From Neophaeotheca triangularis (lineage: Eukaryota), in assembly GCA_054600435.1 (NCBI GenBank), contig BAAIJX010000033.1, forward strand, positions 62,001 through 126,000: a stretch of DNA of 64,000 nucleotides. Reading direction: 5' to 3'. Both the position numbers and the translations under genes were made by a program. Position 1 is the first letter of the stretch, and each line of letters begins with the position of its first letter. The notes beneath the pieces are model-generated. The model saw nothing but the letters and a program-made list of their open reading frames with translations, did no database searches and was not told where the DNA came from. Shown piece after piece: positions 1 through 64,000 of this stretch.

Positions 1-1302
1 ATCTGCTCCGCCAACCGCGGCTTTGCTGCTCTTGTTCTTGCTGCTGTTGCCTCGCTTCATCAGGTGCTGGTGAAATGTAAGCCCCGACGCCAGCGTCTTG
101 CTCCCTTCGCCGCCGCTCCCGCCGCCGTGGCGACTCATTGTAGTCGTCCCTCACTGGTGCGTTCCCGGTAAACAGCATTCTCGGGTCAGCAAAGAGAATC
201 CTCGGCCTGAGCATGGTTCCGCTCCTAGTGGTCCACGCGGGCTCCGGGTTTCGCGGAACGTTCATGCCTCTCATGCCCCGTCGCCTCCCACTCGGCTGTG
301 CCGCCTCTTCGCCATCCTGCCTTGGCTTGGGGACGTAATAATCGGCCTTGCAAAGTGGGCAGCAGGCGCGGCGGGAGGTGAGCCAAGGATCCACACAGGC
401 GGCGTGGAACGCGTGGCCACAGGTAAGGCCTCTAACATCATCCAGGTCTTCAAGGATATCAAGGCAAATGGCACAGCTATCCCCCGAGGCGGCTGCGAGC
501 ATTTCTGGTGGTGCGGCAGTCCTAATAGGATCGTCTTCGTCTTCCGAGTCGGCCACACTATCGTTTCTGTGTTTAGGAGCGGCATCGTTATCTACATCCC
601 GGTCGGTCATGGTTGTATCGGCAGTATCCATGCGCTCGACAGTCATGCGCTTCTCAGACTTGGTCGGGGAGGAAGGACCTTGGATCTCTGGTGCGGAACC
701 GATGGCGGGGGTAGCGTGATCTTGCGAAGCGATGCCGGAAACTTGATTGCTTCTCGAGCTCTCCACACTGCCTCTGTTCTCCTTGTTCTCGTCGAGGACT
801 CCGCCTTCTTCCTTGATACTGGCTGCCCTGCTCGGCGGCATAGAGAGTCCACCGGCAGCGGGTAGTCCTTCCGCTTCTCGCGAAGATCTCCATGATTTGT
901 ATTTGGTCAATGGGAACCTCTCGTTCACCTCCTCCATGCTCATCAGTTTCTTCTCCTTTCGCCGTCTGTGAGGACGGCCGGGCATAGCGGCAAGGTCTAT
1001 CGGGTCGCCATTCTCGTTGAGCCGGCCGGCGGCAGCAGCTGCTCGATTGCGTTGATTGTAGCGGAAACAGTATTTGACGCCAACAATGATCCTGTAGCAA
1101 ACTGGTGAGCAAGGTTACACGCTTGGGACGGTAAGTGAGCAAAATCCTACCATAAGTTGGTGAATACCACACCGAAGCCAAGGGCGACAAAGAATAGCAA
1201 GGGCGAACTCGTTGGTCCTCCCCCTCCGCCGCCACTGTCGCCATCATCGCTCGTCGACGACGGGGAAGGGCTGGTCAGGGTCGATGTAGGATCGGCAGAC
1301 AT
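1..1302 (-). CDS. RING-H2 finger membrane E3 ubiquitin ligase (3' end runs off the window); intron 1092-1150
   Basis: ATG at 1302. Removing the GTAGGA...CTACAG intron gives PLLFFVALGFGVVFTNLW|IIVGVKYCFRYNQR (TM segment). RING-H2 motif CAICLDILEDLDDVRGLTCGHAFHAACVDPWLTSRRACCPLCKADY at about 330-480. Confidence 0.88.
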
Positions 1303-1696
1303 GTTTGTGTATGACGATACCTAGGCAATCGCTAGTGCTGGTTCTTGCCTTTTAGTTGTGACCAAGCCGGGGTTGTGAAGTGCACCGGGGTCGGCAATGG
1401 CGATGCTGTCGGGGCCTGAGTTCTAGGTAGTAGTTGTAGTCGGTCGCAAGGGACGTGTCGGCAAGATTGAGAAACGAAGTGCCTGTAGAGTGCGTAAAAA
1501 CGTTGTCGAGTTACTACGTGGCTCAGATGGCAGCTGACAGGACAATAGCGCAGAGTGCCATTCACTTCCGTCGAGGTCCGGGATTTACAGTGCTACTGAA
1601 GCGTACGCGGGATGGCCGGCTGAAGCGATTGCGACTGAGAGGCGTCTAATGCGAATGCGGTGTATGGAGGTGGCGATGAGAAGGGGTAAGGCAGGT

Positions 1697-1747
1697 AGGC
1701 TAGAAGAGGATAGGATAGGATGGAATAATGGAATGGGATGGAATAGA
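1697..1747. repeat. Degenerate GGATA/GGAAT pentanucleotide microsatellite
   Basis: ggataggataggatggaataatggaatgggatggaatag. Confidence 0.6.
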
Positions 1748-3172
1748 GATGCAAAGAGGCAAAAGCAATAGCGTGGGAAGAAAGACCCTGCAGTTGTGTC
1801 GGCAGAGTAGAGTTGGGAGCAGGCGGGACAGGGCGTCCGCGTCCGCAGTCGGCAGTAGTAGTGAGGTATACTGTGTGGCAGAGGACGTGTCGGGCGGAGA
1901 GGGAGAATAATGTGGGAGAATAAGGTAACAACGTTAGTTAATGGGAGATGCCCGCAGACGGAACGTCGACGGTCGGGGAGGGGGAGTCGAGCAAGTCGGG
2001 ATGATACTAGTTGGTGTACCTTCTACGCGGGCGGACATCCTAGTGGAGAGTGTGCTTGGCGTCGGCAACTTCGATGACGGCCACGCCCATGCCCTCCACT
2101 GGACTGCCCGCCCTGCCTATACGGATTAACTTACTATGTAATAATGGTGCTACTGCACTCCAATCTCCTAGCCTCAAACTACCACAGTACCTACCTAGCA
2201 CTACCTAGTACTCCCCTGCTCTGCCAAGTCAACTATCAAATGATTAGAAACATCAATCATGATAAATAACCCGATGATCATGACATGAGATCGATCCTTT
2301 TGCCTCTACGATCCAACATGACAATGGAACATAACGCAAATCTGCATACCTACCGAAACCGGCCGCACGCAAACTTCGAATCGAATAAGGTACTACTAGC
2401 ACGTCTCATGTAACATACCTTACCAGGTCATTAAGTTATTTGCGTTTTTCCTCGGCATACTGCTGCGGAAAAGGGTTCGTGGTGTACTAGGAAGAGAGGT
2501 ACAAGAGGTACATGATGATTGCACCCCTCATGGCTATCGGGCTATGCCGTTTACCTGTCTTCGCCACACGTACCTAGCAGAGATACAACAAATGGATTTC
2601 TAGACCTCTCGTCATGATCAGACGGGAACCGCTTGAAGTCGGAGACGTCACTGCCCGTTACAGTATCCATCTCATTCTCATACAGTACCTTAAGCAAGAC
2701 GCCATCACCCACTGATGAGATTACATCCCTACCTACGTACTTGTACGACCCAACCCATGTAATAATGCCCCCGTTCTGTTCGGCATTCTCAAATGTCCCT
2801 TGCCATACCCCTCCGCGTGGCGCTGGCATGGAAGGTAATCTGCGAGCTAGAACTGCTTGGTTACTACTCACAGCCTTGCAACTTCTCAAGGTAGCCAAGT
2901 CTACGCGAGAATTGCGATGCGGCGTGGCGGGAGTGGTTGAGGGTGGTGCTTCAGGGTGATCTGTGTACTCTAGCATTGATCGACCATGTCAAGTCCAATA
3001 AGTGCTGCCCGGCTTTTTTGTAGAGGGCAGGCAAATAAAGAGTCGGTACGTCCGCTGGCACTTCTACAGGACATCTTCGTGGGAGCCATTATTGGTTACC
3101 AAACTCGCCGGATGTGGACACCAACTCAATTGTTGAATGCTTTCTCTTTTCATTTTCTGGCTACACACTCAA

Positions 3173-5488
3173 CTAGCTCTCTGCATCCTCGTCTTCCGTC
3201 GACTGTTCAATCGCCCTCGACGATGCCCTCCTTGGATCCTCCTTGACCAACATAACTTTCGTGCTACCATCTCTCGTAGCCCCGTCCAGATCTACGCCGC
3301 TATCACTGGACTTCTTCGCCGCCTCCTTGTCGTAGCTCTGCGCATCTATCCCCAGGATACCACCGACGTTGTTGCGATCACCCGGTACGCTGAACTCGCG
3401 AAAGGCGTACCGCCATTCGTTGAGGAACTGTCTAACAGCTTTCCCAACCTTGTCCTTGCCGTTTTTGCTGTGGTGACCTGTTCCGCAGATGGCATAGACG
3501 GGTCTAGTGGCACCCTTCTGCTCAGCCAGGCAAGAGGTAAGGTATGAAACGGCTTCTTCAGGATGCAGCCCGTGAAGGTCAACGTAGAGCTCCTTTGAAG
3601 CCCCTCCAGCTTGGTGCTTGTTTCTCTCCTCGTACAGTGCTCTGGCTGCCTCTCGGTGCGCTTCTCTCATGGCTCCATTTTCACTCTGGCCCCTCAAACT
3701 CAACGCCTTGGCACCACGAGCGTCGTTACGGTTCCAGGCTTGTGCTGCACTCTGCAGGAACTTGTTACGCAGACCTCCGTGTTTGAAGGCCTCGGCACGT
3801 GCCTTGAGATAGGCGCGGTTTGCATTGTCGCCAGTCTCTAGCCACGGTACTTCCTTCGGCGCTGGGATACCCATGGCTGTGCTACTGTTCTCGCGACTGC
3901 TGGTGAAGGATCGATTGGCCCGAAGCCCGCGGCGCATAGCTTCCGCTGATTTGCTGCTGGGCGCTGGTGAAGGAGAATTCCGCACTACGTCGGCCAGGTT
4001 GCTAGGCTGCAGCTGGTGGTTGTTGTTTGAAGCATTGGGATTCTGATTGTGGTGGCCGTGTCCACCTCGCTTGCCGTGATGCCTCTTACCAGATTTGACA
4101 CCTGCCGATGCTGTCAAGGTCGGAAAAGAATCGTCATCTTGGAAGTTAGGCTGCTGTGACGGTGTGCCGGTGCGGGAGGCATGACGGCTACCAGGACGAG
4201 AGTTGGGACGACTGTTACCGTAGCGTGGCCCTGTCGGCACGAAATTTGGAAAGAAGGATGGCTGGGACTGTTGTATCGCTTCGACCTGCTGCTGCTGGAG
4301 GACAGAATTGAGTGTGTGCGGGTCAAACGTGGATGTATCTTCGTAAGGATTGCTAGTAGTGGGCTGCAAAGCAGGGAAGCTGTCGTAATCTTGGAGCTGG
4401 AAGTTCGGCGTGAACTGCTGTGGTGTGTTGACGCCACTACCGTTCATGTTGAGGTTGTTCATCAGAGTGGCCGGATCGTGCGAAAAGAGGCAAGCGCTGC
4501 CGGCTATGCAATTCCCTTGCAACCAATACTTGCACACATGGTTCTTAACTTCGTGTGCGAAGCGACAGTCTGCTCGGGCACAGTGGCCACTTGTGAGCCA
4601 ATACCGGCATACGATCGGCGATCTCTGCTGGCCGGCCGGTGTGACGGGTCGCGAGGAGGGTGACATGTTCTTGCCTATTAGGTGGAAGCGGTTCTGCGAC
4701 TCCTGTTGCTGCTGCTGCAATGCGGCAGCCATTACGTTTGCACCCATACCTTGCGCTTCCATCAGAGCGTTAATGGTCTGGCTGAGATCATAGCCATTTG
4801 CCTCCAATATTTGATCGAGCTCTTCGTCCGTCCTGTCCTCTTGCAGAATAGATCTTATCATGTCAAACGGCGTCATATCACTCGTGTAAGGTGTCATGAA
4901 TTCGGAAGAGCTGTATCCAGCCTCACCGAAAGATGCATTACTACTCGTATCATCGTTGACAAGCCAGTCAACATTCTCAGACCCGTAATCACCGTAGTTC
5001 TCGGTCGAAGGTGAAGCATCGCTGAATTGATAGGCGCTCAGTCGAGGGCTGTGCGGAATCGCTGGGCTCGCAAACGCAAGACGTGGGGAAGGACGAGGGG
5101 AGGTGAACGGAGAAGCGGTTGAAGACTTGGTTCGCGCGAAGGCAGGTGCCTGTGGCCCCAGACCCGGAGGAGCAGCTGGCGCGGCGTTTGCTGGCCTCGG
5201 TGAGCCCGACAGCGAGCTCGGGGTGGCGGAACGCTGTTGAAGCCAGGGAGCTGGCGAACGAGAGCGGATGACTGTTGCGCCACGAGTGGCTGGTGGCGAA
5301 CTGTCCTTGTCGCCAGCCTCCTTCCACTTCCAGAGTGCACCAAGAACAGCATCCTCGAGAGCTTTGTCCTTGAGGCTGAATGGCTCACCGCTCAGTAGCT
5401 CCTCGAGCCGATCCGTCTTCTCTTCGTCCGCCAGCTTCTCGTCTTCGAGGACCGGGCGGCAAAACTCGTACATCTTGTGGGACACCAT
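3173..5488 (-). CDS. CCCH zinc finger and Smr/DUF1771 domain protein
   Basis: Two CCCH fingers (CRYWLTSGHCARADCRFAH; CKYWLQGNCIAGSACLFSH), DUF1771-like helix (SAAQAWNRNDARGAKALS) and Smr domain (VDLHGLHPEEA...ICGTGHHS). Likely start MVSHKMY at 5488; single exon. Confidence 0.92.
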   Translation of the reverse strand: MVSHKMYEFCRPVLEDEKLADEEKTDRLEELLSGEPFSLKDKALEDAVLGALWKWKEAGDKDSSPPATRGATVIRSRSPAPWLQQRSATPSSLSGSPRPANAAPAAPPGLGPQAPAFARTKSSTASPFTSPRPSPRLAFASPAIPHSPRLSAYQFSDASPSTENYGDYGSENVDWLVNDDTSSNASFGEAGYSSSEFMTPYTSDMTPFDMIRSILQEDRTDEELDQILEANGYDLSQTINALMEAQGMGANVMAAALQQQQQESQNRFHLIGKNMSPSSRPVTPAGQQRSPIVCRYWLTSGHCARADCRFAHEVKNHVCKYWLQGNCIAGSACLFSHDPATLMNNLNMNGSGVNTPQQFTPNFQLQDYDSFPALQPTTSNPYEDTSTFDPHTLNSVLQQQQVEAIQQSQPSFFPNFVPTGPRYGNSRPNSRPGSRHASRTGTPSQQPNFQDDDSFPTLTASAGVKSGKRHHGKRGGHGHHNQNPNASNNNHQLQPSNLADVVRNSPSPAPSSKSAEAMRRGLRANRSFTSSRENSSTAMGIPAPKEVPWLETGDNANRAYLKARAEAFKHGGLRNKFLQSAAQAWNRNDARGAKALSLRGQSENGAMREAHREAARALYEERNKHQAGGASKELYVDLHGLHPEEAVSYLTSCLAEQKGATRPVYAICGTGHHSKNGKDKVGKAVRQFLNEWRYAFREFSVPGDRNNVGGILGIDAQSYDKEAAKKSSDSGVDLDGATRDGSTKVMLVKEDPRRASSRAIEQSTEDEDAES

Positions 5489-6310
5489 GGCCGCACGCGG
5501 TAATGGGTGCTGGGAACCTAGTGTAGTGAATGGTGGGCGCAAAGGTGATGGTGGAGGCTCGGTTGCATGGATGCGCGCGCGGCTGTTGTTGCTTTGGCCC
5601 CTCCTGTCAAAGGATATGGGCGTCGTTAAAGGGGGGATGGCAGTGTAGCGCAGAGTGAACGTGGGTGATCGTTAGATCCGTGTGCTCGCTGGCAAAATCG
5701 TGAGGTCGTCAATGTAGGAGAGAATCTGGGTATGGGAGTGCGAGTGGGAGAAAGAGAGAGTCGGCGGGTAGTAGTGCTGAGGGTCGGGAGTAAGTCGCGG
5801 TGATGGCTACCTAAGCCTAAGGTAGGTAGCGTCACTGGAAAGCGTGAAGGAAGCTCACTCAGCTGGTCGCGGGGGCGGGAAGGACACGGAGCGCTGAATG
5901 GCAGTGGCAGGCACCTCATCTCAGCTTGAGACGACGAACTTCACACGTGCTTGAGCTTGATTCGATTACCTTAGGTGGCCGTCCTTTTCTTTTTTTCTTT
6001 TTTTTGGCGAGCCTGGTTTGTTAGCAAGCACTACCTCCCGATCAAGACACAGTAGTGGATATCTTTGGGGACAGCATCATAAAGGTGTTATTCCACGAAT
6101 TTTGCCATCTACCCACCATCCGTCGGCGTTATATTCTGTATTGACCAAAGAAGACGCCATCATTGGAGCAAGCGAGTCGGCTGTCATCCGGGGAATCCCA
6201 AGTGCTTGGTGAATCGGTGATAGGCTGACGGCACCTCACCTCTGCCACCTACATACTCTTTCACGGCCAATACCACATAGCAGGGGGGCCGCTAACAGAT
6301 ACCTCTCGCC

Positions 6311-7138
6311 ATGGCCACCGCCGAAGAGCCCCGGACGCACCAGCAACCACCTTCGCTTTCCACCCAGGTCTTACAGCCCCAGGCCGTCCCGACTCCGGCC
6401 TTCACTTTCGACAACTACCTCAAACAATTCCTACCTCAGCTCGGCCAACCCTCAAAGATCACTCGTCCCATATGCCCCGACTTTAAGTCTGGAAACTGCC
6501 CACGTGGTCCTCTCTGCCCGGACCGACACTACGTTCCACCGGGGGAACGCTCTGGTCTTAGACATCTCATTTGCAAGCATTACATTCGCGGCCTCTGCAA
6601 ACGAGGCGACGCGTGCGAGTACGCTCACAACTTCGACTTGAGGGACGAGAGGGAATGCAAGGAGTTTTCTCGCTACGGCATTTGCCCTCAAGGCGACGAC
6701 TGCCCCTACATCCATGTCCATCCGACCTCCCCTCTACGTTTGCCGGCTTGCCCGCACTACACCAGGGGCTTTTGCCCACTGGGACCCTACTGTAGTATGC
6801 GCCATATCAAGCATCCGACACTCTGCCCTTATTTCCTTGCAGGCTTCTGTCCGAATGGAAGGTCTCACCCACCGGACAACGACAAGGTCGTAAGCTGCGA
6901 GCATGGCGCCCACGCTCGGTGGATCAAGGATGAAGATTTGCATCCTGCCAAACCAGAAGTACGGAAGCCACGGGACGAGGAGACGGAGAGGAAAGCTCAG
7001 GATGAACGAGAGGATGAGTTTTGGGCGGAAATGGAAAGGCGTGAAGAGGCGAGACAAAGGGGTGAGGGCGGTGTGGGGAGATGGGGCGGTATGAGGAGAA
7101 GGGGTCGGGGTGGTAGGAACTTTACGAGGAGGTATTAG
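6311..7138 (+). CDS. YTH1: mRNA 3'-end processing factor Yth1/CPSF30
   Basis: Five tandem CCCH fingers including ICKHYIRGLCKRGDACEYAH and CPHYTRGFCPLGPYCSMRH; RG-rich tail. Confidence 0.88.
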   Translation: MATAEEPRTHQQPPSLSTQVLQPQAVPTPAFTFDNYLKQFLPQLGQPSKITRPICPDFKSGNCPRGPLCPDRHYVPPGERSGLRHLICKHYIRGLCKRGDACEYAHNFDLRDERECKEFSRYGICPQGDDCPYIHVHPTSPLRLPACPHYTRGFCPLGPYCSMRHIKHPTLCPYFLAGFCPNGRSHPPDNDKVVSCEHGAHARWIKDEDLHPAKPEVRKPRDEETERKAQDEREDEFWAEMERREEARQRGEGGVGRWGGMRRRGRGGRNFTRRY

Positions 7139-7592
7139 ATGATGTATTCTCCAGGGCGGTTGTTTTGCCAACTCTGCTGCGGATTGAAAGTTATGGATTG
7201 GACAGCCGTCACCGTCCTCCGGGGGGCCAGGACACGCTCTCCGGCAATACCAATCACCGCGTCTTCTTGTCAGCATTCTGTGCTTGGAAAATGACGTTCG
7301 GTCGCATGTCACTATGAGTGGATTGTGGTGAGGTGAGGTCAAGGCCAACCAATGTTTGTCAGTGCCTTGGCCCTAAAATCCTCACTTCCAGGCACCCACT
7401 GCCTGTGTATGCTGGTGAGGTGAGGTTAGAGACAGCCAGAAGTTGCCAGCGCTCGAGCCCAAGATTACTCACTTTCAGGAATCCACCCACGGACTCGCGA
7501 ATCTTCACCTTCATCAACGCGGACGCTGGATCGCTTCTGCAACACCGCGCAAAACACATCATATGTAGCATCTCAACGACAACGCTACGGTC

Positions 7593-9005
7593 ATGGCGCC
7601 ACCGCGCAAGTCCACTAAGATGCCAGCTACCCCCAAGCCAGGCTCCTTTGGTGGTCGAGCCGTTCAAAAGAACAATCCGAACGCAATCAAAGGAGTCACC
7701 ACTGGGCCTTTTGTTGACGTCGATGAAGACGACCATTTCTGTACGAGCAGTCTGGGCAGTCCGGGCCTTGCAAACAGCATCGGCTCATCCTTCATGGATA
7801 CTTCCGACCTAGCTAACCCAAAAAAAGTGCGCGAGCGTTCTGCGACCGCGACTAGCGGCAATGCCACGTTAAGCGAGGAGTCTACACCACCACCAGCACT
7901 CAAGGGAAAGAATCACTCGAAGAATAAGAAGAAGCAGCTCATGAGAAAGGGAAAAGTCAAGAAGGCAAAAAGTTCCACCAAGCGAGACACCGGCAATACC
8001 AACTCCAAGAGGTCTGGAAGCAAGGCAGACGTTGACGAGACGGAATTGTACCGCTGCATCTGTGGCCTGTCTGCAGTCGCCGATGAAGGCGTCCTCAGCA
8101 TCTGCTGTGATGGCTGCAACAAGTGGCAGCATCAGCAGTGCATGGGCCTGAACAGAGAAGAGTGCGAAGGCAGAGACGAGTACTTTTATGAGCAGTGCTG
8201 TCCTGAAGAGCACCACGATATTTGCCAGGCCCTTGAGCGTGGGGACGAGAATCCGAAGAAGCGCAAGGAAGACGTAGCCGCACTGATGAAGCTCGCAGAA
8301 GATCTCAACTGGTTCCGCGCTAGTTGGGAGGGCATGCCCTTCACCCTGGCTCAATATGATAGCAGAAACAAGGATTTTGGGGACGGCATCAAGAAGAGCA
8401 AGGGCAAAGCCAAGGTTGGAGGAAAGCCTAAGACTCAGATGCCATCCACTGGTGCGAAACCGGTCGAGCCTGTCGCTCGTGGGACTTCGGTTCAACGCTC
8501 GCGCAAGCGCATCAGCTACGCCGACACCGCCATCGAGGAGGATGAGGCTGAGCTTGAGCCGGATTCGCTTTTGGATGCCAAGCCGAAGTCGAGTGGAAAG
8601 ACAAAGGCTAGCCCCAGCCCATCCACCACCTTGCCCAAGGAACCAGATGCTTTCGCTCTCGGCATCAAAAGGGGCCTTCAAGCCCTCTTCGACACAGCCG
8701 AACCGAAGGTCCTGAACGTCTGGGTCTTCGATTTGGCTACACCACGCCCACATCCTGCTGGCCTCGAGGAAAGGATCAGGATCGCGTTTCGCTGGACTGC
8801 ATCGCGCCTGTGGTCCGGACCTACTGGAGACCGTGACGCTGCTGTCGCTCTCGATCTGTTCGGTGAGGTCCTTGGGTACACTCCAAAAGGACATCACGAG
8901 CTTGCCGAGGACGAGGATGCGTGGTACGCTTGGGCAAACCGCAACTTTCCTGTGCGCTTCCCGTCGCAGGCTGGGGAGGTGCTGCCAGGTGTTACTATTA
9001 GGTAG
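7593..9005 (+). CDS. Lys-rich protein with a PHD finger (one zinc-ligand Cys replaced by Tyr)
   Basis: 470-aa intronless ORF containing RCICG...ICCDGCNKWQHQQCMGL...EYFYEQC. Confidence 0.75.
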   Translation: MAPPRKSTKMPATPKPGSFGGRAVQKNNPNAIKGVTTGPFVDVDEDDHFCTSSLGSPGLANSIGSSFMDTSDLANPKKVRERSATATSGNATLSEESTPPPALKGKNHSKNKKKQLMRKGKVKKAKSSTKRDTGNTNSKRSGSKADVDETELYRCICGLSAVADEGVLSICCDGCNKWQHQQCMGLNREECEGRDEYFYEQCCPEEHHDICQALERGDENPKKRKEDVAALMKLAEDLNWFRASWEGMPFTLAQYDSRNKDFGDGIKKSKGKAKVGGKPKTQMPSTGAKPVEPVARGTSVQRSRKRISYADTAIEEDEAELEPDSLLDAKPKSSGKTKASPSPSTTLPKEPDAFALGIKRGLQALFDTAEPKVLNVWVFDLATPRPHPAGLEERIRIAFRWTASRLWSGPTGDRDAAVALDLFGEVLGYTPKGHHELAEDEDAWYAWANRNFPVRFPSQAGEVLPGVTIR

Positions 9006-10524
9006 ACGCCTCTTGATTGCCACACGTGAAGCCAATCGAATAGGGACAACAGCAGGCTGGGCGAGAAGGGGTAAGGTTGGAGCAAATGACAGGTGTCAGT
9101 AGCAAAGAATTGCGGACGATGCCATTCTCAGACGTGTTGCCTTAGCGCTAGCTTACGTACTTTTCCAATTACAACTACCATGAAACTTCTCGCTATCTGC
9201 AGGGCAGCTACCTGACCAAGGCCATTGGGCCCCCCTTCCCCGTGTGGGCGTTTCCAGTCACCACCATAGCGCTGAAGCTTTGCGTAACAAAAGTCATAAG
9301 TGTTTCTTGTAAGGTTGATTATACACGTTGCAAGATCTTGATGAGAGATAGTGAATCCCTTCGCGGAGAGCTGATCACTCGGATGCGGGAAAGAGGACTT
9401 GAAGCAAAGTAGGTACCAGAGAGGTCCTTGTGGACATCGGGAGATATGGGTTTTCAGCCGTATGACGGCGTTGGAGATTTGAAGGAGAGGCACGTCTTCG
9501 ATAGCAAAGTCCAATCGTAGCCGATGCTCTTGACAGCATGCCAGCCTTCGTCGTAAGTAGCTTTTTTGATGGCGGTAGGGTGCCTTTACCTGACTGTTTG
9601 GGACTAACTTTTCCCTTGTTTTGTAGCCTGGCACTCTAGTGGGTCAAGCTCACAATAAAGTAGAGCCTTGTTGGCAGCTTCTTACTTCTATCCATGATTA
9701 TTGCATACTGTTGTGGACTCCAGAGAAAGGATGAGCAAAGGTCCCAAGAGCTCCTTGGATCTACAGAGCAGTAGCTATAGGAGCACGACACGATTGTGTA
9801 GCTTGCTCTATCAACTCCATTGCAGGTAAGTCAAGTCAGATTACATAGCATGCGGAATCAGATCAACTCGTGAGTAATGACTAGACAGAAAGCGGCGGAT
9901 TGGCTATGGGACACCGCAAGTGAGCTTGTGATTGTCCTGTGTTACGTCGCCATGGCACTTAGGACTTGGATTCTGGAAGGTAATTTCCCTTGCAATCAAT
10001 CGATGTCTGCATTGGCATTGTTTCTATATGTATGTGTCGGGCCCGATTGTTAGGGTTAGGGTTTGGTTACGCTTATCCCTGAAAATCGCTTCCTTACCCG
10101 TTTTGACGCTTCCAACCGGAAACACATTGACGTTTCAACAGTCGCGAGTTCGCGCACGATGCAGCCCTGAATAAAGTTGAAGGTGCCGGCAAGATTACTG
10201 CTGTTACTGGTCCATGCTGCTCATAATTTAGTCGGCGGTGACTATGGTACTTGCAAATATCTTGAGATCACTCCCTTACGCATGCCTTGCAGCGAAGACC
10301 AACAGGACTCGACCAGTTCAAGTAGTACCTGGCCGATGGTGGTACCAACAAGCACACGTGCGTAAAGTACATTCATAAGAATACAGAACGAGAACGAACA
10401 CGAGCGTAGGGTGACTGTACTTTTTCGATACACATTTGACCTTGATACGGTCCACCCGATATTTCAACTACCACGAGGTCACGAGGGTTCTCCCTGCCAG
10501 CTAGATAGGTAGTGCAGCAAGCAA

Positions 10525-12594
10525 TCAAACCTGCCCATCGAGCGTCAACCCCTTAGCCCTCTTTGCCAGCAATGAGCTGACATCCCCTTCGCTCTGCCTC
10601 TTCGCCGGTCGTTCGCGTAATGCATCGAGTATCGTCATGAGCGTGGTCCATCCTGTAGTACACGAACCAGTCAGCTTCTATCCAACAGAATCAACAAATA
10701 TAGAGACAAGGCGACGTGTGAGGGGGCTTTTATTACATGGTGCTCTCTAGTGTTACATCTGCAGAATAGTCTCGAGAGTGGCCCAACCTGGTGTTTGCAT
10801 AAGAGCAGCTCCTGTGGACGCATCATGGCTGGTCGCGGTCTGGCAGAGGAGGCGCATTTCGTCCTGCGAGCATGGGTTAGCAAGGAATTTCTGACGGCTG
10901 GAGGCATTAACGATGTGACTTACTTTGGAAAGGACGTCAAGCTTCTTGATGAAACACAGGAGGTGGAAATCGCTCACCGCGACGACACCTTGAGGCTGAT
11001 CCAACGAGACCCTGTCACTACCGGCACGAAGCGCCTTTTGAAGTTCGCGAGTCTCTTGTGTCTCCCCGATTATCTCCCTATTCTCAATTGAGAAGGCCTG
11101 CTTGATGAAGGCCGGTTGCGTCTCGTTCGGGAATCCGTGGGTCAGGGTGACAAGAAGGTATTCGACGGGGAACGAAGGCTTCGCGTTCTCCTGCACGCTC
11201 CGGCCATACTCATTGATGCGACGATAGAAGACTTCGGGAATATATCTCGTTTTCCCGAGCTGAATGTCCTCTTCCTCGTCTTGCACAAGCATGACGCTAG
11301 GGTCGGCCGAGGGCTCAATGATGTCTGCGCGTACCATTTCCACAGAAGAGTTGGTGGCCTGAAAGGCGGAGACGGTGATCTGGCCCTCTTCGTCTCCTGA
11401 GACCACGCATGTGACAAAATTGGATCCGAAACGGCCTGTCTCGCTCCACTTCGATGGTCGGGGGTATTGAGCCTGCAGTCGAGAGGCGAACATGATTTCC
11501 AGCGAAGAGAGATAGAAAGAGTCGATGTGGCGTTTGCAGACCGCATTTCCTTTCTCCGGATCCTCTGGGTTAACAAGGTCCGTGAAGATGACACCAACAC
11601 GTTGTAGGCCGCAGAGAGAAGCCGTCTCATCGACCGAGGCCTCATTCTCCCATTCTCCGAGTGTGACGCCGTCGATCTCATTGATCTGCGGAGGCTCATA
11701 GATAGCTTCCACAACTGCCTTGGTACCGAGAGGAACGGCGTCGTACTGCTCGTATTTGCCATAGAGGAAGCCTATCCGCTGCGCACCACCAGAATTCCGC
11801 CAAAAGCCTAGCAACCTGTCCACGATTTGTGGCGTAGCAAATTCAACATGGTCTACCATACGGTATTCTTGCGGCTGAAGTGTGATGGCGGAAGGTTGAC
11901 ACTTTGTACAGATGCCTGCTGGGAAGTTGGGATGCCCGGAAGGGCAGTTTGGTCGAACTCGGTAATAGGGTTCGCTTAGAGGTGGCATGTATGAGCTTCC
12001 CGATTCGTACTTGTTCTTGCCCTGGTTGAGCTTGCGCAGGTATGAGTGATAGGAAAGGTGCTTGATCTTCTTCTCGTCCAGGTAGTTCTTGTTGTAGGGC
12101 TCCAGGGGCATGCAGTAGTCGCACATTCCCTTAGGCCCGTGCCGACACATCTTCTCGTCCTTCTTCCGCACGATTTTGCCATCCTGCTGGTCCAACTTCT
12201 CATCGAGTGATGACTGCTTAACCGTCTCCCAAGGATTTTTGACATGCTCGTCTTTCGCTGCGGTGGGTATCGCGATGCTGTCCTCTGCGCTGACTTCTTT
12301 GCCATTCAGACGGTTCGCAGATGCTGAGTGGCCATTCGCAACCGGCGCCTCCTCGTCATAGTTCAGGAATATTTGTGTTCCATGAGTGAGTCCAAGCCTA
12401 CCGAACGTCACACCTTGGAGTGACTCTATCGTTCTTGAGTCTCCGCCGTGGGGCTTAGGGCTGATGGTGACAGATGAAGAGACGGTGTCCTTTGGAAGCT
12501 TTTCGAGGACGTCTGGAAGTATGGTTGAGATGTCGGTGGTAGGTTCGACAGTGAGTCGAAACTGGCCATTACGGCTCTGGAAGCGTAGTATCAT
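10525..12594 (-). CDS. NPL4: Nuclear protein localization protein 4 (Cdc48-Ufd1-Npl4 cofactor); intron 10864-10923; proximal stop at 10753 or alternative last exon 10525-10652 via intron 10653-10787
   Basis: [17 protein letters not shown]-terminus, zf-Npl4 ([28 protein letters not shown]) and MPN-like domain ([10 protein letters not shown]...VEAIYEPPQ). Canonical GTAAGT/GCTAAC/CAG intron. Confidence 0.96.
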
Positions 12595-12756
12595 TGTGGA
12601 GGGCGCGTCGAGGGTATAGGTATGGGAGGCGAAGCTTGAAAGCAAGCTGCTCGAGGAGAAGGCCGCCGTTCGCCGCTGGGTGGCTAGTTGGTATATACGT
12701 CGAGGTGATTGAGGGGGAGAGTTTTGGAGAGGAGGTGTCGGTATGTTCGGAGGTCT

Positions 12757-12785
12757 GGTAGAGGTAGAGGTAGAGGTAGAGGTAG
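12757..12785. repeat. (GTAGAG)n hexanucleotide repeat in the NPL4/SEC66 divergent promoter
   Basis: ggtagaggtagaggtagaggtagaggtag. Confidence 0.7.
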
Positions 12786-13237
12786 TAGCTAAAACGAAGT
12801 GATGGGTTCAGGTGAAGCTCGCAGATGCAACGGCATCATCAGACAAACGTCAAGCTAAGGTACCTTACCAGGTACTAGTAGTCCAAGCTGGAATGACGCT
12901 CAGGCACCCGCAAAAATCGCAACTACTAAGGTAGACGCTCTCGCACATGCAGCTCGGGAGCTAGCGATCCCGCTGCCGGCTCCATAAGGCAAGACGGTTT
13001 CACGGCAGTCTCCGCTGAGCCGCAAGTAAGAAGTAACGATCACCCGCGGGACTACTTTTGGGACAAGTGGTGCCTCCCTCTGCACATGCACGCTACTGTT
13101 TGATGAATGCCCAAGTTACAGCACACCTTTCCCTACATCGACACCAACTCCTTTCTCACGATACAATACCAAACTTGCAGATTTGACTGGCCATCATTCC
13201 ATCTATTCTGACCGTGCATGACACAAATTGATCCGTC

Positions 13238-14132
13238 ATGGAGAACGCGACCAACTTCACGGACTCTTTCAATAGCACAAATGGCACAGACGGCAATGGC
13301 ACATTCACTGGCTTCACACCACCTCCGAAACCTTTCTGGTCCGGTCTCCCGTTGACTATTTCTTATCTCACCATCCTCCTTGGCTCTCTGTACGCCTTCT
13401 CATCGCTCTACCGGAAACGACAACTTGCACGCCAAGCATCTCTCGAGCCCTGGTTCCCAAGACATCTCTCTCGCGACATCTACCATTCCCTGCTCCACAT
13501 GGACCCCGAAGAGGCAAGCGCTGGGAATGGCGAGAAGAAGCTGAAGAATGTACCGGACTCGGTCTTGAAGGCAGCGTTGATGCAGCGGGCTCTCGAGGAT
13601 ATTCAGCGCATACTACAGCTGCGGACAAGCAAGCAGGCATTACAAACGCTGGTGCAGCGAGGCAGCATAGGAGACGATCTGTGGCAACGATTTCAAAGAG
13701 CGGAGCAAGAGATGGAGGATGAAGTTAAGGACGTTGCGAGCGAGGTGAGCATATGCTTCGGATCTAGATTCTTGCAGAGCTTTGGCTAATGTGTGGAACT
13801 TCTAGGCAAATGCGTATAGCGCTGGCTGGGGTCAAGTTATCTTTCAGTCTGCCAACGAAATGAACCAGAACATCATGATCAGGGAAAGGACTGCTGAGAT
13901 TCTCGCTGGCTTGGAGGCCGAGAAGGAGTGGTGGGATGCAAAGAAGGCTGGCATTCAATCGGAGTTCATGAAGGAACTCGACGAGGATGCAGCAGAGAGC
14001 AAGACGGAGGATATTGTAGCGGCCCCTAAGAAGACTGGTAGTGACGACGATGCCGTGCTGGTCGAAGCAGGTGGACCTGGGACACCACAAGGAGGTGGAG
14101 CGGGGGGAAAGAAGAAAAAGGGTAAAAAATAG
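13238..14132 (+). CDS. SEC66: Translocation protein Sec66/Sec71; intron 13745-13805
   Basis: N-glycosylated lumenal N-terminus, one TM, LEPWFPRHLSRDIY, LKAALMQRALEDIQRI. Splicing gives EANAYSAGWGQVIFQSANEM. Confidence 0.93.
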
Positions 14133-14459
14133 AGGGAGAGATCGTGATACTCCGAGCATGGGCGTTGAGGCTCTGGGAAGGTTTGTGGGGCCAGCATCGT
14201 ATCGGCGTTACGGTGTTGGGTGGCGCCTCGAGTGTTGAAGAGGGCAGCCTGACTTGAGCAGCATCAGCTGTGATATGAGAGACGCCTTGTAGTAACAGCC
14301 AAAGCAGTGTCGATGCACTCAAACTCGAAACTGTGCAGAGCTCCGTTCACCGGAGGACCACAGTACTACGTAACGTGCCTAAGTCACGGTCTGATGAAGA
14401 TGTAAGAACTGGGTAGCTCTCGGTCGCACGCAATCAGACTTGTCCGATACCAGTGTCAA

Positions 14460-14660
14460 GTACTAGTAACACAACATTGGTCCTACCTATACTACCCTTA
14501 GAAAACGAGACCTTTACGGAAACTATAAAGAAGCTTAGAGGACCTCGCCGAGTTTAGAAGGGGGGTGATGTTATAGTTTGAACCTACGACCTTGAGGCCG
14601 AAGCGCTAGAAACGCCGGCTGCACACTTCCCTTCCTACAGCTACAGTGACACCGACAACA
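14460..14660 (+). mobile_element. Possible RIP-degraded Gypsy-type remnant (polypurine tract plus short LTR-like segment); alternatively a tRNA-like/SINE relic on the minus strand
   Basis: TpA-rich stretch ending GAAGGGGGGTGA, followed directly by TGTTATAG at 14569 (TGTCACAG after reversing CpA->TpA) and a matching CAGTGACA at 14644-14651. Confidence 0.3.
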
Positions 14661-15033
14661 CCGCTCTCACGCCCGACCTTTAATTCTTCTAAACACAGGT
14701 AGGTGTTCGTGTGGCGTTGGTGCTTTGGTGGACTCTAGCACGCGCTTCCATCTGGATCTGCAGTCGAGTCTTCGCCGTTGCGCCACGCGTCGTCGTCGTC
14801 GCAAAGGGCTCTTACGCCTGGAGTGGCACCAAATGTTGCCACGCTCGACGCCGCTGGAACTGCCTAAAACTTCAACCTCACAGCTCGAAGCACCGGTGCG
14901 GGTGCATACCACCTCGAGATATCGCAACATTCGTCTTGTCGCTTTCCGTAGGCGTTGCTCACTTCCAACAAGTCGGCACGTCACGGGCTCGCATCGTCTC
15001 TTCCCATAGCCATCAGTCGCCGCCACCATCAGC

Positions 15034-16575
15034 ATGAGCGTGCCCAGATACTCCGACCGAAACCGCGCCACGGCCGACGGCGGTCCTAAAGGAGTTGTCC
15101 GATCGTCAGCCTCGCAATATAGGGAGTTCGAGCCGCTGTTCTCGACATACGAGCATCTTCAAGGTCTACCTCGATCCGACACCGCTCTTGAGATGCTCCG
15201 GAAGGTTGCGTCACTGGTCAAACCTATCATGCGAAAGCGTAACTGGCGTGTCCAAGTCCTGACAGAGTTCCTTCCGACGGAAGCTAATCTATTGGGCCTC
15301 AATATCAACAAAGGCTACAAGATCTGCATTAGGCTCAGGTATCACAATAATCCAGACTTGTTCCTGCCACTCGAAGAAGTGGTCGACACCATGCTCCACG
15401 AACTTTCTCACAATGTGTGGGGTGATCACGACAGCAAGTTTCATGCATTGTGGGAAGAGCTAAGAGACGAGCACGAAACTCTGGTGCGCAAGGGCTACAG
15501 TGGTGAAGGCTTTTTGGGCGAGGGACGCAAGCTCGGTGGTCGCACCAACAACAGACTACCACAGCACGAGATGCGTAGGCTTGCCCGAGCAAATGCTGAG
15601 AAGCGCAAGGCCACCGGCATCCTCGTGAAAGGCTCTGGTCAGAAGCTAGGTGGTACGCCGCTTCATCACGGGCAGGATATCCGACAAGTGATCGTTGACC
15701 GCGTGATCCGCCGCAACGCCATCGATCAAGGTTGCGGCTCCGGCAGGAAAGATGCTGGTAAAATATCCGATCGTAACGACGAACAAACGTTCAAGACCAA
15801 GGCCGAAGAAGACGATGCGAATGATAGAGCCATCTCGCAAGCTCTTTTCGATTTAATAGAAGAAGAAGAGGATCGCAAGATGCAGGGCACTTTTCAGGAA
15901 CCCCCAGCTGGTGGCGGTCTCGCTTGGAGTCGTGAGCAAGGCCTGTATCACGCCGGTGGTAGTGAACAAAGTGAAGGGCGAGGCTCCGGGCATCCGAGCG
16001 AGGAGGAGCAGATGAAATGGGCCTTGCAGGAAAGCACGCAGACCACGCCGCATGGTGAGCCAGGCGACCCCATAGCGTCCAGTACCTTTCTCAAGTCAAA
16101 GCCACCTGCATCTGTAGTCTCAAGCAGGACTGCCTCGACTACGGGTAGCGTGCGTGGCGAGGAAAGCTCTACTAACAAAAGGCCTCGAACGAATGCGGAC
16201 CCAATCGGGTCAGCCAAGGGTGAGCCAGCCCCTGGGAACGCAGTCATCGATCTTACCGAGCCATTCATCCCGGATTCGAGCGGTACTACTGACCAGTGGA
16301 CATGCGAAATCTGCACCTGCATCAATCCCAACCAATTCCTCGCTTGCGATGCCTGTGGCGTCGAGAGGCCCGAACATTCCACCAAAGAAGCAGCAAGAAG
16401 TTCGAGCCGACCGGCCAAAAGAAAGCCTACTGCGACGAGTCTAGGTCCACCCCCGAAGCCAGCAACGCCTGCCTCGAACGAAAGTCTGGGTTGGAGTTGT
16501 CACGATTGCGGAGCTTTCATGGAGCATAAGTGGTGGACCTGCTCCGCGTGCGGTACTATGAAGGCATCGAGCTAG
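15034..16575 (+). CDS. WSS1: WLM-domain DNA-protein crosslink metalloprotease with two RanBP2-type zinc fingers
   Basis: HELSH (HExxH) in LLGLNINKGYKICIRLR...TMLHELSHNVWGDHD, SHP-like boxes (FLGEGRKLGG), SIM-like VIDLT, WTCEICTCIN...CDACG and WSCHDC...WTCSACG. Confidence 0.92.
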   Translation: MSVPRYSDRNRATADGGPKGVVRSSASQYREFEPLFSTYEHLQGLPRSDTALEMLRKVASLVKPIMRKRNWRVQVLTEFLPTEANLLGLNINKGYKICIRLRYHNNPDLFLPLEEVVDTMLHELSHNVWGDHDSKFHALWEELRDEHETLVRKGYSGEGFLGEGRKLGGRTNNRLPQHEMRRLARANAEKRKATGILVKGSGQKLGGTPLHHGQDIRQVIVDRVIRRNAIDQGCGSGRKDAGKISDRNDEQTFKTKAEEDDANDRAISQALFDLIEEEEDRKMQGTFQEPPAGGGLAWSREQGLYHAGGSEQSEGRGSGHPSEEEQMKWALQESTQTTPHGEPGDPIASSTFLKSKPPASVVSSRTASTTGSVRGEESSTNKRPRTNADPIGSAKGEPAPGNAVIDLTEPFIPDSSGTTDQWTCEICTCINPNQFLACDACGVERPEHSTKEAARSSSRPAKRKPTATSLGPPPKPATPASNESLGWSCHDCGAFMEHKWWTCSACGTMKASS

Positions 16576-17247
16576 AGGAAGGAGCTTGCCTCAAAAATAC
16601 GATATACGATACTCAGCCGACACGTGAGTCTGATAGCTCCATCACCCCCCCGGTCGGATCTTTTTGTGAGCGCTTTTTTCAGCAGGATCGGGCAAAAGCT
16701 TGTGGCGCTCCACAAGAACGTGGCATCTCTCAGTCAGAGAGCGGCACAGAGAAAGGAATTTGCATCGGATCCAGCCTCGTGCATTTACACGAGAAGTGGG
16801 CTTACGTATTCCCGGGGTGATACCAGTCTCTCTATACTCTGGTTAGCCATTTGCGAGCGCTACGGTTACTAGGAGTGGAACCAAACAGAAGGATGGTCGA
16901 CTCCAAGTCTGCCCGGCATTTGATGCTTGCTTTCGCATAGGAGTGTAGCTCCTGCTTCTAAACTCAGTGACCTCCCAGCGCTGGAAGACGATCGCTAAAG
17001 CACAGCAGGTACCTAGCGCGGTACACCTCAAGACTCACACTTAGCCTAGATACAGAGCGGCAACGAAAGATATGACTTCCAGATTGCTTCGTATGTTCAC
17101 AGCTACAGTTGAAATTCTTTCATTACCGCACGCATCGCATAATCCCTAACTCAAGTGGTATCATCCAATGCGCCGCCAGACCCAAATCCATGCTGCGCCA
17201 TTTGCGTACATCAAAGCAGTCCAAAATCGCCCAAATTAAATGACTCC

Positions 17248-18549
17248 TCATTGTGTTCCACCTTCACCTCCCCCCTTCTTCGCTTTTTTAGATTTGACCG
17301 CGTATTTGCAAGTACGCATTGGAGCTCCCGCTGCAGCAAGTACGTGCGGGAACCTTCTGCCGCGAACCCGAGCTCTTTCGTAGTCGTGCTTGACTTTGGG
17401 GTCTACGCCCTCTTCCCCTCTCTCTAAACATTGACGCAGGTATTCGACGGCGATTGAGGGAGGGGGAACGGGCGATTCCGGGTCGCTTAGCGGTGAGCCG
17501 CGAATCGGGAGCAGCCAGTCCCATGGGTATCTTCCCATCACTTGCTCGAGGTTGGCGACGACTCCCATGTCGAAGGGGTTGGTACCTTCAGGCGTCTTTA
17601 TGAGTTTGTAACCGGCAGGGAGAGTCTGTGGTTGATCGTCTGACGAGTCGGATGGCGAAGTGGTCGTGGAGAGATCCGTGTCGGTCTTTGGCGAGCAGCG
17701 GATCGCCAGTGTCCATACCGCGTCTTTTTGGTGCACGTTCTCCAGTGTCGTCAGATTGTTGCCCGCGCACAATATCCCACTGGTGCCAGTCCCTCCTGCC
17801 AAAAGCACGAAGAAGACTCCCAGACCCATTGTCACTCCCATGTTGACCGTCCTCGCGTATTCAGTAACCTGGTGGTCGAGATAGAAGCCCGTGATGATCA
17901 TGGCGTACAGGCTGAACAGAGCAGCGTAGACATCGAATTGAATGAAGAACTTGAAGTTCCTCTGGCTCACGATGCCTCCCACCCATGGACAGTAATGATC
18001 CAGTCTGCTGACGCAGTAGCCGATGTCTTTGAGGTGATGCGCGCGGTCCGGCTTCCAAATCTGACAGGTCTCGCACCATTTCGGTTTGCCGTCTTCGGTT
18101 GAAACGTAGAAGTCCTGACTCTGGATGCTTTCGAGCGAAGGTGCTGGACGGACATAGCGAGGATACCAATCGCCTTTTAGCCTCCGCCACTCTCCCTGAC
18201 TCTTGCCCTGCTTCTCCTGGTCGTCGTGCGGCCCAAAAGGTGCGAGAAACCCGGCGTCAAAGCATCCGTGCCAAATGCAGCGTAGGAATGAGGTCACCAT
18301 GAGTGTCCAAAGTACCATGAAGATGGTCAGTATGACGGAGCCTTCTGTAACCCTGCTGTGTTCCGGACTCGCATTATCTGGATAAAGGAGGAAGTCGACT
18401 GAGTTGTCTCGTCAGTCTTAAACTGGAGTTTTATCTGATGTTAATGCAAGCATACCAACAAGTGCTACGACAACGGCGTAAGTGACATAGGCCACGATCA
18501 GGACCAAGAAGACCGGCGCCAGCCTGGCTCCCCATTGCATTGCCGACAT
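17248..18549 (-). CDS. PFA5: DHHC-type palmitoyltransferase, Pfa5-like; intron 18399-18455
   Basis: WCETCQIWKPDRAHH...CVSRLDHYCPWVGG, TTLEN motif, NPFDMG, four TM segments. The spliced first exon MSAMQWGARLAPVFLVLIVAY joins in frame. Confidence 0.85.
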
Positions 18550-19276
18550 GGCTCTATGATGTCGATTGATGCAGAGGCAAGCAGAAGCTGTGCCTGGATA
18601 GGGGTTTAGTTGGGGTGGATGAAGTGAAGAAGACTAGCGCCATTTCCCTTGCAAAGAAATGAACAGAGTGGGTGTGTACAAAGACAAAAGGAGGGAAGGA
18701 AAAGAAAGGGGAGAGAAAAGAAAAGAAAAGAGAGGCACGGAAGAGGGAGGAGGGTGGGCAAGTTGGCTGGTTTGCGTCCGTCCAACAACAAGGTAGGGTA
18801 TCTACTATCTACTCCAAGGTATGTACTGCATTGAGCGTGTGCCGAGCGTTGTGTTGACGTTGTGGCAAGCTACATGTACTAGTAGTGACGTTAAGTTACC
18901 GTAGTTACTAGTAAAGATTGATAGATTGCAAGCTTGACGAGATGTCACAGGTCTTGGAAGCTTGCAAGGAGCAGCCAAGGCGGGCGATGTAGCCGCTCTA
19001 TACATATATATATAACGAGGCAAAGGAAAAGCCAAGGTTATCAAGGTACACCTGCATCGTAAGAACGAGTACATAATGCCTTTAAAACCAAATCAGATTT
19101 AGCTGGATATGTTTCTAATACATCAAATCCGGTCAAGGTTCGCTCTGCGATGCCACGATATCTACCGTCTTTCTCATCAAGATCACGTGCCTTTCAGACC
19201 CTCTTAATACGTCTTCTGAACACGGAAATGCTTTGATGTCTTCGCAAAATCACCACGCTAGCAGAAGAAAAGTAAA

Positions 19277-20174
19277 ATGTCTCAAGAGGGTGACTTGTGG
19301 CTCTTCGGCTATGGGTGGGTATGCCTACATAGTACATTGATCTCTTGTGCGATTCTGACCCTAAGTAAAGGTCCTTGATCTGGAAACCACCACCACACTA
19401 CGGTAGCTTGAGACCCCAAAAGGCCCCGGAGAGTTCGTAACTGCTAAGCCAAGGCAGATCTCAGAGTTCCGGGTTATATCGAAGGCTATGTTCGCCGGTT
19501 CTGGCAGGTATGAAGCTTGAAATGAACCAGGCACCACGATTATGAAAGCTGAGACTGGAAATTGACAGGCTAGGTAATTTCAACCCTACTAGCACTACCA
19601 TCAGAAGTTGCCCAGTGTTGACGGCAAACATAGCGAGGACCACCGTGGCACTCCGGAAGCCCCTGGTCGCGTAGCTACGCTCATTGACCGCAAGCTATGG
19701 GAGACCCTCACAGATCACCATGCTTCAGCACCGCCTCGAGTCTGGGGCGCCGCATACCGCATCCCTGCCCCCAAGGTAGCGGAAGTGCGCGAATACCTCA
19801 ACATCCGCGAAATCAATGGCTATAGCATGCAGTACACGCCTTTTACCAAGCCCAAGGAAAAAGCGGATGACATGTCTGCCCACTACGCTACCGTACATAC
19901 CGCTAAAGATGCCGCCAACAGAGTACCCGAGAACATCGAGTGCCTCGTGTACATTGGTCTGCCGGACAACCCTCAATTCCTTGGGCCGCAGGAACCTGAA
20001 GCGTTGGCTAGGCATATCGTCAAGTCGCGTGGACCCAGTGGCGAGAATAAGGATTATCTCTACCACCTTGAGACGGCCTTGGTGGGGCTGAGTGAGGAGA
20101 GTGGGGACGAGCATGTCAGTGACTTGGCCAGACGATGTCGGCAGATCGAGCAGCAAAATGCTGCAGCATCTTAA
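19277..20174 (+). CDS. GCG1: ChaC-family glutathione-specific gamma-glutamylcyclotransferase; introns 19315-19370, 19403-19457, 19508-19568, 19574-19633
   Basis: The spliced product reads [52 protein letters not shown] ... YLNIREINGY ... GPSGENKDY, all ChaC hallmarks. Confidence 0.93.
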
Positions 20175-20447
20175 AGGCTCTGGGGCTGAGCTTGTTGGGA
20201 GGAATTGGCGTTAGACAAGCATTCTCTGTAGCAGGTGAAGTTGACGGGACGTCAGGTCTCTACTAGCATTGTGCCTTCGGGTGTTTCGTCCGTAGCGAAG
20301 GCGTGCTTGTCCCCCGATTGAAGGCGGGAGCTATTGAAACTGAAATCATATGCATTCTTACAGAGAAATAGCTAGGTATTAGCTCAGCCAACCCCTAATC
20401 AACGCCATGCAATACCCTTTCTTACAGTTTAGGCTCCTCAAACTGTT

Positions 20448-21667
20448 CTACCTCTTAGCTGTAGGTCCACCGACTCCGGCACCAATGACGCTTGGCAACT
20501 CCTCGCTACCCATGCTCACCAGGTTGCCTACAGCGAAGCTGATCAAACCTATCAAGCCGACGGTGAACAGTGCAAGCAGCCAGAAGGCAGTGCTGACATC
20601 CTGCTTCTGGCATGCCGGCCCACTCCAATAAGTAGTCTTCCTCTTCTCGTCAGAACCCTCCACGCTAGCCTTGCATGCACACTGGTAGCAAGGGATGCCG
20701 GAATCACTGTCGACGTCCTTGTTGGTGTATGCAAGAGAGCATGATCCGTGCCCTGTGCAGTTGTTGGTGGTGGATTCGCACGAGGATTTCGAGGAAAAGC
20801 AGGCTGGGAGGATACCCGGGAGGGGCTCGGATTGGTTGGAAGACTTGAAGGAGGTCACGGGAGCAGTGCTAGATTCTACCGAGCCCATGGCGGTCGACGA
20901 AGTCTCTGGCTCTGGCTCCAACGGCTTCTCGGTGCTAGATTGCTGGCGCTTTCGAAGCATCGCCTCGGCGTTGGGCATGCTGTAAGTACCCCAGCTACTC
21001 TTCTTGTCGCCGCCGTGAGTTGGCAGGAGCAGGGCAGTGACACTGTAAGACTTTGAGAGAACAGCAGTCGACCATGCTTGCTCGAACGCATCCATATCCT
21101 TCGCAATGACGAACATGTCTCCGTCGATAACAGTCATGGGGTGTGAGATACTAGGGCTGAGCTGCTCTTTGACTTGGTCGTCGGACATGGAGGAGAAAGC
21201 GGCGGGCAATCGCTGGCGAGCGAAATCCACGAAGAGGCCCTCATTCGCTTCAGTTGAGGGGTAAGAGGCGATATCGAAGGCGCGTTCGGGGAACTTCGCA
21301 GACAATACTAGTACTCATGTTAGCAGAAGGCAGAGCTCGTCAAGTCTTAATCTGTCTTACCATCATCTTCAGAGCTCTCGAGAATTATAATCGCAGTCTT
21401 CAATCCCTCGCCTTGCCCGAACAAATGGCTAGGCCGACCATAGTCATTCAGAGCGCTTATGCTTTGCTCGTCCAACTCCTCCGGACTGTGAAAGTCCTCC
21501 AGCCCCAGTCTCTGTGCCATCACCAACCTCGCGACCTCTGGCGATAACGATCTCGGCTCGGGTGTTGCGGGACCATCAGCCTGTGGATTGTATGTGTAGA
21601 CAGCTCCTGTAGCTGCTGCTGCCAGACGAGTTGCGCATGCCAGCGCGGGCAGGTATGTGAACCTCAT
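20448..21667 (-). CDS. DUF3844/Vps3844-like type I membrane protein; intron 21308-21360
   Basis: Signal peptide MRFTYLPALACA, ARLVMAQRLGL, Cys-rich CFSSKSSCESTTNNCTGHGSC...WSGPACQKQDVS, C-terminal TM, ELPSVIGAGV. Confidence 0.85.
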
Positions 21668-22086
21668 GATGGAGTGGTCCCTGGCACGACAGAGTGTGGG
21701 GGTGCTGCTGAGATGTTGCTGCGTGTTGCTCCAGCGGCAAGGCAAATGGTGTATGGGTGGTGTACTATGTTGGCTGGAGGTAGCTTTGGAGTGCTCCCAG
21801 ACGTCAGGTCAGGCCAAAGCGACAGCCGCGAACTCGCCAAGACAAGACAGCAGCCCTCAGGCAGGCCGCAGCGTCGATAGGGCTGGCTCCGTTGCCGCCT
21901 CGACTTCGTGATGCCTTCACTTCGCCCATTCCCGGCGGCCTGCTTCCGTTTCGTTTCTAGAATACACACACGTTCCTTTAATTGGTACACATTCGCAGAC
22001 AAAGGCGGCCCTCAAACTACCCATATAACGCTGTACCGCCACCCGGCCGTCCGATACGAGGGCCGTTGCGCTATTGCGACCCCATC

Positions 22087-23391
22087 ATGCACCGTCTCCC
22101 CCGAGCCTTCAGGCTGCGGCAGCAGTTCCCTCTCCTTCACCGTCAAGCGCAGAACCGTCAGCTATCGCGATCAATATGGCGACGGCAATACACCGAGGAG
22201 GTTCCACTGCGTACTCAACAGGTGCGGTTTAAACGACCAGGCTTCACGACTAAACGGCTCTTGACGTGGGGTATCTATCTTGGTGCTGTTTACGGCTTCT
22301 CTTCCTTCGTCCTGCGCCACTTGGAAATCGAAGTTGAGTTCGTTGGTGAGGATGAAATGGAGGAAGGCGCAGAAGGCGAGGAAGTGTCGGAAGAAGACAT
22401 GGTGGAAGTCGAAGTGGGCCCCGACGGCCAGGTCTACGCTGATCCAGAGTCTACCTTTATCCCCATGACTTGGGCGGTTAAGCAACCACGAACTTACTAT
22501 CGGGGCAGCGATCCGGAATGGCAGGCATTCGTGAAGGTAGCAAGGGATAAGAAGAGGTGCAAGCAAATTCAAGACGAGCTTGTGCGCGTGGTGTACACCG
22601 GTACCCAGCACCATCCGATGATCAGTAGGCAACTCGGCAGAAATACCAAAGTCGGGAAATACTGGCTGGACATTAACTTTCCAGATGGTCCGCCGCCCGA
22701 ATATGAGCGCAGCGGGATTGAGATAGGCGATGGATATGTGGCCTGGAGTGCGCAAAGAATACAGTCCGAGCAGCAGTGGCGCATTACGAGGGCTCTCTGG
22801 CCTAAAGCAGCCTTTGAAAGTTCGTATGCCACTGCAAAAGTTTTGGCGGGAATACAGTACCGTCGGTTCAAGCAGGCTATCGGGTGGGAAGGCAAGGATC
22901 CGCTTAGTCCCGAGGAGAGATTCAAGCATGCGATGGACATGATGGCGAAGCACCAAGCGGCGAAAGAGGGGGGTGCTTCACGGGTTGGCAAGCCCCAGTT
23001 GGATCCGGAAGGCACGGGGAGCAGTGGTGTAGTTGGCTCGCCGTCATCATCAACATCGGCTCCCTCCCAGAGCTCGACTGCCGAGGGTCCCAAACTACCC
23101 TACCATTTCCCGGTCCCACTGCCGCCCACCTCAGCCACATCTGAGACCGACTTGCCAATTGCGATGCACACTTTCAGTCAGTCACTCAACAAAAACTGGA
23201 ACCCGAAGAAGCAGGAGCCACCAAGGGGGTCGTTCGTTGTAGGCGGCATGGTCGAGGTGAGGGGAAGCAGAGGCAGGATGTTGTTCGATGTGCAGTCTTG
23301 CTACGATCCACAACAGAGCAAGTACGTGGTTGTCAACGCAGGCGTCAGAGGCTACAAAAAGTGGAATCAAAGTCCTAGAGGTGGGCCCTAG
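22087..23391 (+). CDS. Conserved hypothetical protein, probably mitochondrial
   Basis: Arg-rich, acid-free N-terminus MHRLPRAFRLRQQF (presequence-like), one hydrophobic segment and an acidic linker, then a globular region (FIPMTW...YRGSDPEWQAF). Confidence 0.75.
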   Translation: MHRLPRAFRLRQQFPLLHRQAQNRQLSRSIWRRQYTEEVPLRTQQVRFKRPGFTTKRLLTWGIYLGAVYGFSSFVLRHLEIEVEFVGEDEMEEGAEGEEVSEEDMVEVEVGPDGQVYADPESTFIPMTWAVKQPRTYYRGSDPEWQAFVKVARDKKRCKQIQDELVRVVYTGTQHHPMISRQLGRNTKVGKYWLDINFPDGPPPEYERSGIEIGDGYVAWSAQRIQSEQQWRITRALWPKAAFESSYATAKVLAGIQYRRFKQAIGWEGKDPLSPEERFKHAMDMMAKHQAAKEGGASRVGKPQLDPEGTGSSGVVGSPSSSTSAPSQSSTAEGPKLPYHFPVPLPPTSATSETDLPIAMHTFSQSLNKNWNPKKQEPPRGSFVVGGMVEVRGSRGRMLFDVQSCYDPQQSKYVVVNAGVRGYKKWNQSPRGGP

Positions 23392-24021
23392 GAAGAGGTC
23401 GGTAATCGTCACAGGATTTGCACTTTTGAAAACGAGCGTTATAGCGATGGTGTTGAATGGTGGATTTTATCAAGCATAAGCGTCTAGGGATGCACAGGAG
23501 CAGCATGGTGCTTTACATAAAACGCTTTCTACTTTGAACGTTCTCAAGGCTCACCTGTATAGTCTTCCTTCGAGTAGTTTTTATGTGGTATGGCTACAAA
23601 TTACCCCGTTCAGTCTATGTCGTCCGCTGCTATCCACACTACCTAACTGAGTGTGGTAAAACGGTCAATTTGATTTCTCGGGAGACGCACATCAAAGCCA
23701 GCATCGAGCTCTTGGCCTACCTTGTCGGTGATTAGCAAGAAGTGTCAAGCAAGAAGCTTCTGACTAGTGCTCACATCCTGCTGCTAGGCTGATGACAGCA
23801 TCGTGTTGCGCTGTTCTTGCTTCTTGTGCAGCGTTTGGTCTTCGCATCGCGGGTGCTCGTCGATAGAATTTCTGTCGTTTGCCACCATGTGTCACTTTCG
23901 AGGGACACGAGCGAGAATCTCGACTCGACGAAAGTAGCTGTCGATGAGTTGCAAGCTGGTAGACTAGAACAGACGAGACAAAAGGAGGGGTCTGAACCGA
24001 GAATACCACAACCGCAAAAGA

Positions 24022-24882
24022 CTATCTCTTGCTTTTCCGCTTCTTGAACACCGGAGGTTTTGCTACCGGTGCACTCTCTTCCTGCTTTACGACCTTACCA
24101 GAAGCATCAGCCTCCGGTACTTGGGCGAGCGGTTTCTCGTCGGGCTCCTCGTTTTTGATGGTTTCGGACGTGGCCTCGGTCTTTACCGCCGGGGTTGCAG
24201 GGGTGTTGCTGAAGCCACTTAGTAAGGCTTCGAGATCGTCGTCCACTTGGCCCTTTTTCTGCACTGGATAGCGCTTGAATTTGCTGCCCCAGTCCGTCTG
24301 TTGCTTCCTTTTTGACATGGACTCTTCGTCCCGGACATCCTCTTCTTCTTCCTCAACCTTGCGCTTACGCACACCCGTACTTGTGGAGCTCTCCAAGATG
24401 CCATTCTTGCTATCCTCCTCCTTCTTCACGTCACTCTCTTCGTCGTACACTGGCGTCTCGATGACTTTTTGGCTTACTACCTCCCATTCACCAACTCCAG
24501 TGACTTCCTTTGTCGTCTCCCCCGGCAGCTGAATACCCATGGCCACCAATTGCTCCATCTGCGCCCTCCTCTCAGCCGCTGTCGCCGGCCTCTCTCCTTG
24601 ACCTTTCGAACCTGGGCCACCGGAATCTGCGGCGCCCTGTATGCCACCGGCAGGCTTCTTACCGCTGACGATTCCGTTGACCCTAGCAAGCTCATCCTTT
24701 GCCCGCTGCTTGTCGCGATCCTCCTGCGTTTTGGCCTTGTGAATATCCTTCAGTGAACGTTGTATGGCATTTTGGTGCTTGGTTGACAGTTCGTGCGCTT
24801 TGCGATCGTATTTGGTATCCTTTACAAAATCGGAGCAGAACTTGCACCAGTAGCGTTCGGTCGATTTCCAGTGACTTGCCAT
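24022..24882 (-). CDS. U1-C/matrin-type zinc finger protein (WBP4/FBP21-like)
   Basis: MASHWKSTERYWCKFCSDFVKD...HELSTKHQ; C-terminal VFKKRK. Confidence 0.85.
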   Translation of the reverse strand: MASHWKSTERYWCKFCSDFVKDTKYDRKAHELSTKHQNAIQRSLKDIHKAKTQEDRDKQRAKDELARVNGIVSGKKPAGGIQGAADSGGPGSKGQGERPATAAERRAQMEQLVAMGIQLPGETTKEVTGVGEWEVVSQKVIETPVYDEESDVKKEEDSKNGILESSTSTGVRKRKVEEEEEDVRDEESMSKRKQQTDWGSKFKRYPVQKKGQVDDDLEALLSGFSNTPATPAVKTEATSETIKNEEPDEKPLAQVPEADASGKVVKQEESAPVAKPPVFKKRKSKR

Positions 24883-25276
24883 GTTTGCTGTCGAGGTTGG
24901 AAGGACCCTATGAACAAAAAGTTGAGAGTTGGAGTTACCTACTAGGAGGTAGTACCTCGAAAGACATGCGCGGGACTTGATTGAGTGTACCGCCCTAGCG
25001 GGTGACTGCCGATGCCGTTCAGCTTTGACCGCACCTTAATTGAAGCTGCTCCCACTTTATGTGCAGTGCAACTCCGAAGGAAAGCACGACGCGTGAAACC
25101 TCCGCGTTGGCCGCATCTTGACATTAATTGACTTGCGACGGCCATAAAGCACTCTTCGATCGTCGACACGACCTACTCTTTGCCCTCTTCTACCCGCTAC
25201 TCACTGTTTACTGCCCCTCACCGCGATACTCTAGGAACTCTGGATCCAGCGCGCGAAGCATGATAGCGCGCGCAAG

Positions 25277-28200
25277 ATGCGCTTCACCAAGCCGCTTTGG
25301 CTAACGCATGGCGGGGAGAAGAAGGAGCATGAGGTTTACAGCTGCCACATATCTCCCGACGGCAGCAGACTTGTCACTGCTGCTGGCGATGGTCACGTTC
25401 GGATATGGTCGACTGAAGCGATCCTGAATGCTTCCGACCCCTCTTACACCAAACCCAAGCAGCTTGCGTCCTTGGCCTATCACTCGGGAACGATACACAG
25501 CGTGCGATTTAGCGGGAACGGGAAGTATCTGGCTTCTGGCGCCGACGATAAACTGGTGTGCGTGTACAATCTCGACCCCAACCCGGTCGCACATGGAACG
25601 TTTGGGAGCAATGAGGCTCCTCCGGCAGAAAATTGGAGGGTGTTCAGGCGGCTAAATGGGCACGACAATGACGTGCAAGATCTTGGCTGGAGTGCAGACA
25701 GTAGCATCTTGGTGTCGGTGGGGTTGGATAGCAAGGTCGTGGTCTGGTCTGGTCACTCCTTCGAAAGACTCAAAACGCTCTCTCAGCACCAAAGCCATGT
25801 CAAAGGCATCACCTTCGATCCTGCCAACAAATACTTTGCTACGGCTTCCGATGATCGTAGCATCAAAATCTACCGCTTCACCTCTCCCCCGCCGAACGCA
25901 ACGGCCTACGACCAAACGAGCAATTTCACCCTCGAAACGTCGGTGACCGCGCCTTTCAGCACGAGTCCGCTTACCACTTACTTTAGACGCTGCTCGTGGT
26001 CGCCCGAGGGCGCGCATATCGCTGCTGCAAACGCAGTCAATGGGCCCGTCAGCTCTGTTGCTATCGTCAATAGAGGTAGCTGGGACTCCGAGATCAACTT
26101 AATAGGCCACGAAGGACCAGTTGAGGTTTGCGCGTTCTCGCCGAGATTGTTCTGCAGAGATCCTCCGCCCCCGGTCCAGGAAGGCAAGGAGTACGTGAGT
26201 CCACCTGCGGTCACGGTTGTTGCATGCGCTGGTCAGGACAAGACGTTGAGTGTTTGGAACACGAGCCACCCAAGACCGTTTGTCACCACGAGCGAGCTTT
26301 GTGCAAAACCCATCAGCGATCTTACCTGGAGTCCCGATGGCGAATCCCTCTTCTTCACGAGTCTCGACGGTACAATCGCCGGAGTGGTCTTCGAGAAGGG
26401 AGAGCTGGGATATCCTGCACTGGTTGAGGATAATGACAAGGCGCTTGCAAAATTTGGCGCTGGCCGCAGACTAGGGGTCGTCGAAGGCACCGAGGCACTG
26501 AGGTTGGAAGAGGGTGCACGAGCTGACGAGCTGAAAAACGTGGAAGGGAGAATGGGTGATCTGATGGGAGATGATGAGACCCGGTCAGCTGCGTTGACTA
26601 ATGGCGATACACATGCGAATGGCACTTCCCCAGCCCCTCCAGCGGCCAACAATGCTCCAGAGCCCCCGCCTGCACCAAAAGACCCGCAGACTGACAAAGT
26701 CGAGAAACTGAAGCAACGTGTTACAATAACAAAAGATGGAAAAAAGAGGATAGCACCTTTATTGCTGTCTTCCTCGAATGTAGGGGAGGCGAACTTGCCA
26801 AGGCCGCAGCTGCAAGCTGGGTTGAAAGCCAGCGCGGGTAGTGACGAGCCTGCCAAAATCCTTGACGCAAGCAAACCGTACGACGGGCTACCCAAGGGAG
26901 GTCTTGCGGGCTTACTATTAGGCAACAAACGCAAATTCGCGGAGGTTGAAGGCGACGACGAAGAGAAGGCTGGTGAGCGGAGGGTGAGGGCTGTTCAGCG
27001 CACCGGTGCCATCCCAATCGTCGCCAACACTGAGAACGGCCTTGTGCCCGCCGGAGCCAGCAATACTTCCAAGAAAGGGTCCGAGATACCGGAGGCGCTC
27101 CGGCCCGCAATTGTCAACCCTTCCCTCACGGTGTCTCAAATTCGACTTGCTGTACCTCTTGTAAGAAGTATGATTACCCGTCCACTGGAAGTAAGCAGAG
27201 CAGTAGACAACCACGAAAACCTAGGAGCTACCTCTGAAAGTACAGAGGATGAAGGTCAGGTCATGTTTGAAGTCAAGAACCCGACGGGCCCTGCACGCAC
27301 TGGGCGATCCCTGGATCGCGAACCGACGCGCATTACATTATCACGTCGGAATCAAATCTTGTGGCAAGACTATCTGCCACGGGCTGTCTTACTAGTCACC
27401 GGGAACACCAACTTCTGGTCGGCTGCCTGTGAGGACGGCTCATTGTACGTGTGGACCCCGGCTGGTCGTCGCCTTCTCAACGCCTCCGTATTAGAAGCAC
27501 AGCCAGTCATACTCGAATCTCGAGGGACGTGGCTGCTGGCCGTCACCGCCGTCGGGCAGGTTTACGTATGGAACCTTGAAAACATGAGTGCGCCGCATCC
27601 GCCTGCAAGCCTTGCGCCTGTGCTCGATGCTGCATCCGCCACTCAGCAAGGTCACTTGACTCTTTCGCCAAGCTTGATGTTCGCGCGTCTGAACAGCCAA
27701 GGCAAGGTCATCGTGGGGATGAGCAACGGCGACGGCTTCGTGTACAACCCTAGCATGTTTGTCTGGCAGCGACTGAGCGAAAGCTGGTGGGCAGTCGGCA
27801 GTCAGTACTGGAACACACTTGACACCAGTATTCCATCTGTCTCCGGTCCTACGGGCAAGAGGCTTACCAAGAAGCCATCCACAGACGACCCGCTGGACCA
27901 ACTGAAGCCGGAAAATGTCTCTGCGGGCCTCATTCCTCTACTGGAGCGCAACACCACGTCCCAATCCCTACTAAAAGGCCGCGCATACTTCCTACAGAGG
28001 CTTGTCAAATCATTGCTTTCAGCCGAGGGCTACGAAGGTTTCGAGTCGGCAGTGTCAGTTGCCCATCTCGAAAACCGAGTCGCGGCGGCCTGGACGCTGG
28101 GCGCACACGAAGAGTTCAGAGTCTATTTGCTTATGTATGCCAAGCGCATCGGCTCGGAGGGGTTGAAGGGCAAGGTGGAAGAGCTATTGCGCGGCTTGGT

Positions 28201-28435
28201 AGGCAATATCTACGAGGTCAACGAAAATGGGGACAGTGGCAACAACACTGGTGCGAGCTTCTGGGGCAGTGATGAAGACATTGTTGGCTGGGATCGAGAT
28301 GGGCTGTTGAAGGAGGTTGTAATGGTTCTGGGCAAGCATCGGGACCTACAGAGGGTCACTGTGCCTTATGCGCGGCATTTCGGGGTATTGGGAGATGTCT
28401 CGGCCGACCGGCATATGGATGGAATGGAGGACTAA
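25277..28435 (+). CDS. HIR1: Histone chaperone HIRA/Hir1
   Basis: N-terminal WD40 repeats (EVYSCHISPDGSRLVTAAGDG), B-domain QRVTITKDGKKRIAPLL, C-terminal Hira domain (SVAHLENRV). Confidence 0.97.
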   Translation: MRFTKPLWLTHGGEKKEHEVYSCHISPDGSRLVTAAGDGHVRIWSTEAILNASDPSYTKPKQLASLAYHSGTIHSVRFSGNGKYLASGADDKLVCVYNLDPNPVAHGTFGSNEAPPAENWRVFRRLNGHDNDVQDLGWSADSSILVSVGLDSKVVVWSGHSFERLKTLSQHQSHVKGITFDPANKYFATASDDRSIKIYRFTSPPPNATAYDQTSNFTLETSVTAPFSTSPLTTYFRRCSWSPEGAHIAAANAVNGPVSSVAIVNRGSWDSEINLIGHEGPVEVCAFSPRLFCRDPPPPVQEGKEYVSPPAVTVVACAGQDKTLSVWNTSHPRPFVTTSELCAKPISDLTWSPDGESLFFTSLDGTIAGVVFEKGELGYPALVEDNDKALAKFGAGRRLGVVEGTEALRLEEGARADELKNVEGRMGDLMGDDETRSAALTNGDTHANGTSPAPPAANNAPEPPPAPKDPQTDKVEKLKQRVTITKDGKKRIAPLLLSSSNVGEANLPRPQLQAGLKASAGSDEPAKILDASKPYDGLPKGGLAGLLLGNKRKFAEVEGDDEEKAGERRVRAVQRTGAIPIVANTENGLVPAGASNTSKKGSEIPEALRPAIVNPSLTVSQIRLAVPLVRSMITRPLEVSRAVDNHENLGATSESTEDEGQVMFEVKNPTGPARTGRSLDREPTRITLSRRNQILWQDYLPRAVLLVTGNTNFWSAACEDGSLYVWTPAGRRLLNASVLEAQPVILESRGTWLLAVTAVGQVYVWNLENMSAPHPPASLAPVLDAASATQQGHLTLSPSLMFARLNSQGKVIVGMSNGDGFVYNPSMFVWQRLSESWWAVGSQYWNTLDTSIPSVSGPTGKRLTKKPSTDDPLDQLKPENVSAGLIPLLERNTTSQSLLKGRAYFLQRLVKSLLSAEGYEGFESAVSVAHLENRVAAAWTLGAHEEFRVYLLMYAKRIGSEGLKGKVEELLRGLVGNIYEVNENGDSGNNTGASFWGSDEDIVGWDRDGLLKEVVMVLGKHRDLQRVTVPYARHFGVLGDVSADRHMDGMED

Positions 28436-29603
28436 TCTGTAATCCCATTTGAAAGCATCAATCAAGGACTCGGTCGAAGCACTGTCGCACAGGTGCGCGG
28501 ACATTGCTTCGATACCAGGCGTTGTAATGCATTCTTCAAGTTAACGGCCGGGCAGAGAAAGCGACCGCTATATGGCGCGAAAGTACATGGGCAGCCTGAA
28601 GCCGCACCAAGCCTGGAATCAAGTCCCGCTCGCTGTTGTAGCCACCGGCTCTGATTAATTTCCCCTGCGTTATCAGAAGACAGCTCCTAGTAACAAACTA
28701 GCCAGCTCTTGTCCATGTGAGATGCTTCTCGCAGAACAATCAAACGACAGCACTCGATCAGCTGCCAGGCGAAGGCGCTGCGTACGCTGGAAACTATATA
28801 TACAGCGAAGTTGACATGTCGAGGCGAAGATTTACGATCGTACCTGTACCAGGAATGTTGCAAACCGAGATGCTTGGAGTTTGAGCAATAACAGCTCACC
28901 TGCATCAAGGTCTGAGGTCGTAGGCTTCTTGGAGGGTGGTATAACTCCTGGCTCATCATCGTCAACGGCAGACCCAAATAAAGGAAGCTTGACAGCTTGT
29001 CGCGAGTGAGCGACGAGCTGTTGGTAGCGGTTGGGAAGACTTTGGCCGAAACGGACGATCAATTCAAGTACTTGAGCTCAGAGAACCTCCAACCTCCATC
29101 CCCCCCCCCTTATTTCCATGGAAGAACACCCGAGAACGTGTCAGCCCAAGACCGGAACACAAACCTCGAAAACGATGCAAAATCTTCGCCACAAACAAAT
29201 AAACCCCCAAGACCATCTCGGAAAAAAGAGCAGAAAGAAGCTGGATTTGCTTTTGCAAAGTGTATAGAGCTGGGATATGAATCGCAGTCTTATCTATAAC
29301 TTGAGAATCTAAGGGGGGTCAGCAAAAGGGATAAGTCTTTAGTTACCAGCCATTAGACTATTGTAATATCAGGTTTGTAAGGTTCTCATTCCCGTAACGT
29401 GGTTGGCGACGGGGTAAATATGTAGTCTAGAGACTTTTTTGCCAAGGGACATCACCTGTGACTTTCATTGGTGATCTTTGGACCGCAGCTTTTTCACTCT
29501 TACCCTTTAGCCTCACGCGGGCATCCTTGAGATTGCCGGGGCCCGAATTTCCCTTCAGCCAGGACGTAGAGCGGTGGAAAGAAAGATCGCAACTTCAACA
29601 AAG

Positions 29604-29670
29604 TACTTACCTACCCACCTACCCACCTACCCACCTACCCACTCACGTGCCTACCTACTTACCTACCTAT
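29604..29670. repeat. (ACCT/ACCC)n tetranucleotide microsatellite
   Basis: tacttacctacccacctacccacctacccacctacccactcacgtgcctacctacttacctacctat. Confidence 0.8.
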
Positions 29671-29816
29671 ACTAGAAAAGATTGTAGCCCGACATCAACT
29701 GGGAGTGGTGATTAACATACAACAGGCACTCTCCCGAGAATTGTTCATTGATACAGGGGTAGCTACGTATTTACCCAGTCCTCAATTTACGCTCTCGGCC
29801 TGTGTCAGGCTTAACA

Positions 29817-31373
29817 TCAACGCTTCGCCGGGTTCTCGATCTCGACAGGGCCGGTGCAGTTGAAGCCGATAGTAGGCTCTTCAACAGCTTCACACAAATA
29901 CCTGTCGACAGGAGCGCCTGTGTCACGTTCAACGAGATCTATGTCCTTGATGGTGATGCCGTAGCAGGGGGACGCTGCGCTGCATTGTAGACTGGCGACG
30001 GCAGATGTTATGTTGGCGCCTGTGGAAATGTGAGCTCACGCAATATAATCGCATAGTTACTGAATAACAAACCTTGAGACAGGAGGAAGTCATCTACCTC
30101 GTAGGGTGCCGTTGTCCCGCTGACATTCTGGAAAGTGATGTCGCGGAGGTTGAAAGGCGAGGTGTCGCAGTTACCAGTGCCACCGTTGTACGAGGTGCAC
30201 TGCGTAGAAACCAGTGGGTTGGCTACACCGTCAAGCTTGAAATTTTCAAAGGTCAAGTTCGCTGCGTAACCAGAGCCATCCCCGCCGCCGTTTGGAGGTA
30301 CGCCGTTGACCACGCCCGTCCAGGTCTTAAGGTAGGCCGCGTAGCGAGTATTGTGGAAGGTGATGTTACGGGCTGTGATATTTTCGATGTACTCAAATCT
30401 GTCCTCGAATTGCCCGATGCTGCCAATAGCAACGCCGAGTCCGTTGTAGAATTCGCTGTCTTCGAAGAGGATGTTGGTTGAGTTTGCCTTGCTTGACATG
30501 CTATCGTCGCCACTGTCAACTATCCAGCGACGGAGTGTAATGTTGTTTGCGTAGATGGAATCGAATCCTATGCCTTGCGTTAGCTACTTTACCACAGGGG
30601 GCCACAATTTGAATGTCTCTGACCATCAGTGTTCAAAACCGAGTTGTTGTTGAAAGACGTCGTGTTGACGTAGATGTCTTCCAGCAGTACGTTGTTCGCA
30701 TGTATGACCGTCATGGTCCACATCTGAGACTGAACAAAGCGCATGCCCTCGATAAAGGAGTCATATATTCCAGTCCAAGTGATCTGGTGTGGGCGGCCGG
30801 GATAGTTGCTCTCTCCCTGGATGTTGAGGTCAGCAAAGCTACGCGGCGAGGAGAATAAAGTCTTCTTACGTTGACAAAGTCCGTCCACACCTGGCCGTTG
30901 CCATCAAAGGTGCCGTGGCCGAAACCATTGACGTGGACGTTGCTCCCTCCGAAGCGCCAGGCGGTAGATTGGTTCTGGTAACCCATGGGAAGAGAGTTAT
31001 TGAGCCAGTAGTCGATATCCTTGCTCCAGATCAAGGTGCCATGGACCTCGACTTCGCAGTTCTCGAGGCCAGTGGTCTCCATGACTCGGTCGACATGATA
31101 GGTCTCATTCTTGAAGATGACCTTGCCATTCTTGCCGCACTTCTGGAATGCTTCAATGATAGCTGGGGACGAGTCGCCTCCGTTTGGCATGGACGGCACT
31201 ACGCAGACATTGTTCTGATGGCCATGGTGCTGGGCTTCCCAGCCTCCCCAGCGGTGACCCCACGGTCCAGTAGGGCGACAGTCCTCGCCTTGGTGATGAT
31301 GATTGGCAGGAGGGCCGTGAGCCGAGACGGAAGCAACCAAGGCTGTCAATGTTGCGGCTGATCGAAAGAACAT
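29817..31373 (-). CDS. Secreted GH28 exo-acting pectin hydrolase (exo-rhamnogalacturonase/RgxB-like); introns 30817-30869, 30568-30623, 30020-30072
   Basis: Signal peptide. The spliced product has NTDGFD and GDD catalytic motifs, GLGVAIGSIGQ (no His, as in Rgx-type enzymes) and YLKTW. The last exon ANITSAVASLQCSAASPC ends at TGA 29817. Confidence 0.88.
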
Positions 31374-33005
31374 GGTGAAAAACGGTCTTCGCGAGGAAAT
31401 GTTGTTACAGAGGCGCTTACGATCTTACACTCGAGGCATGTCAAGCTTGCCTTTTAAAGCCTCGAACGAGGTCATGTCGGTCTCCATCGGCGTTTGAAAA
31501 CAGCAAATGGTGGATATGTATCCCGCCGATCGCTTGCCTTGCTCGGGTTTTCGTCGTCTGTGTTCAGCAGGCTCCGCAATAATAAGCGTGGGAAAACGAG
31601 GGATGCGATGTTATTGTTCACTGCGGGGTTTTCTTCCTTGTCCGACTCCACAACTCCACGTCTTCTTCAGCCTCGACCGTACTGGGGAAAAGATAAAAAG
31701 GTCACAATAATATTTTCGTCTTCACTACCTCCTATAGCGGGTTGTTGATGATATCTTTTCCAACGGCATTTCAAAAATGCCCGAGATCAGACGTCCGTCG
31801 CCTCCGGGAGCGGAGAAGGACCGCGGGAGAGTCGGCCACCCGCCTTCAATTCACTCACGTTGTGATGTAAATTCGCTGGACATCGGCAGGTGGCCCATGT
31901 GGAGCAAATTGGGGCTCCCGGCAAGAGGCTCGGTACCTCTCACTCATCATCGTTTCGACGTTTGCCTTCGGATGTACACAGTACACCTGCCCCCATTTAC
32001 AATGGATGAGGGACCGACTTCGGCTCCGTCGGATGAAAACGATGGCTGCATAGCAACACCTTGAATAAAGTTCGTTACTACGATCGAGCGTGGGAAAAGA
32101 AATCGAGGATTGCACATAGAAGTGTCAAGAAAGGTAAGGTAAGTAGGTATCACCGCCCAAGGTGAGGTCCATTCAAAAGTCGCCCAGGTCTTGGCGCACA
32201 ATTGGCGTCCCTTCGCCAACTCTTCGCTTTGCTTGTTACGCCAGCTCAGCCATTCCTGCGAGCACGAGTCTGTGGAAGAAGGTCCCAAAAGTATCAAACG
32301 AATACGGACGCACAACTTGGCTCCTCTGGTAACAGGTAGCTTCAATCACGACGTTGCGACGTGGTCAGATACCATCAGTGAGAACATGCGAAACGAACGC
32401 ATTGGCACGGCGGCCTAAGACTTCTAAACAACAGAACGACTGGGCAGGGCACACGTATTGGAACCACCACCAGTAGAATTGTTCCTGAAAAGTGTGGTTT
32501 GTCGGTGCTGTGAACTTAAGTGGGACGTGGGAATGACCTGTCAGCTCGACTACTCTAGATGCTCGAGCTACTGTAGGTAGGAATGTTGGTCCACTGCTCT
32601 TCACTCAAGCACCCAGCATACTCTTGCCATGTGCATCCTGGGTTTTAGCGCAGATGACGGATAATGGTAGGTAGCTCACGCACTGAGAAACGACCTCGGG
32701 CACGCTTCATGAGGAAACCGGGTAGTTAAGCCTGCCTTTATGGCGTCGGCAACCTGCTGCGCCCTTACTTACGTTGGTGCAGACAGTCCAGAAAAGATCA
32801 CTCTACCGGTAGTTATGGCTGTATCTGAGCTGCATCCTCGTATCACCAGAAGAGCTACCTCCATAGGTATCACTGCTTTTCCGGCTCGCCGCAACTCCTC
32901 TTGCGCCGACACCATGCACGCTTTTCCCATCTCATTCTCTGTTCACTCCAATCAGATCAAAGAACCGTCTTGGTATCTGGCAGGAAGATCCTCGTAAAGG
33001 GAGCG

Positions 33006-34109
33006 CTACTCCTCAATGGTCTTCACACACTCCCAGCCCCCCTTCATCTTCTCCTTCCACAAGCTAACCCTGTTATCACCGGCGCTGACAGCGAGCACAT
33101 TGCCGGCCATGCTCCAGCTGACCCTCCAGACGACCACCTCAAAATCCAACGTTTCGCACTTCCAGCTACCAGCGTCTGCCATGTCGGCGCCGGATGCGCA
33201 TGTCCATATCCGTACTGTTCGATCTTGGCTGGCAGAGGCGATGTACGATTTGCTCAGCGGCGTTGGCGACCATGCCACATCACGCACCCAGTCTGTATGG
33301 CCTGAAAGGGTGCACATGTTGTCGTAGCTCTGCGAGCCCGAGTTGTACGACCATAGCTTGACTTGGTTGTCGCTGCCTCCGGTCGCAAACGTTCTTTGAG
33401 GCGCTTGTTGCGACCCTGTCTGTTGTGTGCTAGTGAGCTGGCCAGGCATGAGACTCGGAGCCCAGCTCACACCGTTGACACCCATGCCGTGTGCCGGAAA
33501 GATTGTGTTCTGGAAAGAGTTGTTCTCGAAGGTGATGACAGAGACGGAGCCGTCAGAGGAAGCGGCTGCGAGATGACAGCCAGGCTCAGGGGGCGACCAG
33601 GCGACAAGGTTGACTGAGGCAGTATGCAGGGTGAATTCGTAAATGCGCTGCCATTGGTTGTTTTGCTCACGCCAGATCAAGATACGGCCGTCGTAGCTAG
33701 ACGATGCGAGGATGGTGCCATAGCGGGGATGAGCCCACGAGACGCACCAGACTGCACCTTCGTGTCTGCAAGAGGTCAGTATAGGGTACGTTGGTGAAGA
33801 GAGCGCGCAGGACCAACCCTTTGAGCGTCTCCGTAAGACGGTGCTCGGTGCCCTCGATCTCGAAGATCTTTATCGTCTTGTCGGAGGAGCATGTTGCCAA
33901 TCTCTTGCCGTAATAGTCGAGGACTGCATCGTGCTGTCCTGGGTGTTAGCTGGTCGTGCGGTCTTGTCCAGGGGCCTTTCTGGGGGTTGGGAAAGTGATG
34001 GCATACGATCATGTCATCGTGACCCGAGTTTGAGATTACTTGCGCCTGTGAGAGGATCAGTTCCGTTGCGCACAAGTACTTGCTTCGGTATGCTTTCACC
34101 ACTCACCAT
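33006..34109 (-). CDS. SEC13: COPII/nucleoporin/SEA subunit Sec13; introns 34046-34106, 33934-34006, 33766-33817
   Basis: The spliced product reads [38 protein letters not shown]...KGHEGAVW, followed by WD repeats ([13 protein letters not shown]). The first coding exon is ATG only. Confidence 0.97.
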
Positions 34110-34491
34110 GTTGCCGTAGCCTCATCAATCAACAAGTCGCAATTGAAGTTCAGCTTGCTGGCTTCACAAGCTCCAGGGCCAGTAGTCAGTACCTCTACCT
34201 CCTACTAGCCTCAGCGGCCCACAGCTGTCAACAACACCCGGCTGACCTGCCGTTTGCGACCCGGAGCGGCGTTTTAACGTATCTGTCACGTGCGGCGGCA
34301 AATCACACCTAACATACATACCTCGGCATGAGGTCAAAGACCGACAGATGGATGGGTCAGCTTCCAGACTTCTACCTTTGGTAAAACTATCCTTCCCTTC
34401 TTGACTCTTTCTACTTACTTATCATCATCATCTGCGTTCCTTTCACTCGTTATTTCTTTCCTTCTAGCGTTCTCCCAGGCTTCTGGACGAC

Positions 34492-36739
34492 ATGTCGGAC
34501 GCCGTGTGTGGTCCTGCAAACCCTCTTCAACAATTCAAGCAACAGACGCAGCTCGACCGATCGCTGCAACAAGACCGCATTGCTTCCCGTCAGTCTCCCG
34601 GCCAAGGTTTCCGATCGCATGACCCTCGCGCCGGTCTGCTCGACCCTGAATTTGAGGCCTTCCAAGCGGGCGCCGCACCTCTCGACTTGCCGCAACTGCA
34701 GCCTGCTCTCCAAGGCCAAGGTCCATACCAGCAACCTGGCTTCGCAGGCCCATCACAGGCGCCGTCATGGGCAGCTGATTTCCAAAATTTGAACATTTCT
34801 TCCGCGCATCCACCACAAGGCTTCCAGCAGAACAATGGTGGACCCAGCACCGCCGGTTGGGCTCAGGGCTTCCAGCAACAGGTTGCTCAGCAGGCACCGA
34901 GAGCCTATGGGTCTGCTGCCTCGCCACAGGCCTTCCAGCAAAGAGCACGCTATGGTATGAGTGGCTTTCAGAGCAACTTTGCGCAGCCAGCTTTCGCGCC
35001 GAGTACACGGGCGGAAAGCAAGGCGCCCGTCAGCGAACAATTTGACGATGCTGCGTTCGAGCGAGCCTTTGACCAGGCCAGGGAAGAAATGATGCCGGAC
35101 GCTTTTGAGACAGCACAAGCTCCGACATTCGAAGGATCACAGGTGCCTGATCTCAAAGAGATTGCTGGTATGATACAAGGAGCTGAAGTCAAAGGCTTGC
35201 GAGGGGGCCCGCATCTGCCCATGCTTCGAATGCTGCTAGCCGACTCACTCAGAGATGGTGAAAGCCTCGCCGCAGAGAACCTGCCTATATTTCAGGTCCT
35301 GAGGCTGGTAGCCACCGTCAATCCTGCTGAGATTAGTTGGATGCAGCGTGCGTTGACCATACCTGTGCTTGAGCACGTACTCAAACGCGACTTACATTGG
35401 GACACCGCTCACCAGGCCGAGGGAACGCTAGCAGCCTTACTCGGGCGCTATGAAGCGCTGAACGCTACGATGACACCTGAACAGCAAACCCGAGCCGATG
35501 ACCTCAGCACTAAGTACGCAGAATTGTTTCCTAAAGAATTCGAGGTCCGTCCACTGCCGTTAGCCCAAAATCTACCTACTTCAATGCAGCTCGATGTGGC
35601 TAGAGAGGGCAGTGTCGAGAGCCAACTCTTTGGCGGTGACAACAGTCTCGCGCGTTTGTTTGAAAGCCAACGTGGCATCGAGACATTAGCTGGACAAGAC
35701 ATCTTTGCGTTTGACCTAAACTTGACTGCGAACGAGCTTCAATACGAACAAGGTCAGGCTTTCGAGCAAGGCGCCAGTGTCCTCGATGCCCAGGAGGCGA
35801 GAAGCCAGATATTAGCATCCACCCTACAGGCTGTTCGAGAAAGCCCAATGTACCGAGGACTACCTGTTCATCACACTCCTGGAGAGCCTGATTTGGTTGA
35901 TCATGAGGAGACTCTAGCAGACACACTTTCACGATCTGCAGAAGTTTTGAATGAACAGCAAACTAGAGATACGTCTCAAAACCAGGACGACGATGCGCTT
36001 GCGGAGACTGCGGGAGAGCTTTTAGAGAAAGTCAAACATAACAAATCCGACAAGTTCCAGAACAGCCAGTTCTTGGGGCTGATGCGGAGATTGCGGGATC
36101 GGGAGACAAAGGTGGAGGGAGATAAAATGGTCGAGACAGTCAGTGCTCCCCACCCCAAAGTCAGCGATTATGACTCTCTGCATGCTTCTGGCGAGGCTAC
36201 ACCTGCCACGGGTTGGGTTCCTGCCCATAGCCTGCATCATCTCAGCCCTCCTGAAATGATGGTCGCGGACGAATACGCTTTTGATCACTGGGAAAGCCCT
36301 TATAGGTAGCTAGCTAGCTTGCCGTAGCGACGCACGCTGACAGACTCGTGATTAGAACGGCAACACTGCCAGCGCCAAAAACGAGTCGCTGAACGCCTCT
36401 GCTGGTATCGATGCGCCGTACTTTGACAACAGTGAACAACTTCCGGCTCCCTTGAGGCCGTTCAGCCCGATGGCCAGCCTACACACCCAACGCAACCCTG
36501 AGAACGTGATACCACGACATGAACAAGATCATGATGCCGGGCGTATTGATCCGCGCGATGGACAGGACGTAGTTGACCTGCTCAACCAGCCTAGCGACAG
36601 CGAAGCAGGCAACGACATAGGTACGTCGGAAAACGCGCCTCGGGAGGCTGTCAGCCACCCTCGGTGGTGGGAGCCTGAGACAACCCTGCCCGACATGCTG
36701 TACGGGCCGGATGGTACGCTTGAAGGCCCAAGGTACTAG
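34492..36739 (+). CDS. PEX20: Peroxin Pex20-like PTS2 co-receptor; unspliced form stops at 36309, spliced form (intron 36139-36355) stops at 36739
   Basis: N-terminal CGPANPLQQF with conserved Cys, WxxxF motifs (WAADF, WAQGF), FERAFD and the Pex7-binding-type box KFQNSQFLGLMRRLRD. No TPR domain, so not Pex5. Confidence 0.8.
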
Positions 36740-37810
36740 TGAACGCGTGGCCCCGTAGATGCCTCAATTAAGGCGGCAGGGAAGCAGTCGAGTAGACTGC
36801 CTGTCGGTGTTGGGTCTGTCGGAAGGCGCCAAGGACGCGGCTTCACGAAGCTGCCATCTTCGTGCAGTCCGGTCAAACGTGGCTGACGGGGATACAGACT
36901 CCGAGTTCATGATGACATCCCCTTTGTACTGAACCGAGGACGTCCTGTCTCAAAATGCTTTACTGGAGTCTGACGGCGAATCGATCAGGCGCGCCACCTC
37001 GACGAGCCCGTAAACCATCTTTCCTTTATAGCTACCCTGAAATGGGCTATGCTGCTGGCTGCTTTTTCCGGAAAGACATGGAGGCTGAAGGGCTGGTGTG
37101 ACGGCAGGGTTGGCGAAGATATGGGTGTGTGGAGTAGGAAATCGTCAGGAGGTTGAGATGTGCACCTCCGATTCGTACACTGAAATATCTCGTAAGATGA
37201 TGGACGATGTGATGGGCTCAGAATCCTCGCGGTGTTAATGAAGCACAGTCGTATTCTCGGCGCAGTTACTGGGTACGGAATAGCAGTCTTCATCTGCTGA
37301 ACCACGCCTAGAAGGCTCTCCTAACGATTCTCACGACTGCTCTTGCCTCTTTATTATTGCACTTTTGTCCAGTAAGACAGCTGTTAGTGTTCCCCCTCAT
37401 AGTTGGGGCGGACGAGCATTCGTTGAAGGTCCGCGCAACACGAAGTTAAAGGTAACCAACTTCATCATTCCAGAATGGAGGACAAGACACGTCTGCACCC
37501 GCAGCGGTGTTACAAGGCCATGGAAATGCTGGAGACTCACACGTGCTGGAAAGTCTGAATCTCCAACTCTAACTTCATCTGCGTAGGCAATGTCTGGCAT
37601 ATGGATTGCTCTTCAACCTGATTGAGGAAGAATCCGTGGCTCAGCCAGCTGACGGTACAAATCAAGCGTCTGGGTCGGTGTCAGGCTCGACGAGTTTGAG
37701 GTCCAGAGGGGGAACGGCTGAAGATGCAGTCGCAATTACTTGTTGATTAAATAAAGATTAATATGCGCGCTTATGCGGGTCAGCACAGGGTCTTAGTCTT
37801 AGTACTCAAT

Positions 37811-37945
37811 GGTGCCTCGTGAAGTGAAGCGAACGTGCCGCGCCTCGTGCCTCGTGCCTCACACATGCCTAACACGTGCCTCACCTCACATGCTACTAGT
37901 ACCTTATGCTACCTGCCTCACATGCCTCGTGCTTGCTTGCTTGCT
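37811..37945. repeat. Degenerate (GTGCCTC/ATGCCTC)n minisatellite upstream of the Zn2Cys6 gene
   Basis: gcctcgtgcctcgtgcctcacacatgcctaacacgtgcctcacctcacatg...gcctcacatgcctcgtgcttgcttgc. Confidence 0.6.
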
Positions 37946-38602
37946 GCAGTTCCCGCCAAGCTTACCAACTCGCAGTCACCTGACCTGTGCTAGCAGCACT
38001 ACTCAGTACTGTACCTTTTGTTAGGTAGGTACAATAATTGATAACATTACTAGGTTACCTTGCAACACGTGCAAACTGTACCTACTTACTGTATTGTTGT
38101 ACCTTCTAGTCTAGTAATAACTACTTACTTACCTCTTTTCTGACTTTTTCCATGCTTCCAGATAATCCATGCCTGTCGGGGAATAACAACCTACCTTACT
38201 GTAGGTATGTAGGGAAAAAGAAATCCCGCGCTACGCTCGCTCAGCGCAGAGAGTAGTAGTAGTGTCAACTAGTGAGAGACGGGAGCTCGCTTAGGAGAGG
38301 TGGCTTGCGCGCGGCTTAGCGCGACTGATTGGCTGCACCCACTCTGCCTCCCACCCTACTAGTACTAGTACTTCTCCGACATAGTACTTACTACTTACTA
38401 CTAGGCCTCTACCCTTCTTCCTTCGGCTCGTCCTGGTAGATTAGTACACGGTACTCAGTACCTACCTAGGTACTAACTACTCACTAGTTCGCAACAATAG
38501 GCTCAACGGCAGGCCCCGGCCTTGAACACCTGCCCTCGCATACGGCGACAAGGCGAGCAGGGGAGGTCGCGCTAACGCGTGGGCTGCCGTGACGTTCGCA
38601 AC

Positions 38603-40611
38603 ATGGCCGACGAGGTGGACGAGAAGGCTACCGCTACCGCTGCTATTCCTGCTGCTGCTGTCGCTGCTGCTGCTGCCGTCGCGCCCACTGCTACTCATGC
38701 TCATGCCGCTGATACTCCAACGCGCCCGGAACCCCCCAACGAGCACGACCACGGACCCAGGCCCCAGTCCAGGTCCCCGTCAGCGCCAGCCATGCAGCAC
38801 CAGCAGGCCCACCACCAGCAACAGCAGCAGCAGCAGCACTACCCTTACCTTCATCATGCTGTCCAGCCACCTCCCTCAGATCCCTACCGTGCTGCGCACA
38901 GCAACGGCGACCTCGCACTTCCTCCCATACAGCACTTTGAGAGCTCTCCAGCTATGCAGGCGCACTCGCAATCGCAACACCACTACGGCACGCAACCTCC
39001 CCCGCTACAACAACACCCCCACCAGCAACAGCAGCCTCCCTACATACCCACGCAGTACCCGTACTCGAATGGCGCAATCCAGCCAGCTTCGCTACCCTCC
39101 AACGTTGCGCCGCAAACTCAGAACGGCGTCATGCGATACCCTATACCACCACAAACCCCCATTGACTCGAGGCAAATGTCTGGAGGGCGTCACAAGAAAG
39201 AAATAAAGAGGCGCACGAAGACTGGGTGTTTGACCTGTCGCAAACGTCGGATAAAGGTACGTTGGATATTCTGAACTGGCGCAAGTACGCGCTGCTATGC
39301 GCTATGTCGCGTGTTGTCCCCGTCTTTTGCGGGTATTAGCGAAGGACAAGCGAGGCCGGCCGCTTCGAACTTGTTGCGGATAGACGCTAACAACAGAACA
39401 GTGCGACGAAGCGCACCCCGAATGCCGCAACTGTCAGAAAAGTAAACGGGAATGTCTCGGCTACGATCCTATCTTCAAGCAACAGCCGGGGCCAGCCGCC
39501 ATACAACCAGCTCCATCCATTGTCGCCGAACCGCAGACCTTGCCATCCGTTCCTGCTGTCAACCAGCACCAAAGCTTACACCATGTGGGAGGAGCTCCTG
39601 CCTCAGCAGGCCCACATGATTACAATGCGTCCCTCGACCCAGCTCTTTCCGGTAACGACCCAGATTCAATAGCGTCGGCTCAAAACAGTTATACGACCAC
39701 CCTGAAGCGCGAGAGAAAAGGTAGGCCCGTGAGACTCAGCTCGAAGTCGGAAATATCCATGCTGACATGTTTATCAAGTCAAGAACATTGCAATGGAGCA
39801 ACTCTTTTCGCTCAATGACATTGCGCCTGCCTTTCAAGTACATGAACTTCCACCTTCGCTACCATCGAACTTGCAACAGGATATCGCCGACTTCTACTCG
39901 TACAACTACGCCGCGGGCCTCGACAAGATGTTTGAAACGTCGTGGTACAGCCAACGAGGTCTTGCGCAACTCGAACAGGACGATCAGCTGCTAGACTTTG
40001 TAGCTCAATGCCTTGATCGGTTTCGGACCAAGAGCGAAGACTACCACGCGAGGAAGGGGATCTTGTCTCTTGAAGCACGCCTGATATGGCAATTTGCATG
40101 CATGCCGCGCAACACGCCCCAGAGAGACGCGCATACTTGGGAAGTACTCCCTCGTATTGACACCGTCGAGAACCTCCTGACAGGGCAGTTTCTCCCACCG
40201 ACCCGCATTCCGCCTCCCCCTCGGCCTGGCTCTTTTCCGCAGGACAAAGAGGACGAGCAGGGATTTTGGCACAATCTCGGCAGGTTCGTCTCACTACGGG
40301 ACGACCAGCCGGACTCTACAGTTTTGCAGCACGTCAATGATACCCTTGGAGGCATGCGCGGGATCCTTGGTATGATCGAGGCCCGGGACGTGCTATACTC
40401 GCTAGCCATAGCAAGACACATTGGAGGTCGTATGACGGAATTCCACCCAGGCAGGCGGCTAGTGGCGAGTACCAACGCCGATCATGAGGATCTGAGTAAG
40501 CTGGTGGTGGCGCAGGATTTCACCGCGCAAGAAGAGCAAAGAGGCACGACTCAAGTGGTGCAGAGAATTTGTGGGATGAGCATTCGCAGTTGGGCTCTGC
40601 AAAAGCAATAG
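38603..40611 (+). CDS. Zn(II)2Cys6 transcription factor; introns 39257-39401, 39721-39778
   Basis: Splicing gives RRTKTGCLTCRKRRIK|CDEAHPECRNCQKSKRECLGY. Ala/Gln/Pro-rich N-terminus. Confidence 0.92.
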
Positions 40612-41132
40612 GACGGCTATTTGCAAGGTATGTCCGGCGTCCTCATTCCTGTCACAGGGATGCCTTCTCACCTGCGATGCTAGTTTTACCGAATTCGATG
40701 GACGCCAAGTGAATGGAAGGGGGATGGCGGATTTTTTTTCTGTGCTTGTGAGCGTTTGAGCGGGCATGCAGTTTCTTTACATTGATTCCCCATGGTCGCT
40801 ACAATTTCGACCAGTTTTGGCAGGCTTGGCACTCAATAGCAGCTTTTTGCAGCTAGAAGGGAGAAGGAAGGTTGGTCGGGTGGCTTTGGCGAGATACACC
40901 GTCAGTACCGCCTCGCCGTTACTTGTAGTCAACAATAATTACAGGCAATGCCTCTTTCCTTCGACTTTTACTAGGTACTTACCTTGACGGTATCTGGGGT
41001 GTTTCCTCGTCGGAGCTTGAGCCCAGCTCGAGTGAGCTGCAAATGGGGCCTCACTCGGACGATGGGTCTTCTCCATGGGCCGGCCTTCTCTCATTGACTT
41101 GTACATATTCAACTAACCTGTCTACGATATGT

Positions 41133-42311
41133 TCAACATTCTACAATCTCAACTTCAATCCAGCCCGAACCCCCAAGCTTGCCTCCCAAGTCAGCTTGCT
41201 CAGGAACCGGACTCTTGAGCTTGCCGTTCTCAACAGCACTCCTGACATTGCCAATGCAGAATTCCTCCATGGCCGTTTGAGTCTCCAGCGTGTGCGTCCC
41301 CATGTGAGGCAGCAAGCAAACGTTGGGGTTCGAGACGAGCCCTGGATGGACCTTTGGCTCCTCTTCATACACATCGAGGCCGCAGGAGAGCACTTTGCCG
41401 CTGTCGAGAGCTTTTACTAGGGCGTCTTCGTCCATGACGGCGCCTCTGGCTGTGTTGATGACGACGACGCCGTCTCTCATCTTCTCGAACTCTTTCGTGG
41501 AGATGATGTGGCGCGTGTTTTTCTGCACATGACACCCCTGTCAGCGTCGCGCTGCCATGGTTCAACATAAAAGGGGATGGACTCACATTGAGCGGCAGGT
41601 TCAGACTGATGACATCTGACTGAGACAGCAGGTTGTCGAAAGAGACATACTTGGCGCCCCCGGCCACTTCCTCGCTCAAGGGATTGCGGTTGTGGTAAAT
41701 GGTCTTCATACCAAAGGCCTCACACTTCTTCTTCTGGTTGCGACCGATACCCCCCATTCCGAGGATACCGAGAACCTTTCCCTGGGGATCGTTTCCTAGA
41801 CGAGGCGGCGGCGCACCTTTCCACTTGCCCTCCCTGAGAGCCATCATGGAAGTGTTGAAGTTCCGCAATGCGCCTAGAATCAAAAAGACAGCCGTATCCG
41901 CGGTGGCGTCGTCGACTGCTGTCGGTACGTTCGACACCCTCAAGGGCGGCTCCCGTTTCGTCGCCGCATTGACGTCGATCTGGTCGTAACCGGCGCCGTT
42001 GTGCGCGAGGAACTTGAGACTCTTGGGGACTGCGTTGATGAGTTCCTCGTCCCAGATACCCGTGATACCCACGCTGCCGAAGGTGCGGTAGGCGGCCACT
42101 ACACCGTCGAGCGCTCCGCAACGGCACTCCGCGAGGAAGTCTTTCCGGTTGTCGGACTGGGGCGTGATGAGCTCCGCGACGTCAGAGAGACCTTCCCAGG
42201 TTTCCCTCGCGCTGGAGTTGGAGTTAATCGGTGCTTTGGAGCTTCGGTCTTTTAGCCGTTTCCGACTTACTGGTCGATGGCACCTAGCAGCAATACCTTG
42301 GGTTTCGACAT
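41133..42311 (-). CDS. D-isomer-specific 2-hydroxyacid dehydrogenase (glyoxylate reductase-like); introns 42212-42270, 41523-41586
   Basis: MSKPKVLLLGAIDH, GAGYDQIDV, Rossmann GILGMGGIG, INTARGAVMDE, GLDVYEEEP, LPHMGT. Confidence 0.93.
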
Positions 42312-42945
42312 GTTGATTCAGCGCCTGAATGAAGCCGGTACTCTTCGTCGTTGTTTCTTGGGTGTTGATGTCGTCGTTGCGTCCACAAGGTCAAGGTAAC
42401 CGGGCACTCGAACGGCTATTGCGGATTACGGACCCACACTTTGGTAGGAGTCATGTCATCGTCGCCGATCCGAAAGACTGCCAGTCTGCCACGCGTAGGA
42501 AAGAAGACAAGCATTTCTGACAGCCAGCTTCTTGCTTAAGTAAGGTATCATTGCCAATCGCTCTCCTTCACGATTGCAGTATAAAGTCTTCTTGAATGCC
42601 TGTGATGTTAGGGGCGACTTTGTTGCTCGTACAGTAATGACACGATGAAAAGCTGCCAGTACAACGACATTGTACTGATTTTCTAAGAAGCACTACGGGG
42701 TGGCCAAAACTGCTGCTGCGTGCCAGCTTGATCAAAATTGATAGTTGACTAGACAAAGTAGGGGAGATCTGCGTGGGCAGGATAGTAGGTAGTGAGTGAG
42801 TCTGGCTGGGCTGCTTGGTGGGCAAACTTATCTGCCAAGACGCTGCAGCGCCCCCGCGCAAACACCACCACAAACTTGTGTAGTTACAACTATAACGACA
42901 ACCACCCACGCCTTTTCCCACAGTCCGTGTACTCCAACAACAATA

Positions 42946-43662
42946 ATGGAAGGGACACCGTCAATTGACCAACTGCTGAATCTCGTGCCGGACTCACCAG
43001 GCCAAGTACTGGCACATCTTGAGCAGAGTCCAGAGCTTGCCTCTCAACAAGACAGACACGGCTACAGTCTGCTCCACGCCGCAACGTCTTACGGTCAGCT
43101 TGATCTTGCTCGAAAACTGGTCCAGACATACAATGTCGATCCCAACATCCGCGATGAAGACGACGAAACATGCCTCTTCAATGCTGAACAGGTCGACTTT
43201 GCGAAAGAGCTTTTGAAGCTTGGCGTCGCTCTCAATGCCACCAACAGCGACGGACAGACGGCGGCAGAAAAGCTGGATGACGAAGACGAGCAACCATTGG
43301 TCGCGGCGTATCTCAGGGAAGCCGGCTCGGAACCCGCAGAAGCAGCAGCATCAACCATTGCCCAGACCGGTGGGGCAAATGCATCACAGGCAGCTGCGTC
43401 GGGGACTGTTCCAAGCGGTGATGTCTTGCAACACCCGCCTGCTATGCCCAATGGCGTACAAGTGAACTTGGGGACTATGCAGCAGGATGAAGCCGGCGAG
43501 GAGCCAGATCCAGAGTTTAGACGCCGCATCGAAGAGCTTGCGGCGAGACAAGATTTTGAAGGAGAGGAAGGTCAACGCGAGCTCCGTGAACTTATTGCCG
43601 ACGCCGTCACTGGACTTGGCAGCGATGGCCAAGGTGCTGCAACGAGACGCCGAGTTGAATGA
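42946..43662 (+). CDS. Small ankyrin-repeat protein
   Basis: DRHGYSLLHAATSYGQLDL, DPNIRDEDDETCLF, NSDGQTA; C-terminal PDPEFRRRIEELA. Confidence 0.87.
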   Translation: MEGTPSIDQLLNLVPDSPGQVLAHLEQSPELASQQDRHGYSLLHAATSYGQLDLARKLVQTYNVDPNIRDEDDETCLFNAEQVDFAKELLKLGVALNATNSDGQTAAEKLDDEDEQPLVAAYLREAGSEPAEAAASTIAQTGGANASQAAASGTVPSGDVLQHPPAMPNGVQVNLGTMQQDEAGEEPDPEFRRRIEELAARQDFEGEEGQRELRELIADAVTGLGSDGQGAATRRRVE

Positions 43663-44710
43663 AAAATGGACGGACGGACTCAGCCAAGGTTGCATTCCTT
43701 CTTGGGGCATTAATGATTCGAGCAATCCTATGCACGCGGACTTGTACAGATGTCGAGGCTCTCTCTGTATCATCACGGTCGAGGGACGGCAAACGCAAGT
43801 CTCCGTTCGACGTTACCCAGTACTGGTCCACCACTTCGCGCACGACCCTGGTTTAGGACAATGTTGTGGTCGGACCGACTGAAGGGCGGAGCTCGTTGGC
43901 TCTCATCAATCGACAATCGACTCATAGGCCCATGCGTCTATCTCTTACAATCAGCGACGTTGGCGTCCCAGTTCGTGGGGATCATGAGGACTGTCAGTGT
44001 AAAACAAGCTAAAACTGGGAGGTACGATGCACATCTGGTCTCCGACATATCATACGGCCCTGTACTTATCACTCACTACTGTGTTTTCAAACGAGTGAAT
44101 TCAAGCCACACAGTACTATCGCTGATCGAAAGCTTAGCCATGCGTTCTAGAAAAACCTTGGGATGCCCGCATTTTCTCCAGAGTTTAAACCCTCAATGGC
44201 TCTAGGTTTTTCTTTGCATTAGCAAAAATGTCACCCGCGGAAGGTTTTGAGGAACGCCAGTGAACATGTGACATGTCCCGCTCGCGCTCTATTCTGCCGA
44301 AGCTACGTAGTATATAACCCACTCATAGCACGTGATGCATTTCAGCCCGCGAAATCTCCAAACTCCCCACCATTCCGAGACGCTTGGCGCAAGATGGCAG
44401 ACGCTTGTTCCCCGCATTTACCGGCTAGTGGATGGGGGATGATGTCTGGAGATTGGCTGGCGGCTCCATCCCCCTCGTGCCGAATGTTCGATTGTACCGG
44501 ACTACTAGTAACTTAGTAGCCAGTAGACATGGCTGGTGCTGTTTCCTCCATACCTTAAGAGGTATATCTATGCCCATCGCCCTCCACCAGACTCTCGCAG
44601 TCGGTTGCGTCAACTGCTTGCTCTCTTGCTCTCTTGCTCTCTTGCTCGCCCATCCAATCTTTGACCTCTTCCATCCACCCATCCATCCTTTCTTCCCCTC
44701 AACGGCCACG

Positions 44711-46614
44711 ATGAAGTTCGGATGGCTGAAGAAACAGTCCCTACGGACCGATGACCAGCAGAGAACAAAAGCATCTGAATTGACCTTGAAGCAATCCCTC
44801 TACCCCATCATCCTCGTCACATCTCTCTTTTTCCTCTGGGTACGCTTATTTGGGTCTGCTTGAGTCCAGTCAGCGTAACCAGCACTGATTCTACTACAGG
44901 GCTTCTCATACGGTCTGCTCGACACCTTAAACAAACATTTCCAGGAACAACTTGACGTTACAAGAGCACGATCTGCCGGCCTACAAGCTGCATACTTTGG
45001 CGCGTATCCTTTGGCCTCTCTCGGACATGCGAACTACATCTTACGCCGCTGGGGTTACAAACCAACTTTCATCTGGGGTTCGTGGTCTTCTCCCCGCTGT
45101 CGATAGAGTCAAAAGCTAACTAATCACTCGATAGGCTTATGTCTATACGGAATTGGAAGCCTGGTAGCTTGGCCCTGCCTCTTGTACCGCAGCTTCGGAG
45201 GCTTCTGTGGCGGTGCGTAACGTTTTCGTCCCCGTGCAATAATTCACATTGACTGACCTTGTTAGCAATCTTCATCATCGGCAACGGACTTGGATCCCTC
45301 GAAACGGCCGCGAATCCATACATCACCGTCTGCGGACCACCGAAATACTCGGAAATTCGTATCAATATCTCTCAAGCTTTCAACGGCATCGGTACCGTGG
45401 TGGCGCCAGTCTTGGGGAGTTATGTGTTCTTCGGCGACGACCTTGGCGACGGAGATGCAGCTATGCGGAACGTACAATGGGTATACCTGGCCATTGCATG
45501 CTTCGTCTTCCTGCTCGCCGTTGTCTTTTACTTGTAAGGAATCGCCGTCTTCCCCTAAATACGATACTTGCTAATACAAAAAAGTTCTCCGATCCCTGAA
45601 ATCACCGACGCGGACATGGAATTTCAAGCGGAAGCGGCAAATGCTAGAACAGACCAGCAGCCATTTTGGAAGCAGTACCGCCTCTTCCATGCATCGTTTG
45701 CGCAATTTTGCTACACGGGTGCCCAGGTAGCTATAGCAGGTTAGTGGCCCACATTTGATGCTTGCTGGCGGGTAGCAAAGATGCGCGCTGTGCGGTTCAT
45801 GTGTTTGCACGGCACAAAGGGTGGAATGACTAACTCTCCTTCACCATCCAGGCTACTTTATCAACTATGCTGCGGAAACCGACCCCAATATCGATTCGTC
45901 TACGGGGGCTCAGCTGCTCTCTGGGGCCCAGGGCGCTTTTGCGGTCGGTCGCTTCGTGGGATCAGCATTGATGAAATACATGTAAGTATCAACCACACCG
46001 CAAAGCCCACCACCATACGCCCGGGAGACTGACAGCCATCTAGCCGGCCACGCTACGTCTTCATCGTATATTTCACCCTCATTATCGTAAGCTCCCCCAA
46101 ATTCAACGCGGTGTAGCTCCAAACGTTAACCCCGTTCTCACCACTCCAGGTCTTCATCGCACCTTCAATCACTCAGACAGGCCAGACAGGCATCATCATG
46201 CTCTACCTGACCCTCTTCTTCGAGAGCATCATCTTCCCGACAATCATGGCGCTGGGCATGCGAGGTCTAGGCAAGCACACCAAACGAGGCAGCGGCTTCA
46301 TCGTCGGCGGTGTCTGCGGTGGAGCCCTGGTCCCACCGTTGCTGGGAGTCGCGGCCGATGCCCGCAACACAGCCTTCGCCATGATTGTGCCCCTCATGTT
46401 CTTCCTCGCGGCCTGGACGTACGCGTTTTGCGTCAACTTTGTCCCGGCTTATCGAGTCCCTGTGGATATGTTCAGCGAGACAAAGGTTGGCATCGAGACT
46501 ACTTCTGACGAAGAGGTTGGAGGCGTGAAGGGCGAGGAGTTCAAGGCAAAAGACGGGACCGATGGTATTGAGCGGATTTCCAGCGACCATTCTCCTGAAA
46601 TGAAGAAGGCTTGA
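44711..46614 (+). CDS. MFS transporter, FucP/glucose-galactose permease family; introns 44840-44899, 45078-45134, 45213-45265, 45534-45584, 45740-45851, 45982-46043, 46087-46149
   Basis: The spliced product has LFFLWGFSYGLLDTLNKHF, LQAAYFGAY, LETAANPYI, QFCYTGAQV and FFESIIFPTI. Confidence 0.92.
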
Positions 46615-47173
46615 GGGAGAGGCTGTGGCGCGTACAGGGCTAAAGTACCAAACGAATTGAATGAAACCTACCACATAAACTCGGCATTCTCTCTTTCACG
46701 GCATTCTCGGTGCACGCAAGGCAAACACCTGCAAAGACACGCAAGTCTGGCCCAGTGTGCCAATGTCATCACAACAAGCTCTCAACATTCGCAGACATTG
46801 TGTGAGCGCTGTTGATCAATCAGGGGCCGTGAACGATGCGTTGCACATCTGATGACTCGCACTTGCAAGGGTTCAAAGTAGCAATCACATTTCATGAGAG
46901 TGGATTCTACCTTACTATTCAAGGTAAGCGTGCATTCGGCAGTTTCAATAGATTTCGTGAAAATATCTGAGATGACAGTTCGACGAGAGGGCGAAGTGGG
47001 TTTCTCTGGCGGGAGTATGTAGCTCGTTGACTACGATGTTTGCCCCGCCGTCACCACCCAGTTCTCAAACCCTCCCAAAGATGATCAATGCGGTACGATG
47101 CACCTTGGAGCTTTGCGCTCGCCTTTGATGTACCCCATGCTGTAACTTTTTTCTTTCTTGCAGCCTCGCATTC

Positions 47174-47722
47174 TTAGATAGCGGAGTCCTGCTTGGCGAA
47201 AGTACGTCCAAGCGCCTCGACACTGTCGGCAACCTCGTTGAAGGTCTGCTTGGTCTCGTCACCGACCTCGCTGATCTGGTTGGCGGCAGGGTCGTCCTCC
47301 TTGTTGCTCCACTGGATCTCAAGGGTGTTGAACTCCAACACGGTGTCACGGCCGAAAACATCCTGCTCGTTGTGGGCGGGGAAGCCGCGGCATTGGCTGA
47401 TCAGCCTCATCAACTCGGGGACATCGTCCCTATAGTGATTCGTCAGCAGACGTCCCAGGACAAGGTAGGGAGCGGGTTGAAGCATACTTGGGCACAGTGC
47501 CAGCCTTCTCAGAGGTCTTTTGGCCGCCGTTGTACTCTTGCCTCCGGATCTTGGCCTCGCGGTTGGGCTCACCAATGACCTCGACGACGCTGGTGGGGGT
47601 GCCTTGGTGGTATGTCAGTACCGTTTCGACAGTTTATAACTTGGTTGACACATACCGTTGAAGGGCTTGGTCAGGCGGACCTCAAACTCGCCGGACGGGG
47701 GTGGTGCAACTTGACGGGGCAT
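47174..47722 (-). CDS. Small acidic hypothetical protein (145 aa); introns 47603-47655, 47430-47487
   Basis: Two canonical GTATG...CTGAC...AG introns join three exons in frame (MPRQVAPPPSGEFEVRLTKPFNG|TPTSVVE...VPK|DDVPELM...). Strong C/G-ending codon bias. Confidence 0.82.
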
Positions 47723-48089
47723 TTTGGCTTGTGTGTTTTGTTTGTGGTGGGTGTCTATGAATGTGAGATGTGTGCGTGAGTGGTGTGTGAAGAGGTCGAT
47801 GAAGTGCTTGCTGTTCTCAAGACACAGCGCGAATTTCTCGTTCGTTTGCAGTGATGTCACAGTCGCGCCCGCTGCTGTGTGCGGGGCTTGCTCTGCCCCA
47901 CCACTTCTACCACTCCCACTCCCACTCCCACCATACCACCACCACTGCGGGTACGCCTGAGTAGGGCGGCGAAAGACGCCGGGAGGCGGCGAGCATGTCG
48001 TTGTGTATTTAGTGGCAGCGGAGAACAGAAGTCCGATGCTGAACATGACACCGCGACATCAAAGTCCGTTCGAACACAGGTGTTTGCGA

Positions 48090-50003
48090 TCACGCCCTCA
48101 TCGTCATTAGGAAGCCTCCTCGCTCCAGATGCCCAAGACAGTTTTCTACGATTGACCTCTTGAGGCCTTCCTTCGCAGCAATCTCTTCTAACGCATGGCT
48201 TCCGTCCAGGTATGCTAACATTGCTGGGAAGTTCTCCTGCCAGGCGGCTTCCGGCAATTGCTCGAGCAAGACAGCGACGGCGCCTGCTTCCTTCTCTGTC
48301 ATTCGCATCGGATCTTGGACTACGCCTGAGGCGTCGCTACTGCGCTCGTTCTTCGAGGCTGAGGCGTATGGTGCGTGGCTCTGAGACCAAGGGACGGCAG
48401 TGCGATTGGAGACTTGGCTACTAGTTTCATCCTCGTCAATTTGACCTCCTGATGATGGCAGACTGGCTAGACGAGCTGAACCCGTCTCGGGACTTCCGTG
48501 CTGAAGCCCTAGTGGCTGCGCGTTGAGAAGCAGATGTTGCGAAAGTCTCAACCACGCGAACGTTTTGAGCTGCCTGACAAAATCGTGTCGGACAAGATAT
48601 GCGAGCATCTCCATGTAAGCGGCGCGATGGTCTCGAGACGGGATAAGGTGACCAAATTGCACCGGTTTGCTGCTGATCATCTTGAGAAGACTGGGAAGAG
48701 CCGGCAAGGCAGCAAACTGTTGGGCGAAAACTGTCGCGTGCCTATCGATCTCGGAAAGCGCCTTTTCCGGATTGCAGACGTAGGTGTTTCTGGGATGCAA
48801 GGGCGCAACGGCGCGAGCCTTCCTCCATTTGACCAAGTGACGCGCCATGTACAATACATCGTGAATAGGCAGGCCGAGTGAGTTGGCATGTTTTTGTAAG
48901 CTTTTGGTCGGGGTCTGCTCCCTTACAAAGTACGCTAGAGGCCCAGCATCTGCATGCGACAGCTCACTCAGCATGACCTCCTTAGCCTCGAGTAGTAGCA
49001 GTGCGGCATCAGAGCCGATAGTTGTAGTGGCATCTGGCCCAGCAGTCGCGGTGGTGCTGATCGCAGAAGACTGAATCGATAACTCGTAGCCACCAAGTCT
49101 AATGCCGGCTGTCTTACCAAGGTCGATTTTGTCGTAGGTTTCTTTCAGCGCCCATGCCAATTCGCTGCTGTCGTGCAGGGCGGGCGTACTTGCGTCGTTA
49201 TCTGTACTTTGACATGTCCGAGCAGACAGCATACGCCGAACCTGTCGAGCTACGTAGTTGCTTTGCTTTTGGCAGTAGCGTAGCGCTTCTCCGAGAGTCT
49301 TCGCTACGTCGCGGTATATCAAGTCTGTTAGCCTGCTGTTGGCTTCGCCGCCAGTCATGACGAAAACAACGTGAAACATGAACAGCGCCTCCGGTGCGAC
49401 GTCTGATGAAGTCGAAGTGCTTTCATAAGACGTCCCAAGATTGTATCCTGCTTCGAGACTGTCTGGCAGGTGTTGGAAGCGACTCGATTGGTAGCCGGCC
49501 GCCTGAGGCGCAGATTCAGGCACGTTGGCTTTCTCTCCGGTCTCGTAAGGTAGATAATCGTAGTACTCGTTCTCTTCTGTAGGGTCCTGCTTTGACGGAT
49601 GGTTTACGGCGTTCTGGTTCCAGCTGCCATTCTCGTACGCATAGACTGGATGCCCGATAAAGGTCCAGCCATCAACCTTTATCTCAAACTTCTTGCGGTC
49701 ACACCATTTTCCCGGCGATAAAAGCCTCTCTAGCATGTCTACGTCTAGTCCGAGCACAGTGTTGGGCTTGGAAGGCCCAGATGAAAAGCCACGGGAGATG
49801 CCAGGAGGTGTCTCGGAGGCAGGTCTACCTTCTCGAGTACTCGCAATGTCCGATGTCGTGTCAGAAGCATCATCACAAGCCTGTTGCCCGCTCCTCTTGT
49901 CGGAGTGGCCGGCATAGTGATAGACGAGTTTAGGCCCTGGGCGCGATCGCGTGATGAGAAGGACAGCGGCAAGATCAACGCCGCTTTCTGTGTATCCAGC
50001 CAT
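48090..50003 (-). CDS. NPR3: Nitrogen permease regulator 3 (SEACIT/GATOR1 subunit)
   Basis: AVLLITRSRPGPKLVYHY, KKFEIKVDGWTFIGHPV, FHVVFVM, ARHLVKWRKARAVAPLHPRNTY, YLDGSHALEEIA. Confidence 0.9.
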   Translation of the reverse strand: MAGYTESGVDLAAVLLITRSRPGPKLVYHYAGHSDKRSGQQACDDASDTTSDIASTREGRPASETPPGISRGFSSGPSKPNTVLGLDVDMLERLLSPGKWCDRKKFEIKVDGWTFIGHPVYAYENGSWNQNAVNHPSKQDPTEENEYYDYLPYETGEKANVPESAPQAAGYQSSRFQHLPDSLEAGYNLGTSYESTSTSSDVAPEALFMFHVVFVMTGGEANSRLTDLIYRDVAKTLGEALRYCQKQSNYVARQVRRMLSARTCQSTDNDASTPALHDSSELAWALKETYDKIDLGKTAGIRLGGYELSIQSSAISTTATAGPDATTTIGSDAALLLLEAKEVMLSELSHADAGPLAYFVREQTPTKSLQKHANSLGLPIHDVLYMARHLVKWRKARAVAPLHPRNTYVCNPEKALSEIDRHATVFAQQFAALPALPSLLKMISSKPVQFGHLIPSRDHRAAYMEMLAYLVRHDFVRQLKTFAWLRLSQHLLLNAQPLGLQHGSPETGSARLASLPSSGGQIDEDETSSQVSNRTAVPWSQSHAPYASASKNERSSDASGVVQDPMRMTEKEAGAVAVLLEQLPEAAWQENFPAMLAYLDGSHALEEIAAKEGLKRSIVENCLGHLERGGFLMTMRA

Positions 50004-50398
50004 GACCACAGCTCATGCAGATTATTTTAAGGACGCGAACCAGATCCTAGCAATCACTATCGTGTCATGGTGCCTCTTTTTGTTTTTCTTTAGACCTTCT
50101 ACCATGCAAAAGAAGAGATGTGTAAGGACGTACAAGGCATTTCACCCATTGAAGTCGTGCAAGCAAGCGGACAGATTTGAACGCAGAATCCCAGTGTTTT
50201 CTGGCTCAAGCCTATGTATATTAAGGACCCGCAGCTTGCACATTCCGGATCATCTCTGCAATGCGATGCTGACAGTGTGAAGGGTTTGTTAGGGTACCTC
50301 GTGAAAATTCGTGAGTTTCTGCAAACTCCATCCCTGCTTCAACCAAATCGCCACTCGCAGGACTAGAGAGCTCAAAAGAACAAGCAAAGCGCTGTGAA

Positions 50399-51090
50399 TT
50401 GTCAATCGACAGAAATCTCCCCTTCTTGGTCGCCTTTTCCAGGCTCATGATACTTTTACAACAATGAGCATCTTCCAGACATCTTAGCCCATGGGAAAAG
50501 AAACGTTGCTTTACACTACCGTAACGTCGATCGGGATGCTCCGCTGCAACATCTTGCTTTGTATCCAATGAACGACGCCAGCTTCCTGTCCTCAGGTGGG
50601 CTCCAGGAGCTTATAGACGGCACTGGGAAAAGCAAGATCCTGGATGGCGCAGGCCCACGAGAAGTAGCAGAATTCAGCCCACGCATCTACGAGAAGATTA
50701 ATACAATTGAAGGGCCGGGCCATCAAGACAATAGCGGCACAGAACGTCGACAGACGATTGTTTGTGTTGCTATGGAGCCGGCAGTAGGGGGAGAAAATGA
50801 CTTTGACGCCTGGTACCGCAAGCAGACCGCAAGCAGCATTTGAATATGCTGAGCATTTGCCGGGGATATAGGGGGACAACACGGCACAAAGCGCTGGCCG
50901 AGGGATGCCTGACATATCTTGCGCTCCATGAGTATACTTGTGCAGAGGCCGAGCTGCCGACCGACCAGCTACCGATCGTCACGGGTACTGAATGGAGTAA
51001 GAAAATCACGGGGGGGGTCGAGCATTCGATCGAAGTATCTTCGAGTTTTTGAATGGGGCAGGGAGCGTTTCCATCTTCCATTGCCATTAC
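50399..51090 (+). pseudogene. Frameshifted tandem EthD/dimeric alpha-beta-barrel-like gene
   Basis: Two repeat units, FYNNEHLPDIL...LQHLALYPM and FDAWYRKQ/HLNML...YLALHEY...TEWSKKI, broken by an 11-nt tandem duplication (50815-50836), a 5' lesion near 50448 and a probable slip at the G8 run (51010). Confidence 0.65.
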
Positions 51091-51093
51091 CTC

Positions 51094-52803
51094 CTAATCA
51101 TCCCCTCTTTCGTCTTCTACGTCTGTCAGCTCAAAGAATGCAGTCTGCTCTCGATAATTGAGTCTTTCTCCTGCCAGCCCATGCCCCACGTGTTTACCAT
51201 CCCCGCCGAGGCACTTGGACCAATGTAATAGATGGCCTCTCCTTGAGCGGACGAATGCGGCGTACAGAACTCCAGCGAGAGCGACGGCGCCGCTACTGAT
51301 CGTCGCCGGATACTTGAACTGCTCAGGTCTGGCGAATATGATGGTGCTCGCAAAAGACATCATCTCAAATGTGTTTTGCAGAGAAAATTCCTGGGACGAA
51401 AAGGTACCTCGTAAGGATGGCTCGACCTCCTGCGTCTCGTGTGAGTACTGTATACGTGAGCACAAGACATATTCTAAAAGACATACTTCTTGAACAATCA
51501 TCTGTGCGCTGAGGTCAAACCCCCATAGCCCTACTCGGCTTGATATCACCGCAGATACCAAGCCCGCAAGGGTAGCCGTGCCGTTCGTCCCCAGCCATAG
51601 CAGCAGACAGGCCACAGTTACGCAGATCAGTTGCCAACTCAAGAACCAAATGCCCGCACGGACTGTGCCGATGCGTTCCATGAGTTTAGGCCCCAGCCAG
51701 GTAGCGCTCATTTCGAACAAAGCTGAAACGCCCCGTAAAGTACCGATGGCGCCAGAGCTCACGTTCGAGGCGACCAAGTAGGTGATCATTTGGCCGTTGA
51801 AGGATAAAACAGTAAGGTAGAGCAGTGCTAGGGAGAAGGAGGGAAGGAACGCCTGATGCTTGACATAGGTCCAGGTATTTTGAAAGGCGTTTCTCAGCTG
51901 TAAAGTCATCCAAGCCCCAGGTGCTCGAGGGGCATCGCTTAGAGCTGCGTCAGGTTTGGGAACTCTTAAAGCATCCACTGCTTTGTAGACTTGAGCGATG
52001 GCGATATATTCGAACGGCAGAGACACAAAAGTTAGTGTGCCCGCGCCGATGACGGCAGCGACGGAAGAGAAGCCGCTGTCGATGACAGAGATCGCCAAAG
52101 GACCGACGAGCTTACAAAAGAGGTCGATGCGTCGCATCTGGGAATTCAATGCTATAGTATCGGGTCAATTCTCAATTATACAGATCTTTCATAAACCGTA
52201 TACTCACTCCGCAGGCGGTCATCGTTGCCATGAGCCACCAGGACGACCCAGTCTCTCTCGACCGAGACCGTGTTCATAATCGAACCCAGCTTTTCAATGC
52301 ATGCAAGGACTGAAAGTAGAGCGAGGAGCCCTAACGAGGTAATGCGATCTCCTTTGGAATCCCCGCGTTGTAATAGTAGGAAGAGCAGGCTACAAGAGGA
52401 GGCTACTGCAAGTCTTTGACTGACTTGGAGCGTGTCAGTGAGCGCAGAGGGTGAGCGATGACATTAGGTTCCTACCTATAGAGAGCCGTACGACCGCAAG
52501 ACGGTCGTGGTTGTCGATGTGTTTGCCAATCCACGGCGAGAACAAAGCTGCTGCTGCTGATCGGGACAACGCATAGGCAGAAGCTGGCAGTAGTGTCTGC
52601 GGATATATCTGGGCCAGCCACAAGAACGCACCAAATTCAAAAAGGCGAGAGTTCCATGTTGACAAGAAGTGCGAGGTGTACAGGAGGCGACCAGTCGATC
52701 GGTGTTCCTCTGGCAGCGGGTCGACGTTCTCGATGTCGAGTTCGTCAGAGCGATCCGCAGAATCAAGGAAAGGTTGCACTGCTTCCCGTTCGTCGCGACT
52801 CAT
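51094..52803 (-). CDS. Ferroportin-like (SLC40/FPN1) iron-regulated transporter; introns 52424-52475, 52152-52207, 51430-51486
   Basis: LYTSHFLSTWNSRLFEFG, NTVSVERDWVV, LNSQMRRIDLFCKLVGP, LYLTVLSFNGQM, SRVGLWGFDLSAQMIVQE. Confidence 0.92.
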
Positions 52804-53264
52804 TGCGGTATCAATACGATTAAGAAGAGCAAACCGTTTAATACCGATGCAACACGCAGTGTTTCCCGAAAACGTTTGCTCTATTCTAACATTTCATTAT
52901 TCCATCAGGGTTGTCACGTGAAAGGTGAGAAGCGATGTCACTTGCGCAACGTTTGATTGGGTGAAGTTTGGCGGCTGATGTTGGATTAGACAACGCAAAT
53001 GGGACGGCCCGGTCACTGGCTTCTCTTGGCTTGCATGCCCTGAGTTGGGCGTCACAATCGCGTTCATTCGCAAGGTCTCGTCACTACTATCCAAAGCCGC
53101 GTCGCTTCAACCTCATCTTGTCTTTGCTTAAGCTATCTCCACCTCATCTTAAGACGCGTTGATCGGCCTCTTTTCTTTCCTTCTTACAACACCTCGTAGC
53201 TCCTCCCCTGACTTCTTCAGGCGGTACTCTTCTGCTTCCCACCCGGAGACTGCAGGTCGGCAAG

Positions 53265-56200
53265 ATGCCACGCCTGAAGCGCAGTCGCGCAGAGGCCGAG
53301 CTAGATGCTCCTGGTGAGCATCACGCGACGTCGCAACACGATCCCCAGTACGCCGAAACGTTGACCACACTGCGGAATATGTGGGAATTTGCAAGCCTCA
53401 TGCAGTACATCTTCCTCTTCGGCCACGCTACCAAGATACCCGACAACTTCGACATAGAGGTACGTTCGACTCCGCCTCGTCGTTGCGACTGCCTCGGACC
53501 TCGAAGGGCTTTGTACTGACTCTACTTTGATATAGGACCTCGAAATCGAATGCCTTAAGCCCCAGCCGTCCGAAAAGCTTGCTCAGATTGGACTGTCCTT
53601 CCTCAAGCATGTCTCCTCACACAGAGGTCTTACGTATGTTGGCTGCTCTAGACGCCGTATGCATGTGACATCCGCTAACCACTGATCCAGGCCTGAAATC
53701 TTCGACGAATATACGCGCCGTCAGTACGTGGCGAAGGCACCCAAGCGCAACCCCTTCGGCGAGGCTGAGGAGCCCGCCAAATTCAACGACTTCGATGTTT
53801 TCACCAAGATCAGAGTACTACAACAGCTGAGCACGTGGACCTTTGGAAACGTGGACAGAATGCGCGGTATGATGCCGGCGGACGAAGACCAACAGAGCTG
53901 GCGCATGGAGCCGCTTGGTTGGGACAAGGAGGATCGCTCATACTTTGTGCTCGACGACAACCGCTTGTACTGCAGGGAAGATGAACAACCGCCGCCGCCT
54001 TCTCCCAAAGTCAAACCGAAGCCGAAGGCCAAGGCTCAGGCCCAAAAGAAGGGCAAGAACAAAGGCACACGGTCCAGCAAAAGGAGAAAGGTTGAGGAGT
54101 CCCCGGAGCCTGCGGAGGAGAAGGAGGAGGATGATGCGGAAGCAGGTGCACTAGAGGACACGACTATGGCAGATGCTCAAACGGAGGAGACAGAAAAAGA
54201 ACCTGGATACGGTTTCACAAACAAAACCTGGTCCTGTGTCGCAATCTCCCTTGAGGACTACCAAAACTTCCTTGCAACGATATTTCGCTCACGGGACCCG
54301 AATGAGAAGCAATTACGCACAAGGATCGAGCAAGACGTTCTACCTGTCATTGAAAAGCGTGCAGAGGCTTTACGCGAGAAGGAACGTAAGAAACTGCGGG
54401 AACTCGAGAATATGCAAAAGCTTGCTACCGCGAAGCGCTCGAGTCGTCTAGCTGGCAAAGCGGAAAAAGAGGAACAAGACCGGATGGCGAAGGAGGCAGA
54501 AGAGAAACGACTGTCAGAGCTGAGAATGGCTCATGAGGAGCAGGAAAGACAGCGGAAGATCGAGGAGGTAGGTTCTATCCTTAGGCCCTCGAAAGAAAAT
54601 ATTCCGCTGACAAAAATATCAGGGCCACGAGTCACGACGACTAACGCGCGAACAACGTGTGAAAGAGCGCGAGGTAAAGCGCATCCTTCACGAAGAGGAG
54701 CTAGCCAAACTGGAAGAAGACGCCAAGCGCGCGGCGTCTCAGGATCCCAACGGCGAAGCCGCTGAAGGTAGCAAAGCTCGCTTGTCTGAGCGTCAGGTAA
54801 AGGCACAAAGGGAACAGCACCAGGCAGAGCTCGACAAGCTCGCTTTTGAGGAAGACAAGTGGGAGTTTGATTGCGCCGTCTGTGGACTGCATGGCGAGAA
54901 CATCGACGATGGCACTCATAGTCTGGCATGCGAGAAATGTAATGTGTGGCAGCACAGCAGGTGCCATGGGCTTACTCCGAAGAAGGTTGAAGACCCAAGC
55001 TTTCACTTCGTATGTGGCACATGTAAGAGGAAAGAGGAGGATGCGAAAAAGCCGAAGATTGCACCGCTCAAGCTCGCTAGAAGCAGGCCAAGTGCTAGCC
55101 CGAATGCGGAAGCCCGGCCAGAGTCCACCGGCAGAGCCAGGGACAGCGGTCTCCCACCGCACATTCAGAGGCAACTGGATAGCGCTCACATGCCTGCGTC
55201 CCAGCAAAATAGCCAGTACGGCCAAGGTGTCACCGGACCAAGTCTGTCCCCACAAGGCCAGCTTCAAGGGCCTCCGGGATACCAACACCCTCCCATCTCA
55301 AACTTTGCGCCGCGCCCGCCACAGCAACCCTGGGCAGGTCAGATGGTGCCCCCTCCCGCCCGCCCTGGAAGTTCCTCATTCACTGGTGGATATGCGGGGT
55401 CCCCTCCAACAGCTGGCAGTGGTTATCCAGGCTCTTCACCACATCAGCAGCAACATCAATACGCCCATCACGCTGCTGTCCAATCTTCTGGTGGCCACCC
55501 CGGTTACCAGTCACAATTCCAAGCTCAGCAGAGTGGGATGAATCCACGCGCTCCGCCAGGCGCGCACGCCGTAAATGGCACGACACCCTCGCCGCATCCC
55601 TTTCAAGGCACATCTTCTTCGCAACAGCCGCCTGGTGCCAGAAGACCATCATACCCTCAACGTTCTTATGCGCCTCAGCAACATCATGCGCAGGCACCTT
55701 ATCAACAAACGCATCCATCACAAGCACAACAGCAAAGACCAAGTTCAGCGCAAATGATGAATGGCTTCTCGTCACCTACCAAGCCAAAGTCGTCGGCATC
55801 ACCACCACAGGAACAAATCTCCACCCCAAGCCATCGTCTCGGAGGCCAGAGTTCTCATCTAGGGCTAGCTCAAAGTCCACAAACGTCCTTTCCGCCTCCA
55901 GTAGCCGCGAGCCAGCAGAGCGTACCCTCACCAGCAAAATCATCGCCACATCCAGCACTACACTCTACACAGGCGCAACAGTCTCCTGCACTTATTTCGA
56001 CTCCAAATAATACCTTCCGGCCGCCGTCCGCACATGGAGCGGACCCCCTCGAAACGCCCAGGATGTCAAATCAGCTAGGAGATGACATTGCCACCGACGG
56101 TATGTCCGGCCCTTGGCCCGAGGGTAGCAAGGCGATACCCCAAAAGCACGACCAGAGTCCTGCTCCTCCATCTTCAGCTCACGCCGTGGGTGAGATGAAG

Positions 56201-56320
56201 GTTGTGCCGCCTGTCGCGGCATTGGCGCCTAGTCCAAGTCAGGAAGCGGCTGGCGCGGCTGGAACCATCCCCGTGAAGAAGATGCCGGGCGAAGGAAGTG
56301 TGGCAGACAGCTCGCCATAG
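53265..56320 (+). CDS. PHD finger chromatin protein with DDT/WHIM-like N-terminal region; introns 53460-53535, 53634-53690, 54568-54622
   Basis: LRNMWEFASLMQYIFLFG, WRMEPLGWDKEDRSYFVLDDNRLY, coiled coil, PHD FDCAVCG...ACEKCNVWQHSRCHG...FVCGTC, Q/P/S-rich tail. Confidence 0.88.
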
Positions 56321-56559
56321 TGTATGCAGGCGTGCATGCATCCTAATGAGCCTTGGTGTGAATGAACATGAACCGAATTAACGGCGTATGGGGGTATTTG
56401 ATCGAGCTATTTCTGTCCAAGCCTTGTGTTGGCGACTAGAGCCGTGCATGACGGTAAAGGGGTTCACGGAAGTACTAGAAGCATAGGCACTTAGATTTGA
56501 AATGGTAGATGTCATAGAACCTCTGGTTAGGAATTTGAGCATCAACTTAGTGTTCTCAT

Positions 56560-57362
56560 TCATAGTTCAGCTCTCAACGCTCCCTCTAGAAAGTTAACGC
56601 CACTGACCACACCATCCACGATCTTCACCCCTTGGCCTGCCTCTTGCCCTAAAGTGGCTACGCAAGCCTCTCTAACGACAAGATCCAGACCAGCCATTCC
56701 AGCACAGCCCAGACAAATGGCCTTGGCCCCGTTTTGCAGTAGCCGGCCAGTGGCTTCCTTCATTCTGCGATCGACTTCTGCCTTTGGCGCGGAGTGCAAT
56801 TCATTCGCATCAAGCCCGGTGGTCTCAGTGCCAGCATACCTACTAGACGACTCGGTGCCCAACAGGGCGCGAATGGCGTCGTTCATTATATCAACCCATT
56901 GCGAGCCAGTGCTCACTATGCCGAATTTGTTCGGGGGAGTAATGGTTTGCAAGCAGGTAGCCACCGAGGCCTCGAAGATGCCCGTCACTGCCTTGTGGTG
57001 GAGGTTTTGCTTGGTGAATTCGGTCCGCATCGCTGCCACAAGGGGATGGTGAGAGTAACAGCAAATTAGGAAGGCGTCATAGTCTGGTATTTCCTGGATC
57101 AAGGAGGGCAGGCAGTGCTCCATTGACACTGCGGCATCGTCCTCGTTGTTGATGGATGGCACACCGGACGGCGCTGTGAAAAAGGTGAAATCGGTCTTTG
57201 TGGTACACAATGAGTCTCCGTCTCCGTTTGGCCTGGTCAATGTCGATGGTTCCAACGTACTGAGGTGTATCCCAATCTGTGCACAAGCGGTGGCAGAGCA
57301 TCCGTCATGGCTTGGGTGGTGTTAGGGTTGACCACGAGGATAGATTTCCTTGAGCTTGCCAT
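56560..57362 (-). CDS. DCG1: Asp/Glu/hydantoin racemase family protein (Dcg1-like); intron 57196-57260
   Basis: ILVVNPNTTQAMT, FLICCYSHHPL, TGIFEAS, ICLGCAGMAG, DGVVSG. Confidence 0.88.
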
Positions 57363-57656
57363 GTCCGCAGCCGGTATTTGCATGTCGGAAGAGAAGGCGA
57401 AGGGAAACTGGTATTTGTGTTCGAAGCGGTTCAAGACGAACGGAAGCTTTATCGGTCCTCTTTAACCGGCGAATTTAAAGTTCAGGTGAAAGCTGGAGGT
57501 GAAGTCTCGGCTCACATGCCATTTTGGGCGTGCTTCCCCGGAAGTTGCAGAAAAGTTGTCGAAGCTCTGGATTTCACCTGCTTCCACAACCAACAAAGCT
57601 ACCCTTTTTCAAGACTTATATCGTCGTTTCCGTCACAAGTCCTTCAGTAGATCAGG

Positions 57657-59795
57657 ATGGGAGGTATCAAGCGAAAGGAAAGCCCAGCGGCGAACGGAGC
57701 TGGGAACAAAAAGCAAAAGCTCGCGAGCTCGAAGCCCGGTAAAAATGCAAAGCCTGTCCAAGCTGCGCCTGTGCCAGAGAGCGAGGATGAGCTCGAGGAC
57801 GAAGACGATGACGAGGCTGATGATTTCGATGGGCTGAGTGATTCAAGTGGAGGCGCTGCGTTGGACGATGACCTAGAGGAGAGCGACGATGAGACGCAAA
57901 ATCCCTCGAAACCGACCAAACGTTCCGGCGAAGACGTCGACGGCAACGATCCCAAGACATTCAAGCTCGAGTCGACTTCGGCGGAAGCGCATGCGAAGCA
58001 GCGGGCTCTCGCAAAGGAACGGAAGGCCAGCAAACCGAACGCCGATACCATTCAGCAGTCCAAAAAGATATGGGAGCGCCTGAGAATGAAGAACAACGTA
58101 CCGGCTGCAGAGCGTAAGCAGCTCGTCAACGAGCTTTTCGAACTCATCAGTGGCAAGGTCCGCGACTTTGTGTTCAAGCACGATAGCGTCAGGGTGGTTC
58201 AGTGTACGCTCAAGTTCGCGAACCAAGAGCAGCGAAAGAGCATTGCGCAGGAGCTTCAGGGCGACATAAGGACGTTGGCGGAAAGCAAGTATGGGAAGTT
58301 CATGGTGGCCAAAATGGTCGTTGAAGGGACCGATGAGACTCGCGATATGATAGTGCCTGAATTCTATGGCCACGTCAGGCGGTTGATTAACCACCCGGAG
58401 GCTTCCTGGATCGTCGACGATATTTACAGGCAGGTCGCTACGCCGCAGCAGAAGGCCACGATGCTACGAGAGTGGTATGGTGCGGAGTTTGCACTGTTCC
58501 ACAAGAAGCCGAGCGCCAGCAACAGCAAGACCGTCGCCGCGGATAACACTGCCGATTTGAAAGCGATACTAGAGGCCAATCCCGAGAAGCGCAAAGTAAT
58601 CCTGCAATATCTTCTGCAGATGATCAACGCACTTGTGCAGAAGAAGATGACTGGCTTCACCATGCTCCATGACGCCATGCTGCAATACTTCCTAGCCCTT
58701 CAGCCCGGCAGCGAGGAGCACAGGGAATTTATGGAGATATTAAAAGGAGACATCGACCCGGATGTTGAGGGTGGTGGTGGCGATCTCTTCAAAAACCTTG
58801 CTTTCACAAAGTCTGGCAGCAGATTAGTCTCTCTAGCCATAGCTTATGGCACAGCGAAGGATCGTAAGGTCATCTTACGAGTCTTCAAGGGTACAGTAGA
58901 GATGATGTCAATGGATCAACACGCAAAGACGGTGCTCTGCGTTGCCCTTGATGTTCCCGACGATGTCACGATGAGCTCCAAAGCGGTCTTTGGCGAGCTT
59001 TTGAACGTGAGGATCGACGATGAGAGCAAGCGTCTGGACAAGGTGCAGGAAACGCTACTGCACCCTAATGCCAGGCTACCAGTGCTGTATCCCATGGCAG
59101 GCATGGCAAAATGGCTTGTCGGTGATGCAGAGAAGGCACTTCTTATGGAGGTGCAAGAGATTAGGAAGACTACCTCGAAGAAGGCTCCCGAACTGAGGCG
59201 CGCTGGGCTACTCGAGCATCTGTCGGGGCCGGTTCTCGAACTTGTCAGCAAGCGAGCGGAACAGCTTGCCCAGACGACTTTCGGGTGCCAGTTCATCACG
59301 GAAACCCTATTGGCAGCGAACGGTGAACAAAAAGGCGAGGCGAAACGTGCTGTCGCCTCTCTCGCCCAAGGGGATCCCTTAGAGGAGGAGCATCTGGCAA
59401 AGAACCCGGCAGCAGGCCGCATGCTGCGAACACTGGTCTCTGGAGGCACTTTCGATCCTACGACGAAGACCACTGTTCTCGCAGAACCGAATCTGACGTT
59501 TGCAGACGTGCTATACCCAGTCATCAAAAATCACATTGTGCAGTGGGCCTGCAGTGATTCCAGCTTCGTCGTCGTTGCGCTCTTGGAGACTCAGGATGCT
59601 TCGGCGGCTATCAAAGGTGAAGTTGAGGCCAAGCTGAAGAAGAACAAGAAAGCACTGGAAGCTGCTGCGAATGGGTCGGGGAACGCGAAGAGCAAGAAGG
59701 GCGAAAATAGCGATGTGGCGGACGCGAAAAAGAACAAGAAGCAGAAGAGCAGTAAGGGAAATGCAGGGGCCAGGATACTTCTGGAGAAGTTGTAA
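57657..59795 (+). CDS. PUF6: Pumilio-homology/CPL domain ribosome biogenesis protein Puf6
   Basis: Basic/acidic N-terminus, KKIWERLR, FVFKHDSVRVVQC, LREWYGAEFALF, KMTGFTMLHDAMLQYF, AYGTAKDRK. Confidence 0.93.
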   Translation: MGGIKRKESPAANGAGNKKQKLASSKPGKNAKPVQAAPVPESEDELEDEDDDEADDFDGLSDSSGGAALDDDLEESDDETQNPSKPTKRSGEDVDGNDPKTFKLESTSAEAHAKQRALAKERKASKPNADTIQQSKKIWERLRMKNNVPAAERKQLVNELFELISGKVRDFVFKHDSVRVVQCTLKFANQEQRKSIAQELQGDIRTLAESKYGKFMVAKMVVEGTDETRDMIVPEFYGHVRRLINHPEASWIVDDIYRQVATPQQKATMLREWYGAEFALFHKKPSASNSKTVAADNTADLKAILEANPEKRKVILQYLLQMINALVQKKMTGFTMLHDAMLQYFLALQPGSEEHREFMEILKGDIDPDVEGGGGDLFKNLAFTKSGSRLVSLAIAYGTAKDRKVILRVFKGTVEMMSMDQHAKTVLCVALDVPDDVTMSSKAVFGELLNVRIDDESKRLDKVQETLLHPNARLPVLYPMAGMAKWLVGDAEKALLMEVQEIRKTTSKKAPELRRAGLLEHLSGPVLELVSKRAEQLAQTTFGCQFITETLLAANGEQKGEAKRAVASLAQGDPLEEEHLAKNPAAGRMLRTLVSGGTFDPTTKTTVLAEPNLTFADVLYPVIKNHIVQWACSDSSFVVVALLETQDASAAIKGEVEAKLKKNKKALEAAANGSGNAKSKKGENSDVADAKKNKKQKSSKGNAGARILLEKL

Positions 59796-59975
59796 TGCAG
59801 CCCAAAGTAGCAGTAAAATAGCGTTCAATTGTAAAGTACCGAGATTCCCATTGGATATGTTTCGTCGACGCCGTAAACTTTCTCCAAGCTCCATCGCGCT
59901 GCGAATAATACGGGACTCCCCGGTCACAGCTTCATGCACAACTGCCTTCCAATCTTCCCCAAAAATGACCAGCAC

Positions 59976-60350
59976 TCACACCCTCCCATCGAGCATCTCC
60001 TCAATGCCTCCCAACGTGTTCCCGACCCGCGGTCGAGGCTCAATCAAGCTGATGAGCTGATCATCGACCAAGCGCTGCTCCTCGTCAAGCTCCTCCTCCA
60101 CACTGCTCTTCTTGCGTCTGAGAGCCCTGTCAACCGGACACAGCGACGTTGACGAGCCGTTGGCGAAGTCGAAGCCAAAATCGAATTGCGATGCCCGGAA
60201 GGCGTTGGAGCTCGTTGACGACGATGAAAGCGGAGACACGGATGAAGTCGACTTTGGAGAGCGCGACGGAGGTGATGAGTTGCTGAAAGCTGTTTTGAGC
60301 TTGCGCAGCGATTGCCGGGGGTGCATTTGCTTCATGCTGGGCGATCGCAT
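59976..60350 (-). CDS. Small Ser-rich hypothetical protein
   Basis: MRSPSMKQMHPRQSLRKLK...LRRKKSSVEEELDEE...LIEPRPRVGNTLGGIEEMLDGRV, with coding-like codon usage. The start is uncertain because the frame is open up to 60653. Confidence 0.65.
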   Translation of the reverse strand: MRSPSMKQMHPRQSLRKLKTAFSNSSPPSRSPKSTSSVSPLSSSSTSSNAFRASQFDFGFDFANGSSTSLCPVDRALRRKKSSVEEELDEEQRLVDDQLISLIEPRPRVGNTLGGIEEMLDGRV

Positions 60351-60884
60351 TTTGGAGCGGCGTTCAGGCTGGGGGTGAGCGGTGGTGGTGGGGGTATTAT
60401 AGATCGATTGGGCGGGGCGACTGCGAGATGCAGTGTCTTTGGATAGAGCCGGTCGTGGAAACAACTCGTATCGTTTTTGTGAGACTCGATATGGCACTGA
60501 CAGGTGGATATCCAGATTTGAGGATGTTTGAACGAAGAAGGGTGCAGCAGAGGCCAGCCCTGCTATGTCGAAGCGGTGTTGGTTGAACGACGAAAAAATA
60601 AGTGCGCACGGTAAGAGAAGAGACTGTTGCCTGGACGAATGGCTTTGTTGCATTCAAGTAGAAGGATCAAGAAGGGATGGAACGAGTGTGAGGCGTGGAG
60701 GTGCGCGAGGGGGACTACATACCTAAAGACCCCCTGGCCTTCCTTTGAACGCGATGTCGCGGATGGCGTGGTCAACTTGATCTACAGGGTAGTGTCCCAT
60801 ACCAGGTGCGCGTGCGTGTACCTGCATTACTTTGCAATCATGAGGGGATTAGTGTTTGGGGAACGATAATAATACATACACCTA

Positions 60885-60907
60885 CCCCCCCCCCCCCCCC
60901 CCTCCCC
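60885..60907. repeat. Poly-C tract (18 C)
   Basis: cccccc cccccccccc cc tcccc. Confidence 0.7.
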
Positions 60908-61402
60908 TTGTTACAATGTCAAAATCTGACAGCTGAAACACCAAGCTACCGCGCAAACGAGGCTTCTTGGCAGGTTAGCGACGGAATAAGACAAGTGCAA
61001 GATGATCCAGGGTCTGAACACGAGATAACATTGCGTTCTCAATCCGAGACACGATCGACGCCGTTCATTAGTTCGATCCTTGAATCACCAATGGAGCCGT
61101 TAGATGCATGATATCAGAGGCATTGGCGTCTGGCACAGCGCAATCAGCTCCGCTCTCGTGGGCGGACAGCTCATCCTACCTCATCTGTGTTCTCATCGTT
61201 GGTCAATTCAAATTTACAGAGTGCATGAAGGTTTACATGAGGTATTACTCTCGTATCCGCAGATCGACGCCTTCGCTATGCATGGCCACGCTATCCTGAT
61301 CCCCAGTCCTAGGTTCTCTCTCCTTTGCAATACACCCAAAACGCCCGCTGAACAAATGGCATCCTCGCCGTTGAAATAAAACCCAGCTCATCGCACATGT
61401 TT

Positions 61403-64000
61403 TTATTGGCTGCGATCGCTTGGTCGTCGCTGCGTGGTGCTCCTGACCATGCTTCTGCCCCAAGGGCTTGTCCCAAACGAAGCGTCAGCCTCGCTCTGAC
61501 TGATCGCGCTATTTGCTCTGCTTCTGCCTGCCGCATCGTCGCTGGTCAGCCCAGGACTGCCTGGAGGCGACGAACGGTTGGCGTGCTCCAGCGCAGCGGC
61601 AAAGTGCCACTCTGGGTGCATATTGGCTTCTGGCCCGGAGGCTCTGTTGCTGGACGATTGCCGTGACTGCCGAGGTGAGCCGTTCGGTGATGCGGTAGGC
61701 GAAAACTGAATAGAGTTGTTACGGAAGCGCGTACCGCGAGGACTGACTGGTGGTGATCGAGCACCGATGCTGTTGCTCCTTGACTCCCATGCGCGGCCCA
61801 GGTCCAAGCTGTTTGGGGTATCTATGGGGTCGTAGTTGACAGGTGTGACATTCAAGGAAGGTAGGTTTCCCCGTGTTTGCGTCTCGGCTGATTCTTCCGG
61901 GTCGTCTTGGACGAAGATCTCTGGAACGCCGAAGGACGGAACGGCAGTCATACGGGCTGACTTCTTCGCTTCCAACGCTCGCCTGAAGCGACGTGACCAG
62001 TACAGCGTGTCAAAGAAGCCGACGACAATGTTACGATTCACCGCTTCCTCGACACGCTGAAGCCGCGCCCTTCTGCGCAGGAACTCTTCCAGCTTCAAGC
62101 TCTTGTTGTCGTTGATGACCTTGTAGTGTGCGATGATCATGAGTAGCGCGTTGAAGGGAATGCCTCGATCCGGATCGGCCGATACCAACACCTCCTCATA
62201 AAAGGTGTTCATTCGTGCCCGGCGCCTTCGTATTTCAACCACAGGTAGCTCGGATAAACGCTCCCTCAACTTTTCGAGGTCGATCGTATCTGACACGTCT
62301 TTGGTACCATCCATGGGCAGATTCGTTGAAGACGCTGCTGCAGAAACCCTACAATCGTCCATGAGGGCTCTTACTGTAAAGTCGCCATCGTAAATTCGCA
62401 TCTCAAAGACACCGGATAACTCACCCAGGAAGCGTGGGAAAGCTTCCCTTGAAATGTACCCAGACCCGTTGGGATCGAATTCGGCCCAGGCCTGTTTGAA
62501 ACGGCGAATTTCTTCCCTGCTGATGATGCTGAGCCCACTGCTTCGCTGGTAGACGTATGAGAAACTCTCGTAGATCAGCGAGGTGAATAGGTAGACGAAG
62601 ATGTACATGCTCAGGATGTTCCAGGAGATGAAGAGCGCTCTTGCCCATTGCGGACTGCCACAATCACCCTCGTAATACTTTTCGCCAACCGTGCAGTACG
62701 GGGGCACTATAGCGGCGTAGTCTTCCATGAGCTCGTTCCAGCCTTCACCTAAGCTCGTTCTAAAGAGTAGGATTAATGCTTTCGGTACCGTCCTTACGTT
62801 GATGTTGCCGGTGAGTTCCTCGCCGAATCGCGTGAGGCCAAAGGCTTGTGTAAGCGCGATCGCATACACAAGGAAGAGCACAAACCAAGTAGCCAGCAGA
62901 TTTCCAATGGCTGTGAGACTGGCCGCTGCAGTTTTGAAAAGCTGGTCGAGCTGATTGTTTCTCGGGATAAGCAACAGTACCACGGACACTAGGAACAACT
63001 TGTGCAGCTGAACATAAGTCTTGTCGTTGAAATTGGAAAGCAGTAGGATCGTCGTGATGAACGTCCCTCCCACAGCGAAAAGGGAGAAGACGTCCCATGC
63101 GCTCTTTCTGAACCTCGTCCAGGAAAGGCCAATGATGCGTACGATGATATTGGCAATATGGCAGAGAGTCAATGCGAGGAAGATGAAGTCTCTGACTCGA
63201 CTCCATTCCCATTTCTCTGGGTAGTATTCCAAGCACAGCAGTACCAAGTGGACGCCGAGCAGGCATGTCATCACTCTTTGCCACCGTCCAGTCTTGGTGA
63301 TGGCGCGGCGGTAGCACCATTCTTGCCAACTCTGTCTTTTTCTTTTGTTGCTCGGTCGCTTCGACGGCGCTACTTGTCGCAGCAATTTCCTCAGTTCGAG
63401 CCAAGAACGCTGCTCGGTAGTCAAGAAGGCGACGCCGGTCTGTTCGGTGTAGTTGCGCATGAAGACGGAGACGAACAGGGTCAGCACAAAGACAGCACCT
63501 AGCAGGTTGAAAATGACGAAGAAAATAGCATTGCCTCGGCTTGCTGAATCTTCTGGCTGCGTGAAGACTCCAGTGATAGATTCGGCGCTCCACATAACAT
63601 CGATCCAGCCTTCGGTGGACACAATCTGGAACAGAATAAACAGTGACCCGCCGAAGTTATCGAAGTCGTAGTACTCGTTGTCCACTTGTCGAGGTGCAAG
63701 CACGTCCCATTCAAAAGGTTGGCTTAAGTACTCCCCGGTGCAATCCGTAAGGTTGAAGATGTTTGAGTCTCCGTCATTGCAGCTCATCATTTGGCCGGCG
63801 AAGAGGTTGAGGCCGTAAATTGCAAACGGAATAAGCAAGCTCAGCGACACGAAAGCGGCAGACACAACTTTCCACCCACCACGTACGATAACCGCATGAA
63901 AGGTGTCTCGTGCGCTATCGCTCACATTCAGAAGACGCAACGCTCTTAGCGCTTTGAAGGCGCCGACAGCTCGACTGCCACCGCCCGGGTCGTGCAAACT
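61403..64000 (-). CDS. CCH1: Voltage-gated-like calcium channel subunit Cch1 (3' part; 5' end outside the window)
   Basis: S4-like AFKALRALRLL, pore loops FQIVSTEGWIDVMW and LFRTSLGEGWNELM, EF-hand-like FKQAWAEFDPNGSGYIS. Confidence 0.96.
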   Translation of the reverse strand, partial: SLHDPGGGSRAVGAFKALRALRLLNVSDSARDTFHAVIVRGGWKVVSAAFVSLSLLIPFAIYGLNLFAGQMMSCNDGDSNIFNLTDCTGEYLSQPFEWDVLAPRQVDNEYYDFDNFGGSLFILFQIVSTEGWIDVMWSAESITGVFTQPEDSASRGNAIFFVIFNLLGAVFVLTLFVSVFMRNYTEQTGVAFLTTEQRSWLELRKLLRQVAPSKRPSNKRKRQSWQEWCYRRAITKTGRWQRVMTCLLGVHLVLLCLEYYPEKWEWSRVRDFIFLALTLCHIANIIVRIIGLSWTRFRKSAWDVFSLFAVGGTFITTILLLSNFNDKTYVQLHKLFLVSVVLLLIPRNNQLDQLFKTAAASLTAIGNLLATWFVLFLVYAIALTQAFGLTRFGEELTGNINVRTVPKALILLFRTSLGEGWNELMEDYAAIVPPYCTVGEKYYEGDCGSPQWARALFISWNILSMYIFVYLFTSLIYESFSYVYQRSSGLSIISREEIRRFKQAWAEFDPNGSGYISREAFPRFLGELSGVFEMRIYDGDFTVRALMDDCRVSAAASSTNLPMDGTKDVSDTIDLEKLRERLSELPVVEIRRRRARMNTFYEEVLVSADPDRGIPFNALLMIIAHYKVINDNKSLKLEEFLRRRARLQRVEEAVNRNIVVGFFDTLYWSRRFRRALEAKKSARMTAVPSFGVPEIFVQDDPEESAETQTRGNLPSLNVTPVNYDPIDTPNSLDLGRAWESRSNSIGARSPPVSPRGTRFRNNSIQFSPTASPNGSPRQSRQSSSNRASGPEANMHPEWHFAAALEHANRSSPPGSPGLTSDDAAGRSRANSAISQSEADASFGTSPWGRSMVRSTTQRRPSDRSQ

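Follow-up and report, generated by a model that had tools for sequence, protein, structure and literature searches.

The Npl4 gene of Neophaeotheca triangularis encodes the last helix of its protein twice, which raises the question of which C-terminal ends of this Cdc48/p97 cofactor are made, by what route, and how such a layout arose. The window analysed here, a stretch of 64,000 nucleotides (contig BAAIJX010000033.1, positions 62,001 to 126,000), carries the gene on its minus strand, to which all features given below belong. A preliminary description of this DNA had reported the duplicated terminal helix and had interpreted it as the source of two alternative tails; the observation is confirmed, with every sequence element that it named present on the minus strand, and the interpretation is partly supported. 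As suggested by our comparative analysis, the end of Npl4 in this Dothideomycete is probably governed by two competing 5' splice sites that share one 3' splice site, yielding mainly the isoform that lacks a tail and, as a minor or conditional product, the tailed one, and the switch between splicing and polyadenylation that had been proposed is not the best reading.

Coding exon 1 (10924..12594) starts with the ATG at 12594, and its translation, carrying Pfam families PF05020 and PF05021, equals the annotated Npl4 of N. triangularis outside the intron. Intron 1 (10864..10923) is 60 nt long, reads GTAAGT...GCTAAC...CAG, is removed in one RNA contig (X1 record 1) and is absent from the annotated protein (P0005). 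Since it is in frame and contains no stop, programs that call open reading frames read through it. Coding exon 2 (10788..10863), common to both isoforms, ends one base into the Gly codon ahead of the helix. The spliced short protein is identical to the annotated 593-aa Npl4 (P0005), which covers both PF05020 (zf-NPL4; 3.5e-71, profile positions 1-145 of 145) and PF05021 (NPL4; 2.1e-132, profile positions 1-309 of 309) over their full length. The protein encoded in the window also matches structurally solved Npl4 from end to end, with residues 1-592 aligned to Npl4 of Chaetomium thermophilum (6chs_A, 659 aa; E 1.9e-228) and of S. cerevisiae (6oa9_G, 580 aa; E 1.3e-151), and it thus belongs to the Npl4 family.

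The proximal helix copy (10753..10788) provides the C-terminal end of the short, 593-aa isoform and closes with a TAA at 10755-10753, as first described; copy and stop are both kept in RNA contigs from X1 and X2. The distal exon (10525..10652) contains the second helix, GWTTLMTIL, followed by a basic tail with the motif order RPAKR, 11 residues, KRAK, and by a TGA at 10527-10525. Both copies can be read directly in the sequence, with seven of nine helix residues shared and five of the shared codons differing synonymously between them. At the DNA level the copies are about 70% identical over 27 nt, and a repeat finder run on the DNA did not report the pair. In S. cerevisiae and C. thermophilum Npl4 alike, the alignment closes with the GW-x-TL-xx-ILQ helix; the yeast protein ends 3 residues past it and is only tail-less, while that of Chaetomium continues for about 65 residues and is only tailed. 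Unlike either of them, the gene in the window encodes both endings as alternatives. PF05021 is reached to its last position by either helix, by the proximal one in P0005 and by the distal one in a long-form protein of a relative (P0033). In the predicted fold of P0033, a model that is poor overall (mean pLDDT 53.5), the distal helix (585-596) belongs to a C-terminal region predicted with confidence, and pLDDT is below 50 in the tail (600-626). The helix completes the Npl4 fold, and its duplication can be attributed to the need of each isoform for a copy of its own.

The acceptor CTACAG (10653..10658), after which the exon resumes at 10652, is used in RNA contigs, as is expected of a 3' splice site shared in an alternative 5' splice site event; the joint at 10653 is seen in contigs from two runs. 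A branch-point-like GCTGAC (10670..10675), pointed out together with this acceptor, lies 22 nt ahead of the acceptor AG and corresponds to a CTRAY motif in relatives. The 5' splice site used in these contigs is donor B (GTAATA, 10731..10736), situated 17 nt past the proximal stop: two metatranscriptome contigs, X1 record 1 (262 nt) and X2 record 4 (151 nt), join 10737 to 10652 with 0 mismatches, removing an intron of 84 nt that reads GTAATA...CTACAG (10736-10653). X1 and X2 are two runs of one study, and both contigs run unspliced through 10787; X1 record 1 is also spliced for intron 1. The distal exon is covered by RNA contigs over 10559-10651, and those of X3 and X6, which lie only upstream of 10925, are uninformative on the tail. 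In the observed mRNAs the distal exon is 3'UTR, its open reading frame being in frame but preceded by three stops (TAA, TAG and a TGA made by the junction), and it would be coding in the 624-aa isoform. The 5' splice site predicted for that isoform, donor A (GTTGGG, 10782..10787, in the context CCAG|GTTGGGCC), is present with its GT at 10787-10786 and interrupts the Gly codon in phase 1; the intron from it would comprise 135 nt (10787-10653). Both splice products are open, their computed lengths of 593 and 624 aa are those given in the preliminary description, and both endings are conserved. In low-depth RNA contigs, which drop minor forms, donor B (10736) and not donor A (10787) is seen joined to the acceptor.

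The short form had been ascribed to alternative last exons, with splicing from 10787 competing against polyadenylation at an intronic AATAAA past the proximal stop and mRNAs ending near 10710. Such a hexamer is indeed present, at 10734-10729 and not at 10728-10733 as reported; RNA contigs show nothing below 10559, and some transcripts could end in the interval. However, the hexamer overlaps GTAATA, the very 5' splice site used in both runs, so that the short-form mRNAs observed extend into the distal exon rather than stopping at 10710. AATAAA occurs in the interval between the copies in only 1 of 17 distinct sequences, and four contigs from relatives that lack intron 1 traverse this whole interval. 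Competition with polyadenylation is thus a highly improbable account of the two tails.

The converse arrangement, in which the long form is the sole product and the proximal copy, stop included, is invariably spliced out as part of the intron, would suit the nine database entries with long-form gene models and the ancestry of the tail in Pezizomycotina. It is scarcely conceivable, given that RNA contigs spliced for intron 1 retain the proximal copy and the stop, here and in relatives. Five intron-1-less loci of relatives (L005, L008, L011, L014 and L019), taken as RNA-derived, keep this stop, and the removal of intron 1 in contigs argues against unprocessed pre-mRNA. The proximal peptide, GWATL[EQ]TILQ(Q)M, is moreover nearly invariant across dozens of species among whole-region similarity matches, unlike intron sequence.

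More weight has to be given to the possibility that the short isoform is the only one, the distal exon being a 3'UTR behind a 3'UTR intron and the long database models being artefacts of homology-guided annotation. All RNA seen encodes the short form, and the public N. triangularis model is of this form as well. The junction 10788|10652 was found in no RNA contig or transcript-derived protein of any species examined, and no transcript-derived long form occurred among the matches listed (120 of 1267; 8; 52), in which at least nine apparently transcript-derived short forms were seen. The reach of these negatives is set by contigs of a depth of about 2, which drop minor isoforms, and by the retrieval of relatives with a proximal peptide pattern, through which only RNAs keeping the proximal copy could be found. 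Searches with long-form C-termini were limited by word sharing (P0033 region, 8 matches from 200 candidates; P0052 region, 52 matches from 453).

It is the evolution of the distal exon that renders a short-only gene improbable. Both helix copies are present in 19 of 19 related metagenome loci fetched by a pattern that fixes only the proximal peptide, and their joint presence exceeds chance as judged from these sequences. The open frame of distal helix plus tail begins 48-168 nt past the proximal stop in these 19 loci and spans about 40-55 codons. Within the distal exon, pN stays below pS in all 125 between-group pairs (on average 0.335 against 0.760), differences among 11 close pairs fall on codon positions 1:2:3 as 26:5:88, and the tails of relatives differ in length by whole codons. 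The distal segment, claimed earlier to be an exon, is a protein-coding exon evolving under purifying selection. A UTR would not hold such a frame in every locus with this bias in codon positions and pN below pS throughout, would not hold an acceptor phase that fits only donor A, and would not freeze two synonymous sites that together form AG|GT.

The conservation of these two sites was followed in the 17 distinct sequences on which codon and splice-site counts are based. The proximal Gly codon is GGT in 17/17, and the codon before it ends in A (NCA) in 17/17. By comparison, seven other four-fold sites of invariant residues use three to four codons each, and the adjoining invariant Gly is GGC in 13, GGA in 2 and GGT in 2; the distal Gly codon is variable too (GGC 8, GGG 4, GGT 2, GGA 1). 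Although it lies within the coding sequence, donor A is constrained as a splice donor would be. In 16 of the 17, a YAG acceptor is placed precisely on the distal Gly codon, in the phase fitting donor A only, and a CTRAY branch motif precedes the AG by 22-45 nt, again in 16/17. In five (L004, L006, L015, L016 and L017), only donor A or a GT inside an ATG-stop could serve the acceptor. Compared with local intron-1 donors, donor A carries G at +6, where T is found in 7/7 distinct donors, and T at +3, which is less common there; these departures speak against its use.

Two other routes to the tail were considered and rejected. A stop-overlapping donor, AT|GTAR, would shift the distal exon out of the frame of the conserved tail and is unused in the RNA contigs of the window. 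Read-through or frameshifting would have to pass the three intervening stops, and the frame offset of the unspliced distal reading frame varies among relatives, being 0, 1 or 2.

According to the model of competing donors, which we prefer, the short isoform (593 aa) would be made either with the terminal intron retained or with this intron removed from donor B after the stop, and by either route translation would end right after the proximal helix. For the long isoform (624 aa), splicing would instead start from the weak donor A within the Gly codon (CAG|GTTGGG, 10787): the first helix copy would be excised together with its stop, the distal helix would substitute for it, and the protein would run on into a basic tail of about 31 residues. 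We infer the use of donor A in the long isoform from the constraint on its codons and from the phase of the acceptor.

Gene models of relatives reflect both endings. Among public Npl4 models of Dothideomycetes, about 30 named entries are short and nine are long, and in two the distal helix is skipped through odd junctions; annotations of Dothideomycetidae are divided between short and long, even within the genus Elsinoe. All nine long forms are genome annotations, behind which homology guidance may stand. In Cladosporium fulvum, three and four transcript isoforms and two protein isoforms per isolate are listed for NPL4 (CLAFUR5_08287) in the supplementary tables of one study (PMC11694984, Tables S5, S6, S11, S12, S13, S15); as tabulated there, the protein isoforms differ in PF05020, the N-terminal zinc region, and are uninformative on the C-terminal tail. 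Our literature search, which did not extend to subscription journals, yielded no paper on Npl4 isoforms in fungi and none on Npl4 in Zymoseptoria.

The basic tail bears on the possible role of the long isoform. A classical bipartite nuclear localization signal (NLS) consists of KR, a linker of about 10-12 residues and then K-K/R-x-K/R, and the tail of the window's protein fits this pattern with KR, 11 residues and KRAK. Hence, the tail might act as a nuclear import signal, a proposal that we hold with slightly less than even confidence. Two features count against the NLS reading, which is weak. The linker between the basic clusters measures 11-17 residues in relatives, and much more than that in other classes, and the second cluster of Leotiomycetes is KRVG, which lacks the fourth basic residue and does not match K-K/R-x-K/R. 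Alternatively, both isoforms would be made and the tail would serve as a docking or regulatory peptide, e.g., for a partner of the Cdc48 complex, or as a site of modification or turnover. Such a role would be in line with the KRVG cluster, the variable linker and the best-conserved stretch of the tail, L-[AST]-K-[RK]-[VAF]-x-G with a hydrophobic residue after it, a motif that goes beyond a basic patch. It seems nevertheless unlikely, considering that the motif in the window matches the textbook KR-x11-KRAK, that no Pfam family matches the tail, and that NLS-bearing cofactors are a documented route of p97 into the nucleus (PMC10541173).

The cofactors in question, VCF1/2, carry an NLS and promote nuclear import of the p97/Cdc48 complex (PMC10541173), and p37 is described as another of this kind (PMC11068011). 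In those accounts, as in the role considered here for Npl4, the NLS of a cofactor sets the nuclear share of the unfoldase complex; VCF1/2 and p37 are separate animal proteins, whereas the putative NLS of Npl4 would be toggled by splicing on a core cofactor. No report of an NLS within Npl4 itself was found in the literature.

The probable origin of the arrangement is a tandem duplication of a segment with AG|GT in it, by which the intron would have been created; the layout fits this origin as it had been proposed. The two direct copies place donor and acceptor at homologous positions, CAG|GT falling on the proximal Gly codon and YAG|G on the distal one, in 16/17 distinct sequences. At the protein level, a single helix is followed directly by the tail in Leotiomycetes, Geoglossomycetes, a Chaetothyriales species and Chaetomium, in a sample from outside the Pleosporomycetidae. 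The tail is ancestral in Pezizomycotina, and other Npl4 proteins of this group carry the same tail constitutively; the two-copy layout, as far as sequence comparison tells, is conserved across the fungal subclass Dothideomycetidae. Intron gain by this kind of duplication has been described by Hellsten et al. 2011 (PMC3265369) and for a potato RdRp (PMC4974935). The likeness extends to two direct coding copies, of which the upstream one supplies the GT and the downstream one the AG at the homologous position, and to splicing between the copies that restores the single-copy frame. Unlike the cases presented in those two papers, the duplication in Npl4 is ancient and spans a subclass, and its upstream copy, rather than being reduced to intron sequence alone, gained a stop and turned into a conserved alternative C-terminus; those earlier cases are reported as new introns with no conserved isoform pair. 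The origin can still be read from the architecture of Npl4, in which one of the two copies holds the GT and the other the AG.

A related choice at the 3' end of a coding sequence is said to occur in fungal glycolytic enzymes, on which cryptic peroxisomal PTS1 signals reportedly appear via alternative splicing or stop-codon read-through, as told of Freitag et al. 2012. There too, one gene gives a major form that lacks, and a minor form that bears, a short sorting peptide at the C-terminus. In contrast to PTS1, the signal of Npl4 would be nuclear, a structural helix had to be duplicated, and the minor isoform is predicted from sequence comparison. Conserved proteome-diversifying splicing in fungi has been described for SKI7/HBS1 (PMC3597508) and for other events in Saccharomycotina (PMC7491326). 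As presented in these sources, those events share with Npl4 a rare splice-site choice conserved over long fungal evolution that gives two functional proteins; they concern a different gene and clade and have the support of RNA and genetics, whereas the case of Npl4 is a comparative one.

Conserved splicing that diversifies proteins is rare in fungi, and few cases reveal how the switch originated. Public Npl4 models of Dothideomycetes are inconsistent, each record giving one of two possible products. Should the long form be confirmed, it would provide a testable handle on how this Cdc48/p97 cofactor is split between cytosol/ER and nucleus, a distribution currently studied in animals via separate NLS-bearing cofactors. 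Only tentatively, as a scenario that is on the whole rather unlikely, may it be suggested that, after an ancient duplication of the helix and the birth of a new intron, regulated use of a weak donor in the Gly codon produces an NLS-bearing Npl4 that takes Cdc48-Ufd1-Npl4 into the nucleus, e.g., under stress or DNA damage, with the switch kept across Dothideomycetidae and the default mRNA encoding a tail-less, yeast-like protein. If true, such a regulated NLS switch would represent both a clear fossil of intron birth from AG|GT and a new route for partitioning Cdc48 between compartments.

The minus-strand Npl4 gene (12594-10753) codes for the ubiquitin-binding cofactor of the Cdc48/p97 unfoldase; its zf-NPL4 and NPL4 domains are both full-length (Pfam), and the product can be aligned from end to end with the solved structures of Npl4 from Chaetomium and yeast. 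With a 20-residue insert set aside, 593/593 residues were identical to the annotated 593-aa protein of N. triangularis, a member of the Dothideomycetes (Dothideomycetidae). The insert is the translation of intron 1 (10923-10864, minus strand; GTAAGT...CAG, 60 nt), which was spliced out in RNA contigs and, being in frame and stop-free, is translated through by ORF-based gene callers. A spurious 17-30 residue insert at intron 1 was also seen in many assembly-derived database proteins (e.g., P0003, P0004, P0007, P0009-P0019). About 165-190 nt upstream of the start codon lies a perfect repeat of the hexanucleotide GGTAGA (plus strand, 4.8 copies, 12757-12785), likely in the 5'UTR or promoter. A divergent 185-codon open frame (13232-13789, plus strand), which is hydrophobic over a segment close to the start and charged and helical in its C-terminal part, is probably the first exon of the neighbouring gene.

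The CDS ends in an 11-residue helix segment and TAA (10755-10753, minus strand), and a second helix copy opens a distal frame on the same strand (10652-10525; GWTTLMTIL, RPAKR, 11 residues, KRAK, TGA). The preliminary description had proposed this duplication along with a donor inside the proximal Gly codon (donor A, CCAG|GTTGGG, GT at 10787-10786), a GCTGAC branch motif (10675-10670) and a CTACAG acceptor ending at 10653. All of these minus-strand elements were found in place and the intron from donor A measures 135 nt, while the AATAAA had been misplaced and lies at 10734-10729. Computed splicing of 10788 to 10652 yields an uninterrupted frame of 624 aa. The distal exon carries no conserved start codon, and its frame reaches the upstream CDS solely via the phase-1 donor at the Gly codon.

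Metagenome contigs scanned with the back-translated proximal peptide, all third codon positions being free, yielded 19 loci, which together with the window represent 17 distinct sequences. The distal helix-plus-tail ORF was present in 19/19 loci, starting 48-168 nt beyond the proximal stop after an unalignable interval of variable length. A CTRAY branch motif 22-45 nt ahead of the AG was found in 16 of the 17 distinct sequences, as was a YAG exactly at the distal Gly codon, the exception being locus L019. Nei-Gojobori counts on a codon alignment of the distal exon gave pN<pS in 125/125 between-group pairs (means 0.335 and 0.760). Over 11 close pairs the summed differences by codon position (1:2:3) came to 26:5:88, and the tail varied in length in steps of full codons. 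Such a pattern is typical of translated exons, and the distal segment is best regarded as coding sequence, as first supposed, and not as UTR. The comparison of relatives confirms the duplicated-helix layout as real and conserved.

Four marine metatranscriptome runs were aligned to 10000-11600. Two RNA contigs, each from a different run of the same study, X1 record 1 (262 nt) and X2 record 4 (151 nt), matched with 0 mismatches and skipped an 84-nt GT..AG intron (10736-10653), intron 1 being also spliced out in X1 record 1; the X3 and X6 contigs covered upstream exons only. The predicted acceptor was used in both splicing contigs. The donor in these RNAs was GTAATA at 10736 (donor B), 17 nt past the stop and overlapping the supposed poly(A) signal, and both contigs were unspliced across 10787. 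Their mRNAs code for the 593-aa short form, with the distal exon as 3'UTR, where it is in frame yet preceded by three stops (TAA, TAG and a junction-made TGA). The suggested competition between splicing and polyadenylation is not supported, as AATAAA occurs in the interval in 1/17 sequences and in the window forms part of the used donor. The junction of 10788 to 10652 was absent from contigs at a depth of ~2, an uninformative absence since contigs drop minor variants.

Five of the 19 loci (L005, L008, L011, L014, L019) appear to be RNA-derived because intron 1 is missing. The proximal stop was kept in all five and the whole inter-copy interval retained in four, in a scan whose pattern finds only RNAs still holding the proximal copy and is thereby biased against long-form RNA. 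L019 lacks intron 1 as well as any branch motif or AG ahead of the distal exon (1500-1600, oriented), and its sequence picks up at exactly the position that begins exon 2 in its relative L008. It resembles a transcript from a second species in which a post-stop donor has already been spliced to the shared acceptor. Among the database proteins listed, at least 9 short forms were apparently transcript-derived and no long form was.

Donor A itself is constrained across the 17 distinct sequences. All 17 have GGT as the proximal Gly codon, preceded by a codon ending in A (CCA 16, TCA 1), therefore AG|GT is invariant. In that stretch the 7 further four-fold sites whose residue does not vary use 3-4 codons each, a neighbouring invariant Gly is GGC in 13, GGA in 2 and GGT in 2, and the distal Gly codon is variable (GGC 8, GGG 4, GGT 2, GGA 1). 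Intron-1 donors of 15 genomic sequences (7 distinct 9-mers) read GT[ATG]NGT, in which the G at +5 and the T at +6 never vary. Donor A (GTTGGG) has AG|GT and the +5 G, but with G at +6 against that invariant T it is suboptimal; donor B (GTAATA) has neither +5 G nor +6 T. Besides donor A, the only GT able to serve the acceptor in 5/17 distinct sequences sits inside ATG-stop, and this route to the tail was discarded as it would shift the tail out of frame.

The simplest account is that two donors compete for one acceptor. Retention of the terminal intron or use of the post-stop donor would give the major, tail-less Npl4, and use of the weak in-codon donor A would give a minor or conditional tailed Npl4; the long form is predicted, and its mRNA is an unproven candidate product. 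PF05021 is completed to its final position by either helix copy (Pfam), and each isoform would require its own helix because the NPL4 domain closes with this helix. The AlphaFold model of the long-form database protein P0033, poor as a whole (mean pLDDT 53.5), places the distal helix (585-596) in a confident C-terminal region (pLDDT 85-90 for residues 541-590) and gives below 50 for the tail (600-626), which lends weak support.

The tail had been proposed to act as a nuclear localization switch. Its KR, 11 residues and KRAK in the window fit the textbook bipartite NLS pattern. This reading is weakened because the linker between the basic clusters varies from 11 to 17 residues in relatives, the stretch from helix to second basic cluster is far longer in other classes, and the second cluster of Leotiomycetes is KRVG. 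An NLS role is plausible though unproven, and the alternative that the tail is a docking or regulatory peptide has to be taken seriously. In animals, cofactor-borne NLSs raise nuclear p97 (PMC10541173).

Within the repeated unit, GT (upstream copy) and AG (downstream copy) lie at one and the same codon. Intron gain by tandem duplication predicts GT and AG at matching positions of the copies (PMC3265369, PMC4974935), and such a birth of the terminal intron, already put forward in the preliminary description, is likely. In contrast to the published cases, the intronised copy here would have turned into an alternative C-terminus. No report on fungal Npl4 isoforms came up in searches of the literature. 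RNA-seq assemblies in a genome-wide splicing study of Cladosporium fulvum (PMC11694984, Tables S5, S6, S11-S13, S15) give 3 and 4 transcript isoforms of NPL4 (CLAFUR5_08287) in two isolates and 2 protein isoforms. The latter differ in PF05020 (zf-NPL4), which suggests that the 5' half of the gene has a splicing event of its own and is neutral as to the C-terminal tail.

A protein search with the C-terminal 144 residues gave 1267 matches, and the ends of 120 of these were compared, the Myriangiales and Dothideales membership of named species being checked. Among the matches listed, named Dothideomycetidae entries fell into two classes. About 30 terminate in GWATL[EQ]TILQ(Q)M, including Hortaea, Salinomyces, Baudoinia, Friedmanniomyces, Septoria linicola, Elsinoe ampelina, E. 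fawcettii, Myriangium, Delphinella and Neodothiora. Nine carry the second-type helix and basic tail class of ending: Oleoguttula, Polychaeton, Zymoseptoria tritici, Cercospora kikuchii, Elsinoe australis (two entries), Rachicladosporium and, with other junctions, Teratosphaeria destructans (P0034) and Cladosporium inversicolor (P0052). One of the last two joins the proximal helix to the tail beyond the distal helix and the other omits both helices; these models look like annotation artefacts, since Cladosporium-like genomic loci (L002, L004 and others) carry an intact distal helix. The presence of both classes within Elsinoe suggests that each genome encodes both endings, of which annotators chose one. 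A single helix followed directly by the tail was found in Leotiomycetes, a Geoglossomycete, a Chaetothyriales species and Chaetomium, whereas yeast Npl4 ends 3 residues past the helix. As judged from these outgroup classes, the tail is ancestral in Pezizomycotina, and what is new in Dothideomycetidae is the tail-less alternative.
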